Made by a program: the position numbers and the translations under genes
In this document: positions 1-64,000 of the stretch, in pieces
How positions within the stretch are numbered: the stretch's first letter is position 1
Layout: each line of letters opens with the position of its first letter
Source: Glaucostegus cemiculus
Taxonomy: Eukaryota
DNA length: 64,000 bases
NCBI GenBank assembly: GCA_976551045.1
Contig: CDPCPM010000014.1
Coordinates: 15,190,001 to 15,254,000 of the forward strand
Direction of reading: 5' to 3'
Notes under the pieces: model-generated
The model's input: only the letters and a program-made list of their open reading frames with translations
What the model was told of the DNA's origin: nothing
The model's database searches: none

Positions 1-297
1 GTTCAATCCTCACCTCCAGTGTTGTCTGCGTGGAGGTTGTATTTGCTGCCTTTGATTGCCTGGGTTTCCTCCTGATGCATTGCTTTCCTCCCACATCCTA
101 AAAGTGTGCTGGTTAGAGATTAATTTTCTGCTGTCTATTGCCCCAAATATGTAGGTAAGTGAAAGAATCTGGGATAGTTGATGGGAATGTGGGGAGAATA
201 GTGGTGGGGTGAATATAAATGGGTGTTTTATGGTAGGCATTGACTCAGAGGGTCAAACAGTGTGTTTTTGTGCTATTTGACTCTATGGCCCTATGAC
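1..297 (+). mobile_element. HE1/V-SINE-type tRNA-derived SINE, diverged, cut by window start
   Basis: B-box remnant GTTCAATCC, V-domain-like GGGTTTCCTCC..TTTCCTCCCACATCC, CR1-type tail ending GTGCTATTTGACTCTATG. Confidence 0.75.
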
Positions 298-977
298 TAA
301 AGGATATTGCTGGATTCTCTAAATCAAACACAGGGCCAAATTATCATAGTTAATATTTGTTTTGTTGAAATTTTATGCTGTTAATGTGACAGATGTAAGT
401 GGTAGGCAATGATGCTTACTGTCTAATTTTGGGAACCATCTGTCACCATCAAACCTTTTTAGATCAGATATGGCAGTTACAAATTTAATAAAGCTCTCTT
501 TACTCCTGCCCATCCTCAGAAAAGCACCCACTGCCACACCAGTGTAACACTTACTATTTTCCATACCAACTATTCTTGTGACTTTTTAATGCCAAATACC
601 ATTGAAATATACTGTATCCACTAGGTTTAGACAAACAAATCACATCCTACATAAAGCTCTTCCAGCAGACAGATTAAAAAGATACCCTTCCCTATTAGGC
701 TCAAATCTACCTACTAGAAATGAAAGGCCAGGACAACTCTGCATCTTATTTTTCCTTAATTTAATGCAAGCAATTTTTAAATATATATTTTGTTCACAGA
801 CACTAGAAAAATCTTATGTAATTTGCATCATAGTTGCATCAATCGCCATATTCAATAAATTCCACCAGTTTAAAATGTAAAAGTTATAGCAAATATAGCC
901 TTCAGGAATTAAGGTAGGAATCCAACTAAATATGTGTTTCAGACTTCTCATTTATTACTGACAAACTGTATTACCTT

Positions 978-1220
978 TCACGATAGCGTAGTGGTTAGCA
1001 CGATGCTGTTACAGTGCCAGCGATCGGGGTTCGATTCCCTTCGCTGTCTGTAAGGAGTTTGTACGTTCTCCTGTGTCTGCGTGGGTTTCCTCTGGGTGCT
1101 CCGGTTTCCTCCCACATTCTGAAAGACATATGGGTAGGTTAATTTGGGGGTTTAAAATGGGCGGTGTGGACTTGGAGGGCCGAAAGGGCTTGTTACCACG
1201 CTGTAAAATTTTAAAAAAGT
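978..1220 (+). mobile_element. Young short V-SINE (tRNA head + V-domain + CR1-like tail)
   Basis: A-box TAGCGTAGTGG, B-box GGTTCGATTCC, V-domain GAGTTTGTACGTTCTCC..GGGTTTCCTCTGGGTGCTCCGGTTTCCTCCCAC, tail GGGCCGAAAGGGC; close copies at 61404-61655 and 63934-64000. Confidence 0.9.
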
Positions 1221-2849
1221 GTAATATGGATTTGATACTTAAATTACTTAGCTGTCTTACTCATTGCAAACTAATAATTTATAATTTATTTCAAATGAAA
1301 ATACCCTTGAAGCATTCATGTATAATTAGTATCACTGCCAAAAGAGAACAGCACTCTTTATTGCAACATGGGAAGAAATTCTAGCAGATAGTCCAATTCT
1401 ATATGTAATCATAATACATGAGAAATTGTTATTTACTTCAAACCGATGAGCATCTTCATTGAGAAAACAAAGGTGTATACAAGTACTAAAATTGCCAACT
1501 GCAATTTCAAGTCTTATAAGCCACTTGATGACATAGGACATTGTATAAACAAATTTCCTGTGTCCAAAATTGATCATTGTTCCTACTTATTATTTACATC
1601 AAAGAATAAATTAACAAAGAGCATTAAAGAAAATGTTGATGTTTTTCTCCTCTCATTTAAATTATCAGAAATAAATTAAATTAACAAGATCCTGCAGATG
1701 TCAGGCAGGAGTAATCTTTTTACAGCTCGAGTTTCCATTCTATCATTTTAAGGATTGCTAGTGAGTCATTTTATGAGCCAATAATATGCCACATATACTC
1801 AGAAGAAGCAGATTTGATTACTTAGTCAGGTTTCTTCATCTTGACTGAAGAATTTCCCAGCACTCTAGACATTACACAGCTCTCTATGGAAGTCTGGACA
1901 CTGCACAGTGATGGCCAGGCAAGGTCACACGCCAACAAACCATCACTCATATACATGAGGAGGGAAGGGTCTGTTAATAATTAGTATCTTCCCAGGTTAC
2001 GGATAACACATCTCAGTAGCTTGGGATTCTTTACTGCCAGCTTCCTGCTGAGCCCAGGAGGTGTCCTAAGATGGTATGTGGCTAGCTGATGGAGGAGTTT
2101 TGTGCTTCCTCTCACTGCTACACTATACATTTTTTTTAAAAATCAGGATAACAAGTGCAGCTGTCACTAACAAAAACCATTAATTAGACTGCACGAGTTA
2201 CAGCCTAACATGGAAAACTGGAGGATTTACCCAAACATATGTCTTAATATTCGCAGTTACATTTATCCTTCTTTGCATCCAAGTGAATGCCTTATACATG
2301 AACTTGTAATAAAATGTAAATAGAGATGTAATAAAACAGTAAAAAAAAATGCAGTATAAATAATTTGTTTTCTGTTAACTCTAACAGTCAGTTACCATTA
2401 AAGTTATATATCAGGTTTTAAAAATTGCACTGCTGTCCCTTCCTACTGAGAACTTTATCTTTCTGAAGTGTTCCTAACACCACTGACACCAGGTGATAGG
2501 ATGGGCTGGGAAACCTTGTGTAAATGTCCTTTTTCACAGTTATTCATCTCTTCCTTCTATCCCATTTGTATTATATATAGCTTCATGTATGCAGGTCATC
2601 AATTGTATTGGAATTTTAAAGCAACACAATTTGTAACTTCATGATCCATCTTGTCCCTCACTCTACCACTGCCTTCAAGCTAGCAGATAGTTCAGTGAAT
2701 GTAGAAGAACTTGCCAGCAGCAATGTCATACATTGCTAAATATTAGGTTATTAAAGTGTTCTTGCTGTTTGTTAGACATGCATACTGAACAGCAGAAGCA
2801 TAGTAAGTAATTTCAAGAGATCAGATTAACCCTGACACATCCAGTCATA

Positions 2850-4350
2850 ACTGATGATAGACAATGAACCAATAAAAAGGCAGAAGGCTTCAGAAAGATC
2901 CCATCTTTGACCATTATGGAATTCTACATGTGCAAAAAACGTGGCTGGAACTTCACCCAGAAAAAGTTGAATGATCCATCACAGCGCCTGCTGAAGTTGT
3001 GCATCATTAGAGCAGACAGATCTCATCCATATCAGTTAAATCTACTTAATATCAAGAAATAGTTGAGTAGACTGGATGCAGCTGAAGTTTAAGGGCTGTG
3101 CTGCTGAAAATTTGTCTTCTTACATTAGCTGCTTCTTTAGCCAAGCTAGCTTGCAAAATTACTGAGATATGTCTTAGGCGCAAAAAGCAGAGGTCCAATA
3201 TGGCTGATTACCACCCCATCGCTCCATTCTCAAGTAATGGGAGATGTTGTTGACAGTGCTATCAAATGCTAATTCCTTACTAAGAACATTCTCACCAATG
3301 TTGGATTTGCCATGACTGATCAATCAATCCCAAATCTCGATATAGCCTCAGTCCACACAAGGACAAAAGGTTTGAATTACACAGTTCCCTTGACAGCAGT
3401 GATGCCTCGAAAGCCATGATAAAACTGAAGTCAATGGGAACATTCTCCACTGGTTGGATTCACACCTTGGATGAAAGATGACAGTTCTAGTTGTCACAGG
3501 TCAGTCATCTCTTCTTCAGGGCATCCAGGCAGTGTCCCAGCACCAACTATCTTTAGCTGCTTTATCAATGACCTTCCATCATGATAAGGTCAGAGGACAG
3601 GTGCTCTTGATAAAGGCAGTACTGACCACTTTTCTATCTGATTTTCATGACAAAGGTGTCGGATAATGACCATCTCCAGCAGGAGGGAATCCAGTCACCA
3701 ACCATTGACATTCAATGGCATTACCATTAACATCCCAGGGATCACAAATGCCGAGAAACTGAACACATCATATAATTACTATGGTTACAAGAGCAAATCA
3801 GAGGCTGGAGCATTCTACAGCAGGTAGCTCAACTCCTGACTTCCCATTTATCATCTACAAGACATATATCAAGACTGTGATGTAATATTGTCCACTTACC
3901 TGGATGAATGCAGCTCCAAAATACATCATCCAGAATAAAGCAGTGGGCTCAACTGGCATCTCATTCTCTACCTTTGTTACTCACTACCTCCATCACTGGT
4001 TGAAGCATGTTTTATCTACAAGATGAATTACAACAAGCTTCCAAGGCCTCGTTGACAATATCTTCCAAAGCTATGAGCTTTATTAACTAAAGAACAAGAG
4101 CAGCTGGCAACTAATTCACCAAATCACTAAATTCCCCTTCAAGTTGCATACTATGTAGACCTAGAAAATATATTAACATTCTTTCAACACTGCAGCGGTA
4201 AATTCATAGAACCCTTTCCTCAACAACACTGTGGAAATACCTTTCCCACAGGGATTGCAGTAGTTCAAAAGGATGGTTCAACTCTGCCTTCTTAAGGACA
4301 ATGAGGAATGGGCATTCAATTTTGGCCTTGGCAAAGCTGGATGAATAAAA
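2850..4350 (+). mobile_element. Old degenerate CR1/L2-group LINE, RT region plus 3' tail
   Basis: Remnant of NYRPISL-like codons near 3205; 3' end CAGTAGTTCAAAAGG..GAATGGGCA..TGAATAAAA shared with 19160-19990, 42540-43260, 52545-52650 and 62530-63028. Confidence 0.6.
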
Positions 4351-5009
4351 GAAAATTGCCTTGGATGACATCCTTTGGGTTTTTGACTGTCAGAATCGTG
4401 CAGTCAATCAAGGAACCAAAATAGCTCTTGTTGATAAAAAAAAATGACACTGTCTGTGTCTTTGAAAAGACATTTCCATCCCCATCCTTCTCATTTGCCA
4501 CCATTGACATGATTGATCACAATATCGCTTTCAACACTACTCCACTGTCATCTAGCTGCAGGGGACTAGACTTATTTGATTCTTATCGATTATTTGATTA
4601 TTTGATTCGATGCAGTTATAGCAATGTTTTTTTCTTCACACTCCCATCCAATTACCTCCAGATCGATTATCACCCCTTCTCATATACAAACTCTATCCCT
4701 CTCCCTGGTTACTTAAGCCAAACCTGGCTAGTGAAACTCCAATGCCAATTTAAGGCTAAGACTTGCTTCCATCTAGAGCCTTTGCCAACACTGAGGTCAC
4801 CTTTTCCCATTGCTACAGCAACAGCTGACTCTTCTTCTGTCTCAGCTCCTCAACCTGGAGACCCCCATCCTCTCATTTTTTTAATCTCTGACTTTGACTT
4901 TTCCAACATATCCTTGATCTGTCTTCCTGATTCTATCCTCAATCTACCTTCACTCATTCAGAACACATCTCCCTTTGTCTTCCCTCACACTAAGTTCCAT
5001 TCATCAATC

Positions 5010-5960
5010 TTCTTCTTCTTCAGCAGTCCCTTAGAATCAATGATGACTTTCTTCCATTCTGGTTCTATTGGTTACAAGGTAACTGATGAGGCTGATGTAG
5101 AACCATAGACTCTTCTGTAGATGGAATAGGAGGTGTTCAATGAGGAGGTGGGTGGCTAGTATGTGAGGTGTTGTACCCCTTCAGCCATTCCAACTGTCCT
5201 ACCATTTGCCCTCAAAGCATGGATCCCTGTTCCATGTTGAGTGGTTATGGGTCAGGAATCCTCAAGAGTTAGTGGGAATATTGCATTTCTGAGGGAGGTT
5301 TAGAACACATCCCTGTATTTTTTTCATTTCCCTAATTGGTAATTCCTTCTCATATAAGAGTTCAGGATAGAATGAATGTTTCACAAGTCAGAAATCGTCT
5401 GACTCATGAAAGCCAGACATAGAAACTATGTGGCCTTCCTAGAAGAGATGACTGAGTGTAGTTAGGCCCTCAGGTCTGTGGATGTTGACCCAGGAGAGGA
5501 GGCTGACATTCGTTTGTTTATTCTTCCAGTAGACTTGGAAGATTTTCATTGATAATATTGATGGTGTCACTCCAATGCCATGAGGTGCTTGTTATGGGTC
5601 ATCCTGCTCTCAGAAGCATATAGCAGGGCAGGGGCCACTGCTGCCCAATAGACCATGAATTTTGGGCAGGTTTTGAGCTCCTGATCTTCAAACACTCTTT
5701 TTCATTAATTGACTTCATCGTCTGCCACCCATGGAGAATTTCACCATCAATGTCTGCGTTTTATGAGATACAGCCCACTAGATATGATAAGTGATCCATA
5801 TTTTCCTTAGTCTCACTGTGAAACTTTACAATGGAGAACAGTGGGGTCAGGCATTGGCTTAAACCTTTGTCTTGTGGATGATGTGTGCAAAGCCTAACTT
5901 CTTGTCAGCTTTGGTAAATGAGTCAATGGTGATTTGGAGCTCAATCTCTGAGCATCTATC
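5010..5960 (-). mobile_element. Degenerate RTE-clade LINE 3' fragment
   Basis: (CTT)n tail at ~5010 followed by CAGTCCCTTAG..GATGACT, same end as 60820; LLYASE-like remnant near 5610. Confidence 0.6.
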
Positions 5961-5979
5961 TGTTTATTCATCACAAAGG

Positions 5980-6237
5980 CCTCACCTCTCACCATCTCCA
6001 TAACCTCCTCCAGACCCACGATCTTAGGGAGATCCCTTCTACTCCAATTCAGGCTTCTAGAACATCCTCAATTTTAATTGTTTCTATTTGTCAGCCATGT
6101 CTTCTGGTTCCAAGGCCCCTAAGCTCTGCAATTCCTTTTTTAATCCTTTCTGCTTCTCCACTTCCCTTTCATCTTTTCTTATGCTATTTAAAATCTGCAT
6201 CGTTGACCAAGGAGTTGTTCACCTGCCATAACATTTC
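5980..6237 (+). mobile_element. L2-type LINE 3' fragment, interrupted by the L1 tail
   Basis: GGCCCCTAAGCTCTGCAATTCC..TTTAAAA..TTGACCAAG..TTCACCTG matches the usual L2 3' end pattern. Confidence 0.55.
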
Positions 6238-8572
6238 CTTTCTTTCTTTCTTTCTTTTTCAATCTTTTTATTGATAACAAATCATTACAGGTTAAGATAT
6301 ATAACAACAATGTTTACACATGTATTATATAAATATCAAATAAATCGTAGATAATCATAAAAAAAGCAATAAAATATGATGTATATAAAAGAAATAATTC
6401 CAACAATATCTCAGTTCATAGATGTAATATAAAAAATAAAAAGAAAAAGATTTGTTATATAATTAGAAGAAAAAAAACAAAACAAAAAAAACCCAAAACA
6501 TTTTTTTATAAGAAAAAACAATTTAAAAAATCATAATATAGAATCAATTGAACCAAAAATGAAATTAAAAAAAAGGGAAAATAAAACAAAACAAGAAGAA
6601 AAAAAAACTGGGCTAAAATTCAATAGAGATAGAACAATATAATGTCGTCAGCTCCGTTTCTCTAAATTTAAAAAAAAGTTATAGAAGGGGAGACTACATT
6701 GTATGAAAGTATTGAATAAATGGACTCCAAACATCTTCAAATTTAAGCGAAGAATCAACAGTACCACTCCTAATTTTTTCCAAATTAAGACATGAAATAG
6801 TTTGAGAGAACCATTGAAAAGTGGTAGGGGGTTTTGGATCCTTCCATTTGAGCAGAATTGCTCGTTTGGCCATCAATGTAACAAAAGCAATCATACGATT
6901 AGCAGAAGCAGGTAAATGGCCAGACTTTATCCATGGTAATCCAAAAATTGCAGTAATAGGGTGAGGTTGTAAATCGATCTTCAATACATCTGAAATAACA
7001 TTAAAAATGTCTTTCCAATATTTTTCCAAATTAGGACAAGACCAGAACATATGTGACAAAGAAGCCACGTTTGATTTACATCTGTCACATATAGGGTTTA
7101 TACGATCATAAAAACGAGCTAGCTTATCTTTGGACATATAGGCCCTGTGCACAACTTTAAACTGTATCAATGAATGTCTGGCACACATTGAGGATGTATT
7201 AACTAAATGAAAAATTTTCTTCCAAGTCTCTATAGATATAGAAATCTGCAGTTCAATTTCCCAATCGTTTTTAATTTTGTCCAGTGAATCTGCTGATATT
7301 TTCATAATTAAATCATAAATTATTGCTGTCAAGCCCTTCTGATGAGGATTAAAACCTAAAATTTTATCAATAATTTCATCTTTATAAAGAAATGGAAAGG
7401 AAGGTATAGTAGCTTTTAAAAAATTTCTAATCTGCAAATATCGAAAAAAATGTGATCTAGGTAAATTATATTTATTAGACAGCTGTTCAAAAGATGCAAA
7501 ACAGTTATCAATGAATAGATCACAAAAGCATACTATTCCCTTCCTTTTCCATAAAGAAAAAGCTGTATCTAGTCTAGATGGTTGAAAAAAAAATTAGATT
7601 GTATAGGACTTGACAAAACAAATTTAGTCAATCCAAAGAATTTACGAAATTGAAACCATATTCGTAATGTATGTTTAATGATTGGGTTAGTCATATATTT
7701 ACTTAATTTGGTAAGTGCAAAAGGAAGTGAAGCTCCTAAAATAGAGAATAGCGAAAATTCAAGTGTTGATTGATACTCAAGATGTACCCATTTAGGGCAT
7801 TGAATAACATTTAAGTCTTGTGTCCAAAAAATTAAATATCTGATATTGATTGCCCAATAATATAATCTAAAATTAGGCAAGGCCATACCACCATCCTTTT
7901 TCAGTTTTTGTAAACATTTCTTACTTAGTCTTGGATTCTTGTTCTGCCAAATATATGAAAGAATTTTAGAATCAACCTTGTCAAAAAAAGACTTTGGGAT
8001 AAAAATTGGAATCGCTTGAAATTAATATAAAAATTTTGGTAAGATATTCATCTTAATTGCATTAATTCGGCCTATCAGTGATAAAGACATTGGAGACCAT
8101 TTAGTAAGCGATTGTTTAACTTGGTCAAATAAAGGTAAAAAATTAGCTTTAAATAAATCCTTATGTTTATTAGTAATTTTAACACCTAAATACATAAAAT
8201 AATCAGTTACCAATTTAAAGGGTAACTGGCTATAAATTGAGGTTTTCATATTCAGTGGAAAAAGTTCACTCTTATTAAAATTTAGTCGATAACCAGAAAA
8301 AACACTGAATTGATCTAATAATAATAGTACTGCAGGGATCGATTCGTCTGGATTAGAAATATAAAGTAATAAGTCATCTGCATAAAGAGATATCTTATGA
8401 GTATTCTGTCCACGAATAATACCATGTATATTTAAAGAATCTCGGATTGCAATAGCCAAAGGTTCTAAAGCAATATCGAATAATAAGGGGCTTAACGGAC
8501 AACCTTGCCTAGTACCTCGAAAGAGCCTAAAAGAAGGAGATCTTTGATTATTAGTGAATACTGAAGCCATAC
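6238..8572 (-). mobile_element. 5'-truncated L1-clade LINE (RT C-terminal half, CCHC knuckle, 3' UTR, (GAAA)n tail)
   Basis: ORFs 8022-8669 (RGTRQGCPLSPLLF, LYADD), 7569-7886 (MALPNFRLYYWA), 6694-7437 (CDRC..HMFWSC); T-rich 3' UTR, AATAAA at ~6267-6272 on - strand, (TTTC)n on + strand. Confidence 0.92.
6694..8572 (-). pseudogene. L1 ORF2 reverse transcriptase pseudogene with two frameshifts (~8020 and ~7585)
   Basis: Collinear L1 ORF2 motifs across three ORF-track entries; frame breaks near KFLY and at an A-run. Confidence 0.88.
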
Positions 8573-9574
8573 ATTTCCTGATGTGGCTCAATATCAAAAC
8601 CAGTTTGACTACGTACACGTCAATTACCTTGGAATATTTTGCTATGTTAAGTTCACAAGATAAATTCAAGTTGCAGTTGCTGTTCCACCAGCTTCAGTGC
8701 AAGAACACACTCAGCCATAAAGCTACAAAGTAGCACATGGGATACTGGCTAAGGATGGGCAATAGGTGAGAATTTAAGGTACGATAAGCCAACGCCTCAT
8801 TTTGCTACAATGCCCTGCTAGTCGCTATCATTTGCCTGAATGGACAAGGAATAGATAAGACCTCAGTGTCATATATCACACATAAGAAGGCATTTATAGA
8901 GAGCAAGCAGTGTGTGAAGGCCTCCTTTCAAGTCTTGTTGCCCTCTTTCTGGGTGAAGATATCATACAAAGACTTATAGCAATCAGGCTTGAAATGAGCT
9001 CCTCAAATCTCTCTGTATTCATGCACAATGTAGCTGAGATACCTCCCAGTCCATGACAAATTCTCTTCTACAACTCCAAGTATATCCTGTTTGTCAATGG
9101 TGCCTGAGTTACAGCGATAGCAAATCTAAGAGAATCATGCAGCCTCTGTTGCAGAGTCTCCACTGCCTTCTCTATCTCTTGTGATCTGTGATACACCAGG
9201 TCAACTTTCTGCATTTCTGGTTCCACTGAAGTGTGCGTATCTGAGCTAGTTCATGACCTGCATGAGTCCTGTGTCAAAGTGCCTTCAGAGGGAGTGGCTC
9301 CTTCAAGGACTTATCTTTGTCTGAAACTTGGACCACTGTGGGAGATAAAAGATTTGAATGGGTTTTGTCATGGTGAGAGTGTTTGAACTCATGCGTATGA
9401 TCATATTTCGCTGCCTGTTTACATCAACTCAACATGTGTAAGTGTTGTACAGCATGTGGCTGTCTGATATTTAATTCAATCAGCACGTAGCTGGGAGGCT
9501 CACATTTCCTCATTTCCTATAGCCAAGCACACCTAGTCCTCCCTAATTTTCAGTTGCTTATACTGGCTTATAGG

Positions 9575-11104
9575 CTGTTGTTCCTAAGTGCCTAAAATCT
9601 GCCACTATCATACCTGTTCCTAAGAAGTCACCTGCAATGTGTCTGAATGACTACCATCCCATAACTCTAACACCGATTGTCATGAAATGCCTTGAGAGGC
9701 TAGTTATGAAGCACATCAGATCCATCCTCCCCCCACCTTGGATCCTCATCAGTATGCATATCAGGCAAACAGGTCCACCGATGATGCAGTCTCCTTTGCC
9801 CTGCACTCTGCACTATATCACTTAGAAAAGAAGAATTCGTACGTCAGGCTGCTATTCATCGACTTCAGCTCCGTTTTCAATACCATCATCCCACAACAGC
9901 TAATCAGGAAGTTGGGCGCACTGGGCATTAACACTCCTCTCTGCAACTGGATACTGGACTTTCTCACTTGCAGGCCGCAGTCAGTCAGAATTGGTGAAAA
10001 CACCTCGAGCACCATCACACTAAGCACTGGCTCCCCACAGGGTTGTGTGCTCAGTCCGCTCCTGTTCACCTTGTTGACTCACAACTGTGAGGCCAGATCC
10101 AGCTCCAACCGCATTGTCAAATTCGCCGATGACACGACAGTGGTGGGTCTTGTCATGGATGACGATGAGTCGGACTACAGAGAGGAGGTGAAACAACTAG
10201 CTATGTGGTGCAGTGACAACAACCTCTCCTTGAATGTGGAAAAAACCAAGGAGATGATAGTGGATTCTAGGAGGGGTCACCGTGTGCACACCCCGCTGAC
10301 CATCAACGGGTCTGCTGTGGAACAAGTAAGCAGCACCAAGTTCCTGGGGGTCCACATCACCGATGACCTGACCTGGTCCACTAACATTACGGCCCTCACG
10401 AAGAAAGCTCAGAAACGCCTCTACTTCCTGCGGAGACTGAGGAAAGCGAACTCCCATCCCTCCATTATGAAAACTTTCTATAGAGGGACCATTGAGAGCA
10501 TCTTAACCCAATGTATCACTGTTTGGTTTGGAAGCTGCTCAGCTGCTGGGTGGAAGTCCCTCCAGAGGATAGTTAGGGCTGCGGAGAGGATCATAGGTGT
10601 CTCTCTTCCATCCATCGCAGACATATACAAGGACCGTTGTTTTAGGAAGACCAAAAATATAATGGCGGATCCTTCTCACCCCTCCCATCATTTCTTTAAA
10701 ATTTTGCCATCTGTAAGGAGGCTCAAATGTATCAGGGCGAGAACGACCAGGCTGAGCAATAGCTTCTTTCCGCAAACCATCAGAACTGCGAACTCTCTCA
10801 TTCCTCCATCTTCCTTGTTAACACTAAGGGATGCTAGGTGCACAGAAATGCACCAGCACTTTAAATGCCCGCCACCAGCTCGTTCACTTTAATAACTATT
10901 TATTTAATTACCTGCCGTATTTAATTTAACCTGCCGTATTTAATTTAATTTAAACTTCCGTAGTTTTTAATGTTTTTTTTTGTTCAGTGTGTCTGTGTGT
11001 CTCTGCTGTTTGTTATTTAATGGGCCAAGCACCTGAGGAGGATGGTATCTCACTCCTATGCATACTATGTATGTATATGGTTGTGACAATAAAACTGATT
11101 CTGG
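9575..11104 (+). mobile_element. 5'-truncated Rex1/Babar-clade LINE
   Basis: [68 protein letters not shown]; 3' end GTGACAATAAAACTGATTCTG. Confidence 0.92.
9637..10892 (+). pseudogene. Rex1/Babar reverse transcriptase, one frameshift at C-run ~9730, no endonuclease
   Basis: ORF 9637-9825 continues into ORF 9738-10892 (384 aa) with complete RT motifs. Confidence 0.88.
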
Positions 11105-11904
11105 GCACTTATTAGCTGTGAGATGGCTGAAAGTCCACCTCCAATTCTTGTCTTAACCTTCATTTGCCTCTTATCCCCTTTAAGGGGGCAAACAGAGAGC
11201 TCTGGTAAGAATAATGGCATGCATTGGACCGATGGACAGAGATGACATTTTGAGGATGACCAGAAGGGAGGGACAAGGTATTGCATAAGGAAGAGTGAAT
11301 GGGCAGGTGGGGATGTGAGGAAACATATAGACAGAGAGGACTCTGTGTACCTGAGAGTAAACGTGTGAGGAATAGAAAGATGTGGTAAACTGCACAGGAA
11401 GATGAGGGTAAATGTACCAATGCTCTCATATTTTCTGTCCCACTTTCCATATTGTATCCAGAAGCTTAGTTGCATCATCTTGCTGCTGTTCTTTTAAGCA
11501 ATCTGCAACTTCTTTTTCCTTGGCAGCTTTGTTCCCCTTGGATCCCCAGAGCTTCATGTGAATTCTATATTGTGAGCATCCACAGTACACAATTTTATGA
11601 TTTTTATTCCATTCTGCCCCTTCAATGAATTGGTAACCCATGAATGCTCGGGAATGGTTTGCCATAATTTCCTTAAGGTTCACAAAAAATGCTTTAAAGC
11701 TCAAAAGTAAAATATTCCTTGCAGTAAACTTTGCCAAAATCTTTCTTATTTCTGTTGTTTTTGTTTTAACTGGTAATGAAAAACTGCTTTGACTAATTCA
11801 TTTAATAGTTCTGCCCTATAAACAGCAGTTTAGAAATAACCCCCATTCATATAATTTCACATTAAGCAAGAATAAAATAGTAAAGCAAAATGTTATACTA
11901 GTTA

Positions 11905-12098
11905 CACACAAAAAGCTGGAGGCACTCAGCAACTCAGGCAGCATCTATGGAGGGAAATGGATGGTCAATGTTTTGGTTCGAGACCCTTCTTCAGAACTGT
12001 CCATTTCATTCCATAGATGCTGCCTGACTTGCTGAGTTCCTCCAGATTTTTATGCGTTGCTCCAGATTTCCAGCATCTGCAGTCTCTTGTGTCTCCAT
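11905..12098. mobile_element. Palindromic Penelope-like (PLE) terminal-repeat mini-element with decayed hammerhead core
   Basis: ~50 bp inverted arms 11911-11961 / 12000-12050; loop on - strand reads CTGAAGAAGGGTCTCGAACCAAAACATT. Confidence 0.7.
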
Positions 12099-12924
12099 GT
12101 TAGACTGGTTAAATAGCTGTGAACAACAGGCATGGATCTCCACATCTCCTCTAATATCGGGGGCCTGGAGGTTCCCAAAATTATCAGGTTTATTACTAGA
12201 AAGATTAGCTTTTCAAATGAGACTGTAAAGCAGGTCTCCTCCTGCTCTCCCGAGAGGAATAGTAGATCTCAAGGCGTTATTTGAATTCATCAAAATACTT
12301 TGGAGACATTTAAAACACTATTCCAATATTTTCTTTAAAGAGTCATGACATTAAAAATATCTTAAAATACTAACAAATAACTCAAAACGTTAAGAGAAAT
12401 AAAATATTTCAAATATTTACCTTCTTTGGCAGGGTTAGTCATTCCACTCAAATGCGTGGTGTCACCTAGCGCTCTTCATATCCAGCACTCTCTTCTGCAG
12501 TGTTCTACCACTGGGCTCAGTGGTGAGTCCAGTAATGTGGAGTGAAGTCAGATGCATTAACATCCAACATTCATCTGATCTTAAACTTTCACATATGCCA
12601 GAGCATTTGCAGTATCAGGGATTTGCTGAGCCCCAACGTCTGACAGCTGGGGGGTAAAACCCAGAATCCCCACTTGTCAATCTTCTTTATCTGGCCCATA
12701 TGATGTGCTTAGAAATAAAACTGGCACAATCTTGAAATGGAGAATTTAGCCAATTTATTGCAGAATCTAATCAGAAAGGAGAACAATTTCCTATCATGGC
12801 TGAACCCACCACCTACACACATAATTTAACTTTCTCAGAATGTCAATGGTTTCTTTCGTAACATGATTTTTCTTCAGCATCAAAGTAGCCTCTTTTGCAG
12901 CAAGGAGAACGGGCACCACAGTCC

Positions 12925-13045
12925 AAAAGCAAAATACTGCAGATGCTAGAAATCTGAAGGAAAAACAGAAAATCCTAGAAGTACTCAGCATTCAAGCATT
13001 ACCTTCGAAACAAGAAATCGGGTTAACATGATATCAGAACCCATT
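12925..13045. mobile_element. PLE terminal-repeat fragment
   Basis: AATACTGCAGATGCTAGAAATCTGAAGG..ACAGAAAAT..ACTCAGCA, same family as 32930 and 37560. Confidence 0.55.
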
Positions 13046-15557
13046 CAACAGGAGCACCACATGTTCAATGATTGTCAAGTAATCAACTCAGACAAGGCAG
13101 ATATCCAAATATATAAATATAAAAGCTGAAAAGAATTACTTTATTTTCTTGTAAACACTGACATTTGGATTAAGCTAAGATGTCATTTGAAAGATCTGGT
13201 TGAATGTGTCAAGTGTAGCTATCACTCCAATGAGTGATCCACTATGAGATGAGGTCAATAAATTTATAGAATGTTCCTCAGGTGGGTCTTTCCAAATCAT
13301 AGTGTTAATGTCTAGGAAATCACATTCCAATGCATTCTAAATTTCCAAAGTTTAAAGCTATGATACCTTCCACCAAGACCAAATAAGTCTCAGGTTAATT
13401 GAGATGCTACATAGTACAACAGTGCTAGTCCAATGACAGCCCAGCATGACAGTTTGCAGGACAAATAATTCTTCCAGTGTAAGTGGTAAATTAAAATTAA
13501 TTCTTTAAGTGCTTTACCCTTCATGAAGCAGGATCTATAATCATCCATGCCCATGGTGAATGAACTGCAACAGAACATTACTATTTCTATTTTGTTGGAT
13601 ACATTTATAATCGTCTTGCAATCTTACTTATTTATTAAAATAATATTACAAAAGACTTCTAGGATTTTTTGCTCCAGACAGTAGATTATGATGGCCATGC
13701 TCACTGTGATTTTCTTTCAGTGAGTAAACCAAAAACAAATTGTGTTATATTGAGCTCATATTACTCACTAATAATCAAGAAATGTTAACTATGGCCAGGG
13801 AAATTATTGTACCTGTTCCTAATAATTTAAAATAGGGCTCCATATCATGAATGGAATGGAGTAGGACAGCCATCATCTCTCTTGCTACTGCCTTGTCCTT
13901 GTGACCTGAAAAGGTTCATTTTTCAAAAGCAAATACAACAAGATGAAAGTAGTTGAAAAGAACCCAGTGCATTCAGAAGACTGGATAAAGTTGACCACAT
14001 GTGTAACTACAAAGGAAGATTTTGCAGTTTTATGGTGTTTCGTGTTGAGCAAATGGAGAAACTACTTTTGATACAGAAACCTCAGGGATATGGATTAACT
14101 TCAAACCCTTTGCAGATAGGATACTTCCTTAAATCAGCCTATTTATTTAAAATGTGCCTTTCGGGATTACATTTTGCGGCTGCACATAAATCTTATGCTT
14201 TCATATTATCTGTTGTCCCTCCATTGCCTTTAAAGTAAAGACTGAATTTGTGCAGTCTGTTCCAGCTGAAAGGCATATGTTAACCTCCTGCAGATTTTCA
14301 AAAGCAATCATAGTAAATTCAAACAGGTAAGTACTTTGCGAGGAGCTGCACCATTTCCCTGGTCATATATTCATCAGTACTTAAGTCACTGGTCGTATAG
14401 AATAAAGTTTGATATGTGGACTCAAAAAGCCCAATTACACTAAGAACGGAAGTGTTGGGAATTGTAAAGATTATTATTATGTGAATGACTTCTTCTTGTA
14501 TATGGCTGCAGCCACAACCATAAATTGAGTTGGATGTTCATAAGTCACTGTATGACCTTTCTGGAAAGGGAGTTTATCTCAAAGATAGCTCTAACAAATT
14601 TGTATCATAGGGAGGATGTCAGGATATTATTTTGTTATCACATTCACAGGCAGAGGAGGATTTAATTTCCTTCTTGTGCATTAAGTTCTCCATCGTTCAT
14701 GTCCCTTTTGGATCTTGTTTTGAGCTGTCCAAATATTTCATGGCTGTGGAAACCTGGGGAGTTTTGATACTAGGTCTTGAATACGTTTCTATCCAAACTA
14801 CTGTTCTTATCCACCAGAAAAACACCCAAAAAAAGCAGCAACAACTTTGTTTTGGTAAAGGTGATGTTTGACAAAAGAGAATTGAATATTTGAAAGACAG
14901 AATGGGCTACAAGTGAATGCGACAATAATCCTCCCCCGATGTTAAGCCCTACATCCAATTAAAACAGGGGCGTGCACTTGGTCCATGCTGCACTCTTGCT
15001 TTGTGGTATTTTATTGGATGCTTTTCAATCAGCCTGATAGACACTCATCCCAGTAACTGAGGGCATCATTAAGTGTAAAAGTTCAGTCAGTGGCTTGGGT
15101 TGTGTTTGGTGCCAACTAAACCATGGAAATTATCAAGAAGTTCATCTGGGGCCAGAGGACACCAGGGTAGATACCTGTCAAATTTTGTTATGTGTTCCTT
15201 TGTGGGACTGAGAGCGCAGGGATGTTGCTTAGTTCTTGTATCTTCCCTGCCCAAGGCTCCTGTGATCACTATGGACCACATAACTTCACCTGCTTTGTTT
15301 GTGGATCCTTGGCTATGGCTTCCCACCATGATCACCTAACCCCAACTGATGAATCAACTTCATTCATACAGGGTTCAATGGGGAATTGTCTGTAATTAAG
15401 GGCCAAATGTAAAATGGCCCAGACCTCAGATTGATGAGCCTGGACCTAGCCGCTGTGGATTCATGTTCACCATCAAAATCTACATAAACAGCACTTGAGG
15501 TAAGGGTCAAACCTATGTGGCTGGAGTTGTGAAATTCTGCCTGTGGCACCACTTGCC

Positions 15558-15650
15558 ATCCTGATGAAGGGTCATTGACCTGAATGGTTGAGTCTGTTTC
15601 TCTCTCAATAGAAGTTGCCCGACTTGCTAAGTGTTTGTGTCATTTTCTCC
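15558..15650 (+). mobile_element. PLE terminal-repeat fragment with degenerate hammerhead core
   Basis: CTGATGAAGGGTCATTGACCTGAAT then TGTTTCTCTCTC..GACTTGCTAAGT. Confidence 0.55.
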
Positions 15651-16029
15651 TCCAGATTGTGCTGAGATCTATTTAAACGTAATTCCACAATTACAACCAG
15701 TAGACTAATCCATGCTCACTACCAAACCCAAAGGGAGTTTGGCACGTTAAATGAAAACCCTGTAAAGTGTTGTTCTCACATAGAGTCCTTTTCTAGGAAA
15801 GTCCCCTAGATTATAAATCTCAGGCCTCAGCGATGTGAGCAAGCCTATCATCAGCAAGTTCTTATTTGCTTGTTTCTACTCTTTCAGTTGTTCTTTGACA
15901 CTTTTTGGGAGAGATCCGATAAAAGTGAGTGTTTTTTTTCTGCGGGAAGCAAAGAGCAAATGTTGCAGTATTACGATGACAGGTCACATAAACCTGTCTT
16001 GCATTCCACTGACAAAAAGAAACTGAAAA

Positions 16030-16400
16030 ATGGCCTGATCAAAGTATTTGGATTGTTAAAAGGAATTGATAGGGTACCTGGAAGCTATTTCCTCTGGTCA
16101 GAAAATCTAGAACAGAGGGACATAATAATCACAAAATTAGAGCTGGGCCCTTTCAAGAGGGAAGTTATCCATCCCTTTCTGCATAGAGGCATTAGAAAAC
16201 TGAAACTCACTCAGCTAGAGGGCAGTGGGTTGAAGGGTCAATTGGAGGTATCAGTTCTGAGTTAGAGTTAGATAAGAATATCAGGTGTATGAGCAAATGC
16301 TGATAAATGGAATTGAAGTATGAATTAGCCATAATCAAATTAAAGGGCACAACAGGCTTCAAGTTCTGAATTGCACTTTTTATTAATGTTTCTATGTTTA
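16030..16400 (+). mobile_element. Degenerate CR1 3' fragment
   Basis: LIKVFGLLKGIDRV remnant in ORF 15870-16265 and decayed CR1 tail. Confidence 0.6.
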
Positions 16401-17619
16401 TACAAACAACTTTATAAGTGGATGGGAAAACTGTGCATGCAATAAAAGCAAAAAAGCAATTAAATCTCTTTCAGCTTTTAAATTGGTGATATGTAAAAGG
16501 CTAGTATCAAGAAATCCTATCTTGTGGCACAAAGCTTTTACCAGTGAACAATGCAATTGATTCAAAATCAGATCACTCTACATGATTGGAAACATTATGT
16601 ATCAGCTTTGGACTTCTGAATTTTTGTTCCAGGTCCTCTGTGCATGTGACACATCTACAGATGGAGCCCACCTGGCATGTGTAATGCAATGATCAATTTT
16701 TATGGCCTTGGTGCACAACATTGTTCTATGCATGAAGCACACAAAGCAAGCAGTAACAAAGTATCGAGGCCTGCTTCAGCATTACTCAGTGAGGTTCCAA
16801 CCTTACTGCCAGGGAGTTCTAAGTCTACATCATCATCCACATTTGTTCTGTTTGAAATGTTTTTCCTAGCGATTGCTCTCTCCAATCAATGCTTCATCCC
16901 CAATCATTTCCCTAATACTTATACCCTCTCTATATCTCCCTAAAGGTTCCACACACCCTCCAACAAACACTCCACTATCATCTCCCTGCCACTTAACCAT
17001 CTACTGTGCATTTGACCACACTTCAAACCACCCTGTCCCTTCCTCCCTCAATCATCTCCCCTCATCCCATCATCATCCCCAAGCATCTCCCTACCCATGA
17101 TCTTTCCTCTGTCTATGAATTCTCTCTGTGCCCCATAATTCTTGACTCCACTGATTCCCTTCTTTCCTGCAAGTCACTGCATTCACAGGCTCAGTGATAA
17201 GAGATCTCTATGTGCATTTAACCTTAAAATGCCTGTCCTAGTATCCACAATACCATGCACCTCATATGTGACAGAAAATCACAGCTAGGGGATCCATACA
17301 AACCTATCCCAGAGTACAGACAGCACTGCTTTAATGTACAATTCAAAGTCCTGAATATTTGCAAAACTGAGAACCTAATCTTAGAACATGTGATGTGCAT
17401 CAAACTAGACTGGAAGGGAATGCAGTCACTTTCATCATGAGATTCGCAGTGATGGGGACAGAGCTATTGCCATTTTTCCACTAATTTCAATATCATTGGA
17501 TGCAAAACTTTTAGGTTATTAAAGAGCCAGCAGCCTGAAAATAATGCCTTATAATTTAAAGAAGTATTATGGTAAATAATGCCAAAAACTCCTCAAAAAT
17601 GCATGGGATGAATACCATA

Positions 17620-17715
17620 AACACAGAATACTATGGATGCTGAAAATAGTCAGCAGGTCAGGCAGCCTCTATGAAGAGAGAAACAGAGTTAACATTTCAA
17701 GTCATTGTCTTTTTG
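17620..17715. mobile_element. PLE terminal-repeat fragment
   Basis: CAGCAGGTCAGGCAGCCTCTATGAAGAGAGAAACAGAGTTAACATTTC. Confidence 0.6.
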
Positions 17716-19159
17716 AGCCAATGTAACATGATGGATTCAATATCAATTTGCACAATCAAGTATACACCACCAATGATACCAATCCTTGCTAAATGAAGGC
17801 TAGATGCTTAATGTCTCATTGTAATGAATCAAATTAGAATCCTGGTATTGAATAAAATTTGATTCAAATGGCACCAAACTCCTAAAGAATGATATAGCAA
17901 ATGGTTTCTATTGAGATCATAATATAGAAACTGGTGTCAGCCTGACTGTGCTCTTGAATTCCTGTATCCTAAGACCAATAAATAGGAGGACTAGATGAGC
18001 TTTGCCATTTTGTATCATCGGGAAATGGCTGGTGTGCTGATGCCAACTGTCTCCCAAGCGACAGAACATTGATTGTGAAGCAGGTGAAGATCAAGCTGCA
18101 AGGACAATACTGCAAAGAGTCTAGGAGCAAATGAATGACATCCACCAGCAGCCCGCAGTTTTAATATGGAGCCAATAAGAACAGCACATGCTACTGCTCA
18201 AAAAGTGAATGATAGTTGTCCATGTTATAGCTGATAACACCCAAATATTTGATCTTGATCTGTGATAAAGAGATTTGTCAGTTCTCAAAGCTCACTGAAG
18301 TTCTTAACAGCAGGAGCATTTTACTTATTAATATAGCAAAATAAATATTAGTGAGAAAGTTAATTTGGTCTAACTGATCTCATTCAGCAAAAAAGACCTG
18401 ACAATGCAAATGCACAGCCCTATGGTGAGACAGCAGTACTGGATAACACTGTATTCTGATTTTTTTTGTGCACAAAGTAGAATAATTAAGTGTATGTTTC
18501 AATGCTTTAAGTACTTTTGAGGGATTCAAATTACATTAGAAACCTGAAACCTTGAAATTTTTTTTTAGCCTTCTCGCCTTTGTATGAATGTTGCAGACTT
18601 GTAATGCATGATTTAAAACAAATGTTGTTTGGGTTAAATAATTGATACTCCTATGTTTTTATGTCATTTGTGGTTAGTGATAGCTTCTTTGCATTCCAAG
18701 GAGTTGCTTCTTCCTTCATCTATAATTGCTAAACAACTACATTGATAAGACAGGAAAGATGGAGCCAAACGGAGGAATATCAAATTTGTTTTTACTGTGT
18801 GTGAAAATTACCTTCTGGGTTACACTTTAAGTATGTTCTAGTTCATTCTTAGCATTATACACAGTCAAACAAACATGTCTAAAGAGATCAGAAGTTTTAA
18901 TGCATAACGCATTTCAGAATAGGATAATTTTATACCAGTATCACCCAACCTATTCTCCATCAACAAGAGAAAGTATAACTGCAAAATAGATGAATATTCT
19001 ACGTCAAATTTTTCCCTCATTAAGCCAGAACTTGCTGCTGGCAGTGAGCTGCCTTTTCTCACAGGCATGCATTACAATTGCAGACTTACCTTTTTTGGAT
19101 ATAGTGCTATCAATCTAGTATGAAAGCCAATTTAATGCAAAATGGTGGGTATTTTACAT

Positions 19160-19990
19160 TTGCTTTTTGGGCTTTGGTGCAAAGCCAATATATATTGCCC
19201 ATCTCTAGCTATCCTGAGAAGGTGGAGGTGAACCACTTTCTTGAACAGTCCTTTTGATGAAGGTACATTCACATTGTCATTAGGGAGGGAGTTCCAGGAT
19301 TTGGATTCAGTGCCAGTGAAGGAATGGTAATATAATTTGAAGACAAGATGTTGTTTGTATTGGAGAAGCGCCTATAAGTTTGAAGCTCATCCTTCTTGGT
19401 GGGAGTGGTCCTGGGTTTAGAAGGTGCTGTCAGGGTAGCATAGTGAGGAACCGCTGTTCATTTTGTAGATGGTGCATGTTGCAGCCACTGTGCACTGGTG
19501 ATGGTGTTGGAGGGGGAGCCAATCAAAACTGGTTGCTTTTTTTCTATATTGTGTCAAGTTTCTTGAGTATTATTGGAGATGCACTTATCCAGGCAATCGG
19601 AGAGTATTCCATCATAATCCTAACTTGTGCATTGTGGATGGTAGATAGGGAGTCATGAGGTGAGTCACTCACTACAGGATATACAACCTTGAGTTCCTTT
19701 TCAATGATGAACACCAGAATGTTGATGGTGAGAAACTTGGCAATGGTAATGCCACTGAATGTCAACTGCAGGTGGTTAAACTCTCCCTTGTTGAGATGGT
19801 CATTACCTGACACTTTTTTGCCATGAATGTTACTTGTTACTTATTAGTTCATGGGCATGAATGTTTTCAAGGTCTTGCTGCATGCAGGCATGGACTGCTT
19901 CCTTTGGTGAGAAGTTGTAAATGAAATTGATAATTGCACAGTCATCAGCAAACATCTCCTTCTGACCTGAGATGCTTCACTGTGGCAAAG
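19160..19990 (-). mobile_element. Old CR1/L2-group LINE 3' fragment
   Basis: ORF 19544-19813 LSTIHNAQVRIMMEYSPIAWISA; tail ATTGCCCATCTCTAG..TTCTTGAAC on + strand. Confidence 0.65.
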
Positions 19991-21859
19991 CCTTAAGTGG
20001 TGAGGAGAGGAGGATGGATAAAGCCTTGCACATGAACAGCTGGAAAAAAAACTTTGACAGCTGGATAGACTGCACCCTTGGTTTTGCTAACTCTTATAGC
20101 TTTTAAGGACTTTGAATGCTTCTGAATGTTCCTGACATTCAGCAACATTTGAAAACTATCAAAAATCAATAACAATATAACATTTAAATGATTAAATATG
20201 TTATAAATTTAAGTCACTTAGAAATATTTTAACCAATTACTGCAAACTCAATTAATTCAAAATTATATAAATTATCTTATGCTTGTGTATGTCTCTTGAG
20301 CCAATCCACTCTTCAAATGAAAGGACTCAAACTTGTGGCATAGTCACACACTCCACAGCGGGGTTCCATGTGGTCCCATGTAGAAGTATGGCTGGGAATT
20401 CCCAGCCAAATTCACCTAGCAAAATTGGCACTTCCATGTTCAAATGGGAGTCTCAAACCTCCTGATATGTGCTTGGATGTTTATGGGGGTGGATGGGGGT
20501 GAGGCAAGGAAGGAGGGGAAGCATGAGAATATATACTATACATTATTGCAGAAGTGACAGCATTTCCCAGCAAATTATACCTCATTAATTTCTATGGCAT
20601 GAAGCTTTTACTCTGTTTGTGTTGAGGTAGGGCTTCAAATTTGTCAAGGCAATGTTCCCAAGTGATGAGGCAGAGTGTTCTTAATGTTCATCCAAAGTGA
20701 GAGTCACAACGTCAAGCTAAATTTGGACTTTGAGGCTCTTCTGAATAATCTGGGCGATCTAATCCTCATGAATGAACTCTGGGCTTCTTGCTTTGTCCAC
20801 AATCCCCATAGATAAATGCATGGAGAGAGTAGCATCAATCAATGCTGGCTTTGGGCTTCAGCAGTGTTGTTACAGCAGGAGAAACTGCCCTTCTTGGTGC
20901 ATTCTGATCAGTGGGCCAAAATCATGAGCAAAACAGATATCAGGCCTGTTATTAGCTCATTGTATGGCCAAAGGCTTGTAGCAGTCAGCTGCAAGAATAT
21001 CTGAAAAATAGCTCAACCCAACATTAGCTCAGATATCTTTCAGGTGTCTTTGCAGCACAGGGCAACTGTCACTGAAATTGGCCCTTGTTGTACTGTTTTA
21101 ATTCTGTAAAATGGCTCCAATGACATCTTGTTTCTTGACTGAGATTTTTCCTTAGCTGCACCCTGGTAAAACAACCTGCTCTTTCATGTTTTAATCCTGC
21201 ATGCCAAAAGGCATAACTGCCTAATAAAGCCTGTTTGAACTTTTGCTTTCATTTAATAGTCTTTTTCAAATCTACTGAGATTTATTTTGTTTCAAAAAAT
21301 ATCTGTTAAAGTTACTCCCCGTTATTAATTACAATACAGAGAAAAATTTAATAAGATCCTTTCCTGTCAAAAGTAGGCATTTTGTCAGAAATTACACCTC
21401 CTATTGTTTATATGTTCAAGGGAGAGAGGTCTGTGTTTCCATTCTATCAATTAGAATAATTCCTAATACAAAATAATGTGCAGGATTTGCAATTTTGAAA
21501 TCAAATAATGCACGGGATATCAGATTACAGTATCAAGGAAGTTATAAATTCATCTAGTGGGTGAGGAATGGTAATAGATAACAGCCAGTGCTAAATCTTC
21601 ATATCAATCACAACAGCATCAAAGATCAGACATATGGTCAATCAATACCACAAAGGGTCAGACATATATACCCCACCAGGGATCTAACACATACTCACCT
21701 CCAGTATTAGCCAAAATCAAATACACATTCAGCAGAGAACATGTCAAGCTTCAATTCAATGTTTATTCAGCATCTTGAAATGGGTGTTTTGAAAATATAA
21801 TTTTAAAGTGAAATAAAAATTATGAATAGCATATTCACATACATTTAAATCATCATCTA

Positions 21860-22860
21860 ATTTAGGAACATAGGCAGAAAAGTAGACTATTAAACCCCTT
21901 GAGCCAGCTTTACTATTTAATTAGATCATGACTGATCTGTACCTCAACTTTATTTACCTGCTTTTGATCCCTTGGTACCACAACATAATAAAAATATAGT
22001 ACTTTTTATCCTCAGAATTGGAATTGAATCAGCACAGACATTTAAGGGCAATATTTCAGATTTCTGACATACTTGGCATGAAAAAGTGATTCTTGATTTT
22101 ACTCTATAATGGTCTCATTTTGATTACACCATTGTACCTTCTTATCCTCATTTCTCCCACTGGAAAAATTGTTTCGTTATTTATTGTATCAAATCCTTCT
22201 GTAATTTTAAACAACTCAGATCACCACCCACCTCACCCCATCCCACCACTCCACGTCACCTTTACAGTGCAGCACAGTGGTGCAGCCCCTCAGCTCTTGC
22301 GACCCAGGTTCAATTCTGACCACCAGTGTTGCCTTTATGTTTGCTCATTCTCCCTGTGACCACATCGGTTTCCCCAGATACTCTGGTTTCTTCCCATGCC
22401 CCAAAAATGTGTAAATTGGTAGGTGAGTGGTAGAATCTGGAGAGAGTAGATGAGACTATCAGGAGAATAAAATGGCATTAAGGTAAATGGCTACTTGATG
22501 GTCAGGGCTTGTTTCCATGCTTTATGACTATGATTCTAATACAGGATTAGATTATCCAACATGGCCTTAGACAGAACCACTGAAATCCTGGGGTCAGTCT
22601 GGTGAATTAGGACTGGACCGCCCTCCAAAGTAAAATTGCATCCTGAGGTACAGTGGTCACATGTGCTAAACCAGGAGGGTCCTGACCAAAGTTCTGCACA
22701 ATTGAAGGGAAACTTCCTCCCCTTTGTATTCCAACTCCCTTTCTGATCGCTTTTTATATCTGCACACTAACTTTTAGTGATTTGTTTACATCCAAATTCC
22801 ATAGCTCCTGCACAAAATTCTTGCTATTTTGAAAACATTCTGATTTTCCTTTCTTATCTA
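21860..22860 (-). mobile_element. Degenerate CR1 3' fragment split by a V-SINE
   Basis: CR1 tail pattern TTAGGAACATAGG..AGTAGAC..CCCTTGAGCC..AGATCATGACTGATCTG, resuming after 22520. Confidence 0.55.
22265..22515 (+). mobile_element. HE1/V-SINE copy
   Basis: GACCCAGGTTCAATTCTGAC B-box, V-domain TTCTCCCTGTGACCACATCGGTTTCC, tail TTGTTTCCATGCT..TGACTATG. Confidence 0.75.
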
Positions 22861-22984
22861 CATCACCCTCTACTCCTCATTCCTGAAGGTCACCTGCAAA
22901 GTTCAGTATATAGTTTTCCACTGCATCATTTGAGTCATGGAGATATATGATAAATAACTCAGGTGTCAATATATGCAAACATAT

Positions 22985-24290
22985 GACATAGGACCAAAGG
23001 CACACCATGGCCCTTTATGCCAGCTCTGCTAATCTATCATGGACAATCTTCTGACTCAACTATACCTTGCCACATTATTCCCATTTTTTTATTCTCTTAG
23101 TATCAAAAAGATTTGCTATATATCTGCCTTGTATATTCTCAGAAAATGAGCATCAATAGCTCTCTGGGGAAAGAATTTCAAAGATCCATTGTCCTACAGT
23201 GATTAAATTTCTCCTCATGACAATACCAAATAACCAAGCCCTTAATCTGAGTCTGTAAACCCCAGTTCAAGACTCCCCAGCCAGGGAAAACCTTCTCACT
23301 GCAGTTAACTACTCAAGTCCCTTATGAGTTTTTATGTGCTTCAACATGACCATCTTTTATTCTTCAAAACTTTAGGAAATATGGGATTGTGTCTACTCAA
23401 TCTCCACTGCTGACAATAATCTTGTCCTAGAAATCTAGCACACCTTCATGGTACTCTCTCAAAGGGAAAACATCCTTCCTTTGCTAGGGAGACAAAAATT
23501 TTACAAAGTTCTCCAAACTTGATATCACCAAAGACAGTGTTTGCTGTAACACTCCTTTACTCGTAATCCAAATTCTTCTGTAACAAAACCTGACATTCAT
23601 TTGTTTTTCTAATTGCTTGGGGTGTCCACATGTTGTTACTTTCTGAGCTTAATGTACAAGGGTCTCAGGTCCCTCTAAAAACCAATATTCCTGGTCTCTC
23701 ATCGCTTATAAAATATATTCCTTTTCCATAGTAGGCAATCACTTCATATTTCTCCACATTATACTCCACCTCCCATATAATGGTTCAGCCCCTTAATGTG
23801 CCTAAATCCCTTTGATGCATTTTTACATTCTCCTCAGAGATTACTTTCTCACCTAGATCTGAGTCAACAGCAACCTTGGATGCATGGCACCCAGTCTCCT
23901 TGTCTAAGTCATTGTTGTAGATTTTAAAAAAAAGATGAGGTTCAAGCATTGATTCTTGCAGTACCCCACTGTTTACAACCTGCCAATCCAGAAGTGACTC
24001 TGCTATTCCTAGATTCAGTTTTGTGTTAGTCATTCCTCAATCCACCTTAATGTATTACCACTAAAGCCATAAATCCTAAGTTTGCAAAAGAACATTTTAT
24101 GTGATACCTTATTGAATATTTTTTTAAAGTCAAAATAGAGAACATCCACTGATTCACCCCATCTGTCCTGCTGTTTAAACCCTCAAACTAATCTAACAGA
24201 CATATTAAATTTGATTTCCCTTTTATAAATCTGTCTTCACCCTGCCCAATTGTATTATAATTCATGAAATGCCTGTGAACACATGGTCCT
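22985..24290 (-). mobile_element. Degenerate CR1 LINE fragment (RT to tail)
   Basis: ORF 23785-24033 WQVVNSGVLQESMLEPHLF..NDLD..SKVAVD = decayed SGVPQGSVLGP/KFADD. Confidence 0.7.
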
Positions 24291-27267
24291 AACTGCACAA
24301 TAATCTACATGAAAAAAAGTGAATGAAGTATTAATCTAGAAATTTGTTGACCCCCTGTACTGGTGCTGAGATCATACAATCTTAAGCCACCTGCTGAGAA
24401 ACAGCATGATGAATATTGCAAGGAAGTACTACCAACTCTTTCCTATTTTCACTGCAGATGCTATTTTAGTGAGACTTCAGAATGTGGAACCATGTTATTG
24501 TTACAAGCAGGTGGATGCTCACATGTCTGTGCAAATTGGGATCCTATGTCATCTGTAGAACACCAATTTAATTTTGGTGCACTGATTTCCAGGAATGCTC
24601 TGCCTGTAATTAATTTTCATTGATTAGCCCAGCCAAAGAAAATTCTCTTTGCATGAATTGTCAATGCTCCGGTTAAGTGAAGAAACTCTGGCTGGGGCAT
24701 AACTGGCTGGGTCTCGGGCCTAAGAGCGCCTTAACAAGTGGAATGAAAAAATGTCTAGGTTAAAATAAAATAAGTACTGTAGAATTTGTGTCTTCTTATA
24801 TGTTCTTTGTCTACATGGCTCGCTTAACTCTCCTCCATCTGAACATTTCATTGTTTGAAGAAATCGTTCAGAAGTCTCTCCTGAGATTTGTTTTCTTGAT
24901 TGTGATCACACTTGCAAGATCCTCAGCCAATTGATCATGGATTAATCCTCCTGTGCAATTTTATTAGTACTATCTTAAACAAGCAACTGTGTTGGTAATT
25001 TTGTTCAATTTATTAATTTAGCTCTTGCACTTTAACGTGGTTCAGTGTCGTGAACTGAAAGCAAATTGAGATTGTTTCAGATTAGCCCAATAAAACAATT
25101 CCATTCCACCATCTGTTCCTTGACCCAATTTTTTCCCCAAAAAACAAAATATTAATTTGTTTTGCATTACTGTCAGATAACATGAAGGAAGTAAACTGTG
25201 TGAATGCAGCAGATATAACAAAGCAAGAGCTACAAATATGACCCACGATGGGAAACAGGTTAAGAATCATTGACTTGCTGCATGGCCTTTACCGTCGATT
25301 TATCAACATTAACAAAGATTGCGGTTTGTAACCATTCTCCTATGCACCATGTTACTAATATCCTAATATGTCCTTTTTTCTTAACTGTGGGAGTATGGGG
25401 TTAACTATCTCAGACTATAAAAAAAAGTGAATGAATTCAATAAAAAAAGTTTACAGAAGAAACCCAGGTAACTGGCAGTGCCATAAAAATGGAATGGAGA
25501 TGAGCTCATGCTTTTTTTGTTCAACTGAAATGATCTATTGTACAAATGTCCTCTCCCTGCATGGTACCACCTGCTATTAAACTGACAGAAGAAATACCAC
25601 CTGTAGACAATGAGTAATGTCTGTTTCATGCCTTGCCTAAAACAGTTGAAGATGGCGTATGGATTAGTTTAGTAACAGCAGTCTTCAGATTTTCAGGCAG
25701 AGCGTCTTCTTAAATTATATACCTCATACAACCTGGAAGGTCATTATGGCTCGTCATTTCTTTCTCGCTGGAACGTTTTAAAGGCAGATTAGTCACAGAT
25801 CGCAAATTCCAAGTTTTTATTGGTGAATGATACTCCTTAAAGTTACAGAGATTCTCCTGGGTATACAATTATTTTATACATCTGCTGCTGTTTTACCAAT
25901 GTGTTTGATGTTTCCCGTTTGCAGACCAGATATTTGTTTCACATCTTAATAGCAAAAAGAGACTGAATAATTTGCTAGTAATGTCAAACCAGTCACTTCC
26001 CTTACTTAGTAATAGACTAGCAATCTTAGTAAGTCGATTATTCTTAGAGTCATATGCATGAATGACAATTGGGATGTAACCAATTTGTTTCTTAGGGAGA
26101 ATGCTCAATGGTGTTTAAATAAGGAAGTCAGATGGAAGTTGGAATGTTTTAGACCTATTTTATTTTATTGAGATAACTGAATCCAAGCCTTGGAAGCTTA
26201 AGAAATAATCACAAGTATTGTATACATTCTTATGGAATTGATAGCAATGACAATGACTCAGTTTAGACAATGATAAATTAGTAAGTCTATTTTTGATCCC
26301 TTATTTTTGTAATACCTTCCTCCCTAGACTAAATCCTTCTACTTCCTACTTTGTCTTCTAGCCTTCTGTTCAGCTTTCTCACTATAGCCTCCAGGTAGCC
26401 TTCTAAACCTGCCCGCAGAACAGAAAACACCCCAGAAAAGTCAGCAGCAACATTATTACTCTGATTGATCTTCCTTAAGCTCTAATGGTATTTAGGAGTC
26501 AACCATTGTATCCTTCCCCTCTACTTTTCTGCTGTGGCACTCTCTGAGAATTATTTCACACGTATGACCCAATGTAACCTATCCTGATTTGACACCCGCG
26601 TTTCTTCCCATCTTTTACTCATGTTCAGAGGAAATTACTAATCATTTCTTCGTTATGTATCATTATTACCCATTACTATAAGGTTGATGCCCATATGCAG
26701 AGCAATGATACCAAGAATTAAATTTTTATCTTTTGGCTTTATAACCGCTTTTATGATGTTTGACTGCTTACCTGATGTCTTCATGGATGAGCTAAAATTT
26801 TACACAACTTACAATGGGAAGATTGAAGCTCTTCAATTCAATTCTTACCAATAGTTTCACACTCAAGTTTCATCTCCATATTTCACTTTAGCTGGGCCCA
26901 CCCTACAAATAACAACCAAAAATACAAATAATAACTACCTATCTCAGACAAGAACCTCATGACCCATACACTGTATTTCTGCCCATTCTTCCCCTGGTAA
27001 CAATGAAGCCATCTTCCATGACCTTTAAGCCTTTTCTAAGCCTGACTTTTGTTGTTCTATTGATGTGGATGACACTGGCAGGGCTGAAATTAGTTCCCAT
27101 TCTTATTTTAAAGGTAGTGTTGGACCTGTAACTTGAACTGCACCAATACGCTCCTTTCCTCTTCCCCCACATGCGTGTCCAAACTTCCTTCCTCTCCCTT
27201 CTAATTCACCATGCCTTGCTCATTCATTAAACCTGCCTACTGCAGAGTCAGCAAGGAAATTTTCCAT

Positions 27268-27470
27268 GTCACCCACTGACCCCTGTCTCATGACTCCCCC
27301 TCTCCTCTTTATACTGACTATCTTCCCTCCCTCCTGATGCAACATTTTGACCTGAAATATCAACAATTCCTTCCCCCCCCCCCCCCCAATGAATGCTGCT
27401 TGACCCGCTGAGTTCCTCCAACAAATTGTTTGTTGCTCCAGGTTCCAGCATCTGTAGTCTCTTGCATCTT
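27268..27470 (+). mobile_element. PLE terminal-repeat fragment
   Basis: CCTGATGC..GACCTGAAAT..TGCTGCTTGACCCGCTGAGTTCCTCCA..CCAGCATCTGTAGTCTCTTG. Confidence 0.65.
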
Positions 27471-27559
27471 TATTTTCTATTTCTACTGGTTTCCACTACT
27501 CATCTGTTTCTGATTCAGTGTGAACTTTTAAACCCTTCCCTCATTGTCTTCCTCTCACC

Positions 27560-27806
27560 TTGGCTATCTCAACCCTCAATCCTTGCACTCCCTTCCTATA
27601 AACACCCCAACTTCCACTTCGAAATTAGTCTCCACATGTTCAAAAGCATTTTCAAAACCTAATAATTCAACTATGCCTTGGTGACCACTTCCTAAATCTT
27701 TGCTATTACTGCTTAATGTCCACCTTCTGCCTTTGCCCGTAGGCTTTGCATTGTTCCTTTAGCTGTTTATTACTTTAAAATTCTATATGAATGTAAGTTG
27801 TTGTTA
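27560..27806 (+). mobile_element. L2-type LINE 3' tail remnant
   Basis: Ends CTATATGAATGTAAGTTGTTGTT. Confidence 0.45.
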
Positions 27807-30800
27807 AATTACAAATACTAGCACTTGTGAATGTACTTGGATTATGTTGAGCCCAACACTTAATTAGCCTCTTGTTGACTTTACATAATTCTGTACAAAA
27901 ATCTTCAACATCCAACCAAGCAAATTCCAGCACAATTAAAACAAAATATGTGATTATCTAAGGAAGTAGTGTTTGTTTTTGCTATTTTACCTATTCTGTT
28001 TCAGAGTATTGAACCTGTGTGTGAATCTGCTCTGAAATCTGACTCTGCTCCTGGGTGACCAGACCCACTTCTATTGCTGTGGAATGTAGGTTCATTTGCA
28101 CTTGGTACAAAATTGACAAACACATTTCTTCATCCTGGTGAATGCAATGTGAAGTGCTCTCAAATAGGTAAATTTATATCAACTTGAACACCCCTTCATT
28201 CAGTAATGATTGGCATAGATGTGACAGTGATTAATTTGCAACATAAAGTATGTGTTAAATGGATCCTGGATTGAAGTGTGTACAATACATAACTGTTTTT
28301 CTAAAGGTCAAGCAGAATTTGTTACTGTCAAGCCCATTCTTAAGCATTACTTGACAATAAAATGCATCTGCCATGCTTTACATCTGCACCCCAGAAGCTG
28401 TACAATTACTTACAAATGATTTAAAAGAAAATGTGACATGAATTACAATCCATTTCATTGTATAGACCAATATTTACTTTAAAAGATAGAAGTGGGATGT
28501 GAAGACATGAGTTAATTGATGGTTCCAGAATGGATCTCAATTCAAACTTATGTGTGACAGTGATGGAAGATTTAAAGAAAACTCCAACATTGTAAACCAA
28601 TGACTGAGTGATTAGAGTGTGAACTGCTAATGTACAATCAACCTAGCCATGTCTCCTACTTATACTTACATCTAACTATATCCAACTATATCTATATACA
28701 AATCTTACATATATTTGGTGACACCTTTACTACATCCACATTTCCCATTCAAATTTCTAACATCAAATTACATTATCAAAGGCTGTTGACCAAGCAATTA
28801 ATTCATTCAAATATTTCAGTCCTTCCTTTTATCTCAATAATGGAAATGTAAAACATTCTACACAAGTAGTTAACCCACAAAAATAAAAGTAGAAACATTG
28901 CATATGATTGCTGTAGGGATATTTCGATCCATTATGTTGTATTTTATGGCCTGGCCTCTGATCTCATCATAACAAGCACAAAAGGTTGCAGAATTTTAAA
29001 CACAATTTATGCTCAGTGCAACTCAAGCTTCTGTGATCTTTTGAGCTGTTAATAGAAATATACAGCTACAATAAGCCTCAGCCCAACATACTGGCCATTC
29101 CCCCAGGGGTGAGTTAATTGTCCTTTGGGGTTTTGCTCATTTTAGGCTTTCAATGAAGGTCTAAAAGCTGTGGGACCTTCTTGGTGCAGGTAAATAGTAG
29201 GCAGGTTTTCAATGGCTTTTTGTGTGTGTTTTTTTTGTTAAAGAACAGATTGGTGTGCACTAGTCTAATTAGAAATTAGTTTTATATTTTTATGAATTTA
29301 AAACTTAGTTATTCATAGTTAGTGGACTGTCACCATATCTTTGTGCCTTTTGTGATAAGCACTTTTTCAATTGTATTAAACTAACTTTACCAAGTTGCCA
29401 ATCTTAAATCTATCAAAGGATTATTTTTAAAGCTCAACTTTCCAGCTCATTCTTTGCAGATTTTGCACTTCATGACATGCAAATGAATCCAACAGGAAAC
29501 TCACAATTTCTAGCCAGTTTGAGCTCCCTTAGCTAATTTTGCTCTCAGTGAAAACTGTCCATTTTAAAATCTTCATTATAGCTTTTAATGTATGGCCTTA
29601 GCTGGATTGAAAGCCTGGGCTTTCTATGAATATTCTCCTTCATGACATACAAGTGTTCTCAGAACATGTGTTATTTGCAGAACATATCAGCATATACATT
29701 GCACTTTCTGAAAATATTTAGAGGATCAAGGAAGGTTGAAGAATGTCAGTATGACTCTTATAACATTCATGGACTTTACAACTTGTTTCCTTTTTTCCAA
29801 AATATTTGAAAGATACCACTGAACTGAATTTGCAAACATTTGAACTAAGGCAAGTGTCCTTAAACTATTGTTGTTTTACAGTTATGAACTCATAATATAT
29901 GTAAATGGCAAGTCGTTTGAACAGTAGGAATAGATGTTCTTTCTTTTTGACGATATGAAGAGAAGACAGATTATTTTGAGTGCTTTATTTGTCAACCATT
30001 TATTTTTGTTATATACATTCTTCTGAAGCATTATGAAGTTTAAAATACTTTTATATACAAACATACTGCATTTAATGCAGTAATTTATGTTCTGCTTATA
30101 AAAATGTGGGCTTATAAAACTGTATAAATTGGCAATTTATTAACATTGCCCTAAATTTTTGGTTTCCATAGTTCTGGCATATCCTGGAAATACATGTCAG
30201 AAAATGACATACGCACAGACCATGAAAGCAGTTTAAGAAGTAGAAAATTTATGGGCAATAGCCCTAAGGAAGGAAATTAAAGACAGAATTAAATGGCAAT
30301 TGTAAAAACGGTGATGAAAGTATCTGGGGGCATGGAAAGGTCTAGGATGTAGGAATGTAATGCGTCACAATATTCCTCTCAATCCTGCTGGAATCCCAGA
30401 CACATTTCCTTTCTTTGTTGTCAGATTGTGGCACAATTACATGTTTACTGCCCATCCCCATTTGCCCTGAAGAGATAACAGTGGACACTTCCCATAAACC
30501 TTTGCAGTTGTCATCTTGTCCGATCATTAAACCACTTCCAAGTGCTCCTATATCCTTGGCTCATCACAGTTCTGAGCTGTCGGAGTCCCTGGCAATACTA
30601 TTTAGTAAATCACCCATGTTTTTACAAAATTGCTAAAACACTAGAGGTAATTTTGCAGGAAATCTGCTGGTATTTAAACTTAATATGGCTGAAAAACAAT
30701 ATGTCAATGCTTATTACATATTTGCAGATGTTTGACTTCTTTAAAGCCTATTAAATGGCATGTTAACTTGAAATATAAGGAAATGCATATGAAAATATGT

Positions 30801-31019
30801 ACCACAGGAGATATTGGACTAAACGTATAGTACAGCACAGGTTCATCTCAACCAGATTGGTTCCATTAGTCCTACCCTCCAACTGATCTGATTGGTTCTT
30901 GCTATTTGTTATTCAAATTGACCAGTTGGTTGACAGTGACAACTTCCAGTGTCAATGAGATGCATAAGTTTGACTTGTAGGACCCTGGTAACCTGATGGG
31001 TGGGATTAAGTGTTCATTG

Positions 31020-32010
31020 CTTAAGAAGAAGAAGGTCATGGTATCTGGGTACTGAGGACAACTTGCTTCCTCTCCAGTTTTGTGGGTTTCTGAGGCTAAA
31101 ATGCGAACTGCAGACTCTTTCGGAAGTGGGGCTGAAAGTGGCTGACTGGGCAGGTGGGTGAGCAGTTTGTGAGGTGGTGCTTATGCACAGTTTCTGTGTG
31201 CACCCAATGAAAGCAACGCTCTCGGTACCGTCCCAAATGCTCCTTCTCCACTTTGAGCAGTCATGGACCACAAGGTTCCTAGGAGTAAATAGGAATGCTG
31301 CACTTCTTCAAGGAAAGTTCGAACACATCCTTGAATCTTGTTCTCTATCTGTCTGGTAATCTCCTTTAAAAGCAGAGCTGGGACCAAGGTGTGTTTTGGG
31401 AGCTAGTATCAGGCACGTATTGGTATTGGTATTGGTTTATTATTGTCACTTGTACCAAGGTACAGTGAAAAGCTTGTCTTGCAAACCGATCGTACAGGTC
31501 AATTGATTACACAGTGCAGGTACATTGAGTCAGTACAGAGTGCATTGATGTAGTACAGATAAAAACAATAACAGTACAGAGTAAGGTGTCACAGCTACAG
31601 AGAAAGTGCAGCGCAATAAGGTGTGAGGTCACAACAAGGTAGATCGTGAGGACATAGTCCATCTCATTGTATAAGGGAACTGTTCAATAGTCTTTTCACA
31701 GTGGGGTAGAATGGCATAACCAACTTGAGTCTCAGTGCCGGGGAGGTTTACGTGGGGAGGAAATTCATGTTGGTTCGCTCATCATTCAGTGAAGTTGGAG
31801 GATTTTGTAGAGATAGCATCAGTAGTATTTTTCCAATGCCTTGAGATTTAGTCCAGGTAGTCCAGGTCTCAGAAGCATATTGGAGAGCAGGTATCATTGC
31901 TGCCCAGGAGACCGTGAATTTTGTGCCAGGTCTGTGATCTTGATCTTTTCTTAACTGCTGGCACATCAAAGGCAGTGGTGAATTTCATCATCACTGTCCG
32001 CCTGCTTTGA
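31020..32010 (-). mobile_element. Degenerate RTE LINE 3' fragment interrupted by a Rex1 tail
   Basis: ORFs 31014-31271 (WRRSIWDG..CPTSERVCSSH-like) and 31748-31969 (IPALQYASETWT). Confidence 0.7.
31418..31712 (-). mobile_element. Rex1/Babar 3' end with (CCAATA)n tail
   Basis: - strand TTTTCACTGTACCTTGGTACAAGTGACAATAATAAACCAATACCAATACC. Confidence 0.65.
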
Positions 32011-32059
32011 GATATGGCTCCTGTGATCTTGGGATGGAATGTTTCAATTTTGAGATTGA

Positions 32060-32535
32060 ATAGAGTCATAGTGCCGTAGAGTCATACAGCACAGAAACAG
32101 GCCCTTCAGCCCAACTGGATCACCAACCAAGATCCCCATCTAAGCTCGTCCCATTTGCCTGTGCTTGGCTGACATCCCTATTCGTGGACCTATCCAAGTA
32201 CCTTTTAAATGTTGTTAATGTACCTGCCTCAGCCATGTCCTCTGGCAGCTCATTCGATATACTGGGTGAAAAAGTTGCCCCTCAGATTCCTATTAAATCT
32301 CTCCCCTCTCACCTTAAACCTAGGCCCTCTAGTTCTTGATTCGCCAACCCTGGGAAAAAGGCTGTGCACATTCAGCTTATTTATGCCTCTCATAATTTAT
32401 TACACCTCTATAAGATCACCCCTCATTCTCCTGTGCTCCAATGAAGTCCCAACCTGTTCAGCCTCTCTCCATAACTCAGTCCCCTGAGTCCCAGCAACAT
32501 CCTTTAGAATCTCCTCTGCTCTCTTTCAGCCTTAT
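32060..32535 (-). mobile_element. CR1 3' fragment
   Basis: Tail CAGCACAGAAACAGGCCCTTCAGCCC; RRF.RML.GL/RGDLIEV region. Confidence 0.8.
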
Positions 32536-32544
32536 GTTGTGAGG

Positions 32545-32905
32545 AATGTTTCAGTTATGAGGCGAGACTGGATAGGCTGGGTTTGTTTTCCTTGGAGCAG
32601 AGGAGGGTGAGGGGAGTCTTGATTGAGGTATCCAAAATTATGACAGGTATAGATAGGGTAGATGGGAGAAACTTTTCTCCGTAGCAGAAGTGTCTAAGAC
32701 CAGAGGGCGTTGGTGTAAGGTGAAGGGTAGGGGGTTTAGCAGGGGTCTGAAGAAGAATTTTTTCACCCAGAGGGCGGTTACAATTTGAAATGCACTGCCT
32801 GAGTAGGTGGTGGAAGCAGGTATTGTCACAACGTTTATCAAGTATGTGGACAAGCATTTGAATCACCAAGGCATAGTCGGCTAAGGACCAGGTGCTAGTA
32901 AATGA
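32545..32905 (+). mobile_element. CR1 3' fragment, head-to-head with previous copy
   Basis: SYEARLDRLGLFSLEQRR..FFTQR region. Confidence 0.8.
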
Positions 32906-33017
32906 GATTAATGAAGACAGGTCAAATAAAATAAAACTGCAGTTCTGGAAATATAAAACAAAAACAGAAAATGCTGGAAGCACTCAACAAGTCAGGTTGA
33001 TTCTGCGGGGAGAAAAA

Positions 33018-33056
33018 CAGTCAACGTTTCAGGTCTGCAACCCTTCATCAGAACTG
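33018..33056 (-). ncRNA. Minimal type I hammerhead ribozyme (Penelope-type)
   Basis: - strand CAGUU-CUGAUGA-A-GGGUU-GCA-GACCU-GAAAC-GUU-GACUG: intact core, stem I CAGUU/GACUG, stem II GGGUU/GACCU, palindromic stem III AACGUU. Confidence 0.7.
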
Positions 33057-33064
33057 ACAACCTA

Positions 33065-33420
33065 CCAAAGGCCTGGGCAGAGTAGACTTGGAGTGGATGT
33101 TTCCATCAGTAGGAGAGTCTCAGATCCGAGGGCACAGCCTCAGAATAAAGAGATGTCCCTTTAGAACTGAGAGGAGGAAGAATTTCTTCAGCCACAGGGT
33201 GGTGAATCTGTGGACTTCGTTGCCACAGAGGACTGTGGAAGCCAAGTCATTGGGTGTACTTAAGACAGAGATTGATAGGTTCTTCATTGGTTAGGGAGTT
33301 AAGGGGAGAAGGCAGGAGAATGGGGTTGGAAAAAAAATCAACTATGATTGAATGGTGGAGCAGACTCGATGGACTGAATGGCCTGATTCTGCTCCTATAT
33401 CTTATTGTCTTATGGTCTTC
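33065..33420 (+). mobile_element. CR1 3' fragment with tail hairpin
   Basis: ORF 33088-33294 MFPSVGES..NFFSHRVVNLW; tail GGAGCAGA..TCTGCTCC + (TCTTATGG)-like repeats. Confidence 0.85.
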
Positions 33421-34111
33421 TGGCAGAACAAAAATGATGACACTTTCTCTCCCCACAGATGCAGCTTGACTTACTGAGTATTTCCAGCATTTCATGTTTA
33501 TGTTTCATATTTCCAGCAAATGTAGTTTTTTTTTTATTTTCATGTAGTGTAGAGATATACTTGATTGATGGCATGAATATGGTGGGCCGAAGGGCCTGTT
33601 TCTGTGCTGTATAACTGTATGACTTTATATGGAAAGTCATTCATGTCTCACCATGAACCTTTACTGTGAGCGAGGAGTGTGCTGCAGTGGAGGCAGGTTA
33701 GTAAAGAACCTTGATGTTAAGTATAAGGTCTCTCTCTCATCTGCATTGGTGAATAAGTTGGCAATGAAGATCATCCTCCAAGCGTTGGCAAACCCAGTAT
33801 TGTTTGCATGCTGCGTCTCAAGGTTCAGGTGACTGTTCACCATAGGCTGGACAGTTTCCCATTATTTCTGAAGATTAGTTCCACTCCCACAGGAAGTTTG
33901 CTGGAAGTGAATTGCAGCAGTGCATTGAGAAGCATTGAGACAATCATTGTTGAAGTAGTTATGCACCCTTGTTTGAAATGATCTTCACTGAGAATACTTC
34001 TGTTGTAAACCCATCACTCAATATCATGGCTTGCTTGCTGCCATGGAGCAAACATATGACGGAGACAAATTTTCATGGGCAGCTGAATTTGAGGAGGGTA
34101 TTCGAGAGTCT

Positions 34112-34405
34112 AGATAAGATAAGATCTTTATTAGTCACATGTACATCGAAACACACAGTGAAATACATCTTTTGCATAGTGATTTTGGGAGCAGCCTGCA
34201 AGTGTCGCCACGCTTCCGGCACCAACATAGCACGCCCATAACTTCCTAACCTGTACGTCTTTGGAACATGGGAGGAAACCAGAGCACCCAGAGGAAACCC
34301 ACAGAGACACGGGGAGAACATACAAACTCCTTACAGGCAGTGGCCGGATTTCAACCCGGGTTACTGGCGCTGTAAAGCATTGTGCTAACCTCTATGCTAC
34401 CGTGC
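34112..34405 (-). mobile_element. V-SINE with non-CR1 (Rex1-like) tail
   Basis: tRNA head and V-domain like 978-1220, but tail is TTTCACTGTGTGTTTCGATGTACATGTGACTAATAAAGATCTTATCTTATC. Confidence 0.8.
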
Positions 34406-35848
34406 GGTCCAACTGATAAAATCAAAGGCTTTAATGAGGTCAGGGAAGGAATGTGTAGTGGATGGGTCTGCTCCTTGCATTTTTCTTGGAGTTGTCATGA
34501 GTTGAAGATCAGGTCAACTATGCTTCTAGGTAGACAAAATCAGCAGTGTGATTCAGGGAGCTGCTTTTCAGCCACAGTTGTGAGGATTTTAATGATGGTT
34601 TTCCCTGAGGCAGGTAACATGGTAAGATGGAGTTGATGAGGTCTCTGAAGTGGGAATTGACAGTCCTTAATGAGTTCACCCTGTTCTTGGCTCTGAGTGG
34701 AGTGGGGCTTTGAGTGTTTTGACCAGAGAAAACTTTTATAGCACTTAAGAACGCACACAGCAAATTGACTTCAAGGGTCTAATGGTCAGCATGAATGTGT
34801 GGCATCATATTTTCAACCAGCATATGGCGATTAATGGATCATTATACTTTGTTAAATTATGATGTATGTGTGGACCATTACAAAGAGTATTTTCATATTG
34901 GCCCATACATTCACCATAATTCAACAAAAGGATATTACCACTGAGGTATCAATGACTGCACCAAGCTCAGTGCAATGATAACTGTACAACAGCTTTGAAT
35001 TTTATATGGAAACAGGAGGAAAATGAAATACAATTCAACAAATGAGTAACTATACCACAGATTCATATCATTAGTTTGATCCAACTATTTTATCAGAACT
35101 TTGAATGTCTGTAATAAGAAAAGCTATCTCAAATAAATTTGTAGTGATAAATTCCAGTAAGAAATAAATGATCTCTTAAATCGTTTCTGAAGGACTTTTA
35201 ACTGCATCCCTGAGCTACCCTATACCACTACCACCAGCACCCATTATTTCATCAATTGCTGTGTCAATTCTATGCTCCTGAAGTTGACAACTAGGTTCAA
35301 GAATTTCTCCACTACCAAGTCTTAGCAGCATCCAAGCAAAAATGAATTTTCTGACAAAATAGAGCCCCTCAATACCTTTTGTTTCCCTTAAAATAGAGCA
35401 CTGACAACTTTAGGTCCTCTAGTTAATAGCTTAGCTGAGATCCAGTGAAAGCCATTCACAGAGGGCAGCAAAGTATGAATGGCAATTGAGCTCATTGAAA
35501 CATTAACATTATCTGAGACCTGTTGTACAAAATACTATTATTCCACTAATACCACAGTGGATTATTTTCCTTCTGGATTGGTATGTTCAACAAAAACCAA
35601 AACAAAATGAAACAGAACAGACCTATATAAAAAGATCACCCTTGATATCTGAAGAATTACAAACTGGACCAATATTCCACATACTCCTCAGTGATTGCTG
35701 TATGCACTTGCTTCAAAATTCAATATTATAGCAAGTAGAAAAATTAGTTCACTCCTCAGACTTCTAGCCTCCTGCTCTTGATTTGAACAACATTAGGTCA
35801 CTGAAGGAAAAAGGCCAATTAAACATACAATGTGCTTAAGGCATTGCT

Positions 35849-36772
35849 TAGAAACATAGAAAACCTACAGCACAATTCAGGCCCTTCAGCCCACAAAGCT
35901 GTGCTGAACATGTCCCTACCTTAGAGAATCATAGACTTCTATTTTTCTCAGCTTCATGTACCTATCCAAAAGTCTCTTAAAAGACCCTAACGTATTCGCC
36001 TCCACCACCGTTGCCGGTAGCCCATTCTACGCACTCACCAATCTCTGAGTAAAAAACTTACCCCTGACATCTCCCCTATACCTACTTCCCAGCACTTTAA
36101 ATCTGTGTCCTCTTGTGGCCACCATTTCAGCCCTGGGAAAAAGTCTCTGACTATCTACCCGATCAATGCCTCTCATCATCTTATACACCTCTATCAGGTC
36201 CCCCCTCATTCTCCGTCACTCCAAGGAGAAAAGGCTGAGTTCCCGCAACCTGCTTTCATAAGGCATGCTCCTCAATCCAGGCAGCATCCTTGTAAATCTC
36301 CTCTGTACCCTTTCTATGGCTTCCACATCCTCCCTGTAGTGAGGTGACCAGAACTGAGCACAGTATTCCAAGTGGGGTCTGACCAGGGTCGTATATAGCT
36401 ACAGCATTACTTCTCGGCTCCTAAATTCAATTCCACGGTTGATGAAGGACAATACACCATATGCCTTCTTAACCACAGAGTCAACCTGTGCAACTTCTTT
36501 GAGTGTCCCATGGACTCGGACCCCAAGATCCCTCTGATCCTCCACACTGCCTAGAGTCCTACCATTAATACTATACTCTGCCATCATATTTGACTTACCA
36601 AAATGAACCACTTCACACTTATCTGGGTTGAACTCCCATCTGCTGCTTCTCAGCCCAGCTTTGCATCCTATCTATGTCCCGCTGTAACCTCTGACAGCCC
36701 TCCACACTATCAACATACCTCCAACCTTTGTGTCATCTGCAAACTTACTTACCCTTCCCTCCACTTCCTTAT
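35849..36772 (-). mobile_element. 5'-truncated CR1/HER1 LINE
   Basis: ORFs 36027-36209, 36399-36611, 36672-36881 (VSKFADDTKVGG, RGDLIEVYK); (TTTCTATG)-like tail. Confidence 0.9.
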
Positions 36773-36774
36773 AA

Positions 36775-36874
36775 CAGATTGGTTCAGAAGCCACTTGAGA
36801 GCCCATAAATAGATCAACGGAATGAAGACCATCATCCTTGACTTCGAGGGATAGCCATGACAACAACGACGACA
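36775..36874 (+). mobile_element. RTE LINE extreme 3' end with (GAC/AAC)n tail
   Basis: SHLRAHK* + TAGATCAACGGAATGAAGACCATC..GAGGGATAGCCATGAC, close match to 54452-54545. Confidence 0.8.
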
Positions 36875-37014
36875 AATTCATTACTGTTTATTTGACATGG
36901 AAAGTCAAGACAGGATGGAGAATTAAGCATAAGGTGCAATCCTCTACATCATGTTTTGAGGAATTAATGGTATTGGAGAACCATACCAAAACATCATTTT
37001 GATGATAAACAAAT

Positions 37015-37190
37015 AATTTGCTGGAAATCTGAAATAAAACAGAAATTTCTGAAAGCATGCAGCAATTTAGACAGGGGAATAAAGAAGATCATTCTTTCCC
37101 ATTTCTTTTGAAGGACTCTGAAATGTTAGCTCTTTCTCTTTCCACAGTGGCTCCTTAACCTGCTGCTTTTCCAGCATTTTCTGCTTTTGT
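37015..37190. mobile_element. Degenerate palindromic PLE mini-element
   Basis: GCTGGAAATCTGAAATAAAACAGAAA ... CCTGCTGCTTTTCCAGCATTTTCTG. Confidence 0.55.
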
Positions 37191-37284
37191 ATCATGCTAA
37201 CGATACTTCCAATACTAACTAACGGCCAGAAAAATAATTCTAATGTCACTGAGAATGCCAAAATCGATGCTTCTGAATGGTTCA

Positions 37285-37445
37285 TGAACCCATGAACACT
37301 ACCTCATTATTCCTCTTTTGCACCAGTTATTTATTTTTCTAACTTATAGTAATTTTTGTCTTTTTGTCTCGCACTGTACTATTGCCACAAAACAACAAAC
37401 TTTACGACATATGTCAGTGATAATAAATCTGATTCTGACTCTGAT
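37285..37445 (+). mobile_element. Rex1/Babar 3' UTR with (GATTCT)n tail
   Basis: ACGACATATGTCAGTGATAATAAATCTGATTCTGACTCTGATT. Confidence 0.6.
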
Positions 37446-37559
37446 TTTGGGCTTGAAATGTTACTTTGCCTGAAACTCCATCAGAAAAAATGCTTTTGCC
37501 TTCAACAATTGACACTTTTCAAATCTGATCGTCACAAATTGAGTAATATGCTGGGGTGA

Positions 37560-37725
37560 ACCAAAACCAAAATACTGCAGTTGGTAAAATCTGAAATAAA
37601 AAGAGATAATGCTGGAAATGCTCAGCAAGTCAGACAGCATCTGCAGAGAGAAAAGTCGAGTTAATGCTCTAGACTGATGACCTTTCATTAGAATGGTGTA
37701 TTTCCAGCATTTTCTTTTTCTATTT
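37560..37725. mobile_element. Palindromic PLE mini-element
   Basis: ATGCTGGAAATGCTCAGCAAGTCAGACAGCATCTGCAGAGAG ... TATTTCCAGCATTTTC. Confidence 0.65.
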
Positions 37726-39364
37726 TTGAGAGGAATAAAAGGTTAGTATTCATGAATCTAGTAACACTCAATGCAAGTATCTTGTTTATTCACCAGATTT
37801 TGTTTACCTCTCTATAACTATTTGCTGTTTAGTGAAAATTATGGTGATGTCAAAAAAAATCAACAACATACATTAAACCTAGCAAATAGAAGTCAGTCTT
37901 TGCCCAATCATGGCCCAATGGCATTAAACACAGAAGTATTGTGTATCTTAGTAAAGGCTACTTTGTTCAATAACTAGGCAATAAAACCTCAAATATTGTG
38001 CTAGCCTGAGCCTCTGGCTTATTACACACTATTTTGGCATGACATGAAACTACATTAAAATGGATCCTATTGTTCCAAAGGTATACACAGAGCACACACC
38101 TTAAAGTTTATCCTTCCTCCATTACCATTAGATTACGCTCTGTTATAATCTTTTAGCAAAATATTAACAGTCTTTTTCAGTTGCCATTAGCATTTGTCTG
38201 CTTCTAGTGCAGAACAATAAGGTTTTAAACAAAAAATTATGCTTATAGTGGGTTGTATATTGCCTCTTACCCAATCCAAAGCAATTTTTTAACCTTACCC
38301 AAAATACACTATCCACATGTATCCCCTTGTAAAAAAAACATGCAAAATTATGAATTAAGCTATCTGGAGAAACAGTGACCTTGACTTAAAGTAAAGAGAA
38401 CCATAAATAATAGCTCCTGTCCATTTAACCTCAATTGCATGAATTGTTTGGGTTTCAACAGAATCTGTTTTGATGAAACATGGACAATGACAAAAGTTTA
38501 TTGACTAAATAGAAAGCTAATGGTCTGACTTTTCCACCAAGATGAACAGTGTTTCGGAAAGCCAAGGTTAATTTGCAAAAAATATTCTCATACTATTATT
38601 TCACCTTATGATAAGGATTCTTACAAAAAAATTACTTCCACTGGCCATTATGGTGTAGTGAACATTTAAGCCCAAATTCACAAAATAAATGCTTTGATTA
38701 AGAAGCGACATACCAATTATAGAAACACCAATATAATGTTTATTAAGACAATTGATGTGATGACTACTTTAGGATATGGTTAATGCAGAATTTAATAAAA
38801 CTTGTGTAGTAAAAGCCTGACAGAAAGTTTGGAAGGCTGGATGCAACACTGAGCAGCATAAGATGCTTCTATGATTATATACCAGCTGGACATTGAGGTA
38901 GTGGAATCCCTTCTGTTTATGATGCACCAAGGAGTTTACTTGTGTACATCTGGAAACCCACAATCTTTTGGGCTTGCCTCATCTTCTGCTCTCTTTTTAG
39001 GTATTCAGCTCTCTGGGTGTAGTGAGAATCTGTCACCTCCCGTGGAGTGGATGACAAACTGGGTTCGACTGAAGCTATCTCCAGCTGACTGAAAGGAGCC
39101 CAATATGTTGGTCCCAAATGTTACTTTAACATTTTATGGCAAAGAGACTTTTACACAGGTTTGGAGTTTAAGCAATGGCTGAAGCTTGAAGCAGTTTCAG
39201 TGAGGATATCCTTCATGAAATGCTGGTATCTCTTGCATTTCAAGAGCATTTACCTGACAGTTTTAAAGTGATTATGTAGGATATATTCTAGAACAAGAGA
39301 AATCATGTTAAAAATTCTATTATCAACAAGACTATCTGATCTTAGAGCTGTGCATTCCCCATTA

Positions 39365-39590
39365 CCATAGGTTTCGATGAGATCTCTCATCATCCTTCTA
39401 CACTCCATTGGGTACAGGCCCAAGACCATCAAACTCTCCTCATACATTAAGCCTTTCATTCCTGGCATCATTCTTGTGAACCTCCTCTGGACCGTCTCCA
39501 GGTCCAGCTCATCTTTCCTTAGATACAGGGCCCAAAGTTGCATACGATAATTCCACTGCCTGATAAAGCCTCAGCACTACATCCTTGGTA
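39365..39590 (-). mobile_element. CR1 internal fragment
   Basis: ORF 39250-39543 QLWALYLRKD..LETVQRRFTRMMPGMKGL. Confidence 0.8.
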
Positions 39591-40229
39591 AGAGTTGGTT
39601 CCCTTGGTAAGAATTCTCATTGGTAGGAATTTACTTTAACTATTTCATTCTGATGATTCAATATTATCCTCCTTGGTGTAAATATCACTTTCCTATTAAT
39701 TCTAACAAGACTGAGTTAGTGGGCAGAATTATACAATGGTGAAAAAGACTCAAATATTTACACTGTGTTAACAATGTACTGAGCTAAAATCATGATACAA
39801 CATTTGGCATCAGTTTCATACAAGAAACTGTGTCCTACATCACAAGCTGATTCTACAGGATCTGGCCTGTGGGACAAGGTGTACTGTGATCATCCACTTT
39901 ACTGGAATTCCAGGCAGCTTACTGAGTATAAAATAGCACCCTAGAGAGCACCAAGTGTGTTCACCTGTTTTTCTCTCTGTTGGCCAGATGTTCCAGTAAA
40001 TAGATATCTGTCATATGAAAGCATTACCCAGAAAAGACTTGTGCAGCATCTGCACTATAATTGGCTGAGGGCAAGAATGTATTAAATCAGTTACTTGCAA
40101 AAAATGGAAGCTGTCAATAGTTTATCAAGCAAGAATATACAGGCTTGAGTACTACATGGCTATTGGAGCAGCACAACATTGTGCTCAAAACAATTTTCTT
40201 TCATGATTCTAAGATTTCATATTTCATTA

Positions 40230-40565
40230 TCACATGGGTAGAAGCCATTCAGTGCATCAAGTCTATACTAGCTCTCAGAGCAATCCCATTCCCCCACGTT
40301 TTCCTGTAACCAGTTCTCTTTCACACTCCTCTCTGATTCTCCTAACAAACAATTATATTAGGGGTAATTTACAGTAGCCAATTAACTTACTAGCCAGTGT
40401 ATCTTCGGAATGTTGGGATCAAACTGGACCACCCAGAGGAAACCCATATGATCACGGGAGGATCATGCAAATTCCACACAGAGGATATCTGAGATCAGGT
40501 TCAGGACTGAACCCAGGTCACTGGACTGGAAGGCACCAGCGCAACCTGTTGTCCACTCTGCCGTT
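40230..40565 (-). mobile_element. HE1/V-SINE copy, diverged
   Basis: V-domain complement CCACCCAGAGGAAACCCA..GCAAATTCCACACAGA, B-box complement CTGAACCCAGGTC. Confidence 0.7.
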
Positions 40566-42539
40566 CTTAAGATGTCACAAAGATGATTGTGTGGCATGGC
40601 CACTGATTCCATTCACTGCAAAATGATGCAAATCTCACAATAAAAAGCTTCAAGAAATGGAAGTTGACACCATGGATTTTTAGCTGCACTGGTTTGACAC
40701 CACCTTAAAGCTCAATTCTAAAGAAGAGTTAATTGCCTTTTTGGGGCTGTTACAGGTACACCAATACATGGCATATCAACCTATCAGAGGACCAGCAAAA
40801 AAAAATCAGGAAGTTGGGGCAGAACTCTCTAAAATATTCATTGGGTTGTCTTTCACAATCATAGGTTTGAACCTATGTGATTCCCAATGGCCATTGATGG
40901 AGGAGATACAATTGCTGAGTCATTGCTGCACCTTTAAAGAACACTTCCCATGGTGGCAACAACACAACAGCATAAAAGGCTACCAGGCAGATGAGGTAAA
41001 AGTGGAGGGAGGATGGGATAAGTCACTGTTCTCTGTCATGGTGTTAGGGCTGAATCCAGCCCTGTGTTGCGAGTGTCCCCAAGCAACTGTGAGTTACATG
41101 CTCCTTAAGGGGTCAGTGATTGCAGTGTCTTGTACTGAGGTGCACACTTTAGAGTTCTGCATCATTTCAGTGTAGTTTATGGATAAAATTGGAAGACAGA
41201 AAAATGAGCCTCACAGAGTCTGTGGGAGCCCTTTAATTCACATATCACTGTTCTTGCAAAGTTTGTTCCTTGTTTCATTGTGAGTGAAAAAATGCGGACT
41301 GTGCGTCACACATTTAACCACCAATTTCCATCGATAAACTCCAAACTGGCTGCTCCGCACTTGATGACATCATTAGGTGCCAGTTAACTATCAGCCATGC
41401 AAAGGGGAACCACACCCATAGTGTTTGGAACAAATTCCCAATGCTCATTAATAAACCCAGAACTATACACCAGCATGACCTACGTGCACAAAATGGCTTT
41501 TTATCCACAAATTGCTCCTAAAACACAAATGCAAATGAGTCCTGTTTCTGGGCAAGAATACCTAGGAAGTGATCAAAGACTTCCCATCCACTTAATAAGC
41601 ATACAGAATTGTGCTAAGTGTCTTTAGGAATCTGCAACATGCTGCTTATGCTCTAAAACAACAACATTTAATGGCTAGGAGAATTTTTTTGTATGCATTC
41701 AAGTCTCTTTCATAGCCCTTTGTTGGCTGTGAGCTTTCAGTTTGGAGCCAAGCAAAGTAAATGTGGTTCCACCTGCCTTGGATCTCAGTTGAAAATTATT
41801 TCCCCCTGGCCCTGATTTTAATTACACCACCACATAATGTGAAACAAAATTGGCCTATGCTGAAAGCCACCTGAAGTTTCTAATAAGATAAATACTGCTG
41901 CCATTCTTCTGGAACTGTGAATATAACTGGCAATAAGCTGCTTGTTAGTTGAAGTCCAGATGGGCAAAAAGGTCAGCATGCATGTGGGGGCTGAAAGGCC
42001 TGTTCCTGTGCTGTACTGACTCTACAGAGAGTTATAGCTTCATGTTCCGGTTATAACTATGAACATCCATTCAACAGAAATGGAAGGATCTCCTACTGCA
42101 TTCAAGCAAACAATCAATTACAGTAAAGTTTTGGTCAGAGGTACCACTGGAAACCACTGTAAAGATATTCTGAAATAACTCCCCTCACTGAAAGAATATG
42201 TCTTGATTGAGTCATCTTGATGACGAAGTAAAGATACTACAGAGAAAAATGATCTCTACTCCCAGACCAGTTGGGTGACATGTAAGCTACATTTAAATAT
42301 TTTGGTGAGCCAGCACCCATAATTTTGATGGGAAGCTGATTTGATCATGCTTGACTGTACTTTATCATTCTGTAATGCTCTCTGTGCCCTTATTCATAAA
42401 CCTTTCCATTACAGTATCAACCTGGAGACATGTTGAATTCTACTTTACTTTTTTGCAGCCAAGTTAAAAAGGTCAAAGTTCTGGTAACCCAGCAAGAATT
42501 CTCTCTCTGCTCCTTTGGATTTGCTAATCCACCTGGATT

Positions 42540-43260
42540 CACTAGGTAAGTAACTCCAGTACATTTTATGGATGGCAAATTCTGCAGCCACCATGCAGTA
42601 GTGGTGTGAGAAATGAATGTTTAAGGTGGTGGATGAGGTACCTGCCATGCTGGTTACTTTGTCCTCGGTGGTGTCAAGCATCATGGGCATTGTAAAAGTT
42701 GCAATCATCCCAGACAAATGGGGAGAATACTGTACCACTCCTAACTTATGCCTTGGTGGAAAGAATCTGGGACGTCAGGAGGTGAGTTACTCATTACAGA
42801 ATACCCAGCCTCTGGCCTACTCTTATAACACAGTATTTAGGTGGCTGAATCAGTTGAGATTCTGGCTGATGGTGTTCCTCAGGGTGCTGATAATGGGGTT
42901 TCAGCAATGGCAGTGTCATTGTCAAGGATGGGTGCTTAGACTCTCTCTCTCATTGAAGTTAGTCATTGCCTAACAGTTTTATTGCACAAATGTTATATTC
43001 CACATTCCAGCCCTTGTTTGAATATTGTTTAAATCTTTTTGCATGTAGGCATGGACAGCTTCATTTGCTGAGGAACTGTAAGTGGAACTGAGCGTTGTGC
43101 AATCATCAATAAATATTCCAACTTCTGACCTTATGATGGAAGGAAGGTCATTGATGAAGCAGCTGAAGATGGTTGGAGCTTGGACGCTGCCCTAACGACC
43201 TTTGGCAGTGATGTCCTGGACCTGAAATGGTTGATCTAAAACAACCTCAAGCATTTTCCT
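42540..43260 (-). mobile_element. Old CR1/L2-group LINE fragment
   Basis: ORF 42445-42738 QYSPH..LDTTEDK; GTTGTGCAATCATCA (DD motif complement) and GGAAGGTCATTGATGAAGCAGCTGAAGATGGTTGG. Confidence 0.65.
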
Positions 43261-46200
43261 TTCCATAATTGTCGGCCTGTTATTACTGCAAACCTCTCTG
43301 ATCTGTCCACAAACAATAGTGGGTCCTGCTTTCTCAAAGTAGCTTTGTTGGAAGGGAAGGATGAAGGCTGGCAAAAGTATTACAGTTGATGAAGGTCCAA
43401 AGGTGTTTGTCAACTTATGTTTCTTCATTGATGGGATATCTAGAAAGGATATGCAATACTGCTGCACAGCTATTACTATTTCTCAGTAATATTCAGAAAC
43501 TTCAAAACTATCCATTCTTTCTAATATTATAGCCATGTCCTTATCAGGCTTTTTTGTTGGTTACATTTGTTTTCTGTGCACACTAGTGTAAGAATCACAC
43601 CAGGGTAATGTCAGAATTTGCTGACTGGTGGACTTTCGACTGCAGAGCCCAACAAGCTATGATTACATCCATGATGTCAGATACCTCCTGAAGTAATGCT
43701 GAACGGACTGATCTGAACTCTATGCGTGATGGAGCTCTCCACACTGCACAGGTTTGATTTCCAAATCTTACAGTGCCATTTAATAAATTTAGTAAAATTA
43801 TTTGGACCTATAGTAAAGTCATATTTTTGACCATTTATTTTCTCATACAATTTCCATGTACACTTATGTGAAGATATTTTGCAGCCAATTATTGCCTGCT
43901 AATTAATCACAAAGTGAACTGAAGCATTTAGAAGCATTTAAGTGAAAAAATAAAGATGAACAATGAGGACAAGTGAAAAAGAATTCTTCCATTATCAACT
44001 TACACATGAGGTAAGTGTGCCATAAAGCATTTCAGAGCAAAGTACAGATTGGTTGGCAAGTTACGGTGAAATTAATGATAACCATTGGCTTTGATGTGTC
44101 CTATTGTATTTCATAGTTGAAGTCATGCCAGAATGATCAGTAGGGACTGCCTGCATCTGGTATTATAGCAGCAACCATAACCTGCCAGCCCAGTAATCAA
44201 CAGCCTCTGGCATAAAATATAACTTGGGTTTAATACAATCTGTTCCCAGTTGTCAATAATGAAGCAACACCAGTCTCCAGCGTTCTTTGTGTTTACTGGG
44301 TTCCAAGCACAAGTTGCATTTAACTTCCCCCTGTTATAGCATTTTGGTACATTCATTCCTGAATTTATAGACCTTGTCCAAACCTCCAGCACATACTCAC
44401 TAACTGTATTTTTTTATTTATTTTTAATCCTGGGAATTTTAAAATGCAATGTATACTCCATACAGCATAACATATGCATGATGTTTTGTGTTCTTATCCT
44501 GTTTGTGATTTTGCAGTGGTCATAAATGACATTTTGAGTCTCCCTCTCAAGGATACTCAGAATGCAACCAATCTGAAGGAATACTATTTAAATGCTATCT
44601 CATTTCCTAGCACTAAGCGTGAGATATAGTAAGCATATCTGCCTTGCACTGTGCATCTGAAATTTAATTCTTTTGAAGGCAATGGAACAGAATTTGAGAA
44701 ATTGAATACAATGTTTATGTTACAATATTGCATATTTAGCACATGCAACCAATAGTAAATTTCTGCCTCACATTGTTTGATAATGTAGGTATCTCAGTTG
44801 GTATATTGTCTCCAAAGATGATGTGCAAGTCAGAAAAATATATATCACTGAAATTAACTAAGGACAAAGTAAGGGGCAACAAACTGTCCCATATTTTCCA
44901 CATAAAGCCTGTGAGATTTTAATTCCTTGGACTTTTCAGCATAGTCTCATCTCAAAGTCTCCAATGACCAAAGAGTAGTTATAGTATAAAGTGTAACAAT
45001 CAGGAAAGGTGTGGGAAAACCCAGGGTGAGAACGTTTCACAAGGAAAGCCAGAGCTAGTAGCACATTTGTCTGTTTGAATCTCTTGTGGCTAGGGTTGCC
45101 AACAGTCACAGATTGTACAGGACTTCCAAAATCTTGGATATCCAGTATAATTTTGATTTTAGAAGCCAATGTTCCCATGTAGCTAATAAGGATGCTGGAG
45201 AGTTAGCTAGGGATCCCAGCCTAGCCCAAATGTTATAGAAGGAATGCCTGGTGAACTAACCACACAGTGAATTCAACAACCTACAAACAAGGTTTCTGCT
45301 AGGTAGGCAAAGTTAAAATTGTCCTATTGAGAAGAGATACTAAAACTTCAGAAAATGATTAAAACTATTGGGTTAGTGTGGTCCACAGACAGACATTAAA
45401 AACAATTATAATGACTCACACATTTCAATAATCAATTTGGAAACTTCTGCTATTCAAAGGTAGTTTAAAGATGTTTGGTATGTGTCTTCTCTGTAAGACA
45501 GAAATTAGAGCCAATACACCTCACATCTATGTTTATGATACAAAAGGTAAGTGATGTGTGGCCCATCTGTCCATAGAGTGAGGCAGAGTAACAAAATAGC
45601 CCAACATAGTCCAATATTAGGAGTATGTAAGCTTATTAAATGTAAATATCTTTGTTGTTTGTAGTCTCTAGCAAAAGGAGATTCACACATCAAACATTTT
45701 ATTTTGTTTTCTTTTACACTATCATTAGTGATTTGTTATCTCCTCTTCACCTTTCACCACCACCTGATCTGTCATCAGCTCACTGTTTTCTCTCTCTACA
45801 AGGCAAAAGAAGTGGTCTCTTTGGTAGTCTGGTCCCTTCAGAGCTGGAAAGAAGATCAAAAGACACACGTGCACCAGATGTCAAAAGACTGTTTTAGGGC
45901 CTTTTTTTAACCCCTTGCTGAGACTGTTCTGGCTTCCACTAAGCAACCAATTGGTTGGTGAAGAACTGTATATATTCCCTATTGTGTTTCAACACAGCCC
46001 AGCAGAGGCAGTCAATTAGGTCCTAATGAAATAGACCAAAACCCAAATAAACTTGTCGATGAGCGTAAGAAAATTAGTCTTGTACTTTTGAGTTTGTAAG
46101 TGATATTCATCGGGCTTCATGTTGCCTTCAGGAGCTAATGGCAATGGGTGATGTAGTTGCACAGTCTCAATGAGCCAGTTCAAGCCTCAAAGCTCATCAG

Positions 46201-46879
46201 GTAAAAGGGCACCACTGCAATACTGGTAGCTGGTCCCTGATGATTTCCTTGACTATTTGAAATTGCTTACAAATGCTTTTCAACATTGTACATGTGCACA
46301 TTTGACAACAGGGTAAATGACCAATATTTTAATTTATTGTCAGGTAATAGATAGAAGCCCTAAACTCAGTACATGCACAGGGGACCCCTTCAGAAAAGCA
46401 CTTCCCCGCATTATTTTGATCTGCATTGGACAGTAGTAAGGTGAAATTAAAACAAATTTTGAAAAGACTTAGCTCAATGCAAGCCATTAAAGATACATAA
46501 TTCCAAGGTCTAACAAGGGTAGGTTGGCAGAAATTCATGGTCTTCCAGATGAAAATATATCTGAATTTTACACCCCAATGATTTCATTCAGTTTTGATTT
46601 AATAAAACAATTTTATAATTAGTTTTGGTAATTGATTTTATCAAATTTGGATTTTATTTTACACCACAATATTTTCCTGAGGAGCTCAATGATGCATTCA
46701 AATTTCTGGCACAGTCAAGCAGAACAGTGTACTAAAATAATGAATGCAGAGTTTTTAATTTGATTAATAATCTGATTCCTCAAGCCTCTATTTACCTTAT
46801 ACTTTGCAGCGGAGATATTGGTAATGGAAACGTCATATTGTAGAATAAAAAAGGCTCCCAACAAAAATGATAAAACATG

Positions 46880-47762
46880 CATAGAACACTACAGCACAGT
46901 ACAGGCCCTTTGGCCCACAATGTTGTGCCGACATTTTATCCTGCTCTAAGATCTATCTAACCCTTCCCTCCCATGTGACCCCCCATTTTTCTATCATTCA
47001 TGTGTCTATCTAAGAGTCTCTTAAATGTCCCTAATGTATCTGCCCCCACAACCACTGCTGGCAGTGCGTTCCACACACCCACCATTCTCTGTGTAAAAAA
47101 CTTACCTCTGACATCCCCCTTATACCTTCCTCCAATCACCTTAAAATTATGTCGCCTCATGTTAGCCATTGTCGACCTGGGAAAATGTCTCTGATTGTCC
47201 ACTCGATCTATGCCTCTTATCATCTTGTACACCTCTATCAAGTCACCTCTCATCCTCCTTCTCTCCAAAGAGAAAAGCCCCAGCTCGCTCAACCTATCCT
47301 CATAAGACATGCTCTCCAATCCAGGCAACATCCTGGTAAATCTCCTCCGCACCCTCTCTAAAGTTTCCACACCCTTTCTACAATGAGGCGACCAGAACTG
47401 AACCCAATACTCCAAGTGTGGTCTGACCAGAGTTCTATAGAGCTGCAACATCACCTCACGTCTCTTGAACTCGATATCCTGACTAATGAAGGCCAAAACT
47501 CCATACGCCTTCTTAACAACCTATTGACCTGTGTGACAACCTTAAGGGATCTATGGACGTGGACCCCAAGATTCCTCTGTTTCTCCACACTGCTAAAAGT
47601 CCTGCCATTAACCTTGTATTCTGCCTTCGAATTCGATCTCCCAAAGTGTATCACTTCACACTTATCTGAGTTGAACTCCATCTACCACTTCTCAGCCCAG
47701 CTCTGCATTCTATCAATATCCTGTTGTAATCTACACTACCCACAGCACCACCAACCTTTGTG
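46880..47762 (-). mobile_element. 5'-truncated CR1/HER1 LINE
   Basis: ORFs 46957-47496 (LVRPHLEY..RRFTRMLPGL..FFTQR) and 47451-47681 (MEFNSDKCEVIHFG). Confidence 0.92.
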
Positions 47763-49089
47763 ACATGAAAACTTATGGCTTGAGGAATTATCAAACTACT
47801 AAAGGCAGGAAAATAGAATTTAGAAATTGAGCTGTGCAAAAGTAGTGAAAGAAAGAAACTATGTCTCCATTAAAATAGGGGGCAAGGAATCTGATGTCAA
47901 CCTGTTATGTGTTGGTTTCACACAGGTACCTCCTGGCCTTAAAATACTAATGGCAATGTAATAAAATATGTCAAGTCATTCCACCATTGTAAATCCAATT
48001 GCAACTGACTTAGAGCAGCCATTACCTTCTTTTAAATAGTTCTCTTATACATCAAATACCACATTGAATTACGTCAGCTTTCATTGTAATAATTGTTGAT
48101 CTAACCTAATAAAAATTTCCTTTTAAAGAAAACTGCTGTATCTATTTCTTTGCAGGTCAATTTGTGTAGAAAAGGCAGATATAAATAAGTGAGGAAAACA
48201 GTAATAAGTATAAAGCAGATTTCAACCATTAATTCCATTACCTTAAGTTTCATTCATGGGCTAACAATTGAGCAATAGTAGAGAGGGAAAACCAAAATTA
48301 AAGCCTTATGAAAGAATTAGAAGGCAAATATTAATTTCTACTTAAACTTGAGAGGACTCCGATAAAAAAAATAAATAAATGAGCATCAGCATGTCAAGTA
48401 CTTATTGTTTAAAAATAGTTGGTTGTGAATTTGGGGAAATGGATGCTTACTGATTTCCTCAACCCCAAATCCCTGACTGAGCTGTCCTGACTCCATTATG
48501 TCTGAAATGTTTAAAGAATTGATTCCCAGGTATTCAACTCCAGCTGCAGAGAATGGAATATTTTGCTGTTCAGAACAAAAATGTCTTGGAATTTACTGAT
48601 GGTGATGAGCCACCCGTGCTTACCAACCTGCTAGGTCTGTACTTAGCTTTAGTGGATCCTGTAAATGGTAACATGCTTGATGAAATTGGCTCCAAATTAG
48701 CTGGTGACGCTCATGCAGCGCACTGACTTTTGGATATAAATGTCACCAAGTGGCTAGGCTAGGATTAGTCCATTCCACAATAATTCTACACTTGACTAAG
48801 CCTTGACATTCAGAAAAATTCAAGCACGTCCAAAGATTGTTAAAATTAAGCAAGCTATTAAAAATTTAAAAATGATTGAAAGAGTTGAAATATTTTAAAG
48901 CACTAAAATCAATTAATGCATATAAATAAATGCATTGAATTCAAAAATTGCAAATTACTTAAAACACCTTTCTTCCTTGAGGTATTCAACTGTGTTCTCT
49001 AGAGCAGGAGCTGTGTGGGGCTTTGCTTTAGAGGGAGCTGGCACCAGAGCTCCTCTCCCACCTGTCCCGCCCTGTCTTGGGCCTAGTAA

Positions 49090-49222
49090 CTCCTGATGCA
49101 GGGTTTTGACCCCAAATGTCAGCAATTCCTTTTTCCCCACAGATGCTGCTTGACCCACTGAGTCCTTCCAGCAGATTGTTTGTTGCTCCAGATTCCAGTT
49201 TCTGCAGTCGCTTATGTCCCCA
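49090..49222 (+). mobile_element. PLE terminal-repeat fragment
   Basis: CCTGATGCAGGGTTTTGACCCAAATGTC..AGATGCTGCTTGACCCACTGAGT. Confidence 0.65.
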
Positions 49223-49229
49223 GTAACTC

Positions 49230-50435
49230 TTTATGAACTGATCCTCCCTCTATACTACCTTCTACAGAACCTAGAGTATGGATAACCGAGGTAGCAATTG
49301 CAAGTGTCAGATCAAAAGCAAGAGCCTTCTTCTTCAACATCTTGGCAGTCAGCAATCAGGCCTGGGCAAGTGGGAATTGTTGGCTGTTTGAAGGAAGAAA
49401 AGAACAAATGTACTGTTGCAGTGAGTGGCGGCATCTTGTAGATCAGAAAAGATTGTGGTTTGAAGGTGAAGTGGAATGTGAAAAAAAGGATTAGTTCTGG
49501 CCATGCTGTCTCCTTCAATGATCTTTGTACCAGTGCTGATCATGGACTCAGTTACAGTGGCCTGCTTATAGCCAACAGTCTCCTATAGGTAGCTGAACCA
49601 AGCCTTCTGTTGGTCTACTGCTGCAGGAGAGGGGTGAAGTAGTAACGGGTAAAGTGAGTATTGTAATGTTTATGCATGATATATTTGTCAAGGTTGAATA
49701 GAGTGTTAGTAGGTTCTTCAATGTGTGGGAGGATGTGATGGGACATGGAAAATTAGGAATTGTGACCGATAAGCGTTTGTTGTAGAAGAACGATGGACAA
49801 TGTGGTATTAAGCAGTGGATGGGTCTAAGAGTGAATCTGTCACAAATGGGATTCACAAACATGTTCACTTATGTTAACTAACTGTGTGTGTTACTAAGCA
49901 TTTTCCAATAGTTATTCCAACTCCTGAATATTTCCCTCCTATCGTTGTTTTCTTTAGCCAACTGCTAAGCTGTGGCACTCCATAACTGATTTTGACGGCT
50001 TCCTGGACCCCAGAGCATCTTCTCTCCATTTCTTCGAGAAAGACATCCAAAGCCTTATCTGAAAATCTGAATGCTTGTTCCTGTCCCTGCTCTGCCATAG
50101 TTTGATGCAACCTTTCCAAAACTGTGCAAGCACTAGTCATAGGCAAATGAGCATCTACCCTTTAATAGGAGCTGGCAATGGAAACTTCTCCTTTAAGCGA
50201 TGCAGACATGGCTTCAATCTGTTCCTGTTAGCTTCAGCTAGCAACTCTGAAGTTTGCGCCCCATGAACAGACACTAATGCATTAAACAGCATGACTGTCT
50301 CTGGCTAAACACTGCAATCTTGATAATGAGGTGTGAAAACAAATTTCAAGTGACCTACATGAGGTCAAACTGGCATAGGATCATTCATATATCTCAATTC
50401 CAGCCCACATTTTCCAATGAACTACAATTTCACCC
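49230..50435 (-). mobile_element. Possible PIF/Harbinger transposon remnant (Myb/SANT accessory gene)
   Basis: ORF 49874-50146 MAEQGQEQAFRFSDKALDVFLEEMERR resembles the N-terminus of Harbinger Myb/SANT-like proteins. Confidence 0.4.
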
Positions 50436-50619
50436 ACAAAGTTGTTTTCGACTTGATTTAGTGAATTTTAAACCAAGGAAAAGATTTGTATTTAAGTCTG
50501 GCCTAGGATACTGCAAAGGTTTCTATATTAACTGAGGTCTATAATAAAATTTCCATTGTGTTTCAAACCAATGTAGTCTGAGGAAAGAAACAGCTGCTGC
50601 ACAATGTAACTTCTATATT

Positions 50620-50890
50620 GAGCCATACAGTCACAGAGGGATACAACATAGAAACAGGCCCTTCAGCCTATCGATTCTGTGCCGACTGCCAACTATTCAT
50701 TTATGCTAATTCTTTGTTAATTCCATTTTTTACCTTTCCCACATTCTCATCAACTCCCCCAAGATTTTACCACTCACCACACACTAGGGACAATTTATAA
50801 TGGCCAATTAATCTGAGATCAGTATTGAACCCAGGGCTCTGTTGCTGTGAAGCAGTAGTTCTACCAGCTGCACCTCTATGCCACCCTAAA
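50620..50890 (-). mobile_element. HE1/V-SINE copy lacking the V-domain
   Basis: Tail GAAACAGGCCCTTCAGCC, body TTCCCACATTCTCATCAACTCCCC, head ATTGAACCCAGG. Confidence 0.65.
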
Positions 50891-51003
50891 TATTTAATTA
50901 TTATAACATCGAAGGAGGTCTCTCAGCCGGGGTCTGGCCCCAAGCAGAATAATCCCATCAGTCCCATTCTCTCCACCTTCCTTATCTCCATGTAACTGCT
51001 CCT

Positions 51004-51154
51004 NNNNNNNNNNNNNNNNNNNNNNNNNNNNNNNNNNNNNNNNNNNNNNNNNNNNNNNNNNNNNNNNNNNNNNNNNNNNNNNNNNNNNNNNNNNNNNNNN
51101 NNNNNNNNNNNNNNNNNNNNNNNNNNNNNNNNNNNNNNNNNNNNNNNNNNNNNN
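51004..51154. other. Assembly gap (151 N)
   Basis: Run of n. Confidence 1.
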
Positions 51155-51557
51155 GTATCATCCTGAATGCTCCTTCTCCCAGAGCTTCCTAAGAATCAGT
51201 GAGGATGTTTCATTTCTTCAAGAGAGCTTTGAAATATTCTTGAATCATTTCCTCTGACAATCTGATAGTTTCGTCTCATGATAGAGCTCAGAATAGATAG
51301 TCTGTTTTGGGAGTCTGGTGTCAAATATGTGAGCATGTGACATCTCCAACATAGTTGAAGAATATAACAAGGCTTCTGAACTGGGATGCTGCCTGGAAAA
51401 GGATGCTGAGATTGGTACTCTTGTCCTTCTAGTAGATTTGAAGGATTTTGTCAGCATTGTTGGTATTTTCCAGTGCCTTGAGATGCCTGCTGGAGGTAGT
51501 CCAGGCCTCAGGAGGCAGAGATCACTGCTGCCCAATAGACCATGAATTTTGTGCCAG
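51155..51557 (-). mobile_element. Degenerate RTE fragment
   Basis: ORF 51245-51535 DTRLPKQTIYSEL..QRK. Confidence 0.7.
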
Positions 51558-52320
51558 CTAAGTTTGCAGATGACACAAAGATTGGAGGTGTTGTGGACAG
51601 TATAGAAGGTTGTCGTAGGTTACAATGAGATATAGACAGGTTGGGCGGAGAAGTGGCAGATGGAGTTCAGTCTGGGAAACGTGTGCAGTGATACACTTTG
51701 GAAGATCGAAATTGCAGAGTACAAGGTTAATGGCAGGATTCTTAACGGCGTGGAGGAACAAAGGGATCTTGGAGTCCAAGTCCATAGATCCCTCAAAGTT
51801 GCTGCACAAGTTGATAGGATGATTCAGAAAGCGTATGGTGTGCTGGCCTTCATTAGTCAGGGGATTGAGTTCAAGAGCTATGAGGTAACGTTGCAGGTCC
51901 ATAAAACCCTGGTTTCTCTTTGGAGTGTAGGCGGATGAGAGGTGGCTTGTTAGAAGTGTATAAGATTATGAGAGGCATAAATGGAGTGGACAGCCAGCAC
52001 TTTTTTCCCAGGGCGGCAATGGACAATACCAGAAGACATCCATTTAAGGTGAGTGGAGGACAGTTCAGGGGAGATATCAGAAGAAGGTTTATTACACAGA
52101 GAGTGGTGGGTGCCTGGAACGCACTGCCAGGGGTGGTAGCAGAGGCTGATACAATAGCGATATTTAAGAGAATCTTAGTTAGGCACATGGATGTAAGAAG
52201 AATGGAGGGTTATGGGCTGTGTAGGAAGGAAGGGTTAAATTCATTGTGGAGTAGGTTTACATAGGTCAGCACAACATTGTGGGCTGAAGGGCCCATACTG
52301 TGCTGTACTATGTTCTATAT
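51557..52320 (+). mobile_element. 5'-truncated CR1/HER1 LINE with internal deletion
   Basis: Starts at KFADDTKIGG; ORFs 51660-51938 and 51920-52264; tail GGGCTGAAGGGCCCATACTGTGCTGTAC. Confidence 0.9.
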
Positions 52321-52731
52321 ATGAGGCCCTTTCTTTAAATGATTAAAGGCTGTGCTGAAGGTGATGGTGATTTTCATCATCAATGTCTACCTAGGCCAAA
52401 AAACAATGAAATCCACAACTTAACTGAAGCCCTGAAACTAACATTAATTCCCTAGCACCCTGTTCTGCAAACATTCTCCCACCAAATATCCATACAGCAC
52501 AAAAGAGAGCTTACACATTTTGTTGCCAATGGCAATGTTACTTTCACTCAAGGCTGCAGCAGTTCAAGAAGGTGGCTCACACCACGTTCCCAAGGGCAAA
52601 TAGGGATGGACAATTAAATGTTGGCTCAGTCAATGAATATAAAAAAGCTCTGCATCTCATGAAAACTCATGTCCCGGTCCCTACAGTGGGAATATCCTGC
52701 CTCCATGTTAAAAGAATAATGCTAATGTATT

Positions 52732-52899
52732 NNNNNNNNNNNNNNNNNNNNNNNNNNNNNNNNNNNNNNNNNNNNNNNNNNNNNNNNNNNNNNNNNNNNN
52801 NNNNNNNNNNNNNNNNNNNNNNNNNNNNNNNNNNNNNNNNNNNNNNNNNNNNNNNNNNNNNNNNNNNNNNNNNNNNNNNNNNNNNNNNNNNNNNNNNNN
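52732..52899. other. Assembly gap (168 N)
   Basis: Run of n. Confidence 1.
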
Positions 52900-53364
52900 T
52901 GTGTTTGAGATGCTTCAAAACTGCTCGTTTTACCTGTCAGATTGTCATCAACATATAAAGTGCTATTCCAGTTACCTCTGCATCAAAATTCTGCATCAAA
53001 TCTCTTCAAGAAGCCCAAAAGAACATTTGATTTAAGATCCAAGCATACACTTCCTGGCTTTGATACTCCTCAATGACACAACGGTACATCAACTGAGTGA
53101 TGTGCGCATCTCCTGCATATAGAGATGTAAACCACTGTGCTATGATAGCTCTGCAACACAAACTATGGAATACTTAGTAAAATACATAGCTTGCATTCTT
53201 CTATGGAGGAATAACAAGACTACACAAACTCTCTTATGAAACCTGTTAAGATGACAGAACTCAATATTTGGAATTCAGCACCTGCATACTGTAAGATTCC
53301 TCCTCTAAGGTTGTTTCACACTCAAGTACAATGCTATTTGCCTATTTTCTTCAGCTTCTAGGAC

Positions 53365-53535
53365 CCAGAGACATGTGGGTTGGTAAGTTAATAGCCTACT
53401 ATATATTGCCCCTCATGTGTAAATGAGTGGGGTGTGTTGATGGGAATGGGGTTGGATAAAAGAAGGATTAACTTAAAGGGTTGCTTGATGGTTGGCATGT
53501 ATTCAGTGGACCATAGAGCCTGCTTCTGTGCTGGA
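53365..53535 (+). mobile_element. HE1/V-SINE 3' half
   Basis: GGTTGGTAAGTTAAT..TTGCCCCT..TTGATGGGAATG..GCTTGATGGTTGGCATG. Confidence 0.6.
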
Positions 53536-53664
53536 TAAGAAGAAATAAGAGAAATTTAAAAATTATTAAAATTTATGTTGGACTTTAACTGTGTTGTGTG
53601 AGAGAGAACGTGAATAAATAACTATAATTCATACACATCTGATGTATTATTTAGTAATAAAGTC

Positions 53665-53795
53665 CTAGAAACAAGCCCTTCCAACTACCAAATCTGCAAC
53701 AAGTATCAAACATCTATTTACACTAATCCTACAATAACCCCATTTTATTTTCTCCACATTCCCATCAACTTCCCCCAGATTCTACCATTCACCTT
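53665..53795 (-). mobile_element. HE1/V-SINE tail fragment
   Basis: CTCCACATTCCCATCAACTTCCCCCAGATTCTACCA. Confidence 0.6.
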
Positions 53796-53884
53796 TTCTT
53801 TGATGAATTTTAGGAAGTACATTAACCAAGAAGGAAATCAAGAGCTATAGACTAAAAATGGAGAGAGAGAGAAGCGTGGGACAG

Positions 53885-54410
53885 AGAGACATAGGAAGAA
53901 GTGTAATCCTTTGCTCTTTGAGCCTGTCCTGCAATTCATTGTGATCATATTTGATCCATGGTCTCACTCCATAAAGCTGCCTATTCCCCATTTCCCTTCA
54001 TAACATTAATTAGCAACTATCCATAAGTCTCAGATTTAATATTAATTGTTGAACTAGCATAAATTTCTATTCACAGAATTCCAGAGTTCTAATTATTAGA
54101 CAATGTTTCAGATTATTTATAGTCTGAGACTCTCCAACAAATGGAAATAGTTTCTAACTAATAATCCCTACCAACTCCACTTCGAAACTTGAAATTGAGA
54201 TCAAGTCACTCCTTAGCCTTCTAAGTCCCAGACCCTTATTTGTCGACCCTTACATCACAATTTAATGTTTGGTGTAATATTGGTACCTCTACTCTGCACT
54301 CCATCCAACCTCAATACATCCTTGCAATACATGTTCAGAATACCATAGGTGTAGTCTAACCAGAGTCATATACAATTGTATCATGATGCCTAATCCCTTG
54401 TATTAGGCAT
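53885..54410 (-). mobile_element. Degenerate CR1 3' fragment
   Basis: ACATAGGAAG..TTTGAGCCTG..GATCAT CR1 tail pattern; TAGTCTAACCAG. Confidence 0.45.
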
Positions 54411-54451
54411 GAAGGAAGTCAAAGTCAAATCGAGTTTATTGCCATATGCAC

Positions 54452-55086
54452 AAGTCGTCGTCGTCATGGCTATCCCTCGAGGTCAAGGACGATGGTCTTC
54501 ATTCCGTTGATCTATTTTTGGGCTCTCAAGTGTCTTATGAGTCCAATCTTGGCTCTGAAAGTTCCTCCGCATTCAGGACAGGTGGTTCCAAATGGCAGAT
54601 CGGGCTTTGGTTGTTTCTGCTTCTCTTTCCATTTTCTCCTCTTTTCCTCTAATTCTGTACATCTGATGGCTTCGAAAGTTGCTGTTCCTTCTCGGATGAT
54701 GGCTTGCCAGAGTTTCCTGTCCTTGGCATTGGTTTCCCAATTGTTGATGTCAATGTTATATTTCTTCATGTTTGCTTTTAAGACGTCTTTGCATCTCTTC
54801 TGCTGTCCGCCTCTTTTATGTTTGCCTACTTTAAGCTGGGAGTAAAAGATTTGTTTTGGCAGACACTCGCCTCTCATCCGAACAACATGACCACTCCATC
54901 TTAGTTGGTTCTTGATAACATAGGCTTCAATGCTTGTTGTTTTTGCTCCGTTTAGCATGTTGACGTTGGTTCTTCTATCTTCCTAGCTGATATTTAAGAT
55001 ATTTTAAAGACAGCGTTGATGGAACTTTTCAAGTGCCTTCAGATGTCGTCGGTATACTGTCCAAGTTTCTGATGCATACAGGAGCA
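54452..55086 (-). mobile_element. Young 5'-truncated RTE LINE nested in a Rex1 tail
   Basis: ORF 54512-54958 QLRWSGHVVRM..LPKQIFYSQL..CPECGGTFRAKIGLIRHLRAQK; (GAC)n tail; flanked by Rex1-tail pieces 54415-54452 and ~55090-55200. Confidence 0.9.
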
Positions 55087-56594
55087 CTAGAGACACAATA
55101 TCCACAAGAAAAACAAATTCAACATAAATTGTACAAAACTATACAAGAAAGAACACAATTAAAACAAAATAAATGAAGTTCATTGTGGTACAAAGTGTAG
55201 AACACAAGCTCAAGCTCATAAATAGCAAATATTGGGATATTTTACTTCACCCTAAAATGATCATCCTAGATGGATGCCTGGAGGGGATTGAAGATGGAAA
55301 CCATGGGACAATGCAAGCAACAATTGATTGTGGTAGAAGAGGAGGTTGAGGGTTTTGAAAAGATGATGCTAGATGGATTTATTGGCCTTACCTATTGGTA
55401 ATTATCATGCAAAGTTTTGGAATCCATGAGCAGAGGATTGTGATGTTAACATTTCAGTGCTTATAGCAAAGCCCTAACGAAGAACACTAGATGTCAATTT
55501 GTCAATCTTATATTCCTGTTTAAGTTTTGAAGATCCTGATATTGGATTGTTGGGGAAATAAGCAATACAATTCTTTTCAGTTAAGTGTTTTATAAACAAA
55601 ACACACACGATGACAAAACATGAGATTACTTTGTATACACAATTACATGAGTGGATAAGTCTAGCACAATTCTGATAATACCAGTGTTGTTCATGTCTCT
55701 AATGTTTTTTCTTCTTTCATCTGTTGTACACCAGCTGTTACTGTAACACCATGCAATTGCAACCAATCAAGATGTCAACACTGCATTAAATTCTCTTTCT
55801 ATCAGGAACAAAGCAGTTCACAACAATATTATCAAATGCATAGTGAAGATTACCAACAAACAAATATTTCAAAATAGTAGACATAACATTTTGTATTGTC
55901 AGCATGCAAGTATCTCCAACTTGCTTCATCACCAAGATTTCAGTGAACTGTTTTCATTAATATTAAAGTGCACTGAAACATTACCAGAGGAAAGTAACAA
56001 GCACTTTGTGCCTAACTAGCCATTGAGGGAGTACAGTAATAAATGAGCAACATGAAGAGAATGAAACAATTTCATTTTATTCAATGAGATTATCAGAGAA
56101 AAATTAATTTAATTTGATCCTTAGTTTCTTTAAGGTTGAGATACTTAATTGTTTAACTTTTCCAATAGAACTTTTCCAATTACTCTGACCTCGGAGGACT
56201 TCAGAAACTGCTAAGTATTTTCTCTATTTTTTTTTAATTAAAGTGTAAGAGTAGAGTAAGATTTTTAACAAGGGTGTAAGATACTAGTGTTAGATAGTAT
56301 TTAGAAGTTATTTTTAGTAGGGTTATATAAGCTTTAAGGGGTCGAGTGAGGGCTGCACTGCGCAGGCGCCACGCAGGCAGCTTAAAAGGCAACCAGCTTC
56401 TAGAGCGGGCAGCGTCAGAGCGGCAGCAGAGTGAGGGGGGAGCAGAGTGTTCGGGCTTTGGCTCAAGGGGCTTCGGCTTGAAGGGGCCAGGCAGGGGAGT
56501 TACTGGTAAGTAAAGGTAAGGCTTACCTGTTGAAGTTACATAGTTGGACAAAACAGGTCTAAGGGGAACTAGTTAAGATGGAGGGCATGGTGCA

Positions 56595-57527
56595 GTGCTG
56601 TGGGAGGACGTGGACCCTGTTGAGGTCCACGTTGACCACTTCTGCGGTAAGCGTGTGAGGCTGGAGGAACTTCGGCTCAAAATTGATGAGCTGGAGTCAC
56701 GGCTTCAAACACTGCAGAGCATCAGGGAGAGAGAGAGTTATGTAGATGCAGCACATCAGGAGACAGTCACCCCACTTAGAGCAGATACTTCAGGGGGCCA
56801 GGTAGTAGATAGCTGGGTGACTGTCAGGGGAGGGAAAAGGAAGGGGAAAACAAATAGCCAGACAGTGCAGAGAACCCCGGAGGCTGTTCCCCTCAATAAC
56901 AGGTTTTCAACTTTGGAAACTGTGGAGGGGGATAGCCTGCAGGAACCAAGCACTAGTACCCAGGTCACTGCCACTAGGACCAGTACTACTGCTCAGATGG
57001 GGAAGAAGGGGACGAGAAATGCAGTGGTGATAGGGGACTCAAAAGTCAGGGAAACAGATAGGAGATTCTGTGGAAGTGAACATGAATCCCGGATGGTATG
57101 TTGCCTCCCAGGTGCCAGGGTCCGGGATATTACTGATCGGGTTCACAGGATTCTCGAGTGGGAGGGAGAGCAGCCAGAAGTCATGGTTCATGTTGGTACC
57201 AATGACATAGGTAGAAAGAGGGATGAGGTCCTGAAAAGGGAGTTTATGGAGCTAGGCAGAAAGCTGAAGACCAGGACCTCAAGGGTAGTAATTTCAGGAT
57301 TACTACCAGTGCCACGTGATAGGAAAGGTAGGAACAGGGCGAGGTGGCAATTAAATACGTGGCTGAGAAAGTGGTGCAGGGTAGAAGGTTTTAGATTTTT
57401 GGATAACTGGGACCTCTTCTGGGGAAGGTGGGACCTGTACAGAAAAGACGGGTTACACCCCAACCAGAGGGGGGCAGATATCCTTGCAGCACAGTATGCT
57501 TGGATGGTTCATGAGAGTTTAAACTAG
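56595..57527 (+). CDS. CR1 ORF1: zinc-finger remnant, coiled coil, SGNH/GDSL esterase-like domain
   Basis: VVIGDS, CLPGA, HVGTND, DGLHPN motifs; LEELRLKIDELESRL heptads; likely true ATG at 56578 is now out of frame. Confidence 0.88.
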   Translation: MLWEDVDPVEVHVDHFCGKRVRLEELRLKIDELESRLQTLQSIRERESYVDAAHQETVTPLRADTSGGQVVDSWVTVRGGKRKGKTNSQTVQRTPEAVPLNNRFSTLETVEGDSLQEPSTSTQVTATRTSTTAQMGKKGTRNAVVIGDSKVRETDRRFCGSEHESRMVCCLPGARVRDITDRVHRILEWEGEQPEVMVHVGTNDIGRKRDEVLKREFMELGRKLKTRTSRVVISGLLPVPRDRKGRNRARWQLNTWLRKWCRVEGFRFLDNWDLFWGRWDLYRKDGLHPNQRGADILAAQYAWMVHESLN

Positions 57528-57666
57528 TTGGCGAGGGGGATGGGAACCAGGAGGGTGTAGAGCCACTCTGTCTGTTAGAGAGACAGACAGAGTGTGTCTC
57601 TCTACATCCTCTAAAAGAGGATGTAGAGGTTACAGAAAAGGCAGATCTAACAGACAGAGTGGCTCT
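57518..57666 (+). promoter_or_regulatory. Candidate -1 programmed ribosomal frameshift cassette (U_UUA_AAC plus downstream structures)
   Basis: T TTA AAC TAG in ORF1 frame; -1 frame open 57515-60664; multiple perfect inverted repeats 57551-57666. Confidence 0.6.
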
Positions 57667-60664
57667 TAGGAAGGAGAGGCAGAGTAGAGGCCATAATAGT
57701 AAAAAGGTGGTTAAACTAATCAGGCAAGATGAAGGAAACCATCTTAGATTAAAGGAGGTGGTATGCGGGAACAAGTCGACGTGTAGTGAAGATGGTAAGA
57801 AGGACAGGCGGGTGGAAGGTAAGGATAATTTAGAGATCAATAGAAGTTCTATAGTTGATGCTGTTCTAAAAGTACTGTATTTTAATGCACATAGCATTAG
57901 GAATAAGGTCGATGACCTAGTGGCACAGCTACAAGCTAAAAAATATGATATCGTGGCAATCACCGAATCATGGCTTACTGACGGATGTGATTGGGGACTG
58001 AACATCCAAGGGTATACGGTGTATAGGAAGGATAGGAGGGTAGGCAGAGGGGGTGGTGTAGCCCTGATGGTCAGTAATAATATAAAATCGATAGAAAGGA
58101 AGGACATAGGGGTGGAAGAAGTGGAATCCTTATGGGTGGAGCTAAGAAATAGCAAGGGTAAAAGAACGCTAATTGCAGTTATATATAGACCCCCTAACAG
58201 CAGCCGAGAGGAGGACTATAGGATACAGTTAGAAGTAGAAAAGGCGTGTCAAAAGGGCAATGTGAAGATAATTATGGGGAACTTCAACCTGAAGGTCGAT
58301 TGGGAAAATCAGCGAAGAGGTGGATCGCAGGAAACTGAGTTTGTAGAATGTCTACAGGATGGCTTCTTGGAGCAACTTGTAGATGAACCCACCAGGGGAA
58401 GGGCCATTTTGGATTGGGTACTGTGCAATGAACCAGAGCTGATTAGGGAGCTAAAAGTAATGGAACCATTAGGAACCAGTGATCACAATATGATTGAGTT
58501 TGGAGTCAAATTTGAAAAGGAGAGGCTCATAACTGGTGCACATATATGGCAATGGAACAAGGGAAACTTCAGCAGTATGAGAGAGGTACTGTCTCAAATC
58601 GATTGGAAGAGTAAGCTTGCAGGTGGGACGGTGGAGCAGAAATGGATAAAGTTTTTACAAGAAATAAGGAAGGTGCAGGATAGGTATGTTCCAAGAAAAA
58701 AGAAAGTTCTAAATGGAAAAAAGGCACATATGTGGGTAACGAGAGAGGTTAAGGCTAAGATAAGAGCAAAGGGGAGGGCCTACAAGGTAGCAAAAATAAG
58801 TGGGGAAACTGAGGATTGGGAAACATTTAAAAACCTGCAGAAAGAAGCTAAGAAGGTCATTAGGAAAGAAAAGATGAATTACGAAAGGAAATTGGCAGAT
58901 AACATTCAAACAGATACTAAAAGTTTTTTTAAATATATGAGGTGTAAAAGAGAGACAAGGGTTGATATAGGACCAATTGAAAATGGTGGGGGAGATATTA
59001 TAATAGAAGATACAGAGATGGCAGAGGAACTAAATAAGTATTTTGCATCAGTCTTCACTGTGGAAGATACCAGCAATATACCAGATAGACAGGGGTTCCA
59101 GGGGATTGAACTGAGTACAGTTGAGATTACTAGGGAGAAGGTGCTAAGGAAGCTAAGTGGATTAAAGACAGATAAGTCACCCGGACCGGATGAGGTGCAC
59201 CCTCGGTTTCTGAAGGAGGTGGCTTTAGAGATTGTAGAGGCATTAGTGATTATTTTCCAAGAGTCAATGGACTCCAGCATGGTTCCGGAGGACAGGAGAG
59301 TAGCGAACGTAGTTCCACTGTATGAGAAAGGTGGGAGGCAGCATAAAAGTAATTACAGACCAATTAGTTTGACATCAGTAGTGGGAAAGATACTGGAATC
59401 GATCCTCAAGGATGAGGTTACGGAATACCCGGTGTTTCAAGACAGGATAGGTCCAAGCCAGCATGGTTTCATAAAGGGAAGATCTTGCCTGACCAACCTA
59501 TTGGAGTTTTTTGAGGAAATCACAGGTAGGGTGGATAAGGGAGAGGCAGTGGACGTTGTGTATTTAGACTTTCAAAAGGCCTTCGACAAGGTGCCGCATC
59601 AGAGGCTGATTATTAAGATGAGTACGCATGGAATCACAGGAAAGATATTAAAATGGGTCGAGCATTGGCTGGTAGGCAGAAAGCAACGGGTAGGAATAAA
59701 GGGATCCTGTTCTGGATGGCGACAAGTTACTAGTGGTGTCCCGCAAGGGTCGGTGTTGGGCCCGCTACTTTTCACTTTATATATTAACGATTTGGATGAT
59801 GGAATAAATGGTTTTGTAGCTAAGTTTGCGGATGACACCAAGATTGGCGGTGGAGCAGGGAATATAGAAGAGGCAGGAAGGCTGCAGAGAGACTTGGATA
59901 GGTTAAGTGAATGGGCAAAGAAATGGCAGATGAAATTCAATGTTGACAAATGTGCTGTAGTACACTTTGGCAAAAGAAATGAATGGGCAGATTATTATCT
60001 AGATGGGGAGAAAATTGGAAGTACGGAAGTACAAAGGGACTTGGGGGTATTCATGCAGGACACCCTAAAAGTCAACCACCAGGTCGGATCGGTGATAAAG
60101 AAAGCGAATGCTATGTTGGCGTTCATTTCGCGAGGTATAGTGTATAGAAGTAGGGAAGTGATGATGAGGCTCTATGGAGCACTGATACGTCCTCATTTGG
60201 AATACTGTGTGCAGTTTTGGGCCCCACACCTTAGAAGGGATGTGCTGATGTTGGAGAGGCTCCAGAGGAGGTTTACAAGGATGATTCCTGGTATGAAAGG
60301 GCTTACCTATGATGAGCGTTTATTGGCTCTTGGACTGTACTCGTTGGAGTACAGAAGAATGAGTGGGGACCTCATAGAAGTATTTAGAATGTTGAAGGGA
60401 ATGGATAGAGTGGATGTGGAAAGGCTGTTTCCCTTGGTGGGTGAGTCCAAGACTAGAGGGCACAGACTTAGAATCAGAGGGAACCAGTTTAAAACAGAGA
60501 TGAGGAGAAATTACTTTAGTCAGAGGGTGGTGGAGTTGTGGAATTCTCTGCCACATACAGCTGTAGAGGCTCAGTCAGTGGGGGCATTTAAAGGGGAGTT
60601 AGATAGGTACCTAATTAATCAAGGTATCAAGGGATATGGGGATAAGGCTGGAAATTGGGGATAG
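57659..60664 (+). CDS. CR1 ORF2: APE endonuclease + reverse transcriptase (frame open from 57515; track start is GTG)
   Basis: YFNAHSI, DIVAITESWL, IMGNFN, SDHN, NYRPISLT, YLDFQKAFDKV, GVPQGSVLGP, KFADD; 1001 aa with no stop. Confidence 0.95.
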   Translation: MALRKERQSRGHNSKKVVKLIRQDEGNHLRLKEVVCGNKSTCSEDGKKDRRVEGKDNLEINRSSIVDAVLKVLYFNAHSIRNKVDDLVAQLQAKKYDIVAITESWLTDGCDWGLNIQGYTVYRKDRRVGRGGGVALMVSNNIKSIERKDIGVEEVESLWVELRNSKGKRTLIAVIYRPPNSSREEDYRIQLEVEKACQKGNVKIIMGNFNLKVDWENQRRGGSQETEFVECLQDGFLEQLVDEPTRGRAILDWVLCNEPELIRELKVMEPLGTSDHNMIEFGVKFEKERLITGAHIWQWNKGNFSSMREVLSQIDWKSKLAGGTVEQKWIKFLQEIRKVQDRYVPRKKKVLNGKKAHMWVTREVKAKIRAKGRAYKVAKISGETEDWETFKNLQKEAKKVIRKEKMNYERKLADNIQTDTKSFFKYMRCKRETRVDIGPIENGGGDIIIEDTEMAEELNKYFASVFTVEDTSNIPDRQGFQGIELSTVEITREKVLRKLSGLKTDKSPGPDEVHPRFLKEVALEIVEALVIIFQESMDSSMVPEDRRVANVVPLYEKGGRQHKSNYRPISLTSVVGKILESILKDEVTEYPVFQDRIGPSQHGFIKGRSCLTNLLEFFEEITGRVDKGEAVDVVYLDFQKAFDKVPHQRLIIKMSTHGITGKILKWVEHWLVGRKQRVGIKGSCSGWRQVTSGVPQGSVLGPLLFTLYINDLDDGINGFVAKFADDTKIGGGAGNIEEAGRLQRDLDRLSEWAKKWQMKFNVDKCAVVHFGKRNEWADYYLDGEKIGSTEVQRDLGVFMQDTLKVNHQVGSVIKKANAMLAFISRGIVYRSREVMMRLYGALIRPHLEYCVQFWAPHLRRDVLMLERLQRRFTRMIPGMKGLTYDERLLALGLYSLEYRRMSGDLIEVFRMLKGMDRVDVERLFPLVGESKTRGHRLRIRGNQFKTEMRRNYFSQRVVELWNSLPHTAVEAQSVGAFKGELDRYLINQGIKGYGDKAGNWG

Positions 60665-60819
60665 ATATGTTATCTTTTCTTTTCTCATGGAGCAGACTCG
60701 AAGGGCTGAATGGCCTACTTCTGCTCCCTTGTCTTGTGATCTTGTGATCTTGTGAAAAAAATTGTTATATAACATGCTCAAGTTACACATTCCACACTCC
60801 ACATTGTTGCCTAAAAATG

Positions 60820-61400
60820 TTCTTCTTCTTCTTCTTCTCCTTCTTTTTCTCAGACAGTCCCTTAGGGTTGAGGATGATTTGATTTCACTACAGTTTTGTG
60901 GGTTCTGATGGAACTGGTGAGGCCATTGTAGAAGCCACAGACTATTCCACAGATGAGGCAGGAGGTAACTGATAAGGTGGACAGGTTTGTGAGATAATGC
61001 ACACTTTCCACAGCTTATTCAGGGCTTCGTATGCCTCTTCTGTTTTGCCCTGGCAGAGGAAGGTGTAACCACCACATTTCTCTATAAAGTGGCCATCTCC
61101 TGCCTATTATGTCTCACTCAGTGAGGCAATGTCAATGTCAAAGCATTTGAGCTCCCTAGCTCAAATGATAGCAGGGCAAAGTCTGTTGTTGTTGGGATTA
61201 TCATAAAGGTCTTGATATTCTGGGTCTCAAACTTCATATTCCAGAGTGAAATTTGCCTGTGTGAGGTGTCTTTTTAACATGGAGTATCTGGCGCACTCCA
61301 CCTACCACATGGGTTTCACAGAACAAGATCTTGATTCAGCGGCACAGGCGCCCAAGACAACTGGAGACCAGATTCTGCTGCATGGGTATTAATGCTCACA
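60820..61400 (-). mobile_element. Internally deleted RTE (5' UTR + endonuclease start fused to 3' end)
   Basis: - strand ARELKCFDIDIASLSET..GGYTF at ~61060-61160 joined to RTE 3' end and (GAA)n tail at 60820. Confidence 0.7.
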
Positions 61401-61403
61401 CAT

Positions 61404-61655
61404 AAATTTTTTTTAATTTTACTTACAACATGGTAACAGGCCCTTTCGGCCCTCCAAGTCCACGCCGCCCATTTTTAACCCCCAAATTAACCTACCCATA
61501 CGTTTTTCAGAATGTGGGAGGAAACCGGGGCACCCGGAGGAAATCCACACAGACTCGGGAGAACGTACAAACTCCTTACAGACAGCGACGGGAATCAAAC
61601 CCCGATTGCTGGCGCTGTAACAGCGTCGCACTAACCGCTACGCTATCGTGCTGCC
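61404..61655 (-). mobile_element. Young full-length short V-SINE
   Basis: Close copy of 978-1220 (ORFs 1073-1384 and 61419-61631 share MGRLIWG.KMGGVDLEGRKGLLP); possible ATAAA target-site duplication. Confidence 0.9.
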
Positions 61656-61904
61656 ATAAAGATGGACACACACATAGGTCCAACTCAACATTTACACACT
61701 TTCTCACTCATGGGCACAGAATCATACCTTATGTACCTCACTTGTGATATGGCTATATATGTTTGGAACAGTGTCATCTGTGGAGTAATGAACAATATGA
61801 GTGCATGCAGACTCAAGGGACATTTAGCAGAATGCAAAGCTCATTGGCAGAAATAGAATAAAGGGCAGCTATACAGAATGGCAGAAAGCAAGAAGAAGAT
61901 CCTA

Positions 61905-63930
61905 CAAGGATCACAGAAGAATAAACACAAGAAAATATGAGCAGTAGTAGGCCACCTGGCTCTTCCAGCTTAATCTGCCATTCAGTAAATTCATGGCTGA
62001 TCTGTTCCAGGACTCAATGCTTCTTCTGTGCTAATCCCACAAACCCTCTGTTTCCCTATCTTTCAAGGATTTATCTACTTCCTCTTTAGGTACCTTCAGT
62101 GAACCATCATCACAGCCCTCCAGGGAAGAGAATTCCAAAGATTCATCACCAGACAGAAGAAATTTCTATGCACCTCAGTGTTAAGTGACAACCCTGTTAT
62201 CTTGTAAATATATCCCCTTGTTCAAGACCCTCACTAGTGGAAACATCTCAACATCTACCTTGTCATGCCCCCTTGTATGTTGCACTAAGATCACCCCTCA
62301 TCTTGCCAAAATCCAAAGGGTACAGGTCTAGAGGTTTATTGCTGTTCTTGATAGGAAACCCTCTCATCACTGCAATTAGCCTAATGAATCTCTTCCAAAC
62401 TGCCTTCAATGCTACTATATCCTTTCTTAAATAAGTGGTCCAAAGCAATATTCCAGCCGTGGCCTCACCAAAAGCCCTGTACAACACTTCTTATTTTTAA
62501 ACTCCACCCCCTAAACAATAAAGGCAACGAGGATCAAATCAGGAGCGAGATGGAATACTCTCTACTTGCAACTTTAACAACACTTAAGAAGCTCAACACC
62601 ACACAGGACATAACAGCCCACATGATAGGCATCCCATCCACAGCTGTTTGCTCCCTCCACCACCACAGTAAGAGAGTTTGTACCATCTACAGGATGCACT
62701 GCAGAAACTCACCAAGACTCCTTAGAAGCATCTTCCAAACCCACAGCCTCCACCAGCTAGAAGGATTATGGCCAGAAAAACATGGGAACACCACCATCTG
62801 GAAGTTGCCCTCCAAGCCACATGCCATCCTAACTAGGAAATATATCACTGTTCCTTCACTGCTGCTGGGTCAAAATCCTGGAACTCCCTCCCAAACAGCA
62901 TTATAGGAGTATACCCACTGCTTAAGGTCAGCAGCTGTTCAAGAAGGCAGCTCCCCACCTCCTCCTCATGGGTAATTAGTTATGGGCAATGAAATGCTGG
63001 CTCAGCCCGTTGAATGAATAAAAAAAGCTATGGCATTTGCCTTCTTAATTACTTGTTTCACTTGCATGCTAACTTATTGAGTTTCAGGCACAAGAACACC
63101 TAATATCCTCTGTACTCCACTTATTTGATGTTTCTCTCCATTTAGATAGTAGTCTGCCTTTTGATTCCTCTTACTAAATTGCATGACCTCACACTGTAAA
63201 CTCCACTTGTAAGTTTTTGCCCATTCACTCAACCTGTCTATGTCCTGTTATACAGGCCATATATCCTCCTCACAGAATGCCCTTCCACCTACTTTTGAAT
63301 CATCAGCAAACTTCCATACTCCACACTCTGCCTTCCTCCTCCAAGTCAATAATATAGATAGCAATTAATTGGGAGCCAAGGATTAATCTTTGGGACACTC
63401 ATTAAGTACATACTTGAAGTCTGAAAAAGATATAGTTATTCCGATTCTTTGTTTTCTATATGATAACCAGTATTCAATCCATGTTAACACACTCCCCCCT
63501 TGCTGTGAGCTCTTATATTGTGCATCAGTCTTTTATATGGGACTTTATTGAATGTCCTCCTGAAGTTTTTTGAGAACTCCAGCAAATTTGCCAAGCATGA
63601 TTTTCCTTCTATGAAGCCTTATTGACTTGATTTAATTGCATTAAGCTTCTCTGATGACTAGCTCTTTCTTCCTTGATTGTAGATGCCACCATCTTCCCAA
63701 TGAGAGATGTTAAGCAAATTGGCCTATACTTTCCTGCATTTTGCCTCCCCCTTGTTTTGGGCATCACATTTGTAGTTTTCTATCCATTGGTACACTCTCA
63801 AAACTTAATGAGCTTTAATAAACTTCAACCAATGGCTCCACTATCTCTGCAGTCACTTCTTTTAAACATTTGGATGCAGGTCATTTCATCCTTGTGACTT
63901 GTCTGCCTTTAGTCCATTCATTTTTCCACT
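61905..63930 (-). mobile_element. Degenerate CR1 (RT to tail) interrupted by another LINE fragment
   Basis: ORF 62263-62487 YLRKDIVAL..RF; CATCAGCAAACTT (KFADD complement) at ~63300. Confidence 0.7.
62530..63028 (+). mobile_element. CR1/L2-group LINE 3' fragment nested in CR1
   Basis: QIRSEMEYSLLA..LKKLNTTQD; tail TTCAAGAAGGCAGCTC..ATGGGCAAT..TGAATGAATAAAAAAA. Confidence 0.75.
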
Positions 63931-63933
63931 GCT

Positions 63934-64000
63934 GGGCTGCATGATAGCGTAAGCAGTTAGCGCGACACTGTTACAACGCCAGCGATCGGGGTTCGATTCC
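63934..64000 (+). mobile_element. V-SINE tRNA head, cut by window end
   Basis: GATAGCG..GTTAGCGCGACACTGTTACAACGCCAGCGATCGGGGTTCGATTCC. Confidence 0.85.

What the first reader, a model, noticed from the sequence alone, without database searches (positions are those of the whole stretch)
57512..57666. Candidate -1 programmed ribosomal frameshift fusing ORF1 and ORF2 of a CR1 LINE
Seen: ORF1 ends AGT TTA AAC TAG, so T_TTA_AAC (57518-57524) is in the exact X_XXY_YYZ phase and is directly followed by the stop. The -1 frame is closed by TGA at 57512-57514, then open without a stop from 57515 through the whole EN-RT ORF to 60664 (KLVGEGDGNQEGVEPL..TDRVALRK..). The ORFs overlap by only ~13 nt, which contain the heptamer. 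ORF2 has no in-frame ATG before the endonuclease domain; its first Met lies inside it (VALMV). Established: UUUAAAC is the coronavirus slippery sequence, -1 frameshifting makes gag-pol fusions in retroviruses, and L1 uses reinitiation for ORF2. Inference: this CR1 makes an esterase-EN-RT fusion of about 1350 aa by frameshifting. I do not know this as an experimentally established mechanism for vertebrate CR1.
Basis: partly seen in the sequence, partly recalled or inferred. Interest (0 to 1): 0.85.

Follow-up and report, generated by a model that had tools for sequence, protein, structure and literature searches.

The report
Ancient frameshift signal in CR1 LINEs
A common family of vertebrate jumping genes (CR1 LINEs) ends its first gene with the same seven-letter slippery sequence and stop codon in rays, bird-like and worm-like lineages, and the second gene continues one base back, so ribosomes likely slip there to make one fused protein, as retroviruses do.

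Summary
Observation confirmed. ORF1 (SGNH esterase) ends T_TTA_AAC-TAG at 57518-57527. ORF2 (EN-RT) is in the -1 frame, opens 3 nt before the heptamer, and has no AUG until inside the endonuclease. The signal is family-wide. Six CR1 lineages of this genome carry it, as do 21 of 27 foreign loci covering the junction. 110 of 126 homologous ORF1 proteins (sharks to birds) end Leu-Asn-stop, and so do annelid-like ones with longer tails. Ten deep lineages all use TTA and AAC, while other conserved leucines use 4-5 codons. The endonuclease is in -1 phase, stop-free, in 19 of 22 cases, across linkers of 32-98 codons. New here: no conserved 3' hairpin, but a G5 run about 10 nt downstream (20 of 20), and an ORF2-less derivative subfamily that lost the phase. 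The strong hairpin in this copy is a private insertion, and this copy's ORF1 is broken. Best reading: -1 ribosomal frameshifting gives a ~1,348-aa fusion (0.8). This is inferred; no translation data. Reinitiation is the main rival. Ten searches found no paper on CR1 frameshifting; three older key papers were unreadable. The scan noted this before on two other genomes.

The parts
56180..56577 (+). 5' UTR of the CR1 element (5' end approximate)
   Evidence: shared with sibling copies from about 56180
56578..57527 (+). ORF1: zinc-finger-like N terminus (label recalled), SGNH esterase; broken in this copy by a 13-nt deletion after 56598
   Evidence: Pfam PF13472; PDB 4c1b E 7e-42; deletion
57512..57514 (+). 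TGA closing the -1 frame, so entry into ORF2 by a frameshift must fall within 57515-57527
57518..57524 (+). slippery heptamer T_TTA_AAC (X_XXY_YYZ)
57525..57527 (+). ORF1 stop TAG directly after the heptamer (TAA or TAG in 19 of 20 lineages)
57535..57539 (+). conserved G5 run after a 10-nt spacer; candidate linear stimulator
   Evidence: run of 5 or more G starting 7-10 nt after the heptamer in 20 of 20 lineage sequences
57556..57615 (+). copy-private inverted duplication (net +54 nt, in frame); forms a strong hairpin, not a family feature
57525..57865 (+). AUG-less, stop-free linker in the -1 frame between heptamer and endonuclease
57866..60664 (+). ORF2 endonuclease and reverse transcriptase; first in-frame ATG at 58067, inside the endonuclease
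60689..60755 (+). 3' tail: GGAGCAGA...TCTGCTCC inverted repeat and three TCTTGTGA octamers
   Evidence: read from the sequence

Best explanation
This is the ORF1/ORF2 junction of an esterase-type CR1 LINE, where a conserved U_UUA_AAC-stop signal likely makes a share of ribosomes slip back one base and produce a predicted esterase-linker-endonuclease-reverse transcriptase fusion of about 1,348 residues. Shown: the heptamer, its phase, the adjacent UAA/UAG, the open -1 linker, the lack of a conserved AUG and the G5 run, all kept across lineages. Inferred: most ribosomes terminate and release ORF1p (320 aa); a minority re-pair from UUA/AAC onto UUU/AAA and read on. The pause would come from the stop codon and/or the G5 run at the mRNA entry channel (a bound protein or a G-rich fold), not from a classical pseudoknot. 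This would fix the ORF1p:ORF2p ratio, like Gag:Gag-Pol.
For: (1) Codon freeze: 10 deep lineages (ORF1 C-terminal identity about 22-68%) all use TTA and AAC, and 9 of 10 have T before them, though the preceding residue varies (S, G, A, H, C). Two other conserved Leu columns use 4 and 5 codons; background TTA 0.16, AAC 0.42. (2) Per copy, anchored on protein only: 29/29, 25/30, 13/20, 5/8 and 11/15 in five searches of this genome, and 21 of 27 covered metagenome loci. (3) 110 of 126 homologous ORF1 proteins with a covered C terminus end Leu-Asn-stop; 3 more read on as FKL, the -1 translation of the heptamer. (4) Leu-Asn follows the stop, not the fold: about 25 residues from the GLHL motif in vertebrate proteins, 30 and 38 in the annelid-like set (75 of 95 with the motif end so); the crystallised ZfL2-1 esterase chain ends before those columns. 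(5) Endonuclease in -1 phase with no stop in 19 of 22 cases, linkers 32-98 codons; frames 0 and +1 hold stops in 18 and 20 of 20. (6) No ATG in the open -1 stretch upstream in 20 of 20; none before the endonuclease in 7 of 20. (7) ORF2-less derivative: heptamer in ORF1 phase in 5 of 30 copies against 25 of 28 ORF2-type copies; first T changed to G in 14 of 30 against 0 of 28. (8) U_UUA_AAC is among the most shift-prone sites on mammalian ribosomes (PMC5009743, passages).
Against: No direct evidence of translation. No conserved 3' stem-loop or pseudoknot, which canonical -1 signals have (z-scores -2.35 to +1.5), and no common long-range partner for G5. 13 of 20 lineages have an in-frame ATG in the linker or at the endonuclease start; four bird-like loci have it 2 nt after the stop, and L099 has a TAATG overlap like SART1. 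One other synonymous column (Asp, GAT 8/8) is also invariant. Three single copies of the annelid-like lineage (L066, L087, L108) have the endonuclease out of phase. Lineages are related, so counts are not independent. The derivative also loses ORF1 constraint and has an unstable G run, so point 7 is only suggestive. In the predicted fold Leu-Asn ends the last helix.
Confidence: 0.8

Rival explanations
1. Termination-reinitiation: ribosomes stop at ORF1 and restart ORF2 near the stop, at an AUG where there is one and otherwise at a non-AUG codon as in L1. The conserved heptamer, stop and G5 run would be the coupling signal.
For: This is the route described for SART1 and proposed for L1 (PMC3708506, PMC10275272, PMC5009743, PMC1965478; passages). 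ATG sits at -1 codon 5 in four bird-like loci and as TAATG in L099; TTG or GTG sits there in six other lineage sequences. It would also keep the linker open.
Against: Codon 5 is also GGC, AGT, TGG, TCG, GCA or GCG, so no start is conserved; the window's family has no near-cognate codon before codon 30. Reinitiation does not need a fixed -1 phase or an exact X_XXY_YYZ. TURBS elements lie upstream of the stop, whereas G5 lies downstream.
Confidence: 0.12
2. The frame change happens in the RNA: polymerase slippage adds a base at the site, or splicing from the 5' UTR donor-like motifs joins an AUG exon to ORF2.
For: GGTAAGT and GGTAAGG motifs at 56505-56521; TTTAAACTAG ends in a YAG; some host gene models splice into these ORF1s (names).
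Against: F2, F3 and F4 have TAA, so no AG there; no polypyrimidine tract; runs are only T3 and A3; neither route explains the codon phase.
Confidence: 0.04
3. Leu-Asn-stop is kept for the esterase protein, and the codons, phase and G run are inherited by descent without a recoding role.
For: Leu-Asn ends the last helix of the model; one other synonymous column is invariant.
Against: Leu-Asn moves 5 and 13 residues away from the fold yet stays at the stop; neighbouring Leu codons are scrambled; ORF2 would still lack a start.
Confidence: 0.03

Closest known systems
Canonical eukaryotic -1 programmed frameshift sites (coronavirus IBV U_UUA_AAC; retroviral and LTR-retrotransposon gag-pol)
   Same: Identical heptamer in X_XXY_YYZ phase; it joins an abundant upstream protein to the polymerase; the G_UUA_AAC variant in L065 matches the GUU deviation tolerated in equine arteritis virus (PMC3542737 passages).
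   Different: A non-LTR element; the stop follows the heptamer at once; no stem-loop or pseudoknot 5-9 nt downstream.
Dictyostelium TRE5-A and TRE3-A (APE-type non-LTR retrotransposons)
   Same: A review legend states both need a -1 frameshift for ORF2 (PMC5911963 passages). So -1 frameshifting in a LINE has been stated before.
   Different: Another element group, host kingdom and ORF1 type; their shift site was not seen or compared here, nor the experimental basis.
PRRSV nsp2 frameshift signal (CCCANCUCC bound by nsp1beta and PCBP)
   Same: No downstream structure; a short linear motif after a 10-nt spacer, active only at 9-11 nt (PMC4937337 passages). G5 has the same spacing.
   Different: G-rich rather than C-rich; different heptamer; no trans-activator known or tested here.
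L1 and SART1 ORF2 translation by reinitiation
   Same: Bicistronic LINE RNA with the same need to make little ORF2p.
   Different: They give a free ORF2p; L1 has a spacer and SART1 a UAAUG overlap; neither is described with a slippery heptamer in the passages read.
Esterase-type CR1 LINEs and zebrafish ZfL2-1 ORF1p (PDB 4c1b)
   Same: SGNH esterase ORF1 with EN-RT ORF2 (PMC13343379, PMC3905857 passages).
   Different: Neither paper has the word frameshift in its main text; the 4c1b chain ends before the Leu-Asn columns.

Membership tests
Esterase-type CR1 LINE | ORF1 with SGNH esterase | tested here: met
   PF13472 E 5e-14; 4c1b E 7e-42
Esterase-type CR1 LINE | ORF2 with APE endonuclease and reverse transcriptase | tested here: met
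   PF03372, PF00078
Esterase-type CR1 LINE | 3' hairpin and octamer microsatellite tail, no poly(A) (feature recalled) | tested here: met
   60689-60755
Esterase-type CR1 LINE | RT groups with CR1 rather than L2 in a tree | not tested
   no RT tree was built; assignment rests on architecture, tail and ORF1 homologs
Canonical -1 programmed frameshift signal | X_XXY_YYZ heptamer in zero-frame phase inside the ORF overlap | tested here: met
Canonical -1 programmed frameshift signal | Downstream ORF in the -1 frame, open from the site, without its own conserved start | tested here: met
   19 of 22 in phase; ATG not conserved
Canonical -1 programmed frameshift signal | Conserved synonymous sites at the shift site | tested here: met
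Canonical -1 programmed frameshift signal | Stem-loop or pseudoknot 5-9 nt downstream | tested here: not met
   no shared fold in 20 sequences (nested folding only); region is 58-79% purine; the window's hairpin is private
Canonical -1 programmed frameshift signal | Measured trans-frame product | not testable with these tools
   needs a reporter, ribosome profiling or mass spectrometry
Protein-stimulated frameshift (PRRSV nsp2 type) | Linear motif at a fixed spacing of about 10 nt | tested here: met
   G run starts after 10 nt in 17, 9 nt in 2 and 7 nt in 1 of 20
Protein-stimulated frameshift (PRRSV nsp2 type) | Bound trans-activating protein required | not testable with these tools
   none
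Stop-start reinitiation (SART1, TURBS type) | Conserved AUG overlapping or within about 20 nt of the stop | tested here: not met
   present in 5 of 20 lineage sequences, absent in the window's family

The most novel reading that the evidence does not exclude
Esterase-type CR1 LINEs from sharks to birds and annelid worms have kept, for over 450 million years, a structure-free -1 frameshift signal (U_UUA_AAC, UAR, 7 nt, G5). The G run is a protein-binding or quadruplex stimulator, the G-rich mirror of the PRRSV C-rich motif, and the active retrotransposition enzyme is an esterase-EN-RT fusion, a Gag-Pol analogue in a LINE.
Probability: 0.35. Interest if true: 0.92.

Novelty: new variant of a known kind. 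Interest (0 to 1): 0.78.

Why it matters
How LINEs translate ORF2 is described as unclear even for L1 (PMC3708506, PMC5009743 passages), and CR1-group elements are the dominant retrotransposons of most vertebrates (PMC13343379 abstract). A 25-nt signal kept across these lineages makes the question testable with one reporter. If right, the replicative protein of CR1 is a fusion that carries the esterase; annotations that start ORF2 at the first Met are wrong; engineered CR1 elements would need the junction; and a natural -1 signal without a pseudoknot would be a new class of stimulator.

Tried and rejected
The strong hairpin at 57559-57666 as stimulator: rejected, it comes from a private insertion; the two weak Rfam miRNA hits lie on it and are far below threshold. 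Local folding of 90 nt in 20 lineage sequences: no shared structure. Long-range partner for G5: no common site downstream; a C-rich patch about 640 nt upstream scored well in five elements but is a Val-Pro-Leu coding patch whose codons vary. G-quadruplex: scores 0.63-2.0, predicted in 4 of 20 folds, inconclusive. Absence of K/Q/E/M/W before Leu-Asn (2 of 110): not discriminating, because positions -6 and -7 show the same. In-frame fused copies (L281, 1296 aa, and others): scattered G-run length changes, not a subfamily. RNA runs: no RNA holder listed. Viral contigs: no ORF1 relative; a pattern scan gave hits, and the 80 loci listed had no CR1 similarity. Plasmids: no match. A frog-type query found nothing in this genome at E 1e-10. 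The prokaryote genome collection was not searched. Three papers were not held (PMID 9402732, PMC7528939, PMC1190309).

Full report
What is there. The window holds a near full-length CR1-type LINE at about 56180-60755 (+), in a 2.85-Gb genome whose closest named ORF1 relative is from a sawfish (78% identity), so likely a cartilaginous fish. ORF1 encodes an SGNH esterase and ORF2 an endonuclease and reverse transcriptase. ORF1 ends AGT TTA AAC TAG. The -1 frame opens at 57515 and runs 1049 codons. Its first ATG is codon 185, after the endonuclease motifs YFNA (122) and AITES (148). A start there would remove the conserved N-terminal Asn; mutating a conserved endonuclease Asn (N17A) cut Zorro3 retrotransposition to under 5% (PMC1965478, passages; that it is the equivalent residue is my inference). 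A frameshift entry must lie in the 13 nt 57515-57527.

This copy is damaged. Against eight sibling copies it has a 13-nt deletion after 56598 that puts the ORF1 ATG out of frame, an Asn in the endonuclease GDFN motif, and a net 54-nt inverted duplication at about 57556-57615. That insertion folds very stably (z -8.3) but occurs once in the genome, against 434 exact matches to the plain junction. The finding is about the family, not this copy. A sibling with an intact ORF1 has 320 codons, which with 1028 codons of -1 frame predicts about 1,348 aa.

Conservation per copy. All 29 sibling loci carry TTTAAACTAG, and so do 26 of 30 loci picked by downstream sequence only (four overlap the first set). 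Other families were pulled with foreign ORF1 queries and anchored on protein without its last four residues. TTTAAAC was at the predicted stop region in 25 of 30 (F2), 13 of 20 (F3), 5 of 8 (F4) and 11 of 15 (F5) copies. In animal DNA within metagenomes it was there in 21 of 27 loci that cover the junction; 30 of 57 loci did not cover it. The six misses include G_TTA_AAC (L065), T_TTA_AAT (L070), two decayed sites and two mis-anchored loci.

Conservation across animals. Of 143 proteins from two searches (the second listed 120 of 228 hits), 17 lack the C terminus. Of the other 126, 110 end Leu-Asn-stop, 3 read on as FKL, 7 end nearby with other residues and 6 read on otherwise. Named sources include rays, sharks, coelacanth, teleosts, frogs, turtles, lizards, a snake and a penguin. 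The most distant DNA lineage (L061, L063) has named relatives at 72-76% in the annelid Ridgeia (120 of 1271 hits listed). Of 95 of those with the GLHL motif, 75 end Leu-Asn, 2 read on as FKL and 18 end otherwise. Their tails are 5 or 13 residues longer, so Leu-Asn tracks the stop and not the fold. The crystallised ZfL2-1 esterase chain ends before these columns, although in my model of the window protein Leu-Asn closes the last helix. Whether the annelid link is descent or horizontal transfer was not tested.

The constraint is on the RNA. I compared six family majority sequences from this genome and 14 single metagenome loci. The 14 were chosen among loci with a heptamer, so their heptamer count is not a test; eight more with a heptamer were left out as short or decayed. 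In ten deep lineages Leu is always TTA and Asn always AAC, with T before them in nine, while other conserved Leu columns use four and five codons (background TTA 0.16, AAC 0.42). One Asp column is also invariant (8 of 8). The stop is TAA or TAG in 19 of 20. The endonuclease lies in the -1 frame with no stop in 19 of 20 sequences tested; adding the left-out L087 and L108, which are out of phase, gives 19 of 22. All three exceptions are single copies of a lineage whose other members are in phase. Linkers run from 32 to 98 codons; a shuffled linker stays open with probability 0.001-0.31 each, and the other two frames hold stops in 18 and 20 of 20. No ATG lies in the open -1 stretch upstream (20 of 20). 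Seven of 20 have no ATG before the endonuclease, one has it only at the endonuclease start, and twelve have one at unaligned places. Against my reading: four bird-like loci have ATG 2 nt after the stop and L099 has TAATG.

The stimulator. The 90 nt after the site are 58-79% purine and share no fold, so the canonical structure 5-9 nt downstream (PMC3542737, passages) is absent. What is shared is a run of five or six G starting after 10 nt in 17 of 20, 9 nt in two and 7 nt in one, with a free spacer. The flanking residues vary (E, Q, R, L, K, S before; D, E, V, G after), so the run is not explained by protein alone. Among the eight left-out loci, two have G5 at 10 nt, two G4, one an interrupted run, one a displaced run and two are too short. 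No common long-range partner was found and quadruplex scores were mixed. The spacing equals that of the protein-bound C-rich motif of PRRSV (10 nt, active at 9-11; PMC4937337, passages). G-quadruplexes stimulate frameshifting in synthetic constructs, with no natural case known in 2016 (PMC5009743, passages). A role for G5 is inferred.

A natural control. Family F2 has a derivative that jumps from just after G5 to the 3' end of ORF2 (75 exact matches; 576 for the ORF2-type junction). In the first 30 loci of each, picked by downstream sequence, the heptamer is in ORF1 phase in 5 of 30 derivative copies against 25 of 28 informative ORF2-type copies (two were truncated inside the site; two pairs look like duplicates). 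Its first T is G in 14 of 30 against 0 of 28. Copies are not independent, the upstream G run is unstable, and the derivative need not keep ORF1 either, so this is suggestive only.

Mechanism. Most likely -1 tandem slippage at U_UUA_AAC, with the adjacent stop and the G5 run providing the pause, gives a little ORF1-ORF2 fusion beside abundant ORF1p (0.8). Reinitiation (0.12) explains the open linker and the bird-like AUGs, but not the fixed phase or the frozen heptamer; both routes could coexist in bird lineages. RNA-level slippage or splicing (0.04) and protein-only conservation (0.03) fit poorly.

Relation to what is known. It works like retroviral gag-pol and coronavirus frameshifting by heptamer and layout, but fails the downstream-structure feature of the canonical signal. 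A -1 frameshift is stated for Dictyostelium TRE5-A and TRE3-A (PMC5911963, passages), so the idea is not new for LINEs as a class. For CR1, ten full-text searches listed no paper proposing it; CR1 + esterase + ORF1 + frameshifting gave zero papers. The 2016 frameshifting review names only HeT-A, TART and L1 among non-LTR elements in the passages shown (first 300,000 characters held). Word searches found no 'frameshift' in PMC13343379, PMC3905857 or PMC4120745. I read passages only (also of PMC4255032, PMC5006619, PMC10275272, PMC3708506), and no supplements. The library lacks most subscription papers. The turtle CR1 paper (PMID 9402732, identity recalled), Kapitonov and Jurka 2003 and Kojima 2005 were not held, and they or Repbase Reports may already note the overlap. 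The scan recorded the same signal on two other genomes; these are unchecked AI notes and not independent support.

Verdict. Real, deeply conserved, and most likely a programmed -1 frameshift: a new variant of a known kind, with an unusual candidate stimulator. Interest 0.78.

Noticed in passing
G000; L060, L293, L294, L296, L299, L300, L301-L330: A non-autonomous CR1 derivative (at least 75 copies) keeps the ORF1 end and about 260 nt of the 3' tail but lacks nearly all of ORF2; its breakpoint lies just after the G5 run.
   Followed up: partly
L281 (G000:C302), L047, L283-L292: Family F2 has an unstable G run right before the heptamer; length changes fuse ORF1 and ORF2 in frame in single copies (L281: 1296-aa open frame). 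Some may be assembly errors in homopolymers.
   Followed up: partly
window 56505-56521: Two splice-donor-like motifs (GGTAAGT, GGTAAGG) in the CR1 5' UTR; several database proteins are host gene models that include this ORF1.
   Followed up: no
window 57556-57615: Private inverted duplication of nearby downstream sequence, likely a template switch during insertion or repair; it keeps the frame.
   Followed up: yes
window 56886-56915; L031-L035, L064-L092, L147-L160: A short motif of the form P-x-x-N-[RK]-[FY]-x-x-L sits about 620 nt before the heptamer in ray-type and bird-like ORF1s, in an otherwise variable linker.
   Followed up: partly
L061, L063, L066, L070, L087, L108; P0150, P0155, P0176: An annelid-related CR1 ORF1 lineage shares the esterase and junction with vertebrate CR1; descent or horizontal transfer is untested.
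   Followed up: partly
P0074, P0057: CR1 ORF1 proteins deposited under Pseudomonas aeruginosa and a frog parasite, probably host DNA contamination.
   Followed up: no
window 9574-10526, 23689-24158, 32256-33306, 35931-36764, 39367-39549, 46999-47732, 51542-52216, 62111-63990: Further RT-like fragments of truncated, decayed LINE copies on both strands.
   Followed up: no

Follow-up and report, generated by a model that had tools for sequence, protein, structure and literature searches.

A nest of inverted repeats at the ORF1-ORF2 junction of an elasmobranch-like CR1 element is a 60-nt templated insertion and very probably a scar without function

A nest of overlapping inverted repeats lies just downstream of the junction between the two open reading frames of a CR1 retrotransposon, within the 64,000-nt stretch of DNA analyzed here (the window). 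The nest is an insertion of 60 nt that took the place of 6 nt, with a net gain of 54 nt and in frame. Very probably it is a scar without function in one decaying elasmobranch CR1 copy. As for its origin, a one-off templated insertion by a host polymerase, of the polymerase-theta or SD-MMEJ type, appears somewhat probable.

The nest is contained in a full-length CR1 LINE on the plus strand, whose ORF1 encodes an SGNH esterase and whose ORF2 encodes an AP endonuclease and a reverse transcriptase (Table 1). The esterase domain was recognized by a profile match (PF13472, E 5e-14), the zinc finger and coiled coil of ORF1 were read off the alignment, and ORF2 matched PF03372 and PF00078. CR1 elements end in short tandem repeats of the kind found at the 3' end of this copy, and the combination of an esterase ORF1, an endonuclease/reverse transcriptase ORF2 and a short tandem 3' tail identifies the host element, by its sequence, as a CR1 LINE. 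The best match of ORF1 was a protein of Pristis pectinata (71%), followed by those of other rays and sharks (~50%), which marks the DNA as elasmobranch-like. The ORF2 frame had been described as open across the nest; this was confirmed, as the frame runs for 1049 open codons and the remaining two frames are stopped in the stem-nest region. The first AUG of ORF2 in the window subfamily is codon 185, within the endonuclease. No second copy of the linker was found within the 64-kb window. A 9-nt direct repeat (56322-56330 and 60764-60772) flanks the element, with its second copy 8 nt past the octamer tail, and is a weak candidate for a target-site duplication.

Table 1 Features of the CR1 copy and of its insertion, in window coordinates.
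Feature	Position	Strand	Remarks
CR1 ORF1	56578..57527	+	Zinc finger, coiled coil, SGNH esterase; 5'-end frameshift in the window copy
CR1 ORF2 frame	57515..60664	+	Linker, AP endonuclease, reverse transcriptase; -1 relative to ORF1
T TTA AAC heptamer and ORF1 stop TAG	57518..57527	+	Candidate -1 frameshift site, family-wide, independent of the insert
G-rich tract	57530..57555	+	Starts 5 nt past the heptamer, ends at the left junction of the insert
Left-junction microhomology	57551..57555	+	GAGGG vs GAGGA at 57617-57621; putative role in the join
Templated insertion, 60 nt	57556..57615	.	Stands in place of C(A/T)GGTC (~6 family bases); adds 18 in-frame ORF2 codons, net +54 nt
Insert piece, 7 nt	57556..57562	+	Direct copy of 57622-57628, exact match
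Insert piece, 21 nt	57559..57579	-	Inverted copy of 57646-57666, exact; stem 4; from repeat search
Fold-back inside the insert	57576..57604	.	57576-57585 vs 57595-57604; stem 5; from repeat search
Insert piece, 12 nt	57583..57594	+	Direct copy of 57650-57661; forms stem 1 with the inverted piece
Insert piece, 13 nt	57600..57612	-	Inverted copy of 57616-57628; yields stem 3 and most of stem 2
Three untemplated A, right junction	57613..57615	+	Found in both parses
Ordinary family linker	57616..57666	+	Template of all copied pieces; covered by family contigs; matches 51/60 insert bases
3' terminal octamer repeat, (TCTTGTGA)x3	60732..60755	+	End of the element

The original prediction had listed five overlapping stems, and each of them pairs as claimed: stem 1 (57564-57575 with 57583-57594, 12/12 bp), stem 2 (57551-57562 with 57600-57611, 12 bp including one G-U), stem 3 (57600-57612 with 57616-57628, 13/13 bp), stem 4 (57559-57579 with 57646-57666, 21/21 bp) and stem 5 (57576-57585 with 57595-57604, 10/10 bp). 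A repeat search returned the same five, and stem 4 is the sole perfect 21-bp inverted repeat with arms at most 120 nt apart in the 64-kb window. The minimum free energy of the region is -68.3 kcal/mol (z -7.4), a stability that none of 200 shuffled sequences equaled, and the folding is not due to chance. Stems 1+2 and 3+4 had further been proposed to form two alternative folds. Both combinations exist, but they are unbalanced: when enforced, they reach -45.9 and -65.4 kcal/mol, respectively, so that the 3+4 fold is favored by ~19 kcal/mol, and equilibrium pairing probabilities are 0.0 for stems 1 and 2 and 0.93 and 0.98 for stems 3 and 4.

Family members of related organisms were used for comparison. 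Contigs from three public runs, two of them (X1 and X2) from a single sample of organism A and the third (X3) from organism B, were mapped onto 57350-57950 at 80% likeness (1862, 1834 and 77 contigs, respectively). Depth was 0 at 57560-57601 in all three runs, with X1 and X2 reaching 8,000-33,000 in the flanking bins (57539-57559 and 57623-57643); zero depth is not probative alone and was counted only together with contigs that join across the site. All 14 joining contigs (three from X1, ten from X2 and one from X3) skip ~57556-57615 and carry about six other letters, C(A/T)GGTC, in its place. The net difference is 54 nt in 8 of the 12 listed joint rows and 53-56 nt in the other four. Three joints reach a standard of 31 letters on both sides (shorter side 36, 57 and 76) and the remaining ones have 20-28, and 11 of the 14 contigs may lie below that standard. 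The identical join is read by loose contig ends, 14 and 9 of them stopping at 57555 and 8 and 8 at 57616. The stem nest is a 60-for-6 insertion, that is, relative to the ancestral state, an insertion accompanied by a small deletion. The three runs do not contain the window's own copy (X1 depth at 57851 never has the window letter), and the absence of the insert applies to the CR1 family of the related organisms A and B. By its own terms the proposal of an RNA element was to be given up if the repeats proved private and free of covariation; within organisms A and B the nest is absent from the joining contigs and not conserved, the window's own species lying outside these data. The bases lost in the window copy belong to a WGGTCAG motif that also occurs in the loose ends of diverged contigs (X1 57550; X3 57548 and 57636), and the insertion may have damaged a conserved junction element. 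A family contig of organism B (X3) has a 9-nt in-frame insertion at window position 57847 in the linker, which indicates that the linker tolerates in-frame indels.

The source of the inserted bases is adjacent to them. The right flank (57616-57675) supplies 51 of the 60 as exact pieces of at least 7 nt and the preceding 60 bases supply 0 of 60, against a background of 2.4 on average and 33 at most in 1054 control windows. The insert matches DNA no farther than ~50 nt from the junction, in direct and inverted repeats of 5 nt or more. In stems 3 and 4 a copy faces its own template, and in stems 1, 2 and 5 one copy faces another. Both alternative folds can be drawn because each of two templates was copied twice, once in either orientation. 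When the 60 nt were cut out in three versions, the structure fell from z -7.6 with the insert to z -0.1 to -0.75.

A minimal parse with the bottom strand growing leftwards has five templated segments and eight untemplated bases (primer microhomologies 0, 0, 3, 4 and 4 nt); with the top strand growing rightwards it has six segments and four untemplated bases (0, 4, 0, 5, 0 and 5 nt). Either way, several overlapping rounds drew on the right flank or on the insert itself, and the 21-nt inverted piece has a 4-nt primer microhomology whichever the growth direction. Candidate microhomologies of 3-5 nt occur at three of the five or three of the six switches and are 0 elsewhere, and the final join has GAGG with one mismatch, which corresponds to the G-U pair of stem 2. 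Parses with resected 3' tails as the only templates were rejected, as they left 17 or 27 bases untemplated; an unwound top strand or an RNA template would therefore be needed.

The copy that received the insert is decaying. Read from its first AUG, ORF1 meets a stop after 26 codons (internal AUGs occur from codon 141), and ribosomes that start at the first AUG thus never arrive at the heptamer. The endonuclease motif is GNFN, compared to GDFN in 8/8 homologues checked. Among the variant rows listed, nine sites differ from the window in at least 95% of family depth and comprise seven amino acid changes, with two CpG-type losses of Arg, a pattern that would fit neutral decay on the copy's own branch, along which it is ~1.7% diverged. 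At this divergence the chance of ORF2 remaining open is ~0.13, and a random insert would be in frame and free of stops with a chance of ~0.1; the insert lies in the one indel-tolerant part of ORF2, and the open frame was partly why the site was picked. The open ORF2 and the in-frame insert are the best points for an origin in an active lineage, being unlikely but not rare outcomes of decay, and we give that origin little weight because the decay pattern places most of the divergence on the terminal branch. No mismatch separates the copies from their templates, for which the chance is 0.08-0.18 if the insert is as old as the copy; the ends of exact-match segments bias this count, and the result leans weakly towards a later, host-made event.

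For the order of steps, the enzyme and the timing, we infer the following. Once the element was in place, a free DNA 3' end would have become available at ~57616, just 3' of the G-rich tract, through a break in the germline or a stalled fork. A polymerase of low processivity, most likely the host polymerase theta (TMEJ / SD-MMEJ), would have extended this end by five or six short bouts of synthesis, dissociating after each and priming again on its own product or in the neighboring 50 bases, in either orientation. The product would finally have been joined to the other end via the GAGG microhomology, with loss of 6 bases, and the frame would have stayed open by luck. The 3' edge of the G-rich tract may have halted a leftward-moving polymerase, although this link was noticed post hoc; in worms, polymerases stall at G4 motifs, according to the available sections of PMC4654259.

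As far as the accessible parts of the literature describe them (Yu and McVey 2010, PMC2943611; van Schendel 2016, PMC5068794; Carvajal-Garcia 2020, PMC7165422), the complex insertions of polymerase-theta end joining and SD-MMEJ resemble this scar in combining a small deletion with an insert of overlapping direct and inverted copies from no more than 50 nt of the junction, in using a single flank as template, and in having microhomologies, of which the window scar shows candidates of 3-5 nt at roughly one switch in two and where the ends were finally joined. They differ in that the window scar is natural, of germline origin and in a shark/ray retrotransposon rather than at induced breaks; at 60 nt, made in five or six rounds with tracts reaching 21 nt, it is also long, and many of its pieces are inverted. 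The fit to polymerase theta is imperfect: its tracts would be long at 17-21 nt, inverted pieces prevail, and microhomology is missing at two or three of the switches. First tracts of the enzyme are 'rarely more than 10 bp' in the relevant portion of PMC7165422, while tracts over 20 occur, templating is one-sided as a rule and snap-back is a minor class in worms (PMC5068794, the last from the S7 legend). Deletions at G-quadruplexes in C. elegans dog-1, which are made by TMEJ (PMC4654259, in part), likewise carry a templated insert and have their 3' junction a few bases beyond the 3' end of a G-rich tract, but they lose 50-300 bp in the 5' direction from three-tier motifs, whereas the window scar lost 6 nt and kept the tract, which is at best a two-tier or bulged quadruplex. 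They were rejected as a close match, the tract being retained. Among natural mutations of this known class, the scar is unusually long.

A maker other than a host polymerase would be the element itself. LINE reverse transcriptases are highly processive, which counts against repeated switching by such an enzyme, and we regard it as rather unlikely that the CR1 reverse transcriptase made the scar at the birth of the copy, during 3'-to-5' copying of its RNA. The rather unlikely route would comprise a stall at the 3' edge of the G-rich tract, addition of three bases, a fold-back of the cDNA, one switch to RNA, a second fold-back and a restart 6 nt further. It accounts well for the templates, all of which lie 3' of the site in the part already present in cDNA (51 vs 0), as would be expected if templates came from the copied side, and in the bottom-strand parse four of the five segments need the nascent strand alone and the fifth needs the top strand, which RNA could supply. 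The site also adjoins the third-strongest G-rich peak of the element, and in vitro L1 ORF2p accepts DNA as a template, moves from one template to another, extends hairpins and adds bases without a template (PMC10830420, available text). However, one-sided templating is equally the rule for polymerase theta (PMC5068794, as above), and the perfect identity of copies and templates leans weakly against an insert as old as a ~1.7% diverged copy. Template switching by LINE ORF2p in target-primed reverse transcription, in the portions of PMC10830420 and PMC11702581 available, shares with the window scar the templates on the reverse-transcribed side, the location inside a LINE and, as seen here at the first junction, three untemplated bases. 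The cases in these sources lie at 5' junctions or are single inversions or foldbacks (twin-primed inversions and foldbacks at 5' junctions in PMC11702581), whereas the window scar has five internal switches in 60 nt in the middle of a full-length copy, with register regained 6 nt on. The suggestion of a scar of template switching is supported, with a host repair polymerase favored over the reverse transcriptase. It is very improbable that the 60 nt arose during library preparation or assembly, as a fold-back chimera absent from the animal. Such an origin would agree with the lack of the insert in any contig of the three runs, with two N gaps in the window, which reveal a scaffolded assembly, and with arms identical to their templates; but the runs also lack the other private letters of this copy, so that absence is expected, and five or six switches with a 6-base loss resemble in-vivo repair scars. 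Moreover, a single-molecule chimera seldom survives in a consensus assembly.

Coronaviruses use the heptamer U UUA AAC, and the nest had been proposed to act beside such a site as a conformational frameshift or pause element. It is extremely unlikely that the nest is an RNA element under selection whose two folds modulate -1 frameshifting or pausing, and which may have become fixed within a young subfamily in the window's species. The insert is in frame and stop-free (with the chance given above), it lies just downstream of the likely shift site, and the 1+2 hairpin (57551-57615, -40.5 kcal/mol) could form during RNA synthesis. These points are outweighed by the absence of the nest from 14/14 joining contigs of organisms A and B, by arms that are exact copies of neighboring DNA with no covariation, by the loss of all stability without the 60 nt, by folds that differ far too much in energy for a balanced switch, and by a copy in which ORF1 is broken and the Asp of GDFN is gone. 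Spacing is a further obstacle: as had been noted, the first stem starts 26 nt after the heptamer (stem 2, counted from TTTAAAC at 57518-57524), and stimulators of -1 frameshifting start 5-9 nt, or for a minority 12-15 nt, after it in the available part of PMC5009743. The arrangement otherwise recalls -1 frameshifting at U UUA AAC as described in PMC5009743, in that the heptamer lies where ORF1 ends, ORF2 follows in the -1 frame and a stable structure is found downstream, but apart from its distance the nest is also missing from the family contigs of organisms A and B that join across the site. Rfam gave no family above threshold for the nest, and two weak matches to generic miRNA hairpins were rejected. 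The inserted peptide is common to no protein found, and a linker search against 1.84 billion representatives returned two matches, both unrelated repetitive proteins on inspection. The regulatory proposal was therefore abandoned. The nest itself matters little beyond offering a long and clean case, from nature, of a known class of mutation whose ancestral state can be read from sister copies. It is likewise a warning that a z-score of -7 and 'mutually exclusive stems' beside a slippery site can arise from one repair event, and its dismissal clears the ground for the question of how CR1 ORF2 is translated.

The T TTA AAC TAR junction with its G-rich tract is a better lead than the nest. Leu-Asn are the last two ORF1 residues in 66 of 120 listed homologues and in 61 of the 90 that reach the C-terminal motif, the exceptions being mostly a teleost group with a different ending; in 42 aligned ORF1 sequences, chosen from the top 72 matches, Leu and Asn are the last two in at least 90%. 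Two naturally fused proteins (P0037 and P0060) read Phe-Lys-Leu in the -1 frame at the junction, and in the bird-like locus L003 TTTAAAC runs directly into TAA. Together with the lack of an early AUG in ORF2, these endings, fusions and the L003 heptamer point to -1 frameshifting, and in vertebrate CR1 elements of the esterase type ORF2 is probably reached through -1 slippage at T TTA AAC TAR. Contigs with different upstream sequence match the window from 57513 on (loose ends of 27, 21 and 3 contigs), and the junction seems to be conserved across CR1 subfamilies.

The G-rich tract had been placed at 57529-57555 and is indeed present, although it contains just three runs of at least three G. Its G4Hunter-type score of 1.6 is the third-highest peak in the element, the quadruplex found by ViennaRNA has two tiers only (-2.4 kcal/mol), and family contigs cover the tract with no variant among the rows listed. 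Possibly it acts as a stimulator through a quadruplex-like or protein-bound fold, perhaps with the neighboring WGGTCAG motif that the window copy lost. The whole chain, in which the tract stimulates the -1 shift and its fold also stalled the reverse transcriptase, leading to five switches in a full-length copy and leaving the scar as the footprint of the stall, is quite improbable. If true, it would mean that a LINE links ORF1 to ORF2 by frameshifting as retroviruses do, with a G-rich tract as natural stimulator, and that target-primed reverse transcription can include several internal switches.

Reinitiation is a further possibility in some families, as indicated by two features. In the metagenome contig of L003 (2546-2558) the heptamer is followed by TAATG, a stop-start overlap that resembles the one described for SART1, and the linker contains a Met in several ORF2 proteins of Hypanus. 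Both frameshifting and reinitiation may be open at L003. The translation of ORF2 in two-ORF LINEs is described as unclear in the available text of PMC3708506. No paper stating a CR1 frameshift was found, though the 1997 papers on chicken and turtle CR1 may mention one; the word 'frameshift' has 0 occurrences in the available text of PMC13343379 and PMC3708506, and 'CR1' has 0 in the first 300,000 characters of PMC5009743.

Pattern scans with the junction DNA gave 0 matches in viral, metagenome and genome contigs. Scans with the ORF1 alignment gave 10 metagenome and 4 genome loci at 24-37% identity, none of them elasmobranch, and 0 loci in viral contigs; the ORF1 end and the junction were visible in L003 alone among these loci. 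A protein search with ORF2 residues 1-200 found 0 among 562 candidates, residues 1-300 found 13 proteins, matched via the endonuclease, and a search of public runs listed no RNA run with the element. Two elasmobranch CR1 proteins (P0004 and P0123) are deposited as Pseudomonas aeruginosa and Aeromonas cavernicola on short contigs and are probably host DNA contamination. Elsewhere in the window, positions 11925-12040 hold another long inverted repeat, with a perfect 18-nt core, longer imperfect arms and ~55 nt between them, possibly a small DNA transposon or a piece of a SINE. Many other LINE fragments, CR1-like ORF2 pieces of 27-62% identity, occur in about a dozen places from 9574 to 63990, and a 156-codon frame on the minus strand (54512-54982) resembles the C-terminus of an ORF2 of a family that we take to be RTE-type.
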